A DNA stretch of 64,000 nt from Podospora anserina. Taxonomy: Eukaryota. Shown here piece after piece: positions 1 through 64,000 of the stretch. The notes beneath the pieces were generated by a model. It saw only the letters and a program-made list of their open reading frames with translations. It searched no databases and was not told where the DNA came from. Numbering within the stretch: the stretch's first letter is position 1; each line of letters opens with the position of its first letter. The stretch spans positions 1,240,001 to 1,304,000 of the forward strand of contig CM030336.1 of the NCBI GenBank assembly GCA_017654855.1, read 5' to 3'. Position numbers and translations under genes: made by a program.

Positions 1-240
1 GGGTCCTTGGTTCGGCTTCGTCGAAGACTTCTTTGAGAACGATGAGGCGGTCTCGCCAGTACGAGAAGTTCTCTACATATGTGCCGGAGTTCGGAGTGAA
101 AGGTGCCGCAGGTGGCAATTCTGGTGTCTCTCTGATCTCGTTCGTTTCACTTTGCCCTGTAGGTGCAAGGCAAACTCGTAACGTCCTTGGGAGGAGTTTA
201 GGGGTAGGAAAGGCCAAAGATGGTGCACGGGCCGCTGCAC
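1..240 (-). CDS. Partial or degenerate fungal hypothetical gene running off the window start
   Basis: Minus-strand frame reads ...SGTYVENFSYWRDRLIVLKEVFDEAEPRT at the window edge, resembling a recurring fungal hypothetical-protein motif (from memory). 5' end unresolved. Confidence 0.3.
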
Positions 241-551
241 GGATTCACGTAAACAAAAATATCGAATCAAAGTGCCGAACCAATGTCTTCAACCACTTGG
301 GCTGGGGGGTGGTGGGGGCTGATTCTGTATGCCCAACGAATACACGCAGTTTCCAAAAGCCAGCAGCAATGACCCCCTACCCAGCCTGTAGATTCGAGAC
401 CACTTATTTTTTTCTCGTTTTCACCACTAGCTGCCTGGCTGTTCCATTGTTCGCCATGCCGTAACCGTGTCTGGCCGAGTACACTAACGCCAAACGAGAC
501 TTATACCTTACAGTAAGGAGCATGATGCTGCTACTTTCTTAATTTTGCAAA

Positions 552-938
552 TTGCTTTCGGTGTCACCACGCGTCGCTACCGAGCCGGAACCCAATCCTT
601 GCCTTAGAGAGGGATACATACACGCAAGAGTTGGAATAAATCGCTGCTGGCAAGCGATCGGCCACGCGAGGGACCTGTTTGAGGCATTGTCAGCGAGGCT
701 ATCTGTTGTTTTAGATGACTGGGAGTTCCCGGACGATGTCTTCCTGGCTTGGTCCAGTTTTATGCTAGGCCCGTCTCCGGAGAGTGCGATGCCAACCATC
801 ATTGTCTGCGGTGCTTCCCAGGCAGCCAGGGAGTCATTATGCGAAGCCATCCATGCCAGCGGCGTGCTTCCACATCATATCCTCCTCGACCACCGACCTG
901 TGGCCCCTGATTTCAGCCGTGTTGATCCAGTTCAATAA
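552..938 (+). CDS. Hypothetical protein fragment
   Basis: ORF with protein-like segment FMLGPSPESAMPTIIVCG. No in-frame ATG at the ORF start, and the upstream ATG/intron (456-513) does not splice in frame. Possibly a relic. Confidence 0.3.
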   Translation: MLSVSPRVATEPEPNPCLREGYIHARVGINRCWQAIGHARDLFEALSARLSVVLDDWEFPDDVFLAWSSFMLGPSPESAMPTIIVCGASQAARESLCEAIHASGVLPHHILLDHRPVAPDFSRVDPVQ

Positions 939-1551
939 ATGATCGCGACAAGTATGATAGATCCCACCTTGCCGATGTATATTGTAGCTAATCTAGTCCA
1001 CATGGCAGATGATCCTTTTCTGAGTCACGCATGGGAGGCCATTTGCATTGACATGGTACCCATTCGACAGTGGAGTTCGTAAGAGGTTATTGTGTGTTGT
1101 CTTATTAAGTCCAAGCCTCGCGTTCTCTCTTCTAGCCGCCTTTGAGGTGTTGTTAGATGGGGAGCCGTCTTGCATACGAGTTAAGGTACCTATCAATCAT
1201 TGAGATACCTTCAGATACGTACCTAGACAATGGAGTGTTCAGAAAACAGATCTCTCATTGTAACTCCAATTAAGAATACCTAGCCGAACAATGCATCAAT
1301 GCGACTTCCTTTATGTTTTTTGAACATTGCTACCGACTGACTGACTAAGGTACATCAACATGAAAAGCGCCACTGGCACTACGTCCTGACCGAAATGGAA
1401 TCTTCGGCAAACACAGGTTTCCAATATCGAATATTGTCAACCAAGCCACTGGCTCACCTCGACGAACTGTCCCTCGATTCGTGAGTACCTTACTGGTTCA
1501 CCAAACCTTCTGAATGACCCAACCTGTCAACAAGACCCCCTCACCATAACC

Positions 1552-1908
1552 ATGTCAAACACCGAAATCACATCCGAGCAAGAGAGCAGAGAAACTGGAA
1601 ACCTCATCATCGGTCTCATTTTCGGCCTCCTGGTTGTCCCTATAGTAGTCCTAATCTCATGCTGTATCATCTTGCGTTACAAGGAGAAACTCAAAAGACT
1701 AGACGCCTGTCCCAGGTGCGACGCCCAGCTCTTCAGCCAAGAAGCCGCACGGAGAATCATCACTGAGCGCATCAGGCGCGATGGAGAAGAACGATATCCT
1801 GAACTCGTCGAGTTGGCTGAGCGGATTGAGAGAATGGAGCAAAGCAGTGCGGTGGAGCATGTTGAGCTTGCCGACTTGCCCGGCCCGCGTCAGTCTTTAC
1901 CGCAGTAG
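1552..1908 (+). CDS. Small single-pass membrane protein
   Basis: ATG in ACCATG context, hydrophobic run LIIGLIFGLLVVPIVVLISCCIIL, then a charged tail with CxxC. Confidence 0.6.
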   Translation: MSNTEITSEQESRETGNLIIGLIFGLLVVPIVVLISCCIILRYKEKLKRLDACPRCDAQLFSQEAARRIITERIRRDGEERYPELVELAERIERMEQSSAVEHVELADLPGPRQSLPQ

Positions 1909-2001
1909 GGATGGGGCTCGACTTTGAAAGCAACATGCTGAAAATTGCATCGAGACTCGAGGAGGTGTACTAAAACAACATGCAACAAAACATCCTGACA
2001 A

Positions 2002-2467
2002 TCATTGCCACTTCCTCAACCCAAACCCGCCCCTCCGACTCAAAACCTTGATGTCGGGCTCCTGACTCAGCCAGCCCTTTTCGACAATCTCATTCGCCCA
2101 TTTCAGTCCCCCGTCAATCATGCCGTCTTTCTTTCTGTTTTCGGGGTGGTATTTGCGGGCTGTGGGGAGGTCGTTGAACCTGAATCCAAATTGTAAGTGT
2201 CACCCAGCATCGCACTGCGGGTTCAATAGGTGCTGACCTCTCAACCAAGACCATCTCGCCGGTTGCTTCCAGATAAAACACCTCCCACTGAAGACACCCC
2301 GGTTCATTCTTCTCAATCCACTCGCCCGCCTTGAGGAGGTTGGCTTCCACTTGTTCTTTGTTTTCGGGGTTGATGGCTAGCGTGATGATGATGTCGACTG
2401 CGGAAGCTGGTTCTGGTGGAGACTTGGAATTGGTGGTGGAGGTGTCGGAGGGGAGGACCGAGGGCAT
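2002..2467 (-). CDS. ABM (antibiotic biosynthesis monooxygenase)-fold small protein, 2 exons
   Basis: Motif NEPGCLQWEVF...VLVER. Intron about 2180-2237 (GTCAGC...CAG) joins to FNDLPTARKYHP...LRKWQ*. Confidence 0.7.
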
Positions 2468-2849
2468 TTTGTACTGTTGAACAAACGGACCAAAGACAAC
2501 TGTATTGGGATAGATGACATGAAGATATGCAAGGAAACTGGGAGAGATAGCGGTAGTATTTTTGAAAATGACCTTTTCGCCGATTGGCTATCGTCAGGGT
2601 GGGGAAAGTCCGAGGTGGGTGAGGTCGTCGAGGTGGCGGCGAGTCAGATAGCTGCGGCCTAGCCAACATGGATTTTCGCCCCTAGATCCATCGTTCTGAG
2701 GTCTTGGGGAAGAACTGTCTGTTGTATCGCCCCGTTCATGTGTGGAAGTCTCATGTTGATACACCCAATGCTTTTCCATCCAGCCCGCATGTGGTAGGTA
2801 AGCATGATACATAACAGAAGAATGTATTGCTTTAAGCCTCGGTCGAATC

Positions 2850-3662
2850 TCAGATACGACATGGCGTAACAAGAAAGCACACATGTCTACAGTCAAGTAG
2901 GTCAGGGGTTATACGCCTGTTGCAAAAACCTTGCCAAAAGTCTTGCCGAAAATCTTCGGACATCAAATATTTGCAGCAGTAAATTGTCCAGTTGTACCAC
3001 TGCTGGGATACTGAGCTCGCATCAATTCTGGTGTACCGCGGGTGATGCTCCTGGCTCACGCCGTCGGGGTTCTCAAGACGAAGGGGATGCCCTATGAGTC
3101 GAAGGCATACATATGAGGAGCCAGGACAAAACACCGGTCCCAACTCATAGCCGACCTGGGAGCGCTCCCCATTTTCAACAACATATCAGCCAACGACAAG
3201 ATGTTTCCGGGCTTGTTTCCATGGAGACCATGGATTTGGTACCAATAATGTATATGGCCGCCACGTCGATAGGTTGCTGTCATTCCAGGACTCTCTACTG
3301 CTGAGAGAGTCTGGCCATCGGCCTTGGCTGATCTGTGACGCTGTTGATTGCGGTATATAATCGAATAACTCGCGGCCTTGATGACTATCCAACCACTTTT
3401 GCTTCTGAACAACGCCTTGCACCAAGCCAAGGATCTAGACCTGGAACATCTGGTATTTCTCCTCGTGATATGGATTCAGTCTTTCGTCTCTGAGGCCAGA
3501 CGAGTCTTCCTCCCTTGCCTGACAACACATGTACCGCTGGCCGGTCCCAGAGCCGTCGTCGGCGCAGTTCATCTGGCAATCTCTCGGAAAGATATGCAGT
3601 TTGGGATGGGTCCTTGCGGATGTTCTGGATCTGGCCTTGTGTCGCCATTGTCCAATTGTCAA
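2850..3662 (-). pseudogene. Degenerate gene relic
   Basis: ORFs 3435-3662, 3186-3425 and 2850-3143 share one frame separated by single stops (TAG 3435, TGA 3186). An overlapping frame starts MATQG...LSERLPDELRRR (F-box-like LPxEL). Confidence 0.35.
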
Positions 3663-4580
3663 AGACGCTGAGGACGGTGCTGAGGTTTAAGATGAAATGT
3701 TGTCAAAAGAGAAACTCGAGGTAAAATACCTTCCGGGTGTTCCGTACGAGGCGTCATACCTTGTTCAAGCGTCGATGGACACACGTTGGGTAGGTTCCAT
3801 GCCCTAACCGCCACAGTTGCTCTGCCTCAACGGCTTTCCATGACAGTTTCATGTACACCGACCGGCAGCGCATCCCCTACGCCCGGCATCGAGACCCACA
3901 ACGTAAGCGACCCGAGATCCAGCCCCGGACCGGACCGGCGCCAACCTGGAAGATAAGTGCCGTCAACAAAACGGCGCAGTCGGAGATGTGGAGCCGCATT
4001 CAGGGGCCATCTGCAACAGCACGGCGTCACGGCCCCCAACTCGGTGTAAACCCTTGCTCGTCGACGCCATGAACTTGTGTTGGGGCTCTTGGACAACCAA
4101 CAGTCCACACTAACGTCCGTGTTAAGATGAGCAAAAATGCAGCTCTTTTGATGCTAAACAAGGGCTTACGGACTGCGAGGGTCTTCTCATCCTTTCCGTC
4201 ACATCACCTGTGCCGCGTGCGCGTCTGGGAGGCTGATCCAAGGCCGAGAGTTAGTGGTTGCAACTTATACCACGCGCTACTAGTTCCAGAATGTTGGTCG
4301 TATGATGGCTGTCATCTAATTACGCGGTTTGCCCAAGGCTGGGCTCGTTAACGTATGAGTACGGCACGACCACACATATCGGCATCAAAAGTTACAGGTA
4401 GGGACCTTGTGATCATATCAAAATTGATGGGACAAAAGTTCCCACCCAGACGCCGAGTTGCCGTGTTCCTGAGCTGCCTACCTATATATACCCGGCACGA
4501 AGTCGCTCAGATGAGTTTGATAACCACCGACATTACTCGAGATAAGCGACAAGCCCTCCTTCGCTTTCTGTCACGCAGTC

Positions 4581-6141
4581 ATGTCTCTCTCCACTTGTGT
4601 ACGTCTTGTCCAACCCTCAAGCTGTCTTGTGAATGCTGATCTAACAACCACAACAGTGTGCGGCCATTTTGGCTGCTCTCGGAAGCTCCAAGGTCTCTGC
4701 TCCGGGGAACTTCCGGTACACATCATCGTTGTCGTCCTACTATTCTCTGCAAACATCTCAGACACAGCCGGACTGCATTGTGCAGCCAGCATCAGCTGCC
4801 GATGTTTCCACCGCCGTGACTATTCTCGCAGCCAATTCTGCCAATCCGGCATGTCGCTTTGCTGTTCGGTCAGGAGGACACATGTTCCATGCCCAAGCCT
4901 CCAACATCGCCGGTGGTGTTACCCTTGATCTAAGAGACCTCAACGAGATCACTCTTGTCAATGGAAACGCAGACGTGCGTTTGGGTGTGGGCTTGACCTG
5001 GGGAGAGGTCTACGCTCAGCTAGACCCCTTGGGCCTGACCGTTGCTGGCGGAAGAATCGCGAGCGTGGGTGTTGGTGGCTACATCGTCGGCGGAGGACTG
5101 TCCTTCCTCTCACCAAAGGTTGGCTTCGCTGCTGATACTGTCTCCAAGTACGAAGTCGTCTTGGCCAACGGCACATTGGTTGAGGCCACAGCCACCCAGA
5201 ACTCTGACCTGCTGCGTGCTCTTCGCGGAGGTGGCAACAATCTGGGCATCGTCACCCGCGTGACGATGAAGACACACGCCCAGGGGCTAATGTGGGGAGG
5301 AACCATGATGCACCCTACCACGACACTTCACAACCACCTCTTGGCATTCATCGACTTCAACAAGGCCACTGGATACGACGAGAATGCCTCCCTCATCACC
5401 AGTCTTGTCTACTACTACGGGATCAGCCATACCATCTCAACTCAGATGGCGTACACTGGACCCCCTTCGTCGTCGCCACCCGCTGCGTTCTCTGACTTTT
5501 TGAGCATCCCATGGGTCACAACCAACTACGCCAGGGTGAACTCCATGAGAAACATAACTGTCGAAGCAGGAGCCAGCATTCCAGGTAGCAGCCGGTATGT
5601 TTCCCCCCGCTCCATTCCAACTCCCAACCCCATCATTCACTAATCCTCCCTCAGCAATCTCTGGTGGACCCAAACAGCAGTCTGCAACCTCCAAGTCCTC
5701 GGCGCGGCCTACCAAATCTGGTGGGACTCCCACTCCTCGGTCCAAAACATCCCCGGCATCGTCTGGACCATGACCTTCCAGCCCCTCCCCCCCAGCATCT
5801 ACAACCGCAACCCGACCACCAACTCCCTCGGGTTCAGCTCCCCCAGCCGCAGCAATCAGCCCTTGGTTGTCATCCAGCTGCTCGCTTCGTGGGCGAGTTC
5901 CCTCGATGATGCTTTTGTAAGGACAAAGGCGAGGGAGTTGTACGATTCTCTTACGTCGGAGTTGGTGGCCAAGAGCGCGACGGATCCGTGGGTGTATCTG
6001 AACTATGCGGCCGATTGGCAGGATCCGATTACGGGGTATGGGACTGGGAATGTGGCTGCTCTGCAGGCGGCGAGGACGAAGTATGATCCGAACGGGGTTT
6101 TTACTAGTAGGGTGCCGGGTGGGTTCAAGATTCCGGTTTGA
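4581..6141 (+). CDS. FAD-binding (PCMH/BBE-like, AA7-type) oxidoreductase, 3 exons
   Basis: FAVRSGGH covalent-flavin His motif, VGVGGYIVGGG, ALRGGGNNLGIVT, C-terminal YLNYA...KYDPNGVF. Introns about 4599-4656 and 5596-5654. Confidence 0.9.
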
Positions 6142-6643
6142 GGGGGTGATGGGGGATAGGGAGGGTTTGTGTGTGGACTTTGAACCTTTGTCGGTTGTGT
6201 CTCGTACCTATTTAAGTGGTGGATCGGATCGGTTTGGCTGTGATTTTCAGTCAGGGTGTAATAAGGACTTAAGCAGCTTCTCTTCTGTGTCAGATGATAT
6301 AAGTAACTTTTCCGCGTGTCTTGGTTCATGTTGAAAAGTGACGATGTCTTTCTGGGGTTGATGGTGAGCTGTGAAATTTGGTATGGGGCCGGCTCCAGCG
6401 TGGCAATCACGGGAGATGTCGAACCAGTTCCCACATTTCTAGATATCAGAAGGTTATTAACTCTATAGCCCTGACCTTTCAGCAGCGACCTTCACTCTGC
6501 AAAGTTTCTACCACAACATCGGAAATCTCTCCTTGCGGCTTTTCTTAAACGCTGCATTTTACAACCAAACCCACCTCAAGCCATTCCAGCAACAAGAGAA
6601 GAGGCACCTCAATCTTCACACCGCAAACAACCTCGTCGCGAAA

Positions 6644-7149
6644 ATGTCTTTTTACGAACATGGCTCTCACTGGTCAGCTACCAGCATGGCACGTTTGTCA
6701 AATCTATATTATGTTTCCAATTCCGTTGGCTTATACATCATCTTCAATTTAGTCCGCCCGACGGCGTGCCTTTGAGGATCGTTACCCTGAGCACCTCGAC
6801 CTTTGGTCTGTCCCACGCAACGATGACTGCCTATTATACGGAACTTCGGTCAGTGGTACGCGGTGGAGCGTCTAGAATGCTTTCGACCAGAGCCCCCACC
6901 GGTTTCATGCTCTTGGATGAGCTTACCACAAGACGTTCGATCACAGTCCGCGACGATTACAGGGCCTCGATGGCAGACCTTGTGAACCGGCGGTTAGGGC
7001 AGACATTCCGTTTGGATGAGCCATACGAACCCGCTGAAACAAAAGGGACGATTGGGGTAATTCTAGATCGGATAGGAGAGCTTTGGAGAAGTGTTTTCAA
7101 GCTTGGTTGGAAGTTTATCTTTGGGATGGTCTTTAAGCTGAACGGCTGA
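6644..7149 (+). CDS. Small hypothetical protein (structure uncertain)
   Basis: ATG at 6644 in AAAATG context and a downstream 127-aa ORF. Splicing not resolved. Confidence 0.3.
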
Positions 7150-7381
7150 TAGGGAATGGGAGCTTGCCATCCCGAGCTATGCCGACTTGAGTTCGACGAC
7201 TGCCCCTCTGAAAGGTATTTTGTGGCTTGTGAGCATGCGCAACGAGTTTTCAGCTGGTCTTGGCATCTCTGAATCACACTGCTCGAGGCGACAGTGACCC
7301 TTTCCATTTCTCTTCTATCCAAATCAACCTCGACATCGAAAGCCAGTAACTGAGCTACTACAAGATTTTGCTTTTGAAAAT

Positions 7382-9277
7382 ATGAGCACCCGATACGAAT
7401 ATTCATATCTCGAAACCGGACACATCCGCCTCCTTCATATTCTCTCTGTTTCCCCCGAGATACGCGTCCGCATCGATGTTGTCCCTCTCGACACCGACCC
7501 CCCCCCCATCTACGCGGCATTATCCTATCTCTGGGGCAAAGACACACCGTTCTCTCGCGTCATTGTCGAGCCTCATGGGCGATACATCGATATCGCACGC
7601 AACCTGACCGTATGCTTTCAACACCTCGATGCCTTCATCGGGACCAACATTTGGATCGACGCAGTGTGTATCAACCAGGGAGATGACGAGGAAAAGTCGC
7701 GCCAGGTTTCACGAATGGGGTCCATCTATGAACGTGCCACCAAGGTGCTGTCCTGGCTTGGCCCCTCTGCTGACAACAGTGATGCTGCCATAGACGGCAT
7801 TTCCAACTATGGGAAGGCGGCCGTGGATGCCGGTCTGCTTGACATCAAGAAGGAACTCCTCGAGACTTGGCCAGATGTGGGTGACGACCCTGCCAATATG
7901 CGCGCAAGGGATGCAGTGGTGGAGCTCATGGTCAAGGCGAACGCAGCCGAGGGTGATGCAGACCGTGCTGCTGAGCGGTTCCCACGTCTTGCATTTGCTG
8001 CGATTACTCGTCGGGAGTATTTCAATCGCGTCTGGATCAAGCAGGAAATTACGCTTGCGCGCAATTCCATGGTCCTTTGTGGCTTCAAGCAAACCGATGC
8101 CGAGTCATTCCACGCCTCTCTTCTGTTCTATGGCCTGCTGATTGTCTGGGAAACCAACGAGTACAGAGCCGGTCGACATGCTCGAATTCCGGGACCCTTC
8201 TCCATAGAGGAACTGATGGCTGCGCCAGACGGCCCTTGGGCCCTCTTAAAACAAACGACCACGGACCCCGCCGCCGGATCAGCCTTCTCAGGCCGGCGCA
8301 AGTTCCTACGTGAAGGTGGCAAGAAGCCTCTATTCGAACTCATCCACACTTCATACGTGAGGAACGGTGCTCTCGGCCTGCGGTCCACGAAACCCTTGGA
8401 CAAGATCTACGCCCTGCTTGGTATCGCGGCAGACGCAGTTGAATCGGGAATTTACACAGACTACACCAAGACACCCGACGAAGCTTTCGAACAAGCAGCA
8501 AGGTTCCTCATCGCCCAAGGCCATGTCGATATCCTCAAGTGGTGTCGCACACGACGGGTCAACCCACCGACATGGGTCCCCGACTTCGATGCCAATCTCC
8601 CGTACACGTGGTCTGACGATATGGGCGTCCCGTTATTCAAAGCAACAGGGTCCAAGTCCCAACCGACAACTTTAGTTCACGAGATGAATGGCCCGCGGCC
8701 CGCCTCGCTTCGACTGCATGGTGTTTGTCTTGACACTGCTGCGGCGGTTGGCAGTGTCTTTGTCCACAACGACGGGATGAAATATCCCCAGGAAGCCGCT
8801 CGCCAGTTGTTTCTTAACGTCAAGGCGTTCCTCGAGCGGACATCAAAGTATACAAAGGACCAGTGGGACGATGCGTTATGGCGCATTCCCATCTGCGACA
8901 GGGAGTACCACCCTACATCTATGTACTTTCAGCGGGCTACCCTCGAACGATCAGGCAGGCAGTTTGAACTGTTACGCACCCAACCGGTGGATGACGAGAA
9001 GGTTACGGCGGAAACCATGTCTTATCAGGCCACGATGCGGTATGAGAATGGTGCGCGTCCTATCCTTTTGACGGCTGGTTATGTTGGGCTGGGTCCGATG
9101 GAGACAATGGCGGAGGACATCGTTGTGCTCTTGTATGGCGGGTCGACCCCGTTTGTGCTGAGATCTACGGGGACTCGGGGCGAGTATTATCTTGTCGGGG
9201 AGGCGTATATTTACGGCGTGATGGACGGGGAGATGATGGATAAGGGGCTGGAGGAGGAGGTATTTACTCTGTGCTAG
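7382..9277 (+). CDS. HET-domain (het-6-like) protein
   Basis: IRLL, YAALSYLWG, IWIDAVCINQ..EKSRQVSRMGSIY, YFNRVWIKQE, DKIYALLG, PTWVPD, C-terminal LVGEAYIYGVMDGE. Intronless 631 aa. Confidence 0.93.
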   Translation: MSTRYEYSYLETGHIRLLHILSVSPEIRVRIDVVPLDTDPPPIYAALSYLWGKDTPFSRVIVEPHGRYIDIARNLTVCFQHLDAFIGTNIWIDAVCINQGDDEEKSRQVSRMGSIYERATKVLSWLGPSADNSDAAIDGISNYGKAAVDAGLLDIKKELLETWPDVGDDPANMRARDAVVELMVKANAAEGDADRAAERFPRLAFAAITRREYFNRVWIKQEITLARNSMVLCGFKQTDAESFHASLLFYGLLIVWETNEYRAGRHARIPGPFSIEELMAAPDGPWALLKQTTTDPAAGSAFSGRRKFLREGGKKPLFELIHTSYVRNGALGLRSTKPLDKIYALLGIAADAVESGIYTDYTKTPDEAFEQAARFLIAQGHVDILKWCRTRRVNPPTWVPDFDANLPYTWSDDMGVPLFKATGSKSQPTTLVHEMNGPRPASLRLHGVCLDTAAAVGSVFVHNDGMKYPQEAARQLFLNVKAFLERTSKYTKDQWDDALWRIPICDREYHPTSMYFQRATLERSGRQFELLRTQPVDDEKVTAETMSYQATMRYENGARPILLTAGYVGLGPMETMAEDIVVLLYGGSTPFVLRSTGTRGEYYLVGEAYIYGVMDGEMMDKGLEEEVFTLC

Positions 9278-9421
9278 ATCCCCGGGTGCGTGACGTCTCT
9301 GGCACGTTGTGCTTGTAGAGGCAGCATTCGCTTCTGAAAAAGGCGGGGCTGGCAGACTTTTTGACTTTCGGGTCATCCAGTGCACACCCACAAAGCAATT
9401 TACCAGATTACATCTCACCAA

Positions 9422-10424
9422 ATGGATGTCCTTCTTCTCCGTATCCAGCGACTTCTTCCAGCAATCCGGGGCGGCCCATCAAAGCACAAAGCGTGTACGC
9501 TACGGCTCCCCGCTGAACTGATCGATATAATCCTCCATCACTTATCCTTGGAATGCGTCCTCTGTTTCGCTTTGACCTGCCGCGCACTGTTCGTCAGGTA
9601 TTTCCCCAGGCCAGCACCCCTCTCCGACACGGCAAAAACAACATTCCTACAGTACCTCGAGCGAGATCACCCAAGACTTTACTTTTGCCATGATTGCATC
9701 CGTCTTCACACGTGGCGTCTGACGCATACTGAATATGGCATGCGGGTTGACAGTGGGCCCTGCTTGGAGAATCCGGCACTTCCTCATCATATGAGCAGCC
9801 ATGTTGCAGAATATGGGGATGAACCTCACGTACTCCCTGGCACGCATAGTCACGAACCGACACCTTTATGGCTCGGCCCACGGCCCATCCGTAAAAGACG
9901 TGGCGGTGACAAACTCAACACAGGACGTGATTTTCGGAACCAGCATTACGCGCTCATGGAGCGAGCCAAAATCATCAACGATAGCCTTTATCTACACGGG
10001 CGCATGGTGCACCAAAAGTCTGAGTGAGGAGGGAGGCTTCAGAAAATTGAGAGTGCTTATGACCTTCATCGACCGCCTTCTGGTGTGTCCTCACCTCCTG
10101 TCACCTTCTGGGTACGCGGACGGGCAGGCACCCGTCATTCCCGAGTTGGTTTGGGATGGTGATTCGCTCGATGAGGTGCGTGAAATGCCGGGGAGGATTC
10201 GATCCTGCAAGGTCTGCTCTACGGATTATCGTCTAGATACAAAGTTGCGGGAGAGGTCATCGTCATTCTGCAGGATCCGTCGGTCTTGGGGTGAGACCTG
10301 GGCGGTTGAGATCAGCCGGTGGCATAAGCTTGGAGGGTGCCGGTCGCCGCATGATGTGGAATGGTACAGTTTGGTGACTCGGAATCTGGATCAAGATGCT
10401 ATCGACGGTAAGACGTTTGTGTAG
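9422..10424 (+). pseudogene. F-box protein gene with apparent frameshifts
   Basis: F-box LRLPAELIDIILHHL...ALTCR and YFCHDC in one frame. Family-like blocks (ARIVTNRHLYG, AKIINDSLYL, SCKVCSTDY, WHKLGGCRSP) alternate between two frames without clear introns. Confidence 0.65.
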
Positions 10425-10861
10425 CCGGAATGGTGCGCAGAGTGTGGATGGGGGGAGAAGTGGAGGCCGAGGAAGGGGATGAGGCGAGCTTTGTTTGAGG
10501 AGATTGTGTGAGCTGATATGCCTACAGCTTTTCCGAAAAGTTTATTGGCATTGGCTCCGCCTACATGATGCTCACAGTCGTACAGTCTCTTGAATATTCG
10601 CTTGCTCCCGGCGTTTACCTCAATCAATGTCTTTCCTCAGGTACCAGGTACCCGGGTCGCTTTGAGTAGTTGGGTTCTGCCAACAGCCTGGGCTGTGATC
10701 GTTTTGTGGCACCGGACTCTATGGTGTAAAAGCTCGATGGCACTGGATGTAAAGTGACACGGCATATGAGTGACATTATATCTCCATCGTTATGTGCTCA
10801 GCAAATACATGTTATTGCCATCGCAATTAGTGCTAGGGTCATCCTTGCCGCATATTCGCCG

Positions 10862-13800
10862 TTAAAGTCGCTTGGCTATTTTCCAGTCACGAACATCATC
10901 AGTCGCAAACTTTGCTACCGACAAACCCCGCTTGGCACCTCTCGCAGGTATCATGTTCTCATAATCACGCCGGAGCTCCTCCACCATCACAACATTGAGA
11001 CCCAGTGGTTCCAACAAGGCGAAAGCCTCCTTGTTGAGGCTTTCGGGCAATATTCTGACAACCAAATCTCCACCACCAGCAAATTTACCTCTTTCAACTC
11101 GAGTCAGTCTAGAGAGTGACTTTGCAAATGTTTGAAGCACCATACGGCCACCAGCCAAGTCCTTGATGAGTTGTGGAACATTGTGTTGATGGTCGGCACC
11201 TCGGAGATTTTGTGACCAAGTCTCTGGCTCGGCCGCCTTCAACATGTGATCTAGGGTTGTCTCATAAGCTGTCGTATGTTTCGAGAAAAAAGGAAGGTAA
11301 ACCGCGTAGAGCAAGAAATTTAGCCATATGGGGATCGTGAACGTTTCTCCTTCGACCTTAATAAGGGCCAGACTGTTAACATTTGCACCATATCCAAGTA
11401 GAAGAAGAAATGCATCGTATTCCAAAGCTGTCATGAAGTCTGACAATGTTTTTGGAGGCGATGACGTGTTTTCATTCCCAAGGACCATTGAAGTTGTCAT
11501 TTCGACCAATTGTTGCCATGGTGTGCCCTGGCGAAGAGAGAAAATTCGTGTGTAGTGTGTGATGGTACACATTGCGGAGAGAATATTGCACTCCATCTCT
11601 CGCCCACCCTCACTTGGAAGAAAGGAGTCGTTGGGGCTGTACCCGGAATCCATGATAGCTTTAGCAACCCACCCAAAAGCCTCCTTGCTGGAGGGCGAAC
11701 GTTCAAAAATAACCGACAGTGGAGATTGGCATATGAATAGAGCGAACGACGACCTATCAAAGTAGGTGGTGCTAGGCAGCTTTGTGGCTAAATACCGCGC
11801 CAAACCAGCTCCCAGGACGTGGTAGCGATATAACACGCGTGCTATTGCGATGGTTTTGGTATCACGCACTTCACCATTCGCCTCCACTGTGCCAATGCTC
11901 ATGTCCATGTTGTCCAGTAAGGTGGTAGTGGAAAGGAGGGTCTCTCCGCCCATAGATTCCAACCTCCTAGCATAGTCCATCATATCCTTTACCATCTTGG
12001 CGAAAGGGGTTAGGGCAACCAGTGGATCTTCGGCTTTCGGGGCCTTTACGTAGGAAGTGAATGCAGGCGGCTGAAGCCAGCGAGACCGTTTTGTGTGGGC
12101 TATTGAAGCTCTCAGAAGAGAGAGAAGCGGGCAGAAATCGGTATTGTTGGTTTTTGCCTTTTCTTTCAGCGTTTGCTGCATCTCGGGGGTGGCGAGAAAG
12201 TCATAAAGAGTTCGGTGGAGAAACTCAATCTGATCATGATTGCGTTCTAGCAAACCCTTACACCAGCCGTTCACGCGCCGAAAGACACGGGCTGCCTGAG
12301 ATGTTCGTTGCTGTAGGGTAGCTATCATCCTCTCTGGCTCGCCGAGGGCATAATCTTCTTCCTCGTACTCTCTGTCGTGGAACATGTACATCTGTATATG
12401 AAGGGGCTTTTGCGCATGCAAAGCAAAAAGAAGTGCTCTCGCCATTCGATCTCGGTAGAAAGGGTCTACCGAGTCAAGTATGAGCCTGAAAAACGGTTCC
12501 AACTCGCTAGGAAAGCTTTCAAGACGTCTATTCAGATCTTGAATACTGTCGTCGTTGGTAAGGCCCTCGCGGAGAAGCCTAGTCACAAGCGTCACCCAAA
12601 GAAACACCCCGCTTGATTTGTCGATGATCTGCTGAACCAGGGAGTCTGCTTTGTCGCTGCCGGCCTCGGAGACAAGGCTGTCCCAACGAGGGTGAGACCG
12701 TAGCATGGTCTTCGTATATTGTTGTATGTCGGCTCGGGTGACATCCTGCATGTACAGCTTCGAGTCTGTGTCCCCTCCTAGCGCATTCTCGAAAACGTTC
12801 CACGGTCGGCTGGAAACACAAAGCTTGACACATGGTGAGCGGGAGAGGTCTTGGAGGGTCTCGCAGATATCCAAATGATCTCCTGCATATTCATCCAGGC
12901 CGTCTATGAAGAAGCAGAGTCTGGAATGCACAAGTTCTCGAGCAAGTTTCTTCAGGACAGACTGAAGTTCGGATTGCTTCCAAGGTTCCTGAATCTTCTC
13001 GTTCTTGTACCGCTGTGGCAACACCTTTCGAATGAGAGTCGGTTCTTGGGATAGGATCTTGTAAATAAGGGACCGAAACAAGCCCTCCAAAGACCGCTGG
13101 ATTGGAGTACCGTAGATTGTGAAGTAATGTGCTGCCAGAATGACCTCTTGGCCCTTAGACCACTGGGTCAACAGCTTTTGAGTGTTGGTATTGTCGGCAA
13201 TGAATTTTATAAAGGTCGACTTGCCAGAACCAGGTTTTCCAGACACCCAGAACAGTCCTCCGGACCCTGATAACCAACTGCAAATGCCACCAATGGCGTC
13301 CATGTTGCTGCCTTGAGATGGTGGGAATGCCCAGTGAAGAGTGACTGCGTGTGGCTCTGGTATTATGTCATGCCTGAGTGACAATTCAGGATAATGTAGA
13401 GACTTCAACACAGTGGCCTCAAGTACGTATTGTCGAGTATCCAGTGACAAGGCCGGAAGATCGATGCAGAGTTGGTTCAGGTCTTGAAGTTGAGTGTTGG
13501 GGCAGCCTTGGGGTCCTTGTACCAATTTTGTCAAGGGTTGCAGTGTATTAAGTATCTCTTTGTGTCTTAGAGAGTTGAAAGCCTCCCATTGTCGAAGGTC
13601 GGACTGCATCCGTTGGACCACTTCACTGCACAGTCGGAGAATGTCAGCTACAAGGCCTGAGCAATAGTATAAGTACCTATGATGGAGGACTGGCCAACCT
13701 TGTCGTAGCACATAGCTCAAGAATGATGCCGCTCCTATGATCGGAGATCCGTGAAATCAAAGCTTCAATCTCATTCGCCTTCCACACCTCTGCAATGGCG

Positions 13801-14138
13801 ATCTTGAAACTGGCCCAGCACTTCGACGCTTTGCCGTTCTGCGTCTTCGCCCTTAGCTTTGTCGTGATGGCCAAAAGCTTCTCGCAGTCCCTCTCGCACG
13901 CGTCGGCACGTGTGAGCATAGGCTCCCATTTCCTTGTGGAATAATTAGAAGAGGTGTCGCGTTTTAGTTGAGTCGTGAAATCTTGCAGTGTTCGACAAAT
14001 ATGATCAAGGTGAGCACTTTCCTCGCTAGAACTTCCAGATGACGCTAGGATCTTTCCAGCATTGCTGAAAAGCTTCCAAGTGAACTCCAGAAACTGCAGC
14101 ACATTGCCTGCCACGGCTAGTACGGCGACTGGCTCCAT
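10862..14138 (-). CDS. NACHT-domain NLR-like (STAND) protein with helical SesA/HeLo-like N-terminus, 2 exons
   Basis: N-terminus MEPVAVLAVAGNVLQFLEF; intron about 13628-13699 (GTTGGC..GCTGAC..CAG); Walker A FWVSGKPGSGKST; Walker B CFFIDGLDE; CVSSRPW; GVFLWV; FLHRT. Confidence 0.92.
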
Positions 14139-14872
14139 GGTAGACCAGAAGTTCGAAGAACGCAGAGCAGAGATTGCTGCTGGCGCAAAAGTGCTGAGGT
14201 GGCTCAACCTGAGAAAGCGGGCATCTCATTGTTTGGCGGTGAAAACACGGTGGTGGTGAGGTGGCAGAATGCGCATTCGGTGGTGGCTGTGCACCAGCAG
14301 CCTGGCACTATGCCTCGTGAAGGTGTTGGAGGTCGCGCCACAGCACATCCATCATGAAGTTGGACGTGTGTGGACGTGCATTTGCAGGCAGCTGCCGCCA
14401 TCTGCGGTCATTTGCTTTTGCAGTTTTCGCGTTTCAGCAACTCATCATTCCACACAATTCAAGAGATGAGGGTCATGAACAGAAGTCACAAAGTGTGTAG
14501 GTAGCCCAAGGTACGCATTTAATTATACATATCCCGATACTGTTGTTACGGCAAAGACCCGCACCATAGAAAGCTTATTCCCACCTCAACGTGCCCGCCA
14601 AGATCTTTGACTCTATTCCGACCGTTGGAGCGGTCGCTTCCGTCCCCCCAAGGCTCGCCAGACCCCCGTGTGCAACGTCGTCGCTCAAAACACCAAACGG
14701 GGCATCTCGGCAATGCTCCCTCCGAGCACTGGCGCTGAACCTGGAAGTTGCGGGCCGGCGGACAATCCATCCATGTTCATGGTAGCGGAATGCAGTGATA
14801 TAGCATCATGATCTTCGTCTTTCATTTCCTTTTTTCTTTTTCTTTTCTTCTTCACCTCAGGTCATCGCCAAG

Positions 14873-16287
14873 ATGAAGACTGTCGCGGTTCTTTCTCTGC
14901 TGGCCTCGTTGGCCTCGGCGGCTTCGCTGACGCTGGTCACGGAGAACTTTGGTCCTAACCCCCGCAACGTAAGTCGTCTTTCTCCAATGACAAAAGCAGT
15001 GTGCTGATAGTGATCCAGAACCCCTTCTACATCTACGTCCCCGACGTCCTCCCCCCCAACCCAGCCATCCTCGTCAACCCCCACTGGTGCCACGGCACCG
15101 CTCCCGCCGCCTTCTCCGGCTCCCAGTACGCCACCCTCGCCTCCCAGCATGGCTTCATCGTCATCTACCCCCAGTCCTCCCCCGCCCAAGCAAACTCGGA
15201 CAAGTGCTGGGATGTCTCCTCCAAGGAAACCCTCACCCACAACGGCGGCGGCGACTCCCTCGGTGTCGTCTCCATGGTCAAGTGGACAATCAACAAGTAC
15301 AACGCCGACCCCAAGCGCGTCTTCGTCACCGGTGTCTCCTCCGGCGGCATGATGACCCAGGTGTTGCTTGGATCTTACCCCGATGTGTTCGCTGCCGGTG
15401 CCGCCTTTGCTGGCGTTCCCTTTGGCTGCTTCGCCCCTGCTGGGAACAACACCGGCGCCTTTGGCTACTGGAGCGATGATTGCGCCAAGGGGAGGGTGAC
15501 CAAGACTCCGGCTCAGTGGGCCGACTTGGTCAAGAGCGCCTACCCGGGGTATGATGGGTGGAGGCCAAAGTTGCAGTTGTTCCACGGGACGAATGATGAG
15601 ATTTTGGATTATGTCAACCACCAGGAGGGGATTAAGCAGTGGGCTGAGGTGCTTGGGGTTGGGATCACACCTGTTAGTGTTACTCCTAATACTCCTATCA
15701 GCGGGTGGACGAAGAGTGTGTATGGTGCGGAGGGTTGGTTGGAGGGGTATAGCGCTGCCGGGGTGCCGCATGATATTCGGGTGCAGGAGGCGACGGTGAT
15801 GGCTTTCTTCGAGCTGGCTTGCAAGGGGGAGGATTGCTTCCGGTGGGGGGATAGCGAGTGGTGTGATGCTGAGCCTAGTGCTACGACGAGCTCGGTTGTG
15901 GTTTCGATGACGGGGGCGCCGGTTACGACGACGAGCACGAGCTCGACCAGTGTGAGAGTGACGACTCCTAGCGCTACTAGCACCAGCTCGAGGGTGACTA
16001 CCACGTTTGTGACTTCTACTTCTACCGCTGCGCCAGTTGCCGGCCAGCCTTTGTGGGCACAGTGGTGAGTTGTATTTGTTTGAACTTGAATTGATGTAGA
16101 TGGCAACTGACACAGAAACAGCGGCGGCATGGGATTCAACGGTCCAACAGCATGTGCCGTAGGAACCTGCACCATCTACAATCCCTATTACGCTCAGGTA
16201 AATCCCCAATAGCCCCGTCCTTCTTTTCAGGCCAGAGCTGACTCAAGGCTACAGTGCGTCCCAAGGACAGGGGTTCCCATCTGGTAA
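14873..16287 (+). CDS. Secreted CE1 acetyl xylan esterase (PHB-depolymerase-like) with Ser/Thr linker and C-terminal CBM1, 4 exons
   Basis: Signal peptide MKTVAVLSLLASLASA, nucleophile motif GVSSGG, FHGTNDE. Spliced C-terminus [33 protein letters not shown] is a CBM1. Confidence 0.92.
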
Positions 16288-16672
16288 CCATCTCGATGGT
16301 CACCAACATATCACCAAGTCATCGGACAAGCTTTACGTCAAATGAGTGTGTAAATATTGTCAAAGCTACATAAAGATTCCCCCAAATAAAAGTTTCAATC
16401 CACCCCCAACAATGCTGAGAAAACGCGCCGGTTGTCGAATATATTGCCGAGACCAGATTGAAGCATATTACAGGACCAGAGTTCATATCCCATCTCTATC
16501 CACTTTTCGAGACACCTCCATCGTACAATGACCCATCATCCTCCACATTATTATCCATCACAATCCCCAGTTTATATCCCAGGCGTCTGCTGGTCTCGCT
16601 CCCAAATGTACCTTGCAACTCGAAAGGCTTGGGGGGAGACACGGGACTTGTTGGTATCATCGCGGGAGGGCT

Positions 16673-16882
16673 TTAGACAGCAGCGATGGGGTTGGTGGCG
16701 GAGTTGCCAATGGTCTCGCCCAAGACGTTGGAAACGACTGGGATACCGGCGGCCACAGGGACAAGGACGGTGACATCGTCGACCGAGACATCGTTGTTGT
16801 TGAGGATATCGTCGTTCTGGGGAGTAGGAGCGGCCAAAGCCAAGGTGGCGAAGAGCATAAGAGCGATGGTGGTGAACTGCAT
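16673..16882 (-). CDS. Small secreted protein (69 aa, Cys-free)
   Basis: MQFTTIALMLFATLALAAP signal peptide, CAAAATG context, TATATAA upstream (about 17030). Confidence 0.7.
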   Translation of the reverse strand: MQFTTIALMLFATLALAAPTPQNDDILNNNDVSVDDVTVLVPVAAGIPVVSNVLGETIGNSATNPIAAV

Positions 16883-18176
16883 TTTGAAATTTGGGTTGGT
16901 GGTTGGGCTTTGGAAAAGCGTTAGAGAGTTGTGGTGAGAGTGAGGGAAGTTTGTGTGAGGGTGTTTGTTTGTGAATGTGTTGGATGCTGATGAGGAAAAG
17001 GATTCTGGATGAGAGGAGAGGAAGAGGTCTTATATACACATCTCTGTGCCTTGGATGGATGGTATATCGACGTTGCTCCCTTTGCTGGACTGTCAAGTGA
17101 TCGACGTCTCTATCCAGTCGCTGTAATTGCGACATTCAGCTCACAGAAGGCTTACTTGACACTTTGACATCTCATGTCGGACCGGTTTCAATTGCTTCCA
17201 GACATTCTGGCTGGTCCCTTGAGAAACGACACGTGCAGACACATGTGCCCTTGACCAGATTTGGCGTTGTGCTCGTGGCTGCTGAGTGATGAGCGGTGTC
17301 GAGTATGCCGTGCGCTTGGACGTTGGTTTCTCACAGACATATAGCCAAGATCGAGGCCACGAGGATCTCACCGTGCAAGGGGCTCCAAAGACGCGGGAGC
17401 TCCCGCACCCGTCGGACGTTTATTTCTCCTTTTGGTGAAGTTGTTTCGGATGACTGGCGGGGGATCTATTGATAATAGAGAAGCAATTGGGTCGATACCA
17501 AGGATGAGCAGGTCTCGTTGCAAGACGGCACGAATGCAGGGTCGCTTGCGGACAAAAATCCTCCAATCAGGATTCTCCAACCTCTACTTTGAAGCCTCAA
17601 ATGGAAATGGATAGCGAGCTCTCCCTTCCCAAGACATACCCTACAGGACGGCCTGCAACATGGTAGATCTCAATTCAGCATGTGTTGGCAGAAAAAGAAA
17701 GGCACCAGAGTCGGTCAAGAAAGCAAAGGAATTCAGCCAAAGCCTTGCAATCCTCCAACTTGCTCATATTTTGAAACCCGCACTTTCATGAACAGAATAT
17801 GTTTGATGACTGAACCGGGCCGAAGTGGGCTTTTTTGAGTTGGCTCGTGGCCAACCTTGCACCACCAAAAACACCGGGAAGACTCCAACTCAAATCGAGC
17901 ACGACTCGGGAAGTAGGCGCTACCTATTAGGGGCCTATGAAGTCACCACGACATCGGCATGACGTTGTAGTCACATTGAGATGATGCCATGATGCCCTGT
18001 GCCAGGCCCCTTAAAACTCTCTCCTCCTGCTCGTGTTCCCATTGTTTCCAGACACAGTTCATCGCATCACAACCTGGAACATAGGTAACTTCTGCGCCTG
18101 TTCACAAACCATCACCACACAAAAGCCACCGCCATCCAAGCTTCATCCACCACTGGACCCCTAATAAACAGCCAAA

Positions 18177-18931
18177 ATGGTCTTCACCTTCCCCGCAGAC
18201 CTCTACTCCACCGACCCCAACTTCACCACCCTCTTCCGCCTCCTCGACGATTTCGACACCTACTCCCGCGAAGTCCAAGATGAATCAGCCTCCACCCCAG
18301 CCCCTGCCTCACGCGGAGGCCGTCACCGCCGCGGCCCCCGCCCCCGCTTCGGTAGGTACCTCTACCACATCCCCCAAGCACTCTTGTTAACCCGTCCCAC
18401 AACTCAGACATCCGTGAGACCCCCAAATCCTACGAAATCTACGGCGAAGTCCCCGGCATGTCCCGCTCCGACATCCACATTGAACTAACCCAGGAAAACG
18501 TCCTCCTCATCCGGGGCCACGTCGAGCGCCCCTACGACACCACCCCCTCCAACAAAACCAAGGCTAAGCCCGTCACCGTCACTGGCGAGAAGTGCGACGA
18601 TTGTGACTGCGGGCCTGGTAAGCCGTGTGAGGAGTGTGACAAGGCCAAGTGTGAGTGTACACAGGGGAAGCATTGCAATGTCTGTGGGATGGATACCTGT
18701 CCCAAGCATGAAGGGGAGGGGGCGGCCAAGGCAGAGGGGAAGAAGGATGGGAGCGAGACGATTCGGTATCTGTTGAAGGAGAGGTTCGTTGGGGATTTCA
18801 GCAGGGAGTTTGCCTTTCCGGGGCCGCTGCAGGAGTTTGATATTGGGGCTAGCTTGGAGGATGGGATTTTGAAGGTTGTGGTGCCGAAGCAGGAGGTTGC
18901 CAAGGGCGGGAGGAAGATTGAGATTCAGTAG
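18177..18931 (+). CDS. Small heat shock protein (Hsp20/Hsp30 family) with Cys-rich insertion, 2 exons
   Basis: LFRLLDDFD, spliced PRFDIRET..YEIYGEVPG (intron about 18352-18408), ERFVGDFSREFAFP, ASLEDGILKVVVPK, KIEIQ (IxI motif). Confidence 0.92.
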
Positions 18932-19133
18932 ATGAGAAACGGTAGATGAGAAAGGTGTGGTTAGTGTAGTAGATATGTTATGTACAAGTATGGGGAAAGG
19001 TATCATGTTTGCTCGTAAATCTTGACCGTCATTCATATGTCCTTTGCTGTCTGGTGGTTGTCAGGATCAAGTCTCACGATGTCATGTTGAACCAAAAGAA
19101 AAAAAAGACATACCTCAAACTCCACTTCCCCTG

Positions 19134-19622
19134 CTAATACCTGGACCTGGACCTGGACCTGGTGCTGTACACCCTCGCAGGGCGACTCACTTCCCTAACC
19201 TCAATACTCCGGCTCCTGCTCCGGCTGCTCCTCGACCTGCCACGTCCATGATGGTGGTGGTGATGATGATGACCGTGCCTACTCCCGCTCCTCACTTTCT
19301 CCTCATGGTAATAGCTCGGCTGCCTGTTCCTCTGGGACAGATACTTGATGAGCCAAATAATGAGAATAACCGCGACGAGAGTTCCGATGACGATGCCGGC
19401 GATCTCGCCTCCGTTCAAACCACCGCCCCCACCAGCAACAACCACTGCCTCGGTGTTGGTGGTGGTGGGAGCGATGTAGATTGTCTGAGTCTCTTGCAGG
19501 ACCTGAACCGTGGGGTCAGGGAGGTCAGTCGGGATGGGACCCCAGACGGTGACTGTCGCGACCTGGCGGACGTTGACTTGGCGGATTTGGTTTTGTGCCG
19601 CGGGTGCGATTGGTGGCGCCAT
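19134..19622 (-). CDS. Single-pass membrane protein with His/Arg-Ser-rich cytoplasmic tail
   Basis: GLNGGEIAGIVIGTLVAVILIIWLI TM helix, followed by poly-His and RSRS repeats. Confidence 0.75.
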   Translation of the reverse strand: MAPPIAPAAQNQIRQVNVRQVATVTVWGPIPTDLPDPTVQVLQETQTIYIAPTTTNTEAVVVAGGGGGLNGGEIAGIVIGTLVAVILIIWLIKYLSQRNRQPSYYHEEKVRSGSRHGHHHHHHHHGRGRSRSSRSRSRSIEVREVSRPARVYSTRSRSRSRY

Positions 19623-20644
19623 GGTTGGTGATGTCTGTCCTGAAAGACGACGAGAATTCGCTGCTTGGGTATGTGATTTCGTGAGTGAGATGGATGAACC
19701 TGATCAGCAAAAGGGACGAGGAGATGGTGGGGACTGATTACCGCTTTTAAAAAGTCAGCCAACATTTTCCTGTTCCTGTGCCTGCTTGAATGGGCGCCCA
19801 GTGGTGATGTCATTGAGGCCGGTTGGGCCCAGTGGGCGCGATGTAACACCCCCAGTCGAAGGAATGCCAAGATACCTGACGAGCCAATGCGATTGCGAAG
19901 ATGGCGCAGGCTTGCATGGTATGGTGGTTGGAATGTGATAGCCAATGAGAGAGCGCAACAAAATGTTATTATAGCTTTCATGTGGCTTTATTAGCCACAT
20001 GAGAAATATGCTGAAGTTGTCAAAAGTATAAACGCAGATCCAGATTCGACAAAAAGCCTCCCTCCAACTGATTGGTTTGTCTTCAACACAACCAAACGAT
20101 TCCCGGTAACGCAGAAAAGAAAAAAGAAAAAACACAAACGTGCCTCCCAAAATCCGATGAAATGCTAAGTTGAGTTTCGCGAACGATGTCTGTAGTTTCG
20201 AAGGCAAATGACATGGCTGTTGGGGATAGGAAGGGCGAAGGCGTTTCCCATCATGTTCCGAAGTGTTTGTTGGGATGTTGCTGTGAACCACCTCGCAAGA
20301 GGCGTGCTGTGTCTGTGTCTGTGTCCGATATTTGTTGTCTAAAAGCATGAAAGGAATATATGAAAGATAGCCGTAGCCGTCCGAGAGAAATTGCGACCGA
20401 AATTCCACAAAAGTCCACCCGACCCGACCCGACCCATCATGCCATCACCTGTGCTGCTGATGCCTGACATTTCCCAGCCATGTCATGAAATGTTTGTTTT
20501 GTTTCTCCCTCTCCATACCCTTCATGAGAATGTAACAAATGAACACAAGAAAAAAACCAAGATCGCGAATATTATTTCATGTACCCTGTCATTCCATCCA
20601 ATTTTGAACATCCAAAGTCATATCATCGCTGGAAGACTTCCAGC

Positions 20645-23020
20645 TTACTGCGGAACCAAGACCGCGAGCTGGTAGGTCTGGCCAGCCCTGATGTTGGTGA
20701 TGCGAGCCTCTGGAAGGGTTTGGCCTCCCTGCCTAACGGTGACCTGGTCGACATCGGCACGGCGAATGTCGAGGTGGAAGGTGGCACCGCGGAATTGGCG
20801 GGTCACCCTGATCGAGTTCCAGGCACTTGGGAGCTGAGGCTTGACGGTCAAGCCCTTGTCGTCGCCGCGAAGACCGCACAGGCCTTCGATGAAGCAGCGG
20901 TACACCCAGGATACCGTGCCCGTGTTGAACAGCTGGCTGGAGCGGCCAGCTGTCCGCGGGAACTCCTTCCAAGCGCCACGGTAGTAGTTGGGGATGTAAA
21001 TCGGGAGCTGGCCACGCTGGCGATAGTCGGCATCGCTCGGCCCCGGAATGAGCTGCCGCAGCAAAGTGTAGGCCCTGTCCTGTTCGCCTCCGAGGCTGTA
21101 CAGGCTGTGGACGAAAAAGACACCGGCGTGGTTGTACACGGCGGCGTTCTCGGCCGAGCCAATGGCCTTTTGGGTCACACGGCCGATATCCTCGCGCATC
21201 TTGGTGAAAGGCGGGGCAAACATTTGAATGCCGTATGGGGTGTTGAGATGCTCGTCGACCTGAGGCAGAATCCTGGATATTTGCTCCTTGCCGGCGGCGC
21301 CACTGAGGATGGCAAAGGTCTGGGGGTTGAGCCAGATGCGACCCTCGGGGTCCTTCTTGATACCAAAGGTGACGTTGTCGTCAGTGATACCACGAGCAAA
21401 CCAGTCGCCGTCCCACAGGTGCTTGTTGGCCGCCTCGTTGCACGCCGCGGCACCCGCTCGGTAGCGCTGGGCAAGGTCGGTCCTGCCTTCGTGCTCGCAA
21501 ACGTTGGCCCAGAGGTTCGCGGCAAAGGCCGTCGCCAAGGTGAGCCAGCCGGAAACACCCCTGCCCTTGTAGCCGACCATATTCATGGGATCACACCAGT
21601 CGCCTTGGGCAATGTAGCTGAGACCGCGTTCGTCACGTAACCTCAGGAGCCAATCCATGGCACGGCTGAACCTCTCAAAGACGGTGAACTCGTCGCCGTT
21701 GGAGCTGCGGACTTTCTCCTGGAGCAAACCATAATCGCCAGTCTCGGCCAAGTACACCTCGAGGGTCACGGGCAGCCAGACACAGTGATCGGTGTGGGGG
21801 ATCTGGTTGATGTACTTGAGTTCAGCACCCTCGGCCAGAAGAATGCCATCGGGCATGGCGCCGCTCTCTTCCTGCTGTGAGACGGCAGTGATGAAAGCCT
21901 TCCTGGTGACCTCTGGCTTGATGAAGTTCATGCCCATGTTGTCCTGGAGGTAGTTGCGCGTCTGCGGGTCGGTGGTGAGGCGGTTGACGTCGCCATGGTA
22001 GTAGACCTGGCGAGGGAGCCAGTTGTTGACAAAGTTGTCCAGATCCTTGTCCGGAGTCTCGATGCGGAGGCAGCCCTGGCCGCGAGCCATGTAAGAAGCA
22101 TACTCGTCAGCGGTGCGAATAAAGGCTTGCTTGCTCAGATAGCGAGTGCGCATGGTCCGGATCTCGGCTTCGTCATAGGCGGGGCCAAACATGAAGCGGT
22201 ACTCGCGCTCGTCTCCCGCCTTAAGCGCCAAGCGGTACTGCACGGCGGCTGTCGGGGTCTCGTAGCGCGCGTCACCACAGCTCAGCTGCGGCTCTTGCAG
22301 CCCTGACGGGTTGTGGAGCCCACCTTCACCCTCGAAGTTTTGTTGGTTGGCCTCCCATGAGTCTGGCGTCGTCTCACAGATGAAATATGTCTTGTCCTTG
22401 AGATACTTGTTCTTGAAGTACTCGGCCGCCTTTTGGTACGGAGTCACGCTGCTGGCGACGATGCCGACCAGCTCCTCGTTCCACTCGGCCGACTGGTTCA
22501 TCCAGGACTTGTAGCCAATGGGAAAATACGGAGTAACACTGATCCTGCGCGGACGTCCAGACACATTGGTCACCTTGATGGTCCACAGCTCGGCCACATC
22601 GTGAGTCGGCAGACCCATCACCATCTCGACACGGATGCCGTTGGACTCGACTGCCCAGGCCACGTCGCTCTTGCCAGTAGAGAAAACGAATCGGTCCGGA
22701 ACGGTACGAACGGGCTCATGGGGGGCAGAGAAGAGGTGCCCTGACTCTTCGTCCTTGATGTACACAAAACGACCTGGGTGATGGGCGTAGTAGTTTGGCT
22801 CCGGCTGCATGAAGGTTTTGGCCTCAAGATTCGGAGCATGGGCGTACTTGGCCGGCTCTGGCTGCATGAACTGAGCGGTGGCATATCCACGGCAGGTGAT
22901 CTGGACCATCATCTTCTGGTTCCACAGGAAGCCAGCTGCCTTGGGCATGACAGTAGGACTGGTGAGCTCGTAGCGGTCGCCATTGTGCGTGGGACGCAAT
23001 ATCGTCGCTTCTTTTCTCAT
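20645..23020 (-). CDS. GH94 glycoside phosphorylase, cellobionic acid phosphorylase (NdvB-like)
   Basis: Intronless 791 aa. QGDWCDPMN catalytic region, [27 protein letters not shown] are characteristic of the GH94 cellobionate phosphorylase clade. Confidence 0.9.
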
Positions 23021-26000
23021 CTTGGCGGGAGGTTCGGATGGAGGGAGGGTGAGACGGCGGAGGTCCTTTGATGTTGGTGTTGTTGTTTATCTTATCCCGA
23101 AGGGACTCGGAGCTCCTGAGACGGAGGAAAGGGGCAATTAAGAGGGGGGCGGATCTCTGTAGGGAATCCAAAGAATGGGTGCTGGGACTGCCGAATGTCT
23201 TGTCAATTCAACTTCCGAAACTCGGAAAAGAGCTTGAGCCAACGTCATGGGCACACAAGAGGGCGGCCCAGGGGGCGTGAATGTTACGAGGCAGTCGGTA
23301 ACCCTCTCAGCTGACCAAATCCCGCCCCAACATTTCCCATCTGCAGGGGCTCAACCGGGAGAATTGCTGCATAAAATAGCTCACCGCTTGTTGTCTGGGC
23401 ACGAAAGCACGGGATTTGGCAGCCTTGGCTGGACGGTGAACCGTCATACCAGTCACAACAATACCACGGAACACGCCCACCGACACCCCCGCCCTGGATC
23501 ACTGAGATGAGCTGTCACGTCCGGAACCTCGATGGCTGTCTCGAAATCTCTTTTTCCCGGTGTTTGTTTTGTCGTGGAACCACCGACGTGGGGCCATATT
23601 AGCCAGCCTGACAAAGAGTTGCCGGCTAGCGGGATTCGAAGTATGGAAGCCTCAAGTAAATGGCCTGAGAATGATCAAGAGGTGCCGAAGAGCGCGGGCT
23701 GCCTCGGTGCGGCAGTGTACAGAGCATGCGGATGCAAATTGCAGCATCCCGGACCCTCTTTTGCCAAACTGACAGGGCGTTGGGCGGGTCCGATCAGCGC
23801 CCCCCACGCGTGCCCCAGGGCTTGTCCCAGACTTCCAGCGGCATCCCCCCCCCCGGCGTCCCGAACTTTCTCCAGTTGTCCACCCACCACCCCCCCCCCC
23901 CTCAAGCCCACGCGGGGGAACTGTGTCGCTAACTCGATCTGGAGCTCCATCGACAAATCTGACAACTGTTTTTGGACGGCTCTTTCAGACTTTTCAGACC
24001 AGATGACCTCGAAGCCGGCTGTCATCAGAATTCCAATTCAGGCGGGAATCCCGCTGTGCTCGGCGGACTCCATAATCTACCCTGTCCGTCCTCTTGCCCA
24101 AGGCCCAGCCTACCCGTTCCCAATCACCCAATACGCGCTCCTATCTCGGACGGAACATCGAAGCGGTTGCCATTCGTTGATGCCCAGTCACGCCAGTCAG
24201 ATGATTGTGGGAAAATGCAAGCTCGGCACCGCCACGGGCGTCCCCAAGCAGGAGACAAGGTCCACTAGGCCCAAAGCAGCAGGCGCAAGGAATCTTGGCC
24301 AGAGATTCCATGGAATTCCTGAGATCCTCGAATAGATTGGGCCCCCGCAGCGGACGCCTTGGATATTAATTGATTGTGATGGATATACGCGGCAGAATCG
24401 ACCCAACATAAACCCGGGTTTCGAGTCCAGTAGCGTGACATCACATGCGAGCGTCAGGTCCACCGAAATGTCAAGCGAGACGGCAGTCACGGCAAGTGTT
24501 TTCTTGATCTTGCCCGTCCGGTGAGGACGGTGAGCGTTCGGGCAAAATTCAAGACAAAAGGGGCACAAAAGGGGCGTCTGAGGGCGCAAAAAGCTCGGAA
24601 AAGTGTCAACAACAGCCTTCCCAGGCACTTCTTGGCCTCAACGTCCAAATAAGAACCACACTATCAAATCTAAAAGTAGGGATGGGTCCTACAGGGCCCC
24701 GAATCGGGATCTCCCGGCTGCAGATCCGACGACTTGGGAACTCGGGAGCAAACGGCTCGCTAATCTCCCCCGCAAAGTCAAGCTCTTGGCGTCTGGAGGT
24801 TACAACCGGGACCTTGCAGCCTGTATGGCTGTGTAGGATGTTTTGGTTGGTGTTGAGATGGTGGAGGGTGAGCTGGGATGGCGTTGTAGGCCTATCGCAA
24901 CGAAGACCACCAAGTTGCGACGATCACGGACGGGTCTTCCTCCCGGCGAGCGGACGCTGAATAGTCGAGGGAAAAGGCGGCGACTCCATTGGCTGGCCAT
25001 CTCTTGTCTCACCCGACCCTTTTTCCGGCATGGGCTTGGCAATATCGATCGAGAATTCCAATGAAAATGTCAGGAATGCTGTACGCGTGCCTGCAAGAGT
25101 TACATCGGAATTGTTTTGGTTTGAAAATTGATGGCGGAAGATACTCACCCATTCATCTGTCTTGTGGCCCCGTTGAGCCCCAGACTCGCTCCTTGTCTAA
25201 TGACCCCTCGGAGGAAGCTGTGAGACATTGGACGCCCCCATCGAAACAGCTCCATGGGATGGCATGGAACACAAAAGATATTAGGTATCGACCCACCTCG
25301 AACATGACACAAGATCTGTGGGAACGCGCACAAGTTCTGACAAGGGGAGATTAAAAGGCGCCCAATGCTGAGCCCAAATGTTCTGGCCTTTGCGTCACGG
25401 GGCCACTGTTGTGAAAACATTGATACTTTGCGAATAGGCCCAACTGCTACCACCGGCTCCGATCTCGGAGTCTAGCAAGCTTCCTTGCACTTTCCATGCA
25501 GACTATCATGCAGAAGGGCCGCATGCGAGATCCAAGCTGTCAAACATCGTGATGGAAGCCGAAACCGGGAGCTCGGGGGATAATTCACCCGGCAAAGGCA
25601 CTGATTTGGCGTAAGCCATATCAACCAGCTTCGGGTTCAGGTGGCTGGTATCTCGCATTTTGGGCGCAGCACGGCAGGCTAAGAGATGAGCACACCATCA
25701 CCGAGACCGCTCTATCAAATCAGAGATTATCTAAACTAATCGTGGACATGAGATCCGTTATCATAGGTGGAGATGAAGATGCACACCGACACCTTTGTTG
25801 GGACCAACAACACCGCTCTTTGTGATGGGAACCAGCCACCGTGGCGCCGTCGGCCGAGTCATCCAGCCACCCCCTGTACCCTGGAGCACATGATTTACTG
25901 CCTTTGGCAACCTTCAACACCATTCAGCATTGCGATGCAATATTGTCCTTATACTGAAAGTCTTCTCTCCACTCATCAACTAATTCTCACGAAATCCAGG

Positions 26001-29000
26001 TACCTTGGATATTGAAGCGAAAGCCTTGGATATATATCATGGGAAGCTCACTGGCACCTGGAATTTGGGTTCTCAACTAACGGTGAACGAGGCCGTTTCT
26101 TGAGTTAAGCAGAGCCTTGAAGGCAGACCCAAAACTTAGAGCACGATTAGAAAGCAACAAGGTTTAAGCCATAGTTAACGAGCGAACCTTGAAGCCCATT
26201 CCACTGGTGTATCCAGCTAAGGTACTAAAGAGATTAAAACTTAACCCCCATACACTGTTGAACAATGTGCATTTCTTCGCTCCGATATTGAGTATGAGCT
26301 ATTGCTATCACTCGGGCGTGCGAGGTTTTAACAGACTCGAGGACAACTTAACCACCGTACTACCTAGGAACTAACCCCGGGTCCGAACTACATCCCGGAG
26401 AGATGCCCTAGTGCCAACCTTGGGATGGGGGAATGGAGAGTCTAATCCTACCTCACAGACGATACAGCTAAGGTAGGTATATTGGGTCCAGGGAGGACGT
26501 AGAAATCAGGTATATGCCGTACCTACTGACTCAATAAATGCATCAAAGTCCTTCAAGCAACAGGCACAGAAAAGTATCCTGAACATTTACCGCGCATCGT
26601 ATCTAGATCAAACATAACGTCAAGTAGCACTTACGTTATCGACTTGGCGGTTGAAGTATTTGCTATTATGTAGATATCCTTAGCACTCTTTGTGCAAGCC
26701 CCAGCGGGAGAATACGTGTTGAGAGCTTTCTATCTAATTATTTTTATCGACTTGATAGGTACGCAATATTCTCCCGCAAGCCAAATAGAGCTGCTCAACA
26801 GGATGTAGTCCAAACAAGACAAGACAAGCTGGCCGCCTCACTCCTCAGCTAAAACTGTTAGTTTGGTCTTTTTCTCAGGCATGATGTTCTCTCCCATTCG
26901 TGACTTTTTTGGATCTCGTGTCGGTGTGCTGCAAGGTCTCCAGCAAGACAAAACAGGATTGCTGGGCTAGACTTAAAAGTGTTGGCCTCGCCTGGTTGGG
27001 CTGATGGGTCTAGATATGTGATCGGTTACGAGCAATGGAAAGCTTACCGAGGGGCTGGTAGGTATGAAAGTCTTTTTTTGATGTAAGGCGGTGGGATCCT
27101 CGACTTGGGATAAATCAAAATCAGAAAGACATCTAAAGGGGCTGTCAGTTTTCGGCATCAGACTTCGGGCAGATGGTCCACATCCGCCTCTTCAGAACTC
27201 TTGCCCAGGGCATGTGTAGGAATACCTACTTACCTACCTAGCTTTGAGGTTCTGTCGGGAGGTCAAAATCATGTTATCGATTACGTGGCTCCTTGTAAAT
27301 CGAACTCGGTTCTGTTCCTGTGTACATAGGATGTGATTCAAGGGGCTCGGTAGGTCTGAGTGATGCAACTACCTATGGAACTTGCATTGACTGGAAAAGA
27401 ATAACAGTTCCTTTTAAGTGGGAGCGGACACCTGTATGAACACGTAGGAGAGCGACTCAGTGACGGGATTATCAAGCCGATTACGCCTCCCTCTGGGTCT
27501 TTTGATTCATTTCCTATAGGAAAGCTCCAATGCACCTGTTCTGATCTTGTCATTGCTGTTCTGTTCCTGATTTATGACGACAACTTGTGAAGCGATATAG
27601 GCATACTTAAGAATTGTTTAGATGAGACTGCGGATTGTTTTGTTGGCTGGATGAGCTGTTACCATGGAGGGCACGGCGGGTGGTCAGATATCATCATATT
27701 GTGAGACTCTTGACGTCGAAGCCTGGGTATAGACTAAAGCTCATCTGGACGCAATGTGGAATGGTTTACTGGAAGGATAGTCTCCAGCAAAGACTTCCGC
27801 AGCGAGTCATAAGAATGATGCTCTCTGAGAGTTTGTCATAACGAATGTCTGCGATCGGTATCTCGGCATGTGGTGCGCTGTTGTGTTGAATGACAAATGA
27901 TAGTTGTCCCTATCTACCGAAACAGGCCGGGAACACTTCTCACAACCAAGAGCTTGATCTTGAATCTGCCCCTGGATTGTGTCAAGTATAGCGGAATCAT
28001 CAGCAATTTCTCAGAGGCTGTGCGCGTCCACATGTTGATCTACTTTCAGCTTCTCCTAGCCTCAGAGCGCATGAGATGATCATTTTCTTCCCTCTTAGTG
28101 TAGTGTCCAAATCGTGGCCGTCTGCCCTATCGTCACTTGGTCGGGGTCCGAATGCAAGTTAATGACGGCTAGGCTCGCAACATCCCTGTCTCACCGGTCT
28201 GATGTGGAAGTCTTGGTCTTCGGATGAGGTTTGAAATCGAGTCTGTGCATGCGAAATGCCTAGAAGTTCCCCTCTTCTTGGCTTGCTTGATGTGTTGATG
28301 ATGGATATACCCTGTTGAGGAAACCCAACGGTTTGGTAGAGAAGTTTGTACCAAGGAGCTAGACAAATTCACTGGCAACAGTGGACAGTGCTTTGACTTG
28401 ACCTGGGAAGTAGAGACTGAATTTGGTGATGTTGGTCGCTTTATGACAATGTCCTAAGAGTACGGCACCCTGATCTGTCTGCCAACACCTCAGCTTCGCG
28501 ATCATCTCGACCTCATTTCAAGAGTCAAAACTCATGAGGTAAACCAAACTCGAGTTGAAGGAGACGATGACCTTTTGAAGCTGAATCTCCGAACTTTTAC
28601 AACATCGGCTAGTGCTAGCGCTGGGGTGAAGCACGGACTGGCTGTCGCATGGCGTTGCCAGGAGTCTGTGAGCCCTGCCGACACCCCCGTGATAGTGTGC
28701 TCTGTATTACAAATCAACAACTGGAGGAGGACGTTATAACGGAAATGGTCTAGAATCGGGTTGCAACAGCAGCCCGAGAAAGCCATGGCAATGATGCGAC
28801 GCTAAGATCGTGGATGCCAATGTCGGCCGGAGCTTGTCACGCAGGAACGACAAGCTGGGCTCAAGGAGCAAGCTTTTCTGGTGGTCGCTCATTGCTACTC
28901 TGCGGGGCATATGAAGGCACACCGGTCAGGGAGATAGGTGAGGGTGCTGTATGCATAAAAGCTGTGTTATGACTGTCAAGTTTGGGCGGGATCATTTCCA

Positions 29001-31750
29001 CGACGGCGCAGGAGCCCGATTTGGAGCAGGTCGAGATGGTGCATGGCTCAGGGCGGCTTGTCGGGATGTTTTAGGAAATTCTTCAGTCTGTCGTGCATCT
29101 CCTGCTGCTCGGTGCATATATCACATACAACAGATACTGGCATTTGCGTTAGCTCTGCATCTGAAATCGAAACAGCCCAACAGTCCAACAGTCCAAGTGA
29201 TGAAGTGATGAATCTGTTAAAGAAGGGGAACGCTGAGAGCGAGCGGGGTAGATCAAGTGGAGAAAGGCGGAGGCAGTGGAGAAGATCCCCCCGGGTTTGG
29301 TAATTGCGGGTCCTGTCACTGGGTTTCTCCGTTACATCGTCTCTGGACTATGCCATCCGTGCACCGCTTGGCAATGCTTGGGTACCGCCGACGCGATCTC
29401 TGCAACCCCAATTTGCAACTTTGGACCTCAACCATTCATTCATCAATCACAATGCGAGTCGATTTGACAGCAGTTTGAGGGACTCCAGAATGCCTCCGAT
29501 AATCGCGCACATTAGTGTACATTGCGCCGCCTCCCGAGCAGCCCGTCGGCGTCCAGAGTGGCAGAGGCCCGGTCGCAATGGGCAACGGTGCTGCTGCTGA
29601 AGAACACACAGAGAACAAAGTCCCTGCCTGAGGTGGTGAATCGGGCGGAAAGCCCGTTCGGGGCACAGCTTCTATGCATCCACCAAGCATATCATCAATA
29701 CCGGATTACCACGCAGCATGTGGACCAGCTTGTCCAATACTCTTTGCAGCTGCCCCTCTGCGAGCAGCACAAGTCAGCCACCTCACACCCAATTTATCCC
29801 TCATGCCTCCGGTGCATGTCAGCTCTGTCACGATGAATCCGAGCAACAATCACGACTGCTGTCCGGTGGTGCTCTGGGCAGACGGCAGAGTCTCGACTAT
29901 CGATGCTCGCCGTCACAAAAGGGTCTCGATCAAGAGATGTCACTTGCAGACGGTTGGCGCCGCACTGACGCAATATTCACACAGGTTTGACAGTGAAGGA
30001 TGGCGGTGAGACAGCCTGGGGGAGCGAGCCGATTCCCACATGGCACACCACACACCCCAACGTCGCACACCGGCCAACAAGTGAGCAACGCGGGATGCTA
30101 CAGCGATGCTGACTGGGATCCAGACGTTCGTTTGGTCTGTGCGCCGACCGTGCGAGTCCAATGGTCTTGTTTCGAGAACCAGACATCAACCGAGTCCGGG
30201 ATGCGAGATAGCTCCCAGTTCGAATCCAATGGTTGATGCATATATCCGATTCCTACCCATTCAAATCTCTCACCTTCAGCTCGCCACAGCATCCTCAAGC
30301 CTATCAAGCCCCTATCAAGCCCGTCATCAACACTGGCAATCAGGTGCCTGACGTGGAAGTCTCTTGGGCCTCTCACACGCGCCGAAATATCGCTGCCTTG
30401 CCACGAGGTATGCGGGTGCTGACTACGATCTGAAGAAGCTCACCAGGAAAAAGAAAGCAAGCCGGCAGTGTGAGGGCTCAAGATGGGCAGCGCAGAAGCT
30501 AGACTCCAGAACAGGTAAGGCTCGATGCAGCTAGCAACCTCAAAAGACCTTTTTGCGGGAAGAGGAGGGGCACGACGGTGAGCTATCACCAACTTGGACA
30601 AGTCGCTTCATCTCGTCTCCAACCCCCCATCACAGGGGGTATCCAATGACCGACGTGGTTTCGGGCTATTTTCTGGGGAATCCTGGAGCATAACGGCCGT
30701 CCAGATAATTACACCCACAAACACAAGACTGTCGAGACCAGCCGGTGGAGTTTATGCCAGATCTTGGAGCAACATGCGGAGCACCAGGTCCGATATCTTC
30801 AACTTCAGGCCCGACCCAGCCGCATGTCGTCGTCCCTCCATCTCTTGATATCGCAAACCCGATGCCCGCGTTTGGTGCGGTCCCCAAGCTGCGAGCCTGT
30901 CTGCCTAGCAAGAAAGAATCATGGCGAGGAGCAACGCCCGCAATGGCTGCTTACTCGCGCCACTGCTCATAAGGCAGGCCAGGTTCGAAGGAGTTGTAGG
31001 AGGGGAAGCATCCGTTGCACATATCGGCTTCGGCACAGACCAGAACATCAGACGACTTTTGTGAACTCTAGCCTGCGGGTAGACACACCAAAACCGGGAT
31101 ACAGGAGACTCGGCGTCGCATCAGAGAACCGTGTGGCGTCTTTAGCTGCACAAGCGGTCTTGTGGTTAACCAGGAATGGACCTTGGGGAAAAGCTGCTTC
31201 TGTCCTCCACACCCCCCTCATTGTGTGGCCAAGGGCCTCGGACGATATGAAGGTCGACCGCGGGGCTTTTGGCAGCAGCAAAATTCGAGGGGCACGACTG
31301 CAAATGCTCGATAGCGCTGCAGAAGAAGAGTCCGCGCTCATCTTCAACGGGGCCAATGACAAACCCCTGCGCTAACCAAGTCCCCCGAATCGGTTCCTGG
31401 TTGCTGGTGCTCAACATCCCGGTCTGGCTCAGTAGCACGGAGGCACAGTGGAATGGTTGTTCCTCAGCCCCCGAGTCTCTCATAAGCGTCATCTTGACCA
31501 GTCGTGGTGGGCACCATTTCTTCTGTCAACTCTATTTTCACTCCCTCCACACTCTTTCTTCCTTACTGCAGCCCGCCTGCCGTCGCCTGGCCTCGTGCGG
31601 CCCACCAGGACCTTGAGCCCTTTCCCACGTCAACAAGTAGGTCCCTCAAGTGCCGGACACTGCGGATACATATGCGGGATCCCGCCCCGCCGTCGTGACC
31701 CTGAGTGTGGGTGTCATTGCTGAGTTCCATTCACGATCGCCTGGCCCGGG

Positions 31751-33394
31751 ATGCCAGAAGCAACAGCCATCATGAGTACCATGCGTGGCCTCACCGAGGC
31801 CGAGGCGAACCACATCATTGCCATCGAGCAAGGTTGCTCGGCCATCTCACTGTTGGGGTGTCTTTTCGTCCTCGTCACCTTCTCCGTCTCTGATGCCTTC
31901 CGCCAACGCGCCGTCAACCGCATGGTCTTCTACGCTACCTTTGGCAACATGTTGACGAATGTCGCCACCCTCATGACGAGAACATATGTCGGCGACGAGA
32001 ACTCGTTTGGATGTCAGCTCCAAGGCTTCTTGATTCAAGTGTGAGCTCTACCCATGTTGTTAGTGGTTCCGTACACTGTTTAAGCTGACGAGATCCCTCT
32101 CGCAGATTTATGCAAGGCGATGCGTACTGGGCTTTGGCCATGGCCATTAATGTGTGGCTCACATTCTACCACAAATATGACCAAAGAATGTTGAGAAGGA
32201 TGGAGATCGCCTACTTTGTCTGTTGCTACGGTGTGCCATTCATTCCGGGATTCACATTCATCTTTGCCTCAAACCAAAACGGGAGGCCATACGGCAATGC
32301 CGTCTTATGGTGCTGGCTGAGGCCCGAATGGGAGATCTACAGAATTGCGCTGTTTTACGGGCCTGTGTGGTATGTAAGCTGCCATGGTGCCTTTTAGGCG
32401 AGTGCTGACAGGATTTAGGCTTTCCATCGTCGTCACAATGTTTATTTACTTGCGGGCTGGGCGCGAAATCTACCAGAAGCGACGAAAGATGCTCAACTTC
32501 AGCTCCTCCAATGGCACTGGCACAGTGGTAGGAAGCGAGCCGTTCTCACCTGTTGCAAACGAGTTCTCCACCGCCTTCAACTTCAAGACCACGGAGGTCA
32601 CCCAAACCACCGAGATTATTCAGCCACCTGCCCCCCTCGCAGCCGCTCACTCAAGAACAAAGCCACCAGGTGCCCCTGCCGGGGCTCAGGTCAAAGACCC
32701 CAACTTCTCTTACTCTGTCAACATTTCCGCCGATCCCTCTGCCAACACACGTGTCTCCCTCGACGACGATGACCTCGAAGCCGCCGAAAGCCCAACCACA
32801 TTGACGTCAACGATGAGCAGCACCCAAAAGGCCAAGCATGCCCGTGTGATGAGCAGCGGTGGTTTCCAGTCCACACAGATCTCCACCGGCAACTCCCCCA
32901 ACCTTCACGCCCGCCGGCGCAACATGGAGAATAACAACGCGACCTGGTCATACGCCAAGTGCTCCATTCTCTTCTTCAGCGTCCTCCTCATCACATGGAT
33001 CCCTTCCTCCGGAAATCGTGTCTACAGCATGGTCCACCGCGGCGAGGTCTCCAAGCCGCTCTTCTTTGCCTCGGCTTTTGTGCTACCACTTCAGGGATTT
33101 TGGAACGCCATCATTTACATGGTCACATCGTGGGCGGCGTGCAAGTCACTCTGGGCTGCCATTATGCTCAGCCTCCCCGGCTGCTGCTCTGGGAGGAGCA
33201 GACGGATGAGCGTGGTCGAGATCACCGACGGCAAGCCGCATCATCATACGCTTCGACGGGATCAGGGGTATTCCGGGCGGCAGTCGACAGTTGGGAAGTG
33301 GGTTGGGAGCAAGAGCCTGCAGGAGGAGAGCACGAGCATGGAGGATTTGACGAGGGAGGGGAGGTCACATGCTGAGCGGACGTCGCCTGTGTAA
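31751..33394 (+). CDS. cAMP-receptor-like (CRL) G-protein-coupled receptor, 3 exons
   Basis: Seven hydrophobic helices; NRMVFYA, CQLQGFLIQ|FMQGDAYWALAMAINV, YGNAVLWCW, LITWIPSSGNR, LPLQGFWNAIIY. Introns about 32039-32105 and 32370-32419. Confidence 0.9.
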
Positions 33395-33575
33395 TATTAT
33401 TTTTTGTATTTTCTTTTTTGTTTCTTTAGGGATGTTTTTTGGATGATGGAATGGAGGACTTTTGATGAGAGATACCCCCGCCACCGCCACTGAGGGATAG
33501 GGGTGGGATTACTACGTACAACAAATTTTCTTTTCTTGTTTTTGGATACCCCCTTTTGTTTTGGATGAAAAGAGA

Positions 33576-33599
33576 TGTGTGTGTGTGTGTGTGTGTGTG
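33576..33599. repeat. (TG)n microsatellite
   Basis: About 12 TG units downstream of the GPCR. Confidence 0.9.
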
Positions 33600-35224
33600 G
33601 TGTGTTTTGGTGCTATTGATATCAGTTGGGTGGATTATGGGGAATTGGCGGCCGCGGATATTATGATGATATGATCATGATGGTCTCTCTCATGAAAGCA
33701 TTCAATATCATTGATGAGTAACAATCCATTGAATTGTGAAAGTTTGTTTTGCTGTCACTCGCCGTCTGACTACTTTTCACCAAAAGCCACGTCACCCAAT
33801 CGAGTGCATGTCTTTACGAACAGGCTCTTCTGGAGCCTTTTCCGGACGTGCAGCCAGCTGTCATCAAGCCTCGACTTCCAAATGGGGATGAGCCCAGCGT
33901 CCGATTTCGGTGTCAGATGGCAGTTTGGGAGATTGGGGACACATGGATGTTGGATCATTTGGCCTTGTGGGGTGGGGTTGATAATATGTAAGAAGCAGAG
34001 TTTTTATTTTGTTGGCCCGCATAGGTAAGTAACGTAAGCATCTGCCACTTTGTACGTAAAATATTTTCGACTGTGAGGCCGTGATTGACGGATAGGTACG
34101 AAAAGTTTATTGGACCTTTGCAGGCACCTGAATTAAGTCCCTGTTAGTTTGAGATTGGTGGTGAGGTAGGTGTTGGTCATGGAGGGGGCTGAGCCGCTTT
34201 GCTGAGCCTCTTGAGTTGAGGCCGGGAAGTTGGGATGGGGGCGTGTAACGCTGCCATGTTGTTTGGTGCCGTTTTTGTGCAGGGACTATACCAGGGGTTT
34301 GGAGATGGGGAGGTGGGTGTTGAGTGAGGTTTGGAGTGGTCTTGACACTGGCCCCAGCCAGTTCAAGTTTGGTACCGGGTGGGTTATGGCAGGAGTGGTG
34401 TTGAGCGTTGAGTTTACGGGTTTAGGTTTGGGCCAACGAAGTTTATTATGAGGCTTCTTGTTCATGAGGTGTCTGGGTGGGGTTCTTTGGCAACGGTTAG
34501 AACCATTGAGGCTTGTTTTACATTACGGATGCCGATTTCGGCCTTCAATTTCTTCTTCTTAATACTTTTCCATCATAACGTGGGTGCTGCGCAGGAAATG
34601 CATCTTGGAGGACTGAACTCTGACTTTTGTTGTCATATCTAGGTAGAGTTTCGTGCAAGCCGTCAGTCGCTCAGTTTTGCGGCTTCTGGTTAGCTAACGG
34701 TTAGTTAGGTAGGTAGGTAACGACATTGGGCTTCATGAACGCTGAAAAGTGCCACGCAGTAATCCTGCTCTGATCGGTAGATGGGCTCAAGCCAGTCAGA
34801 TCCAATAGGTCCGTTGTCGCATCATGGTGGGCGAGTGAGACATACACTCGTTTTTGGCCCCCAGCTGTTTGGTGTCTCACAAGTGGAGGCGCAGCCGCAT
34901 GGAGGTACAGTCAGCAGATCAAGCTTCCCAGCGGAGTGTGCTGACGACGTAGGACAAAGTGGAAAAAGGATCTGGGGAGGAGAAGGGATGGTTACAACCC
35001 GTTTTCGGGTAGATTCCATCTGGGATGGGACGGTCGGGGTGGCCTACGGCGCTTGTTGGGTCACCGAGGTTGTTGGTTTACATCTGGGGAGCTGCTGGGT
35101 TCTAGTGTTCTAGCGGCATAGAGAGGCACCAGTGTTCCTGAAGGGAGGAGAGGACGGAATGCCTCTCCTATATAATTAAATATTCCTGCAATGCCCCATC
35201 CCTCTCGTGCTGTTCCCACTGGGC

Positions 35225-37674
35225 TTAGGTGCAAGCTGTTCGCTCGAGGGCACCCGTGGGACCCATAGCAACAAGGCCAGCCAACCGCCACTGTGTCTTC
35301 TTCATGTCACTCAGCTTTCGCAAGACCAAGTGATGGTAAAATCCTGGAACAAAGACGAGTTGATCACCTGGAACGGCCTCGCCCGCTTTCAGAACGCCCA
35401 TCTCACCAGCTCTAGCGTCGAAGCTATAAACCAGTGTGGTATCATGGCCGCGGTTCTCCATCGAGAACATCGCTCTCCGAAACATGACCCGCAGCGATTC
35501 CAGGTGATTAATCGCGTAGTGTATACTTGGGAAGCTCAATGCTAAGACGAAGGCGAACCATACCATACGCACCCTTCCGTCGCCAGTGCCCATGCCGGAG
35601 TTCCCGCCAGACGGCCTTGAAGAAAAGACGCCATACCAGACACATCGGGTAATTCCGGTCCCAATCAGTCAGTCTCACAGTCCTGATCTGATGTTCGATT
35701 GTGCCTTCAGGGCTGCCAGCCGCAAACCATCGCTTCATGAGTGCGATGGTAGCGGTCCGCCTCGTGGCTAACACGTTTCTGAAAAACAGCAGCAGAAATG
35801 ACAAGTCTACCAACATTGTTATTTTGAATTCCATGGGAAGATACGGCCATATCTCAAATGCTCGCTGCAGCGGCTGGGTGTGATCGGGCGGTGAGGTGTT
35901 GATGATGCGCACAACGTTGATGGTTCCTCGGGTCCGTCCTTGTAGAGTAAGAGTTCTTGAATCTGTGCTGAAGTGGAACTTGTCAGGAGGTACGTAGTCC
36001 TGACTGATGGCAACTACATAGGCATCGTGATCGATAGGTCTGGTCCAAACCGGTGGCCAGGAGGGCGCTTGGAAATCCTGGTCAGCCATGCAGTTGGCAC
36101 AATCTAGAATTGACAATCTGCCGGTTCGAGTTCCCAGATACTGTGCCAGGTCCATGAAGAACTGAGCTTTATCGTGACTGTCTCTGGACGAGCGAGCGAT
36201 TGCCTCGTGAACTTCCTTTTGGTCCTTGATAACAAACTGCGGCCGAAAGATGGGCCAGTACTGGGCGATCCGGGTATACGACTGGTCCCAGATGAAAAGA
36301 AGAATATGGGGCCTTGTTAATCCACGCCGTAGTGCCACCAGCTGAAACCGAGTGTTATTGTGGCCCAATCTCAGTACGAAGTCCGCAGAGCTCTGTTCTT
36401 AGTTCCAACTATAGAGCCTCCCGCAATGCCGAGAACACCATACAGTCGATCTTGCACATCCCGGCACTTGAAGTGGCCACTGGTCCTCAGGAGGATATAC
36501 TGTAGTCTGAGTGTTAGCTTCTGCTTTCTGAACTGTTGCCTGCGCTCTTGGCCAGCGGCACGAGAGATGAGTTGAACAAGCCATAGTCTGATTAGAGAGC
36601 CTGTAGGCAACAGATCTTCCGGATAACGAAATAACTCTGTGGTTTCAACAAATGTCTGCATGGCTGCCGCGGAAGTGCGTTGAAGGTCAGTCATGTTATC
36701 GAACCGTTCAATCATCTTCAGCCTCATGGCGCAGTAAAGGTTATAATGACAAACACTTTTGCCGCATTGTAGCAGGACCCTCCCTGTAGCCAATGCCATC
36801 TCCTGTATAGCCCAAAGTCTTTCCCACCATCCTCTTTTGTCGATGTCAATCAGACCGGCAACAGCTTGTTCGGCGAATACCCTGTCCAAGTTAAATAGCC
36901 AGGAGTAGACAAAGCGCCAGCTGCTTAGTCCAGTACATACATAGAAGGCTTTCTCAATCTGGCGGCGTTGCGAACAGTAATCCGCTTCGCTGCAAGCGCT
37001 GTTCTCAGCAGTGATAACATGATACCCCCCAAGCCACACAACGACCCGCCAGGCATTGGCGTAGCTTGCCTGCATACGTTGATTCTGTATTCGCTTTTCC
37101 GCCTCGTCCTTTTGATTGATACACAACGCGTCGATCCAAAGTGTCCGGGAAGCCGTTCCCGATCGGAGATATCGAAGCGCCAGATCAAGGCTCGGTGGCA
37201 CTTGCAGGTCGTCAAAGTCAAAGTCTTCAACATCAGTCGCTCGAAAGCTGTAGGCCAACCTCCACGGTTTGTCCCGAGCATCTTATCGACAACGTCTGGT
37301 ATCTTTGAGACAAACCAGTGCCACCAAAAATGCAAGTTCAAGACCATCATGGCCATTTGTAGGTTGAGCCTGAACTCGATTGAGCGGATGTAGTACCAGA
37401 CGAAGATGATATAGAGGCGTGTTATAACCATGGACAGCCCCTTTCGTAAGCGAGCCCTTGCCAATCTGTTGTCCGGCGGGTTTGGGGGACGGCGAAGATG
37501 CAAGATGTGGATGGTCTTCAAGTTGCTATCATCGCCCCATTGGTATGACAGAGCTTCGTATGCAGTCTTGATGTCGGGTGGTCGTATTTCCAAGACGCAT
37601 CTAATTTCGTCGTCAAATTCTCCGGGAAGTAGATGGACGACGCGGAATTCTTCTCCACGCAGAGTTTGATACAT
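35225..37674 (-). pseudogene. Frameshifted HET-domain gene
   Basis: FRVVHLLPG...YEALSYQWG in one frame; LWIDALCINQ, WWERLWAIQE, DRLYGVLG in a second; PSWPPVW in a third. Frame changes near 37250, 36370 and 35550. Confidence 0.75.
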
Positions 37675-38037
37675 GGCAATCTGGTGACACGGTTTGTCGC
37701 TCGAGTCGGCGGGTCAAAGGTTCGAATCGAGGTGGTGGTTCGGCAACATCTTGTTCGAGGAAATGCAAAGTTCTGACGTTGAGGCTTAATAAGTCATTAA
37801 CGACACAGAAAAAACAACGAGGCTCGCTGCCCAGGAGCTACCCTCAGCTGTGGCGGTGGCAGAGCTCTCTTGGCGACTGCACGTTTCAGGGGACCGGACG
37901 CTGCAGGGAAGTGCTCAGTCCAGCCTTGCGGTCTGCCTGGCCCAAAGAATGATCAACCTTGACTCACACATAAATCCATGTCATTCGCCTGCGTTTGTTT
38001 AGGTACCTATTGCAGATGAGAGAGTTATATCGCCAAA

Positions 38038-40593
38038 ATGCCCGTCACAAACCTTCGCAACCCCCTAAAACGAGGCAAGGACCCTGAGCCACGAGAACCG
38101 GAGCACAGCGACCCCGAGTCACCAGAACGCAGCCCGACGGGACAGAAGAGGCCAAGACACGACCCAACCTCACCCCTCTGCGCAGAATGTCAAGCCTTCG
38201 ACCTCGACAACTACTTCGACAAAGCCCCTTCAGTTCTCGAAGCATGGCGTAATGGAGAGCTGAAAGCTGGGGTGAAACCCCGCAGCACCCCAGTTCGAGC
38301 AAAGGATGGGTCTTGGTACTTTGAAGACGCAGTACCTATCCATTATTTCGAAGACCGACTGAAGCCAGACACAAAGTGCCCTTTATGCCAGCTCTTCCGG
38401 CAAATGAGGGTGCAGCCAGACAAGCACGAAAAGTACAAGCTGCTTGCTCTCCCTAGCAGCGAGAGCTGGCTGTTTCAAATTGACCTGTTGAAGGAATGGA
38501 AGGAGATGTGGGATAAGCTTCAAGATTCGGTCTTTATGATTGTTGTTCCTGACTTGGAGTGGCTGCCGCCGATGGGGCATGAGCATACTTGGATTGAGAA
38601 AGAGGTTCCCTCGGTGGGAATGATATGTCGGTTGCGAGCTGACGAGGCGCCTGAAGAGTTGATGCGTCCAAGGGTGTTGCGAAACGAGGTGGATTTAGGT
38701 CTCGTGCGAGACTGGCTGGATAACTGCATGAAGAAACATGGGAACGCTTGTAGGAGCAGGACTTCAGATGATGTTGTTGAACGCGGCTTCAGGGTGATTG
38801 ACTGCGAAGCGGACCCTCCCACGGTAGAAGTCCAACCGTGGGGGGTTCCCTACGCCGCGTTGAGCTACGTGTGGGGAACAAGCCCTGAGGATCAAGTTGA
38901 ATGGCCAAGGACCGTCCTGGATGCCGTTGGTGCAACGAAGGATATCGGACTGCGATACCTTTGGGTCGACAGGCTGTGCATCAACCAGTCAGACGGTGAT
39001 GAAAAGGCCTATCTGGTCTCCAAAATGGCAGCCATCTATGAGGCAGCTGAAGTAACCATTGTCGCCGCGGCCGGCAACGGTGCCGGTCACGGTCTTCCGG
39101 GTATTCGGGACACCCCCCGAAGACCACAGCCACACTACACTCTTGACAGCGGGAACGCTCTAGTCTCGACTCTTCGAGATCCGCGCCGTGACATTCTCGA
39201 ATCAAGCCACTGGACGCGAGGCTGGACATACCAGGAAGGTATCCTCTCCAACAGACGCATCGTCTTTACCGAACATCAAGTCTACTGGGAATGTCGAAAC
39301 ATGGCTGCTCAAGAGAGTATCGACACTAAGCTCTTTCACAGATTCTCACAAGTTGAAGAGCTTGCCGACGATGACGGGGCGGCCAATAGCAAAGTTCTCT
39401 GGAAAGAGCGAGAAGATGAAGAGCTTGTCATGGCCGACTTCATGCTAGGCGGGATCTTCAAAGGTGACGCTTCGAGCGGAGGCCCATTCTGTAGCACCGA
39501 AGGTTCCGTCCATACCGGGGGGGACGATCCATACCGTCTGGACTATGGCTTCCCGCCGCACCTCAGCGCCACCCTCCGTGCGCAACTCCGCGGACTTAAC
39601 GAGCACATTCGGGCGTACTCCCACCGGAGGTTGACCCACGGTACAGATTCCCTGCCAGCGTTTTTGGGAATCACCAGCATGTACAGACGCTTCCCTGAGC
39701 TTTACCTCCTCCACGGCCTGCCTCTCTACCTCGACGGCAGTGTCCCAGCCTGTTCCACCACGCAAGTTACTTTTGCCATGTCAGCGAGCGGGTGGTATCA
39801 CCGGAGCAGTATACAGCCAGAAACAACATTCATCTCAGAGCCTTGCTCTCGAAGGCCACACCTTCCGTCATGGACCTGGGCAGGATGGGAGGGGCCTGTT
39901 TCCTGGCGGGCTCCTCCCGCTATCGAGCACTGTTCCAACATGACGGACATGATTGACGCCATCTCGGCGAAGCAGCCCCCCCATCCCCTCTGGGTAGCGG
40001 AATTTCACGTCTTCAACTCGGCGCCTTTAGCAGAGAATAACATGCCTGCACGAACGGTGAGGCTGAGGGAATGCCATTCTGGTGAAGCTCTCGATGCAGA
40101 ACAGCCAGATGCGATTGTGCTCCAAAATCCGTATGTGCTGAAGTATTCCACACGACATCCAGTTAGCGAAAGCAAGAAGAAATGGGATTGGACAGCCAGG
40201 GCGGGCAGGGTGGGCAGCAGGTCAGTTCAGTCTGACCAGAATGTTCCGTGGGATACGAAACAGTATCGGATTGCTGGGAGACTGTCCTTTGTTGCTATGA
40301 GTGTGGAAATGACGGAGGAGGAGTGGACAAAAAAGCACTTTGACGGGGAGCTGGTGAGTGTTTTGATGTATGCGACCAGGTGGAATCCTGAAGAGCAGAG
40401 TGGCCATGGAGGGGCGCATTTCATGACGTTGAGAAAAGTGAGGAGTTTCAGGGGTCGTACTTCGATTTGGGAGAGGGTCGGGGTGCTTTACTTGGTGATT
40501 CCCAAGGTCTCGCTGGACAAGTGTGTGACGAGGGATGACTTGTTAAGGCAGGCTCCGGTGGAGAGACGGGAGATGACTGTTATTATCGAGTGA
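38038..40593 (+). CDS. HET-domain protein
   Basis: FRVIDC, YAALSYVWG, PRTVLDA, YLWVDRLCINQ, WTRGWTYQE, LPSWTWAGW; N-terminal CxxC pairs. Intronless 851 aa. Confidence 0.93.
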   Translation: MPVTNLRNPLKRGKDPEPREPEHSDPESPERSPTGQKRPRHDPTSPLCAECQAFDLDNYFDKAPSVLEAWRNGELKAGVKPRSTPVRAKDGSWYFEDAVPIHYFEDRLKPDTKCPLCQLFRQMRVQPDKHEKYKLLALPSSESWLFQIDLLKEWKEMWDKLQDSVFMIVVPDLEWLPPMGHEHTWIEKEVPSVGMICRLRADEAPEELMRPRVLRNEVDLGLVRDWLDNCMKKHGNACRSRTSDDVVERGFRVIDCEADPPTVEVQPWGVPYAALSYVWGTSPEDQVEWPRTVLDAVGATKDIGLRYLWVDRLCINQSDGDEKAYLVSKMAAIYEAAEVTIVAAAGNGAGHGLPGIRDTPRRPQPHYTLDSGNALVSTLRDPRRDILESSHWTRGWTYQEGILSNRRIVFTEHQVYWECRNMAAQESIDTKLFHRFSQVEELADDDGAANSKVLWKEREDEELVMADFMLGGIFKGDASSGGPFCSTEGSVHTGGDDPYRLDYGFPPHLSATLRAQLRGLNEHIRAYSHRRLTHGTDSLPAFLGITSMYRRFPELYLLHGLPLYLDGSVPACSTTQVTFAMSASGWYHRSSIQPETTFISEPCSRRPHLPSWTWAGWEGPVSWRAPPAIEHCSNMTDMIDAISAKQPPHPLWVAEFHVFNSAPLAENNMPARTVRLRECHSGEALDAEQPDAIVLQNPYVLKYSTRHPVSESKKKWDWTARAGRVGSRSVQSDQNVPWDTKQYRIAGRLSFVAMSVEMTEEEWTKKHFDGELVSVLMYATRWNPEEQSGHGGAHFMTLRKVRSFRGRTSIWERVGVLYLVIPKVSLDKCVTRDDLLRQAPVERREMTVIIE

Positions 40594-40897
40594 GCATCAA
40601 GGGCACATTGAGCCTTAGGCGAGGCAGGTGTCGACATGTGAATATCGTGCTGAGGAGAAGCATTTGCTGTTTTCAGACTCGTTCCAAGGTTGCTCTTTAG
40701 TGTGGAGTCGATAGATGTTTGCCGTGCAACGGTATGTCACTCCCTCACGATGATTGGCCCACAGTTCAGATCTCGGCGGGATCCACTTCGTGAAGGGGAT
40801 ATTAGAAATGTTTTCTTTTTTCCCACGGAACTATCACTTGGCATGCCACTGAATCTTCCAAATTGTTTACATTTTGTTCAACATTTACAATTCTCTT

Positions 40898-41957
40898 ATG
40901 AAATTTCCCGGGATCCTGAAGAGAAGGCTCATTCCGGCCACCCGACTCAGATTCACAGGCCACATGCAAACAATAATTCGAAACATGGGAGACCTGAATA
41001 ACACAGAGGCGATGAGGGAGCATGTGAAGCCGGCCCATGACTCCACGTACGAGTTCAAATCCTTTGCAATCCGTCCCTGCGATGAAGACCAGGACATACG
41101 CAAGCGGTACCGTCCGTTCCTTTTGAGCGATGAAATCTCCGAGTCAGATTGGGTGTCGAAGCTCGAATTGGCCACAGCGGCGAAAATGGTCGACACTGAG
41201 CTGCTCGTTCAAAATAAGGACAGGCTAAAGATCCTCGTGCTCTACGGAAGTCTTCGGGCGCGGTCAGTTGCTTTTTTTTATAAGAGTCTACCGATGGATA
41301 CGCATTAGCTGACAATTATCAGATCATTCTCCAAGCTTCTTGCGTACGAGGCTTCACGCATTCTCTTCCGCCTCGGCTGTGATGTAAGAGTGTACGATCC
41401 AGCGGGTCTCCCAGTCAAGGATGATGAGCAGCACGACCATCCCAAAGTGCGTGAGCTTCGGGAGCTTAGCAAGTGGAGTGACGGGCATGTCTGGATCAGT
41501 CCCGAACAACACGGGAACTTAGTACGACTCCTCCCACAAAGATTCTGGGTAGATTTTCTGGCTAACTCTTGCATAGACCGCCGTCTTCAAGAACCAGATC
41601 GACTGGATCCCACTCTCAACCGGCTCTGTCCGACCCACTCAGGGGAGGACCTTGGCTATTGCGCAGGTCAATGGCGGTTCCCAGTCGTTCAACGCCGTCA
41701 ACTCTCTGCGTATTCTGGGCCGTTGGATGAGAATGTTTACCATTCCAAACCAGAGTTCCATCCCGCAAGCATGGACGCACTTTACGGATGCCAATGATCC
41801 TGTGGATGGGGGAAACCGACTGAAGCCAAGCTCCAACAGGGATAGGCTGGTGGATTGCATGGAGGAGCTGGTCAAGTACACCATTGTTATGCGGCCACAC
41901 TTTGATCTCTTTGGGGACCGGTTCAGCGAGAGGGAAGAGGCAAAGGTTAAAAAGTGA
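40898..41957 (+). CDS. arsH: ArsH arsenical-resistance NADPH-dependent FMN reductase, 3 exons
   Basis: [29 protein letters not shown]...[30 protein letters not shown]. Introns about 41263-41322 and 41522-41576. Confidence 0.92.
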
Positions 41958-42463
41958 ACAACGCCCTTTGCGGTTTGATTTGTCTTGTTGGGAATTACCT
42001 AGGTACGTATCAGAACAACCAAAAGTGATGCAGGTAGCTAAACTCAGGAAAACCCGACGGTTTAGACTTGAGCCGTCTTTCTGTGCCACAGCAATCTCTC
42101 ACCAAAGACTGTAAATATTGGCCGTTGTTGCTTAATGTCCTGACCCAACCTTACATCTCCGCAATTCACTGACCTCTTGTTTAGCGACCCGATCAGCGTT
42201 ACCACTGTCTCATCCCCAGGCCTTCCCCATCTCGTCTACCTACAATGGGCTCTTCTTATGTTGGTTTGGCTGGAATCTCTTCTTCCGAGCGTTAACTTTG
42301 TTCCCGCCGCCGGCTTGCTCGGTCTGGTTTTTGACTGATTGGTCCTCGGGTTTGCGCTTCTTGACAGGTCCACCTACCTGTGTTCACAACGATAGCAGTG
42401 CCACCAACACTGTTGCCGTCCCCAGAAATTCCAGCACGACTGAAGTTGTCCACATTTCTAGCT

Positions 42464-42851
42464 CTAAGGCGAAAAGTTCATAAGTTCCTGAGCAGTATCC
42501 TGGCCCATTGCCACTCGCTCCAATGCAGCTATCCACTCCTCGAGATTATTCTTCAGACCTTCGTCCGTTTTAATATTCCCGCGGCTGAAAGCTTCCCGAT
42601 GAGGACCTAGAAATGATTTGAATGGATATTTTCTCTCGTGGCGTTTAAAGGGTCCATTGTCGGCGATGTCCCTTGCGAAGTAAGGTTCTCGAGTATTAGG
42701 TTGAGGGACGAATGAGTTTGAACCGGGACATACAACGTACCTGACACATCGGGCAACGATTTATTGATTCGCCGTATGTAGAGCAATACCCTTTAGCTTT
42801 ACACTTGGCATAATCCTGCCCGGTATTGGCGCACTGACAGTGGTAGGGCAT
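42464..42851 (-). pseudogene. Cys-motif family copy A (frameshifted)
   Basis: MPYHCQCANTGQDYAKCKAKGYCSTYGESINRCPMCQ then GTACGT. The +1 frame continues YVVC...NNLEEWIAALERVAMGQDTAQEL. No in-frame acceptor found. Confidence 0.6.
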
Positions 42852-43316
42852 ATCGGCGTTGTGGTATTGGATGCTTCCGGTGTCTGTTTTGAAGTGATGG
42901 TGACGGAAAAGGTCGCGGGTGTTGGACTTGCCTTGAATTAAATAGTAGAAAGACAATAGCACGTGTTATTGCTGGTGACAGCATCAGAGACACGCGAGAC
43001 GTTCTGAAACAGGCCTCACGGTGGTCGTAAGGGAATTTCATGGCGTATGACCATGGCTTACTTCGGATTAACTCACCAGATGGGTAATCGATGGGATGGA
43101 AAGGTTCCAGTGTTGAAAGACTAAGCTGAGAAGTTGTCAATCGCGGTAAGCAGTGGGGGACTGACTTTTATCACGCCTGTGTGGGGTCACAATAACTTTT
43201 CCTTTAACTCTCTAAGCCTTTGATTTACCACATTACAAGCCCATATTAGTCTGCTTCCTGTATCATCCTCTTCCCCCAGCCCTTTGCTATGATCACCGGT
43301 GATGCCTTAGGCTTTC

Positions 43317-43992
43317 TTACTGTCCCCGGCTCTCTACATCAGGGCTGCCCAATGTCATCGCACCCATGGCCTTCTCCACCTCCCCAGAGCCATCAAGCTC
43401 GTTGTCATTGCCAGCAGTCTTCTCCTCACTGCCAGTGGTCCCATCAGGGTTGTTTGTCTTGGGAGGACTATCAGGGTGGTAGAAGCTCGTCTCCTCAGTC
43501 GCCACCGACATCAGTGAATCCAAGTATTCTTCTTGCTTCCTCTCCAGGTTCTCTTTGTAGCTGATGTCGGGGCGGCTCTACTGCTTCTCATCATGCCAAT
43601 TGTACTGAGGAAAACCACAACCAGTGTCTTTGGCGCGCTGAAGTGGGCGGGTGCCGGGAACAAAGTTATCCTGCTTTCCCCAGGCCCGATGGATGCTCAT
43701 ACCAGGTGGAGGAATGTCGGTTGGATAGTCCTCCTCTTCGGTGCCGGGGGTGGGTTCAAAGGAACTGGATGGTACGGATGGAATGGCGTATTTATTCTCG
43801 AGGAGGACGGGGCCACAGTTGGCGACCTATTGAAAGTCTTGTCAGCGTCGTGTTCTTCGGGTCGTGAAAGACAAGACATACCCGGCAGTGGTGACAGCGG
43901 TTGAGGTAGAAGTGTGCTCCGACACAGGTCTCCTGAGCTTTGCAATGCCTCCATTGCCCGAGGGCACGGCATTGACAACGATATCCCGACAT
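43317..43992 (-). pseudogene. Cys-motif family copy B (one in-frame TAG)
   Basis: Exon 1 MSGYRCQC...NRCHHCR; intron 43827-43881 (GTATGT/GCTGAC/TAG); exon 2 VANC... with TAG at 43578-43580, frame open to 43317. Confidence 0.7.
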
Positions 43993-44539
43993 TTTGTCAG
44001 AACTTGTCAGTGGAGGATGTGTGAAAGAAATTGAAGATGATGGCCGACTTTGTTTCAGTCCATGGGGTCGAAAAAGGAGGTGAGAATCTGACAGTGTGAT
44101 TCGGGACAAGGTTGGCATCAGATAACAACAACAAAAAGTATCTGTCGACTTGGGAGTCGCCTGCAAAACAAGGCTTCACAGCGGCAGACGGTAGCTCTCC
44201 CTGCCTGATAGCAGAACCTCACCGCGGGGTCTGCTTGGGTGTAGGCTGTTGTGGGTTCGAAAAGTAACTCGAACCAATGAGCGTGCCATAGCTCAGGTTG
44301 ACTCTGAAAAGCAGCAGTCCCAAGGCAGCAGCAGGGTCTGAAGACGTCTGCTGGCATGCCCAAGGTGCACGTGCCTCTGGCACACCAGTCAACAGGGCAG
44401 AGCAAGATAATCACAGCTTAGGTGCAATGTTCCTAAAATGTCTCCAAATAAACTGCATTTTCTGTGTTCTCAGCTACCTAACCGCGTGCCCAGGACCTGC
44501 TTGGCATTCAACCTATCTGGCCCATTGCCCTCCTCCAAA

Positions 44540-45018
44540 TTACTTCTTCTGGTTCTGGTACGGGTGACAAAAGCTCGTTTTGCCCTTGTACCCATCCATT
44601 ATATAGTCAGCATAAGCCTTCCTCTGTTCCAGGCTGTCATTGTTGGGATATGGAACACCGAGCAAGCTCTGGCTTCCGTTGGGAACAATGTCCCCTTAAG
44701 TTGTCCCGTGAGCCTGTCCGCCGCTATTACTGCCTTGAGCTGCGAGGTATGGCGACCAGGACGAGGTGTTACTGGCATGCGTGTTATTGGCATGGTTGGT
44801 GAAAGTGTAGGCCGGTTGCTGAGTTTGGTGAGACGACGGGGCGACATAACAGGTAACCTATTGTTGAGAGAATTAGTACCAGCTCACTTGGAGACCTTTC
44901 AGGACAGCTTGTCGTTAATTACCTGGCACTTCCCACACAAGCTGGAAGTATTGTGCCATTGCTGGCATTGCTGGGCTCTGCAGGAGCTGGGGCTTGCGCG
45001 GCATTTGCAAGTAGGTAT
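44540..45018 (-). pseudogene. Cys-motif family copy C (ATA start, in-frame TAA)
   Basis: (I)PTCKCRASPSSCRAQQCQQWHNTSSLCGKCQ; intron 44858-44922 (GTAATT/ACTAAT/TAG); exon 2 VTC... TAA 44696-44698 ...LEQRKAYADYIMDGYKGKTSFCHP. Confidence 0.7.
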
Positions 45019-45536
45019 TTTGATAGCCGTGCTTCGTGGTGTAAAGTGTGTTGGATTTATCGCTTGTGTCGAGCCCAACGGTAGAAGCTGTGGAGGTTGA
45101 TGGCTTGCTGAAACAACCAGAGAAAGTTGTCTGCTCGGTGCCATTATATCTTAGTTCCACCATGGTAATCTGAATCACGATCTATTTTCAGTGACCACTG
45201 ACAACTCATACTTAAGATACGCATGTATTCATGTTGAGCCATGTGCAGTTCTTCGAGATAAACCTCGTTACCCTATCCTGATCACAGCTATTCCCAACTG
45301 ACTACTTATAAAACTCTGAATAAACAAGACTTGTTTGTGGAGCCAGGATGTGCAGCTTTAAGCCTACCAGTCATAAGTTATAAGAAAGAGGATCACGCGT
45401 GAAAGAAAGTGTCATGAATCGTCAACGTAGAGAAGAAAAGCCAGTGTACAATCTTCATCAACACACCTCTGAAATAAACACAACTCCATTCCCAAAGAAA
45501 CCCCAGTGACGACTCTATCAAGACATCCGTGCACCT

Positions 45537-46075
45537 TCATTTCTTATCACCATCCTTCATTGTCAAGTCTCTCTGTCTTTCCGCTTCATGCTCTCTCATG
45601 GCCTGATCCAACCGCTCCACCACCTCGGATGCAGAGGCCTTTCCCAGCGCAATAGCTGCCATAGCCTCGATGTAGGACTGGAATCCAATCTGATAGTCCT
45701 GCGGTGCCCGCACCTTGACGAGGTTCACATGGCCCACCAGCATGTCACGGCTGTAGTTGGCGAATGGGGGTGACATTGCCCGATATCCATCAAATCCGCC
45801 TCTGGGAGAGACGGGTGACTTGTTGAACTGGCATCTGTTGTCCTGTGTAGCTGTTAGAAACGATTCTTATGTATCTTTCAATAACATTACGTCGGATATA
45901 ATAAAAACATTCAGGGTTGATCAAAAACGCGACATGATGGATGAAGCTGGATGGAATGGGCAGGTCATACGCGACACCCCTCACAATAGAGTTCTTTATC
46001 GTGCCAGACAGCACAGTTCAGCGACGACCGGCAGTTCGGCTTCAAGTCAACATTCTGGCACCGGCACAGTGGCAT
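45537..46075 (-). CDS. Cys-motif family copy D (apparently intact, about 136 aa)
   Basis: Exon 1 MPLCRCQNVDLKPNCRSSLNCAVWHDKELYCEGCR; intron 45843-45970 (GTATGA/CTAAC/CAG); exon 2 DNRC... splices in frame into ORF 45537-45776. Confidence 0.75.
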
Positions 46076-46807
46076 GTTTTATTCTGGTTCTGACGCGATA
46101 GATATGAGCTGCTGGTGATGGTGAACGGGGGCAGCCTGGTCATTATGGTATTGATGAGGAGAGTTGCCGACGCGCGAAATTCGAGAGCCTCAGCGGTTAA
46201 GGCAGAGTCCTACTTAGATGCAGTTTCTGTCAAGCTGAGGAGGCAACATGGGCTGCACCGCCTCCCGCCACACGAATTGTGGGTGGCCTTTGCCTGTGTG
46301 TGTGTGACCAACAAATGCACGTGCAGCTGGACCTGTGCGCGCCCCTTTAATAAAAGTGGGAAGACAGGCAGTCCTGCCAAGGTAATAAACGTGGAGGCAG
46401 TTCGGTGAGGCTTGCTTACGAAAATAGTATATCTCACCAAAATGCACATTCAGGCTTGACTCTTGGGCTCAGACACGGCTACTATGATGAGCTGTCATGA
46501 ATCACAAAGGCGACAGATCAATTACCAGGGGGTTGGGCAGTCAGGCTTAGCTGCGGCGGCAGGTCGGTTAAATAGGTACCTCATCATTCATCCTGGCAAA
46601 GTCCACATTCATAAATGCAAAGGTCAGGTTGTTGAATATGGCTGCTTTTTAGAAACCAAGTCCATTTTCAAGTAGGTAAGGTAAGGCAATTTGCGCTGTA
46701 AGGGCATCCACAATATGCCCCTCTGAACCCCTGAATGGCTCTCTGACCCTATGCTGAACTCCACTCTTGTTCAGCATTCCATACACCAATACCTAACTCA
46801 CTCTACC

Positions 46808-47110
46808 TTATTTTTGGCTTGAGTTTCCGTCGGATGTTCCTGCATCTTGGTTCGCGGGAGTTTTATCCTCCTGTCCCTTTGCCTGCTTTTTTGCCTCTCT
46901 TTTCGCCATCATCTTTGGACCTAGACGTTCGCCTTCTTCTCCACTACCCACCCAATTTTCATGTGGACCAGTGCCACCAGTGCTACCATCTGAACTGCCT
47001 CCGTTGTCTATGTTTCCCAACTTCCTAGCTTTGTTGTGACGGACGAGAGGGACGTTGAAGTTCTGGTTAATGTTGAATCCTTGACTTGGATGCAGTGTCA
47101 TGGGCTTCAA
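46808..47110 (-). other. Low-complexity ORF, possible relic tail
   Basis: Gly/Ser/charged 100-aa frame with TTG start, located about one array period upstream of copy D. No Cys exon found. Confidence 0.2.
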
Positions 47111-48129
47111 AGAATCTGGGGATCAGAGCCTATCCTCTCTATTTATCTACCATGCGAACAAAGGGTCGCTGTGGATTGGCCGAAAGTGATATTAAAATCT
47201 TGTTCTTTATTCGATCCTATCACACTTACGAGGACATCCCAAGGCCATTGCCAACAGTATTTCGCAATCCATTCCCACCAAGTATGTGTGCACCAATGAG
47301 TAAGATGGTAAGTGGGATTTCTTCAAGGCTCCGATGTGCCTTTCATCGTGTGCGTTGTTCAACCGTTGACAAAAGCCAAGGCTGGTTGGAATGCACAAAG
47401 GAACGCTAGACTCAAAGCAACTGTTTGGTTGTCAGCAATCATCCCTGACTGCTTGCTGAGATCCATGGTGGCGCCACTTGGTATACACCACCAACATCGA
47501 ATGGAATGTTACATGTAGAGTTGAGGAGGAGGCCAGCCAGCTGCCACAGACTCACAGGACTTGCAGCTGTTTGAGATTCACTGCCCTAGCTTTGAAGAAA
47601 TTGGGTCGTAGGTGCCTACAGATTTCATAGTAGAGCCAACTTGGTCAATGCCCTCAGAATGCTCGCGACTTGAGATGGCAGTTAGTACTAAGCATAGGTA
47701 CCTAAGGTACCTTACCATGAGATATTCGAATCACTTCCAAATTCCAGTTCCAGACCAGGTAGTCTTTGAGGCATGTGAATAATCTTTCCATCGCCTTGAC
47801 AGACATGGGTATCTACCTACCTGAAGGTCTCTCGACTTGAATTTTCAGTGGAAGAAGCTAGCCGGTAACTGCTGAGGAGTGTAGCTTCCTTACTGGTAGG
47901 CCATAGACTTAACCTACCGACAGTGAAACTCGGTGCTTCCTGTTTGCCAAGGTGCCTCATATTCACTCTGCAGACCGGGTGACGTAACAGCCACCTCATG
48001 GGCTTTGCCCAACAGATCACCACCAAACCTCAACTGAGCCATTGAACTTTTACATCAATGCCTAGGAAAAGTACCCATCATTCGTAAGCTTGCATCTTAC
48101 ATCATCTCGTTTTACACCCCATCGTCAAG

Positions 48130-48898
48130 ATGCCAGTGCTCATATCGCGCACAACCTGTTACTGCAAGCAGACCAAGTTCGCAAAATGCAAGTCACCTGG
48201 CAAATGCACTGGAGGGACCCTGAATAGGCATTCAAACTGTCTAGGGAAGCGGGCGCACGCCTCTACTTCATGCGTCGCATTCCTATGTGCTGCGTAAGCC
48301 CTCATGCTATCCTTGATTTCCAGCTTGATTGATCTGACTTTGACTGACATGTTGCCCACGACAGGATACTTGTCCTGTGCCCAGAATCGAAGGCGTGCCT
48401 GACTGGATGAGGGCCATATCTGAAGGGAAGATCCGATCGATGAATACGCTGCCACTATCGGTAAAAAACTTGTCGGATTTTGAGGAAAGTACGGATGAAG
48501 GAACCAATGAAGACAAATACGGTATCAACATCTATGGCGAAGTTGCTACAGGGACAAAGAGCTAGGATCAGTCATCCCGGGAATTTTACCAACTTCTTGA
48601 TATCGCCATGCACACGAAGGGGCTCACGGAGGGCCAAAAGATGCTCAAGGCGACCAAGGTGGAGGCGATACGGCGGGCGTGGAGGCGGATGAAGAGGAAG
48701 TTTGAAGAGGAAGAAAGGGAACGGGTGCTATATTTCACTGAGCTCCGGGAGAGACTTCCGCAGCCTCATAACCTGATGTTCAGTCCGGCGGTGGAAAGCG
48801 ACGAGATAATCTTGACGAATTACGCCGAGGCGCCGGCGTCTACTAGAGTTGACAGCGAGATCGGCACGCCCGTCTCTGGTGTGGATCAGGAGGGATAG
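48130..48898 (+). pseudogene. Cys-motif family copy E (inverted; GG donor, in-frame TAG)
   Basis: MPVLISRTTCYCKQTKFAKCKSPGKCTGGTLNRHSNCL then GGGAAG at the homologous donor position (48244). ACTGAC..CAG acceptor at 48364; exon 2 DTC... TAG 48563-48565, frame open to 48898. Confidence 0.6.
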
Positions 48899-49421
48899 CG
48901 ATACTACAGCGTACTGTGTAGTGTTTGGAATATAACATATGATGGTTTGGTGATGTCCAAAAAGTCCCTGCTTCCAATGCCGAGATTGTTTCACAGCCAA
49001 GACTGGGAAGCTATCTGATTGGCTGAGCGGCTGTCGTAGCAACGGAAGCAGGCATCCTGACGACACTTAGTGGATCGATGCACGGACCGTGACGCGCCCG
49101 CGCCCGGGAATTTTTGGCTTCTCACGGGCCACAAGAAGAAGCAAACAGCCAAGAACTCCAAGCTGAAGCATCCCGGCATCACCATCATTTGCTGCGAGAT
49201 TGACATCCCCGTATCACCGCTCTGCCCACGATTACTTGGAGTTTCCAGACGCTGCCGCCGCTTGTTTCAACGTCCCAAATACCACCAACCTTAATTGCCC
49301 CACGAGACCTGCGCCCACTGCCCCTCAATGGCTGTGTATCCGTGACCACCGCCCTTCCATCTCTGCTGGATATTACGAGAGCACATCCAGGGACGGACCC
49401 CGCGACCACCGCAATACCAAG

Positions 49422-52400
49422 ATGAACGACGGCGACCACGACCGCCCCTCCCGGCCGAGCACCGCCCATTGGATCGGCGACACAGAGTCTACCGATAACA
49501 AACGGCCCGCCACCTCCGCTTCCGCCAGAGGAAGCAATCTCAAGCCCGAAAACATCCCTCCACTACACCCGCCCTCCGCCCTCGCCGTGCCCGAGACCAG
49601 CTATTTTGACAGCCCTAGCGGTGATCTAAGACACTCCGATTCCCAGGCCGAGATCGCTGTTCGACAGCACCTGCAAGACATCGAGTCTAGCTTTGACGCC
49701 CCTCTGTCACCCATTCCCTCGACCAGCAATGGCTTTGACGATACGTTTGTCTTCGACTCGCCGTCAAAGAAGCCGGCTGCACCATTGCCGAAGGCGCCTG
49801 CAGATGATGCCGACGAGTCGCAGATGCTACCCGTCCCGAGTCGAACGGCTTCCGGTACATCCAATAACGCTGACGTGTCCGAGCTAACCGAGTCTGGCAA
49901 CGACGAAAAGCAGGAGGATACCAGCAAGGCGACGCGGTCGTTGGAGGCATTTTCTTCCTCTCCGACAGCGGCTGCTGCGGCGCGGACGATATCGAGAGCC
50001 TTTTCCGAGGCCGTGTCCACCAACGCCGACACCAGCCCTGACAGGACGAACCCTCCCGAAGACGAGCCTTACCTTAATCATTCTACCGAAAGCTCTCTGG
50101 TCATACCGCCGAGCAAGGAAGAACCAGCCCACCACAACGATCAAGAAACCAATTGGCAGCGGGCATCAGTCGACACAGGGAGCGTCAACAGCCAGGCGAT
50201 GAAGTCTGCCAGCCGTCCCAAGTTCCTCCGGAGTCGAAACGCTAGTCAACGTTCGTCCGTGTCGTCGGCCCTCACCGATCCTGAGAGCGACAATACCGTG
50301 GGAATTGGAGATTATGCGCTCCAATCAGGGGGCGCCGTTCCCTCGCTGGGCATGCCCCGCAATTTCAACAGCTTTCTCTCCCGGTCTATCAGCATGGGCA
50401 GCATGGCTAGCGGAGTTGATGACATGCACGATCACATCGGGCCCAGCGTCGGTCAACTCGAAACCCTGGACGAAGTCGACTCGAGCCTCTCACCCCAACC
50501 ACAACCACCACCACACAGACGAGCACCACGTGTCGACGACGAAGAGGATGACGATGATGTGCTGCGAACCCCAACCCAATCCAAATCCTCGGCTGCGCTT
50601 GCCGCCCCGACCGATACTGTGCTCGCCCGACATGTTAGAGACGTACACGTGCCAGAATCGCTGGCGAAAGAATACAAGTCCAAGGGGGGGCTGACGACGC
50701 CGGGAAGGTCCGTCACGTTTGATAATGTCAATCTTGGGGCGTCCACGACGAGTCGGCATGGCAAGAGCCTGACGCTCAAGGAGCAGAGCAGCACCATTGA
50801 GCGGCTGAGCAAGGAGAACTTTGACCTCAAGCTCAAGGTTATGTTTTTGAGCGACCGTCTGGATAAGCTCTCTGAAGAGGGTATTAAGGAGATGATCTCG
50901 GAGAATGTGGAGCTCAAGACTGGGTTGGCGGTGTTGCAGCGGGATAACAAGGTGTTGCGGAGGCGGGTGAAGGAGCTGGAGAAGCAATTGAAGGACGAAG
51001 ACGAACGGCCGGGGACAGCTAAGAGCGCCGGGTCTGAGGATGAGGATGCGCATGACAGGGAGGAGGAGCTGATCTACCTGAGAGAACAAATGGAGGAGTA
51101 CGTCACGGAAATTGAGAGGCTACGGAATGAGAACCTTAACAGGGAAGCGGAGAAGAGAAAGATGGCCGAGCTTATCAAGACTTTGGGAGAAAGGGCCGGC
51201 GAGAGAATGGGCGAGAATCTGGGCCGACAAGAGGAAGCGGATGTCTGGAAGGATTTGTTGGAACAAGAGACTGCCAGGAGAGAACAAAGCGACGAGGATA
51301 ATCGCCGGCTACGCGACGAGGTATTCCGGTTGAAGCAGGAGATGGCCCAACAAATGGGGCTACCAACAAGCTCATCATCTAGCTTCCACCACAGCAGGAG
51401 GCACGCACCATTCTCACCCGCAGCACGACCACCGACAGCCTCGTTTTCGTCCCAGGATATGGACAACGCAACAACTGTGAGTGTCACACTGGTTGATGAC
51501 CTACGCCGGGAGAGTGAACAGTTGCGCCACGAGAACGCTGAGCTCCGCCGAGAAGTGGGCGCCCAGACCTCGATGTTGACGTCCAGGAACCGAGAGAAGG
51601 AGCGCTTGTACCAAGAGATTGAAGATCTCAAGATGGCCCAACGACGAGGCGGCCCAGCCCCATCGACTATCGACAGTCTCTTGGAACGGTCGGCATCCCG
51701 GGCTGGTGTTCACGAGCGGTCCCATTCACGCATTAGCGGCGGTGCCACGACAGTTCTCGACGACCTGGACCGGGATGAGCTCGAGGAGAAGCTGGCCGAG
51801 CTGCGTGACAAGAACAACGAGCTCAAGCTGCAGAATCAAGATCTGCAACGAGAGTTGGATGCCTGCATGGAAGACTTCGAGACCGCGGTGGAAGCTAAGA
51901 AGCAAGCCGAGGAGCTGGTCGCCGCCCTGCAAGAGGATATTGACGCCGCTATGAACGACTTGATGGCCCTCCAGGCGGAGCGTGACGAAGCACTGCAAGA
52001 GCATGCCAACCTCGAGGCCGAATTCGAAGCCTTGCGTAAGGAAGCACAAGAAGAGATTGATGCCCTGGAGGGAGAAGCAGACCAACGTACCGGCGAGATC
52101 GAGAGACTCCAGCTTGACCTCAATGACCGCACCGAAAACTTTGACGCCTTGCAGGAAGAGATGCGTAAGATGAGCGATGCACTTGTCAGACTGGAAGATG
52201 AGCAGGAGTCCAAGATTCGCCGGATCTCCCAACTGGAGCAAGAGCTCGGCGACGCCAACAGGGAGTTGGAGGAACTCGAGCTTAAGCTGCTCGAAGCCAA
52301 CGACAAGGCTAACCGCCTGTCGGTGCAGCAAGAGTCCAGCCAGGGCGAGATTGCCTTCTTGCGAGAAGAGCAGGAGGGAGACAAGATCCGGATTGGAGAC

Positions 52401-54233
52401 CTCGAGGCTGCTCTCGCTAATGTCGAGCAGAGCCTGCGGGATGAGAAGGATCGTGCCAGGGAGCTGGAGCAACGTCTCGCTACCGAGAGGAGACAACGCG
52501 AGATTGTCGCCAACAAGGAGAAGGAAGAGGTTCAGCAGTTTGTCAACGAACTCAACCGGGAGGCATCGACGGCCAAGGACGAGGCTCGGAGACTCCGGAA
52601 GAGTCTGTCGAGCCGGGAGGTCGAAGCCACCGAGTGGAAGGAGAGATTACTGGAGCTCGAAAACAACTTGCGCGAGGCGTTGGGTGACTTGAGCGGTACT
52701 AGGTCCAGCTTGCTCAAGGTGGGTCCCCTGGCCGTGACGCTTCGTGGAAGGTCTTGGCTAACGCTTTTTCAGAACATCGCCAAGATGCAACGGGATCTCG
52801 AAAACACTGTCCGCGACCTCGACTCTACCAAGGCCTCGCTCGTCGAGAAGGATCGCATCATCAAGCAGCGTGATGCTCTACTCGAGTCTCACAGCCACGA
52901 AACCCGGAAGCTGGCCGAGATGCTCGACAAGGAGCGGGCCGCCCACCGCAACGTCAAGAACCAGTTTGAGACGTTCCAAAAGACGCACTCTCATGTCACC
53001 CGCACGGTTAGCTCCCAAGATTCGCGGATCATGGAGCTCGAGGCCCAAAAGGCTGCAGACAAGAAGCGCATCTCTCAGTTGGAGAGCAGCTTCAAGGAGC
53101 AGCTTACGGAGCGCAACAACCTGTTGCTCATTCTCTGGACCCGTCTGTCCACCCTTTGTGGTTCAGATTGGGCACATGACAACAGCCTCATCAACGGGCG
53201 TGCCTTGCCCAGTCTGGAGGCTGTTTCGACCATGCTTCCCGGTTTCAGCAAGAACCTGATGGCGGCTGTCAAGATGATTGAGACAATGATTGGCAACTTC
53301 CAGACGAAGATCAAGTCGGTCGAAAAGGACCTCTGGAAAGAGTACCAGACTCTGGAAGGGCTGCTGGATCAGCGAACCAAGAAGCTCGACAGGCTGGAGT
53401 CCATTGTGCGCAACAACATTGCCACCGGACAACTCAGTAGCCACAGCCACTCTTCGCGTGACGCGGACAAACTTGCTCGCTTGGAGGAGGCGTACAGACA
53501 GCTCAAAGTAGAATGCCACACCTTGCGGACAGCTGCGGAGGTTAGAGCCCGGCAGGCTTACGCGGCGACTGGTGATCCGAATGGGTTGCATGATCCCACC
53601 TCTCCAGTTGGGGGGAGCCCATCCCCTTCTGTGCCCACTGGCCCCAAGGCTAAGAGCCGGATCCCCAAGACGGGCAGCAGGGGGAGTTCGCTTGGACGGA
53701 CGGGCGCACCTGTACCGTCTCGTTCCTCAAGCCAGTTCCACTCTCACTCGTCGAGGACCCATCTCGCGGCTGATGAGTTTGGGATGCTGTCTCCTGACGG
53801 GGGTAGTAATCCTGCAAACAACAGCAACGGGACTACGCCCCACCACACGGACAATGAAGCTCCTACCTCACCACTACATCAACAGGACAAGACACCGAGG
53901 GAGAGCTTGACCAACCAAGCAGCTGGTTCTAATACGGCTTCGGTTGCTGGTTCACAAGGTGGGACGGGGCAGTCGATGGAGAATAAATGGATGCTGAGAC
54001 TACGGGATCTGGAGTATAAGCTCAAGGCGGAGAGGGAGGGGAGGATACTGGATCGGGGGGAGGCGATGAAGAGGATTAATGCTAGTGAGAGTGAGAATAT
54101 GGCGTTGAGGGAGAATCTGGAACGGGAGAGGAGGAGGCAGTTGCAGTTGAGTCAGCAGGGGGAGAGGGAGCGGGAGAGGGGGGAGAGGGAGAGGGAGAGG
54201 GGGGAGAAGGGGGATAAAGGACAGGGCAGGTAG
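49422..54233 (+). CDS. apsB: ApsB/Mto1 centrosomin-like gamma-tubulin complex receptor
   Basis: CM1 motif LTLKEQSSTIERLSKENFDLKLKVMFL, long coiled coil, C-terminal WMLRLRDLEYKLKAEREGR. Probable 54-nt intron 52719-52772. ATG chosen at 49422. Confidence 0.88.
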   Translation: MNDGDHDRPSRPSTAHWIGDTESTDNKRPATSASARGSNLKPENIPPLHPPSALAVPETSYFDSPSGDLRHSDSQAEIAVRQHLQDIESSFDAPLSPIPSTSNGFDDTFVFDSPSKKPAAPLPKAPADDADESQMLPVPSRTASGTSNNADVSELTESGNDEKQEDTSKATRSLEAFSSSPTAAAAARTISRAFSEAVSTNADTSPDRTNPPEDEPYLNHSTESSLVIPPSKEEPAHHNDQETNWQRASVDTGSVNSQAMKSASRPKFLRSRNASQRSSVSSALTDPESDNTVGIGDYALQSGGAVPSLGMPRNFNSFLSRSISMGSMASGVDDMHDHIGPSVGQLETLDEVDSSLSPQPQPPPHRRAPRVDDEEDDDDVLRTPTQSKSSAALAAPTDTVLARHVRDVHVPESLAKEYKSKGGLTTPGRSVTFDNVNLGASTTSRHGKSLTLKEQSSTIERLSKENFDLKLKVMFLSDRLDKLSEEGIKEMISENVELKTGLAVLQRDNKVLRRRVKELEKQLKDEDERPGTAKSAGSEDEDAHDREEELIYLREQMEEYVTEIERLRNENLNREAEKRKMAELIKTLGERAGERMGENLGRQEEADVWKDLLEQETARREQSDEDNRRLRDEVFRLKQEMAQQMGLPTSSSSSFHHSRRHAPFSPAARPPTASFSSQDMDNATTVSVTLVDDLRRESEQLRHENAELRREVGAQTSMLTSRNREKERLYQEIEDLKMAQRRGGPAPSTIDSLLERSASRAGVHERSHSRISGGATTVLDDLDRDELEEKLAELRDKNNELKLQNQDLQRELDACMEDFETAVEAKKQAEELVAALQEDIDAAMNDLMALQAERDEALQEHANLEAEFEALRKEAQEEIDALEGEADQRTGEIERLQLDLNDRTENFDALQEEMRKMSDALVRLEDEQESKIRRISQLEQELGDANRELEELELKLLEANDKANRLSVQQESSQGEIAFLREEQEGDKIRIGDLEAALANVEQSLRDEKDRARELEQRLATERRQREIVANKEKEEVQQFVNELNREASTAKDEARRLRKSLSSREVEATEWKERLLELENNLREALGDLSGTRSSLLKVGPLAVTLRGRSWLTLFQNIAKMQRDLENTVRDLDSTKASLVEKDRIIKQRDALLESHSHETRKLAEMLDKERAAHRNVKNQFETFQKTHSHVTRTVSSQDSRIMELEAQKAADKKRISQLESSFKEQLTERNNLLLILWTRLSTLCGSDWAHDNSLINGRALPSLEAVSTMLPGFSKNLMAAVKMIETMIGNFQTKIKSVEKDLWKEYQTLEGLLDQRTKKLDRLESIVRNNIATGQLSSHSHSSRDADKLARLEEAYRQLKVECHTLRTAAEVRARQAYAATGDPNGLHDPTSPVGGSPSPSVPTGPKAKSRIPKTGSRGSSLGRTGAPVPSRSSSQFHSHSSRTHLAADEFGMLSPDGGSNPANNSNGTTPHHTDNEAPTSPLHQQDKTPRESLTNQAAGSNTASVAGSQGGTGQSMENKWMLRLRDLEYKLKAEREGRILDRGEAMKRINASESENMALRENLERERRRQLQLSQQGERERERGERERERGEKGDKGQGR

Positions 54234-54286
54234 TATGCTGCGCTTTTGAGGGGTAGGGGAGCAGCAACAACAACAACAACAACAAC
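54160..54286 (+). repeat. GAGAGG-type coding repeat and (CAA)n microsatellite
   Basis: ER repeat at the apsB C-terminus; about 7 CAA units in the 3' region. Confidence 0.8.
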
Positions 54287-55633
54287 CGGGAATGGGGTAT
54301 CGTCAGCTGGGTCTTCGTCTGGGGAGGACAGGCAGAGGAAGGGGAGGTTGAAGGTGTGGTTTGGAGTGGGGTGGAAGAGAGGTGGAAGGGATAGTGTTGC
54401 TTGATATTCATTTCTAGGATGGGTTTGAGTTTTCGACTTTTCTTGTTTCAGCAAGCAAGGCGTGCAGCGCGTTTGTTCACGGATTCTGGAAGGGGTTGGT
54501 TTGGTTGGAAGGGATTGATTGGTTCCATGGGTGTTTTATTTCATTTCTCTATTTTGATATCATTTTGAAGAAGTATTGCGAGTTGTTGTTATGGGATGAG
54601 TTTGCTCTACACTTTTTGGGGCTGTAGTTTTGTAGTATTACTCTTTTCCTCTGGATGTGGAAGTTTGGAGTGGGAGACTTGTTGATGTATAAATATCATT
54701 TTGAGCTTTTGCGACACGCAAATCAGTGGCTTGCTGCGCCCATCGAGGCTTGGGGCTTTTGATCAGTCTGTGGTGCAAACTTTACTGTCATTGTGACATC
54801 GACGGCATTGCTTTTTGGTGGTGTAGCTAACGGAAGGGCTTGGTGTAGGTTGTGCAAGCAGCGCTCAAGGCTTTCAGGATGGAGATAACGAGAGATATGT
54901 GGTGTTTTGGGTTCTCGTAGCAGGCCGTCACGAGTCACAATCTCCGGTTTGTGGGGTTTGTCCGGCGGTGCACTTGACCAAACTTTTTCCACTTCCATGG
55001 CGGGAGAGAAAAACCATCGAAGGTTCCATCCAACCCACTGGGGTGCTCCACAGAAGATCGAACTTCGGACAACGTCAACCCCCCGACCTGGTAATAGCAA
55101 GATGGTGTCTGCGTGGGAGGGGGGGGGGAAGGGCGGTGGGCGACAACGTCGGGATTCACATCGGCCAGGCGCAGCTCCTCTTGTTTCCTGCCTCCTCAAT
55201 GCAGTGTCGTTCGCGGGCCTTTCAGTAACATTTCCAGAACGCTCATCCATCGATCTATCGCGAACATGCGGGAGCCTCTCCAGACAGCTTTCCACCATCC
55301 AGCCACCGATACACCAACACGAACAATAGCGGCAAACGGTTGAGGACAAGCTGGAATCCGATTGCCAACGCCACATCCCCACCCACGCATCCAAACGGTG
55401 CCATGTGAACTGCCACCTCGGAAGATATCATGACTGGGCTTTTCTCCCAGGTATAAGTCACACATACCTTCTCTTTCTCTCTTGCCTTTTTGTCTCTATT
55501 GCCTTCCTACCTCTCTTCTCTCTTGCCTCTGTCTCTCCTCTCACTCTTCTCTTTCTTCTCCTTCTCTCTCTTCCAGTACTCAAGCAACAGCAGTACACGT
55601 TAAGGCCATCGCCCTTTGACATCTCATTCGAAA

Positions 55634-57838
55634 ATGGGTCTCCTGGGTCACACACCCAACGGGAAACCAGCCTTTCTCAACCCAAGAATACCTCCGCAGC
55701 GAGCTATTAGGGACCGTCTTCTACGCCAGATCTCCCATCGCTCCGCGCCTATCCGTATGCAAACAGATACCCGTCACCTTTCGCGCAACCCAGGACAAGA
55801 CCTCGACAACGGTTTTGCCTTGCCCAGACAACCAGAATTCGCTCCCTTCGAATTGGACCTCTCGGAACAGAATGGTATGCCGAGCAGTGTGAGGAGAGGT
55901 TCATTGGAGAACCGACAAGCTGAGTCTGACTGGTTGACCAGACTGGTCGAGACAGTCGATTCCTTGCAACAAAAGGGGAATAGCTTGGACAGGTTGGTGG
56001 AGAAACTGTCCAAGATGGCGGATGATGGGGGGCTCAGGCAGGGAACCATGGACACATCCATGCTAGCAATGCTGGTGGCGAACCCTATTTTGCAGATGAT
56101 GAGAGACATGGATAGGGAGGGCTGTGAGGTTACGGACGACATGATTCGGCAGTCAACCGCCGAGATCAGGAAGCTGGCGGGCATAACCGGAAAAGGATTC
56201 AACAAGGTGTTGGCTCAGTTGAGCAAAATGCAAGACACCTCTGTTGACAAGTCGGGCACCCTCAAAGTCACGGCGGAGGAAAAGGCCGAGGTCGAGGCTG
56301 AGCGGGATCTTGCGAGGCAGCGGAACAGCCGTGCCTGCAATCACCTCCCTTCCATCGTGTTCTGGCAGCCTCCGTCCAGTGCAAACAACTCGCTGAGCCA
56401 CCTCGCCAGCAGCAGACTGTGGAACTGGAACCCTATCAACTTTGCGGTCTTTCTGTCGCCCAGCTCTACCGACAACCATGACGACCTCTCGCTCGTCGAC
56501 ACCGCCATGGCAGAAGCTTTCTTCTCCCGAGTTACCTACCGCGTCGCCCGACACAGGCATCACCACTTTCTTGGCTACAGTGAAGTCAGGCTCCCATGCG
56601 AAGCTGAGGGCCAGGGTGCGCTGATTGTCGGCCGGGACCCTCCATCCATTGCTAACTGGGGAGCATGGGCCTGCGTGAATGCCATGTTGCAGGGCGTGGA
56701 TGAGTACTGTTGCTGTCCAGAGGAAGCCAACTACTGCCTGAGGTATCAAGTGTGGCGTATCCCCCCAGGCTCTGTTGGATCGGAGCTAAACGTCTTGAAG
56801 CTGATGTGGTTCGATATTGATCCGCTGCGAACTGGGTGGGATGTCGTGCAGGCCATGGGCAAAAGCTATTGGATCCTGGTCAATTTCGTGCAGCTCTTTG
56901 CGCCTGCGAGGTATGCCACCCAGAATCACCCGCAGTGGTGTGATCTGTCAGCGGTCGAGGGCTTTTTCGTGGCCCTTGTCATTGGTAACTCTTCAGGAAA
57001 ACGCGACGAGTGTTTTCGACAAGCCGAGTACCTCTTGGGAGATGCTGAGTTGGACGGGACTGACAGTGACGGTGTGATCAGCAATCACTGCGATACCAAG
57101 CGGACTACGCCCTCCACCTGGGACCAGGAGCTGCGCCGCGACGGGGACCTGGACAACTGGCGTTGCCTGAACTTTGTATTGGCACTTTCACAGGATCAGG
57201 CCGAGGCGCATCGGCGCACTGCGCGGACCCGACGGGGTCAGCGGGCGCCAGATAGCTGGAGCGTAGAACTATGCTGTTGTCCGGAACGCACCCCATTTTG
57301 TCTGGCCATCCGACTGGACAACCAGAGGGACACCAGCGGTGAGAACTACAAGTTGGTTCGAATCAAGTGGATCATGCGGAGCGACAGGCTGTACGAGGCT
57401 AATCGGCTGTTGCAATCACCCGTCTGGCCCATCATGAACCGTGAGGCTGAGGAGAGACTGAAGGTGGTATTCCAAACAGAGGTCCCGGAAGAGTGTGACA
57501 ACTGTAAGGCGGATCAGGACGACGAGGAGACGGACGAAGATGAAGACAATGATGAAGAGATGAGAGAAACTGAGCAAAAGGAAACCATGTCGCCCCTTTT
57601 CAGCGAGAGTGATGATGATGATGGCGAGGAAGATCAGGATGGATCACCTGACACTCTGGACTTTACACGCGCCTACTCTCCTCGTCGATCGCTGCCTAGG
57701 GGGGCCGAGCGGAGACCATGGTCTGGTGAGGAGGAAGGGGAGGATCAGGCCAGGAGCAAACGGCGTCGGGTGGATATCACAACCGAGATCAGTGGGTTGA
57801 AGGGGATCGCTAAAACCCTGAAGCTCCCTCTCCCTTAA
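55634..57838 (+). CDS. Hypothetical protein (about 700 aa) with duplicated CCCPE motif and acidic tail
   Basis: Long intronless ORF; YCCCPEEANYCL and LCCCPERTPFCL; acidic tail and KRRR NLS-like motif. Start uncertain (55634 or 55757). Confidence 0.75.
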   Translation: MGLLGHTPNGKPAFLNPRIPPQRAIRDRLLRQISHRSAPIRMQTDTRHLSRNPGQDLDNGFALPRQPEFAPFELDLSEQNGMPSSVRRGSLENRQAESDWLTRLVETVDSLQQKGNSLDRLVEKLSKMADDGGLRQGTMDTSMLAMLVANPILQMMRDMDREGCEVTDDMIRQSTAEIRKLAGITGKGFNKVLAQLSKMQDTSVDKSGTLKVTAEEKAEVEAERDLARQRNSRACNHLPSIVFWQPPSSANNSLSHLASSRLWNWNPINFAVFLSPSSTDNHDDLSLVDTAMAEAFFSRVTYRVARHRHHHFLGYSEVRLPCEAEGQGALIVGRDPPSIANWGAWACVNAMLQGVDEYCCCPEEANYCLRYQVWRIPPGSVGSELNVLKLMWFDIDPLRTGWDVVQAMGKSYWILVNFVQLFAPARYATQNHPQWCDLSAVEGFFVALVIGNSSGKRDECFRQAEYLLGDAELDGTDSDGVISNHCDTKRTTPSTWDQELRRDGDLDNWRCLNFVLALSQDQAEAHRRTARTRRGQRAPDSWSVELCCCPERTPFCLAIRLDNQRDTSGENYKLVRIKWIMRSDRLYEANRLLQSPVWPIMNREAEERLKVVFQTEVPEECDNCKADQDDEETDEDEDNDEEMRETEQKETMSPLFSESDDDDGEEDQDGSPDTLDFTRAYSPRRSLPRGAERRPWSGEEEGEDQARSKRRRVDITTEISGLKGIAKTLKLPLP

Positions 57839-57989
57839 AGAGAAGGAGAAATCTCAAGACGGTGTTGATAAATGGTTATAGACTGTTAAGTGTTATAGGA
57901 TGATATCTGGGTTAGTGTTTATTTTCAGATGAACGTGGGACGCGGAAAGGTCTAATGGGTTACGAGGAAGTTTGGATAATCTTGGTATA

Positions 57990-59828
57990 ACGTACATTAT
58001 AAGCGAGTGCACCATATAAGCGAGTGCACCATATAAGCGAGTGCACCACTTTCCACCACCCTACGAATACTATCCTCAATTACACCACATCAACACAAGG
58101 AATTAACTATAATTACATCAGAAACAGCTGAATCAGATGCTTCTGCAGCCTCCTGGCAAGTGCGCGCATTATGGCCAGGCTTACCGCATACACCACAGCA
58201 CTGAACCTTCGTACGAGCCCCCCCCTGCATTACTACTATCCGGCTGCGTTTCTTACACTCCCTCCTTATCCACGGCCTTCTAATCCAGTAGATCCTGTGC
58301 CTCTTTTACAGTAAGTGACCCTCTAAGCCTCATACGTATTTTTTTTTAGCTCTCTGGCGCTTACTTAGTGCCTTATTGGCCTTACGGAGTAAAGAAACCT
58401 CTATATAAAGGAAAGCTATTTAGTATATTATAGCCGTTATACCCTTAGTAAATTAATTTACCGTAGTTAGTATTAAAGTCGGAGAATTATTTTAATAGTT
58501 AGTAATACGAGTTTTAATAAACGTTAATTATAAATTAGTTTTTTAAGGGTTATATAGTATTTAGGAGAACTAAGGTTATATAGTGCCGGGCCGTAAGTTT
58601 AGAGGTATTAATGTATAAAGCTTTATATTTAATTTAGAAAATACTTTTTTTAGATTGTACGGTATAAAGTTAATACCCGTAAAGCTATTTTATATAATTT
58701 TTTTTATTATAGAAACGAAAAAAGTTTCGCGGAAGGTATAAAGAAACTTAAATTTATTTATATAATTAATATATATATATATTAAGTCCTTAATTTAATA
58801 ATTATATATTTATTTTAATAACTTAAAGTAATTAATATTAAATAATTAAAGAAAGTAGAAGGAGTATAGAGATATATAAAGTATAATAATATTATTTTAT
58901 TAATAATAATATTTAAATTTAATCGATTAATAACTTTTATAGCCGTTAAAAATTAATAATTAATATTTATCCTTTATATAAAACGCTATATAATAATTAA
59001 AATATTTAATTTAATTATTATTAATAATTATAATATATTAAATAAATAGTAGTTTATTTTTAATATATTAATTAGTAAAATAATATTATATAATTAAAAT
59101 AATAAAAAGAAAAATAGTTTAGCCGAAAATATTAATTCCTTAAATTATTATTATTTATTCGCGGTTACTAAACTAAATTAATTTTATTTTACTAAAGCCG
59201 TTTAAAATTATAATTACTATACCTATAAAATTAATATTTATTATAAACCTAGTCTCGTCGAAATTATAAATATCGTTATTTATAATACCGTACTTAACTA
59301 TAGTATTCTATATAAACACAAACCACTCGCTAATAACCTTTAGATCCTCGCACTTAGCCCTTTAATAATCGTACCTATATATATACCGCGTACGGAGCTA
59401 TAGTTAACGTTTAACGAAATTATATACCTAAAGCTTACTAACAGGGGGCGCGTCGCGTATACGCAGTAGTTGGTTAGCTATATCTTCTACACTACGCAAT
59501 CTTAATAGAAAAGCTCGCGCATATAGCTCAATAATATATTGGACAATAACATCCTCTTCGGGTTAAGTAAGCTTCTTCGATTTGGGCGTAGTATCGCGTC
59601 GTGCAGGCCGGCCAGCGCGTCGTCGTAAGAGAGTCGTATGGTGGACGTTATAGATCTTTCTTGCGGCTCGGAGGCTGAGATTTTTATCTTTTTCAAGAGC
59701 TTCGAGGGCTAGGATCACCCTGGCTTCCTTTAAAGTAGGAGGCATATTGGGTTGTGTAGAAAAAGTCGATATTGCGTGGAAGGATGGTGCGTCGCTTAAA
59801 AAGTGGTGCACTCGCTTATAATGTACGT
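57990..59828 (-). mobile_element. pogo/Fot1-type Tc1-mariner DNA transposon, RIP-inactivated (1839 bp)
   Basis: 25-bp TIR ACGTACATTATAAGCGAGTGCACCA (57990-58014) and its reverse complement (59804-59828); TA target duplication on both sides; AT-rich, TpA-rich core. Confidence 0.95.
58090..59745 (-). pseudogene. Fot1-like DDE transposase remnant
   Basis: N-terminal HTH MPPTLKEARVILALEAL...SLRAARKIYNV; C-terminal zinc knuckle CGVCGKPGHNARTC; many stops in between. Confidence 0.9.
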
Positions 59829-60250
59829 TACCTATATTTTGGATAGGTGCGGCATGTATAGTGGAAGTCGGAAGGATTTGATATGTTTACGAGAACATTG
59901 TGGGGCAAGTTTTTGTTTTCTTCTTTATCTAACAATTGAATCTTTTACCTATGACCTACACCTGTACCCAGCCGTAGGCCTTTAATATCAAGCACCTTAT
60001 TCTGTACATGTTTGCATTCTTATCACTTATCTCTGGCGTTTGCAATCTTTAACAGGCGCTTGCACGCCCCATCATCTCCTCCCATGTCGAATTGATTGGA
60101 CAACAACCGCTAGTGTTCGCCACCCCGTTCATGCCCAATATTTTATCCTTCCCCGCCGCCGGGCATTCCCATATCACACACTCATACCTACCTACCTGAT
60201 CTTCCATCCGTCCCGCCTTTTGCGTGTCAGTTCATTCCCACCATCACAAA

Positions 60251-60988
60251 ATGTCCAAACAATCCACCCCCACCAAAACCCCCAAACCACCCCCCTCCAT
60301 CATCTCCACCCAAATCGGCTCTGACTACGACGACCTCGAGAACGACCCCCCAACACCCCCCTCCACCTCCTTCTCCTTCGCCAGCCCCTCTACCTCCCGT
60401 GCGTCATCTCCGCAGCGTCAGAAGATGTGCATCCCTCTGTCCCTCCCATATTGCAAAGAGGGTGCGATCCCCACACCAGGAAAGACTTACATCATTACCG
60501 CACTGCATCTTCCTTCCTCGCCGCATCCTCATTGCCCCACCGATGAGGAAGACAGCAGCAACCAGATCCTGAGGGCCATGACCCTATGTGGGGGGCAGCT
60601 CAAGCTGCAGGAGCTACGGCGGATGAATGTGACGACTGGGTGTTGGTTCTGGGAGTGCATCACCAAGGAAGGATGGCTTGGTTTTAGGAATGTGGCTAGT
60701 GGGACATATCTGGGCCAGAATGGAAAGCTGGAAGTGGTGGCGACTGCTCCGCACTGTAAAGCGTGGGAGTGGTTTTGCGTGAGGAGGGTTCCGTTTGTGG
60801 ATCGAGCTGGGGGGAAGGAGAAGGAGAGGGATGGGTATGTGTTGTTGATAAAGCATTGGGATACTTTGAGGTGGGTGGATGTGTCGATTGCGCCGGATGG
60901 GACGGTGAATAAGGAGAGGTGGTATTTGGCGGGAACGGACAGGGCGACGGTGTGGGGGTTTGTCGAGGTTGGGGAGCATGATGGGTGA
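60251..60988 (+). CDS. Hypothetical fungal protein (possible beta-trefoil-like fold)
   Basis: Pro/Ser-rich N-terminus, PTPGKTYII, WECITKEGWLGFRNVASGTYLG, WEWFCV. Fold assignment is inference. Confidence 0.7.
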   Translation: MSKQSTPTKTPKPPPSIISTQIGSDYDDLENDPPTPPSTSFSFASPSTSRASSPQRQKMCIPLSLPYCKEGAIPTPGKTYIITALHLPSSPHPHCPTDEEDSSNQILRAMTLCGGQLKLQELRRMNVTTGCWFWECITKEGWLGFRNVASGTYLGQNGKLEVVATAPHCKAWEWFCVRRVPFVDRAGGKEKERDGYVLLIKHWDTLRWVDVSIAPDGTVNKERWYLAGTDRATVWGFVEVGEHDG

Positions 60989-61152
60989 GGTGATGGGGTT
61001 GGGACGACATGGATGGTTGCAAGTATGAACGACGTTTATTCGATCGTGATACAACGTTTGATAAACGTTGGAAGCGCTTCTGAATACATAGTAGGAGTGA
61101 AGAAACAACCACCGGATAGCCTCTGCCTTCACCGCACCCAAGGCATTTCGCC

Positions 61153-62786
61153 TCAAGCCTCCCTCCTCGTAATCGTCACATTCATATGCTCATGCAGCGT
61201 CGCCCCATAGTTCCAATACTCAAACGGCTTCGCCGGGTCAGTCATGGCAAAGTCATATCTCAAAAACAACTGTCGGTCCCTATTGTCAGCATCATTCCCA
61301 TGCAGCTTTGATCAGATCAGCAACGAAAAACACTCACCTCGAACAACACCTTTCTCAACTCGGTATACGCCAACTTCTTCCCCAAGCACTCCCACCTCGT
61401 CCCCGAAGCAAACACCAACCCCTGCGTCAACTCCATCTCCTTCAACCTCTTGGGGTCCCTCTCCTCCACCCACCTGCTCGGATTAAACCTGTCTGCATCT
61501 TCCCCAAAAACACTCTTATTCCTCATGACGGTAAACTCGGATATCCCCACTGCCGTGCCCGCGGGGACTTGATATCCGCAAATGACATCATCCTTGTCAG
61601 AGCACTTGAGCTGCAGTCCCGAGATAGGCGGCCACATTCTCAACCCTTCCTTGATGACCGCATTCAGATAACCCAGTTCGAGCGCCTCAGCGTCAGCAAT
61701 AACCGGCCTGGTGACCTTCCCCGACCTGATCGCGTTGTCGATTTCCGCCTGAAGAGCACCGTACGCGGCGGGGGTGGTTGAAAGATAAAACACCGTCATC
61801 CTCAGCGCCGTGGCGGTAGTGTCGGTCCCCCCAAACAGCATGATCAACACCTCCGCCTCGACTTCTTGACGAGAGAGGTTACTCTCCACAAACCGCTGGA
61901 GGATGTCCTCCTCCCCTTTGGCCTTGTTCTCGTACCGGGCATCAACCCTGTCTTTGATCAGCCCAAGCAGCTTCCCCATCCCGTTGTTGTCATGCGGTTT
62001 GGGGAGCAGGCTTTTCACCAGGGGGTTGTTCATCAAGGAGATAATCACCGGAAACAATCCGAGAGTGGTGACGGTGGGGAGCATGCCCTCCAGGGTGCTG
62101 ATCGTGTTGTTGAAATCCTCGTCAACATCCAGATACCCAAAGGGAGTGGTGAACCCCAGCGCGGAGGTGGTGTCTTGGGTGAAGTAAAGGAACTTGCGCG
62201 CCATGTCCATGGGTCGGATGCCGGTTTCCTTGGAGGAGACGTATTTCTTCTCGATAAGCCCCAGAAGCTTCCCGACTTGGGTGTCGATCACGCCTTCTTG
62301 TGTGGTTATTCCTTTGGCGTTATACCCCGGGAGGACGTTGCTGCGGATGCGGTGGTGGACTTTGTTCTCGTTAGCGGTGAGGATGTTATCGTTGGCTGGG
62401 TCGAAGCGGAAGCCGTTGTACCAGACGTCGCGGTGCCAGCCTGAGTGGACGGACCACATCCGGCGGATCTCTTTGGTGTCGCTGCAGATGAGCCTGTTGT
62501 GATGATGGAGTTAGTCTGAATACGCGGGACGTAGGCGAGTTGGAGGGTGTCTTTACCAGTTCGGTCCAACCCTTGCCAACGGTCCATACTCGCCGGCGAC
62601 TTCGGCAAGCGCATTTGGGATCCTGCCCGCCATGGTTTTGTTGAAAATCCATGATCGAGACAGTGCCGCCCCAGCAGGGCCGGGGATATGCCGGAGCCGG
62701 AGATAGGTCTTGATCCTGGACGCAAAAATGTACAAGACTGATGAGACCAGAACGCCCGTCAGGACGATGCTGTTGAAGATGACCAT
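61153..62786 (-). CDS. Cytochrome P450 (pisatin-demethylase-like), 3 exons
   Basis: N-terminal TM plus IPGP, GGTDTT I-helix, EGLR, FNPSRW, heme loop FASGTRWECLG. Last exon LFLRYDF...TRREA*. Introns about 62495-62556 and 61270-61338. Confidence 0.92.
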
Positions 62787-64000
62787 CTTTCACCGTTTTT
62801 GCTCTTTTACGAGAAAAAGAGAGAAAAAGACCAGGAAAGCATGCGACGGTCCCTGGGACATCTGCCCCCGGTGGGATGGGACCCGGCCTTTTCATAAAGC
62901 CCATCCTTGATACCCTTGAAGAAACCCACAATGACCTGCATGAGTCTGCAGCTCAAAGTGGTATTCCGACCCTGTAGACGACGCTTGATAGTGGATTCAA
63001 TGGCTTCGTAGGGGGTACGTAGCCAGCCATTCGCCAGTGAGAAGTCAGAATTCGTCATGAACCTTGTTTGTGAGGCCTGTTGCAAAAAGTCGTGGCATGC
63101 AGGCCACTGCTTCCGTATCAGATAGTTGCTGCGCCCCCCCTTCTTGAGAATTGATGGATTTGGTAAGCGTGCGGGGACAGATGCCGGGTTCGCATGGCGA
63201 TTTTGTGGTTTTGGGTCTTGGTAACACAAATCATTCGTCGACAGATCTTGCGTGTGCATGCGAGTGGCCGAATGGTTTAACCGCCGATCACAGTCAGCTT
63301 TTGCGTGTTTCTTGTTCGGCGAGATAAGGTGCCGGGTGGTGGTTGTTATTAAGCAGCAATTCGCCTCTGACGATATTGGATTGGATTATGGCCGAATGCC
63401 CAAGTGGTGACGCTCCAGATGTTCCAAGAAGTGTTTATTAATGCTGCCCAGAAGCCCACTTCAGCCCGGCTCAGTCATCAAACAGCAGGTGTAGTAGGTA
63501 GCGATTCTGGTTGTAGCCTATTGGATCATAGCTACGACTGACTGGTTGTCCTTACTGAGCCTCGAGACGTGCTCGTGTCTTCGTACATGGATCAGATGGG
63601 AGGAGGGGGGTGCTGGTGAGTGGTTTTCAGAAAAGACCAGTAATCAGAAGGCGGGAGCGCGTCGCCCATCGCAACCCTAGGTACCTAAGGTACCTGCTCA
63701 ACAATCGTGCCCAACTCCTCTGGGCAATACTTGTTGCACAGTGTCTTCATGTTGGTCATGATATTAAGCCAACGTACTAGCCCTGATCTTGACGCCAAGA
63801 AACACAAAAAGCAAGGCAGCACGACTCACATCTCTCGAGGATCTGACCCCGGAATAAGAACCGCAGCCGAAAGATCAAAGCGGAGCGAGTACAACGGATT
63901 CCTATCATCCCACTCCTCAACTACCCCCATCATTAGCACCACCTCCCTTGAGTCTCAACTTGTTGAAAGGTAAAGGCCTACCAGGTTCATCAGGCGGAAA

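What the first reader, a model, noticed from the sequence alone, without database searches (positions are those of the whole stretch)
42464..48898. Hidden tandem family of five two-exon Cys-motif mini-genes between arsH and apsB
Seen: four head-to-tail minus-strand units spaced about 1.0-1.15 kb apart (starts at 42851, 43992, 45018, 46075) plus one inverted copy (48130). Each exon 1 encodes CxC-x(6-9)-C-x(4-5)-C-x(7-9)-[C/H]xxC. A phase-0 donor sits exactly one codon after the last Cys (GTACGT, GTATGT, GTAATT, GTATGA; degenerate GGGAAG in E). Exon 2 supplies one more Cys within 3-4 residues (VANC, VTC, DNRC, DTC). Little obvious DNA similarity remains between copies, yet Cys spacing and intron position are kept. 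No signal peptides. Inference: an old, fast-evolving family of intracellular metal-binding (probably Zn) proteins. I do not recognise the motif as any named zinc-finger class.
Basis: partly seen in the sequence, partly recalled or inferred. Interest (0 to 1): 0.9.

Follow-up and report, generated by a model that had tools for sequence, protein, structure and literature searches.

The report
Tandem family of small cysteine-domain genes
Between two ordinary genes of a Podospora-type fungus lies a row of five related mini-genes for small proteins with a fixed seven-cysteine, probably zinc-binding, head; two are working, spliced genes, one is doubtful and two are broken, and what they do is unknown.

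Summary
The five units exist at the stated starts. The Cys pattern is far beyond chance: 6 hits in the window against 0 in 100 simulated windows.

RNA-derived contigs confirm the predicted introns of B (43827-43881, 2 of 4 runs) and D (45843-45970, 4 of 4 runs).

The family is only partly hidden. B is the annotated hypothetical gene PODANS_5_12557, present in six Podospora species. D's 136-aa product is annotated only in P. pseudocomata.

Three details are corrected:
- A has no intron. Its 7th Cys is read straight through, and a +1 frameshift follows.
- E's real intron is 48294-48364. It sits at the family position only in another frame, so E is frameshifted.
- C starts with ATA, and its only contig is unspliced.

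Relatives were found only in Podosporaceae (Cercophora, Apiosordaria, Triangularia) among 1.84 billion representative proteins. There is no Pfam family.

The closest known motif is the second zinc finger of nuclear-receptor DNA-binding domains. The spacing C-x5-C-x9-C-x2-C-x4-C is identical, but the match is below threshold and seen only for the B lineage.

Best reading: a lineage-restricted, birth-and-death family with a zinc-structured head. Metal binding is inferred, not shown.

The parts
42699..42851 (-). Unit A, ATG-frame ORF of 51 codons. It holds the whole 7-Cys domain without an intron (Cys spacing 1,9,5,9,2,3). Stop at 42696-42698.
   Evidence: Found by the B+D HMM at E 7.5e-8. This exact ORF is not in the protein collection.
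42467..42739 (-). Unit A, +1-shifted continuation (YVVCPGSNSFVPQP...). It is homologous to the middle of B and cannot be reached from the ATG frame by any legal intron, so A is frameshifted.
   Evidence: P0014 matches it at E 0.0079. No predicted protein of 50-160 aa matches it.
43882..43992 (-). Unit B exon 1 (proximal ATG 43992). An in-frame upstream ATG at 44118 gives the 161-aa form annotated in four species.
   Evidence: A contig reaches 44172.
43827..43881 (-). Unit B intron: 55 nt, GTATGT...TAG, phase 0.
   Evidence: Joint in contigs of 2 of 4 runs, X1 and X13.
43578..43826 (-). Unit B exon 2, ending at TAG 43578-43580. This is the true stop: all orthologues end ...HDEKQ.
   Evidence: The gene is PODANS_5_12557 / QC76x_512557.
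44923..45018 (-). Unit C exon 1. It begins ATA, not ATG; an in-frame ATG lies upstream at 45144. Cys spacing 1,6,4,9,2,3.
   Evidence: HMM E 0.0067.
44858..44922 (-). Unit C predicted intron: 65 nt, GTAATT...TAG. Not confirmed.
   Evidence: The only contig here (X7, 44706-44900) crosses the acceptor unspliced.
44696..44857 (-). Unit C predicted exon 2 (VTC...), ending at TAA 44696-44698.
45971..46075 (-). Unit D exon 1 (ATG 46075). Cys spacing 1,8,5,9,2,4.
45843..45970 (-). Unit D intron: 128 nt, GTATGA...CAG, phase 0.
   Evidence: Joint in contigs of 4 of 4 runs.
45537..45842 (-). Unit D exon 2 with stop. The spliced product of 136 aa is identical to P0012. The C-terminal helical hairpin covers residues 83-133.
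48130..48293 (+). Unit E exon 1. The ATG frame carries Cys 1-4 of the domain. About 44 extra nt follow before ...IPMCC, which is in the +2 frame.
48294..48364 (+). Unit E true intron: 71 nt, GTAAGC...CAG.
   Evidence: Joint in contigs of 3 of 4 runs, X1, X4 and X7.
48365..48898 (+). Unit E exon 2. The ATG frame stops at TGA 48408-48410, giving a 69-aa ORF. The family frame (DTCPVP...) meets TAG at 48563-48565 and then stays open to 48898.
   Evidence: Contigs span 47805-48952.
44367..44374 (.). GCACGTGC palindrome, 375 nt upstream of B's proximal ATG. It is one of only two copies in the window.
46317..46324 (.). GCACGTGC palindrome, about 245 nt upstream of D's ATG. It is the other copy.

Best explanation
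This is a lineage-restricted (Podosporaceae) tandem gene family that evolves by birth and death. Each member encodes a small protein with no obvious signal peptide.

The N-terminal ~40 residues form a basic domain with seven cysteines at fixed spacing: C-x-C-x(6-9)-C-x(4-5)-C-x9-C-x2-C-x(3-4)-C. B, C and D also have a His three residues after the 4th Cys. The tails differ between members.

State of the five copies:
- B (= Pa_5_12557, 119 or 161 aa) and D (136 aa) are intact, transcribed and spliced at a shared phase-0 intron.
- C is of doubtful status.
- A lost the intron and then suffered a frameshift just after the domain.
- E keeps transcription and the ancestral intron, but is frameshifted inside the domain and has a further stop.

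Inferred mechanism, not shown: the cysteines (plus His) hold one or two zinc ions. The core Cys3-Cys6 would fold like a treble-clef finger, with a helix starting at CxxC. This compact basic module would bind a nucleic acid or a protein, and the divergent tails (an acidic, motif-bearing linker in B; a helical hairpin in D) would give each paralogue its own partners.
For: Family and non-randomness
- The Cys regex gives 6 hits against 0 in 100 simulated windows.
- An HMM that leaves out A, C and E recovers A at E 7.5e-8 and C at E 0.0067 as the best non-training ORFs of 1587.
- P0013 finds A at E 8.7e-5 and D at E 0.0094. P0014 finds A's shifted exon-2 frame at E 0.0079.

Expression and splicing
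- The arsH control introns are spliced in 4 of 4 runs, so these runs hold RNA.
- The D joint is seen in 4 of 4 runs, the B joint in 2 of 4 and the E joint in 3 of 4.

Annotation and conservation
- B is annotated in six Podospora species. D's product is identical to P0012.
- The B orthologue of Cercophora samala (66% identical to P0009) and a B-like partial protein of Apiosordaria backusii keep all seven Cys. C. samala keeps the same stop.
- The x9 and x2 spacings are invariant in all six domains tabulated.

Domain character
- pI 7.5-9.4.
- The AF2 model of D puts a short helix at residues 32-36, that is at CEGCR, but at low confidence. Only the C-terminal hairpin has pLDDT 79-88.

Treble-clef lead
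- Profile A5 hits only nuclear-receptor DNA-binding domains, 30 of 30 rows, best E 0.0071, all aligned on finger II.
- P0013 alone gives E 0.0053, with 23 of 27 rows being nuclear receptors.
- Pfam zf-C4 matches profile positions 37-64 of 70.

Decay of A and E follows from the sequence plus the RNA joints.
Against: - No test of metal binding was possible.
- AF2 gave no confident fold for the Cys domain: B mean pLDDT 44, and D's N-terminal blocks 42-48.
- E's Cys domain is not found by the family HMM at E below 1.5. Its membership rests on the pattern of the first four Cys, the neighbourhood, and the ...PMCC|DTC junction.
- The C-terminal parts of the paralogues show no significant similarity. 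The D-family HMM reaches only E 8.4 for A and nothing for B, C or E.
- The nuclear-receptor resemblance is absent when A or D is searched alone, or with the exon-1-only profile. It is below Pfam's cut-off: 14.7 against 21.1 bits, in 1 of 11 members.
- A and E may still make short Cys-rich peptides of 51 and 69 aa, so 'broken' refers to the family architecture only.
- The restriction to Podosporaceae comes from predicted-protein libraries. Those libraries miss 35-codon exons in unannotated genomes.
Confidence: 0.68

Rival explanations
1. Metal or metalloid buffer or chaperone. The Cys-rich heads would sequester Zn, Cu(I) or As(III) in the manner of a metallothionein or ArsD, and the position next to the ArsH-type FMN reductase would reflect a shared role in metal or arsenic stress.
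For: - Seven invariant Cys, including a CxC pair.
- The left neighbour carries FMN_red (PF03358, E 4.8e-10).
- Tandem amplification is common for metal-handling genes (general knowledge, recalled).
Against: - The domain is only 7 Cys in about 40 residues and is rich in aromatic, basic and polar residues at semi-conserved places (NR before Cys5; W/H after Cys4). That is unlike metallothioneins as I recall them.
- The conserved non-Cys tails of B (SFxPxPG..EE..P.DI..PP...HRA.G) are not needed for buffering.
- Two of the five copies are decayed.
- No expression data under metal stress were available.
Confidence: 0.13
2. True homologue of the nuclear-receptor DNA-binding domain. The core Cys3-Cys7 would descend from (or share an ancestor with) the second treble clef of zf-C4, and the proteins would be small DNA-binding regulators.
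For: - The spacing is identical: C-x5-C-x9-C-x2-C-x4-C in B and D.
- 30 of 30 PDB sequence hits of profile A5 are nuclear-receptor DNA-binding domains, best E 0.0071.
- P0013 shares the run NRCQFCR with NR2C2, E 0.0053.
- Pfam zf-C4 aligns exactly over its second finger, positions 37-64 of 70.
Against: - The score is below Pfam's gathering cut-off: 14.7 against 21.1 bits.
- Only 1 of 11 members scanned hits at E up to 10.
- Paralogues A and D alone, and the exon-1 profile, give no nuclear-receptor hit.
- Finger I (C-x2-C-x13-C-x2-C, pattern recalled) is absent.
- zf-C4 is regarded as an animal and choanoflagellate domain (PMC6792448, passages read).
- Short Cys-rich matches are prone to convergence.
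Confidence: 0.08
3. Mostly non-functional relics. Only fortuitous ORFs and leaky transcription would remain, and the Cys pattern would be a fading trace of one ancestral gene.
For: - A is frameshifted, E is frameshifted with a stop, and C lacks an ATG at the family start. C's only contig is unspliced.
- None of the units has a Pfam family.
Against: - B keeps its reading frame, all Cys and the same stop in Cercophora samala at 66% identity.
- D is spliced in 4 of 4 runs, and its exon 2 is 88% identical in Triangularia setosa.
- The x9 and x2 spacings are invariant across paralogues that share only 25-31% identity with D.
Confidence: 0.08

Closest known systems
Second zinc finger of the nuclear-receptor DNA-binding domain (Pfam zf-C4, PF00105, 'double treble clef')
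   Same: - The Cys spacing C-x5-C-x9-C-x2-C-x4-C is identical in B and D.
- The B lineage has an Asn-Arg before the third Cys and an Arg after the fourth.
- It is the best and only family among PDB sequence hits of the B-weighted profile and the only zinc-finger Pfam family touched.
   Different: - The first finger is missing. A CxC-x(6-9) lead and, in some members, a His replace it.
- The score is below the family cut-off.
- Paralogues A and D do not hit on their own.
- The host is a fungus, whereas zf-C4 is known from animals and choanoflagellates (PMC6792448, passages read).
- There is no ligand-binding domain.
Fungal Zn2Cys6 binuclear cluster (Pfam Zn_clus, PF00172)
   Same: It is a fungal, N-terminal, basic, Cys-only domain of about 40 residues with two triplets of Cys. 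A two-zinc cluster is conceivable.
   Different: - The spacing does not fit C-x2-C-x6-C-x5-12-C-x2-C-x6-8-C (pattern recalled).
- There are seven Cys, not six.
- No Pfam hit even at E up to 10.
- The proteins are far smaller than Zn2Cys6 regulators.
CCCH zinc finger (C-x8-C-x5-C-x3-H; pattern recalled)
   Same: Cys2-Cys3-Cys4-His of B, D and the Cercophora orthologue fit C-x8-C-x5-C-x3-H exactly.
   Different: - The His is missing in A, E and the Apiosordaria protein.
- There is no Pfam zf-CCCH hit.
- Three further invariant Cys are left unexplained.
Annotated hypothetical proteins PODANS_5_12557 / QC76x_512557 (unit B) and QC762_0077090 (unit D)
   Same: - B differs at 1 of 119 residues from the P. 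anserina S mat+ protein.
- D's product is identical to the P. pseudocomata protein.
   Different: The records carry no function or domain, and do not link B and D to each other or to the A, C and E remnants.

Membership tests
zf-C4 nuclear-receptor DNA-binding domain (PF00105) | Score at or above Pfam's gathering cut-off (21.1 bits) | tested here: not met
   The best is P0013 at 14.7 bits, E 0.045. 1 of 11 members of A5 hit at E up to 10. Window D, P0009 and P0007 gave 0 families.
zf-C4 nuclear-receptor DNA-binding domain (PF00105) | First finger C-x2-C-x13-C-x2-C carrying the P-box (pattern recalled) | tested here: not met
   Only C-x-C-x(6-9) precedes the core. The Pfam match covers profile positions 37-64 of 70 only.
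zf-C4 nuclear-receptor DNA-binding domain (PF00105) | Second finger C-x5-C-x9-C-x2-C followed by x4-C | tested here: met
   Spacing is 5,9,2,4 in B, D and the Cercophora orthologue, 5,9,2,3 in A and 4,9,2,3 in C. The alignments to PDB nuclear receptors lie on this finger.
zf-C4 nuclear-receptor DNA-binding domain (PF00105) | Two zinc ions bound; sequence-specific DNA binding | not testable with these tools
   The AF2 models of the head domain have pLDDT below 50.
Zn2Cys6 binuclear cluster (PF00172) | C-x2-C-x6-C-x5-12-C-x2-C-x6-8-C (recalled) and a Pfam match | tested here: not met
   The spacing is 1,8,5,9,2,4. There was no Zn_clus hit at E up to 10.
CCCH zinc finger (PF00642) | C-x(7-8)-C-x5-C-x3-H (recalled) conserved across the family, and a Pfam match | tested here: not met
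   The His is present in B, C and D but absent in A, E and P0014. There was no Pfam hit.
Metallothionein | Very high Cys content with few aromatic residues (recalled criteria) | tested here: not met
   There are 7 Cys in about 40 residues, with W, Y, F and H present in every copy.
The Podosporaceae 7-Cys family itself (B and D as founders) | Seven-Cys spacing, plus a phase-0 intron one codon after Cys6 | tested here: met
   - B and D: spacing and RNA-confirmed intron.
- C: spacing met, intron only predicted.
- A: spacing met, intron absent.
- E: first four Cys and the RNA-confirmed intron at the family position, but in a shifted frame.

The most novel reading that the evidence does not exclude
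The head is a previously unclassified Cys7(His) two-zinc finger. Its core would be a free-standing homologue of nuclear-receptor zinc finger II living in a fungus. That would mean a fragment of the 'animal' zf-C4 fold outside Holozoa, reached by deep common origin or by transfer. D would then be a strongly transcribed small regulator still missing from the reference annotation of the model fungus Podospora anserina.
Probability: 0.08. Interest if true: 0.75.

Novelty: new variant of a known kind. Interest (0 to 1): 0.42.

Why it matters
Podospora anserina is a model fungus. Unit D is spliced in all four RNA-type runs examined, yet among the named records found here its protein is annotated in only one sister species. 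It would be a cheap and useful correction to the reference annotation.

The family is a compact example of birth-and-death evolution. Cysteine spacing and intron position survive while everything else diverges, and all stages sit side by side: intact genes, a copy with intron loss plus frameshift, and a copy that is still transcribed but frameshifted.

If the head domain proves to be a new zinc module, or a true relative of nuclear-receptor finger II, it would add a fold class to fungal small proteins. If not, this is an ordinary lineage-specific orphan family.

Tried and rejected
- Own genome: none is held for this window, so paralogues elsewhere in the genome and synteny could not be checked.
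- The look-up of sequencing runs listed no holder on record as RNA. The four runs laid are 'RNA by guess'. Their RNA nature is inferred from the GT..AG joints in arsH.
- Unit A had only faint cover in X4, and unit C had no joint in any run. Lack of cover is not used as evidence. The depth figures of contigs are not used to rank expression, as the tool warns.
- ESM Atlas: the best score for D was 0.78, and there was no usable hit for B's head.
- Foldseek of the D model against the PDB gave nothing at E up to 0.001.
- AF2 of B was useless, with pLDDT 44.
- My first impression of a shared C-terminal helix motif in all five units, and of 'conserved in-frame stops' before it, is rejected. The D-family C-terminal HMM finds no paralogue (best E 8.4), and B's stop is simply its conserved stop.
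- RIP as the cause of divergence and stops: no RIP signature. The composite index is 1.13-1.53 in all units.
- DNA repeats among the units: none beyond 14-25-nt chance matches.
- Exact look-ups of A's 51-aa ORF, E's 55-aa and 96-aa ORFs and C's unspliced ORF: not in the collection.
- A's shifted exon-2 frame: no predicted protein matches it.
- Literature: no paper holds Pa_5_12557, PODANS_5_12557 or its neighbours' ids. A search on Podospora, cysteine-rich, lineage-specific, tandem and zinc gave nothing on this family among the 10 listed of 231.
- Lelandais et al. 2022 (PMC9801653, passages read) report 1732 intergenic transcribed regions.

Full report
WHERE WE ARE

The window comes from a fungus of the Podospora anserina species complex. 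Unit B's protein differs at 1 of 119 residues from P. anserina S mat+, and at 4-7 residues from five sister species.

The left neighbour carries an NADPH-dependent FMN reductase domain (PF03358, E 4.8e-10), which fits ArsH. The right neighbour carries Cnn_1N and Mto2_bdg, which fits ApsB/Mto1. No whole genome is held for the window.

THE OBSERVATION

All five units are at the stated starts. Five are the units and one is inside an unrelated Hsp20 gene. None of 100 Markov-1 simulated windows had a hit. No DNA repeat longer than chance links the copies, and there is no RIP signature.

HOMOLOGY

- An HMM made only from the B lineage and D finds A's exon 1 at E 7.5e-8 and C's at E 0.0067. These are the best non-training ORFs among 1587. 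The next unrelated ORF scores 0.057.
- Single-sequence searches link B to A (E 8.7e-5), B to D (E 0.0094), and the Apiosordaria protein to A's shifted downstream frame (E 0.0079).
- E is not recovered by the HMM in the right frame.
- The tails are not detectably related between paralogues. My first impression of a shared C-terminal helix is therefore withdrawn.

RNA EVIDENCE

Four runs guessed to be RNA were laid as contigs on 41000-49600. Both arsH introns (41262-41321 and 41522-41576) are spliced out in 4 of 4 runs, which shows that the contigs derive from RNA.

| Unit | Joint seen | Runs |
|---|---|---|
| B | 43827-43881, as predicted | 2 of 4 |
| D | 45843-45970, as predicted | 4 of 4 |
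| C | none; one 195-nt contig (44706-44900) crosses the predicted acceptor unspliced | 0 of 4 |
| A | none listed | 0 of 4 |

No joint links the ORF at 46811-47101 to D's exon 2.

CORRECTED ANATOMY

- A. Read straight through, the ATG frame gives CPMC-QVR-C. All seven Cys therefore lie in one 51-codon ORF with no intron. The GTACGT is simply Val-Arg. The homologous continuation (PGSNSFVPQP..., related to B's SSFEPTPG...) lies in the +1 frame, starting within TGTATGT. AG sites would give introns of 53 or 69 nt, which do not restore that frame. So A shows intron loss followed by a frameshift.
- E. The ATG frame holds Cys 1-4. Then 71 nt, instead of the family's 27, separate Cys4 from ...R-R-I-P-M-C-C|, which is in the +2 frame. 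This ends exactly one codon after the Cys at the RNA-proven donor. Exon 2 then opens with D-T-C-P-V-P. The intron position is therefore conserved, but about 44 extra nucleotides shift the frame, Cys5 has become Ile, and the family frame later meets TAG at 48563. The ATG frame of the mRNA gives a 69-aa Cys-rich ORF.
- C. It starts with ATA. An in-frame ATG lies at 45144. Its donor is GTAATT.
- B. The TAG after ...HDEKQ is the true stop, since it is shared by all orthologues.
- D. The spliced product of 136 aa is identical to P0012.

DISTRIBUTION

A profile of the family was searched against 1.84 billion representative proteins. It gave five hits at E up to 0.001. Three are real:
- a Cercophora samala B orthologue (E 3.5e-39);
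- a partial Apiosordaria backusii protein (E 5.3e-14);
- D's own C-terminal fragment.

The other two are repeat proteins.

Word-based searches found D's exon 2 at 88% identity in Triangularia setosa. That gene model uses a different first exon, resembling the window ORF at 46811-47101. They also found B in six Podospora species, and nothing for A.

These libraries hold predicted proteins. Unannotated genomes with 35-codon exons would be missed.

WHAT THE DOMAIN RESEMBLES

- Pfam gives nothing above a cut-off.
- The Atlas, AF2 (head domain pLDDT below 50) and Foldseek were uninformative.
- D's tail is a confident helical hairpin (residues 83-133, pLDDT 79-88), with a weak HEAT/alphaRep-like sequence match at E 0.056.
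- A sequence search of the PDB with the B-weighted profile returned nuclear-receptor DNA-binding domains in 30 of 30 rows (best E 0.0071). All are aligned on the second zinc finger.
- The Cercophora protein alone gave E 0.0053 and shares NRCQFCR with NR2C2. 23 of its 27 rows are nuclear receptors.
- Pfam zf-C4 aligns its positions 37-64 of 70 to residues 15-42, at 14.7 bits against a cut-off of 21.1.
- The spacing C-x5-C-x9-C-x2-C-x4-C of B and D is that of finger II plus the ninth conserved Cys (the nuclear-receptor pattern is recalled).

Against homology:
- A and D alone, and the exon-1 profile, give no such hit.
- Finger I is absent.
- zf-C4 is regarded as a domain of animals and choanoflagellates (PMC6792448, passages read).

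I treat this as the closest structural analogy, a treble-clef-like core. It is not membership.

MECHANISM

Shown:
- a real family;
- conserved Cys spacing and intron position;
- transcription and splicing of B, D and E;
- decay of A and E.

Inferred:
- The head binds zinc. A natural split is Cys3, 4, 5 and 6 for one site and Cys1, 2, His and Cys7 for a second.
- It forms a basic (pI 7.5-9.4) binding module.
- The tails specify partners.

Rivals are a metal or arsenic buffer, true nuclear-receptor homology, and mere relics. They are weighed in their own sections.

PRIOR KNOWLEDGE

No paper mentions the gene ids. The annotation pipeline of the sister species used RNA-seq evidence (PMC10936905, passages read). 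Lelandais et al. 2022 report 1732 intergenic transcribed regions, 55.8% of them with introns (PMC9801653, passages read). Their lists are in supplements I could not open, so D and E may already be among them.

VERDICT

The reading of a fast-evolving, probably zinc-binding family stands as an inference. The picture of five intact two-exon genes does not hold, and the family is only partly unannotated.

Noticed in passing
window 18356-18931 (+), Cys block at 18602-18685: An Hsp20/alpha-crystallin ORF (PF00011, E 4.6e-15) carries an insert with ten Cys in about 40 residues just before the crystallin domain. It is the sixth hit of the Cys regex but is not found by the family HMM.
   Followed up: partly
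window 44367-44374 and 46317-46324: The palindrome GCACGTGC (an E-box core) occurs only twice in 64 kb. One copy lies 375 nt upstream of B's ATG and the other about 245 nt upstream of D's ATG. B and D are the two intact, spliced members. The count alone is not unusual: 24 of 100 shuffles have 2 or more.
   Followed up: partly
window 46811-47101 (-): A 97-codon low-complexity ORF lies between D and E. It is present at 93-94% identity in two related Logan-derived proteins. The Triangularia setosa model P0001 joins a similar N-terminus to a D-like exon 2, whereas no such joint is seen here.
   Followed up: partly
window 43320-43577 (-): B's 3' untranslated region stays open in frame for 86 codons after the TAG stop. 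Close relatives show a 9-codon in-frame deletion and a changed end in this stretch. No homology to other family tails was found.
   Followed up: partly
window 45540-45800 (-), D residues 83-133: D's confident C-terminal helical hairpin gives weak sequence matches to designed HEAT-like alphaRep repeats (best E 0.056, no stretch passing on its own).
   Followed up: partly
window 46076-46187 (-): If D's transcript starts at or beyond 46187, where a contig ends in adapter, the leader holds a 33-codon upstream ORF that overlaps the main ATG out of frame.
   Followed up: no
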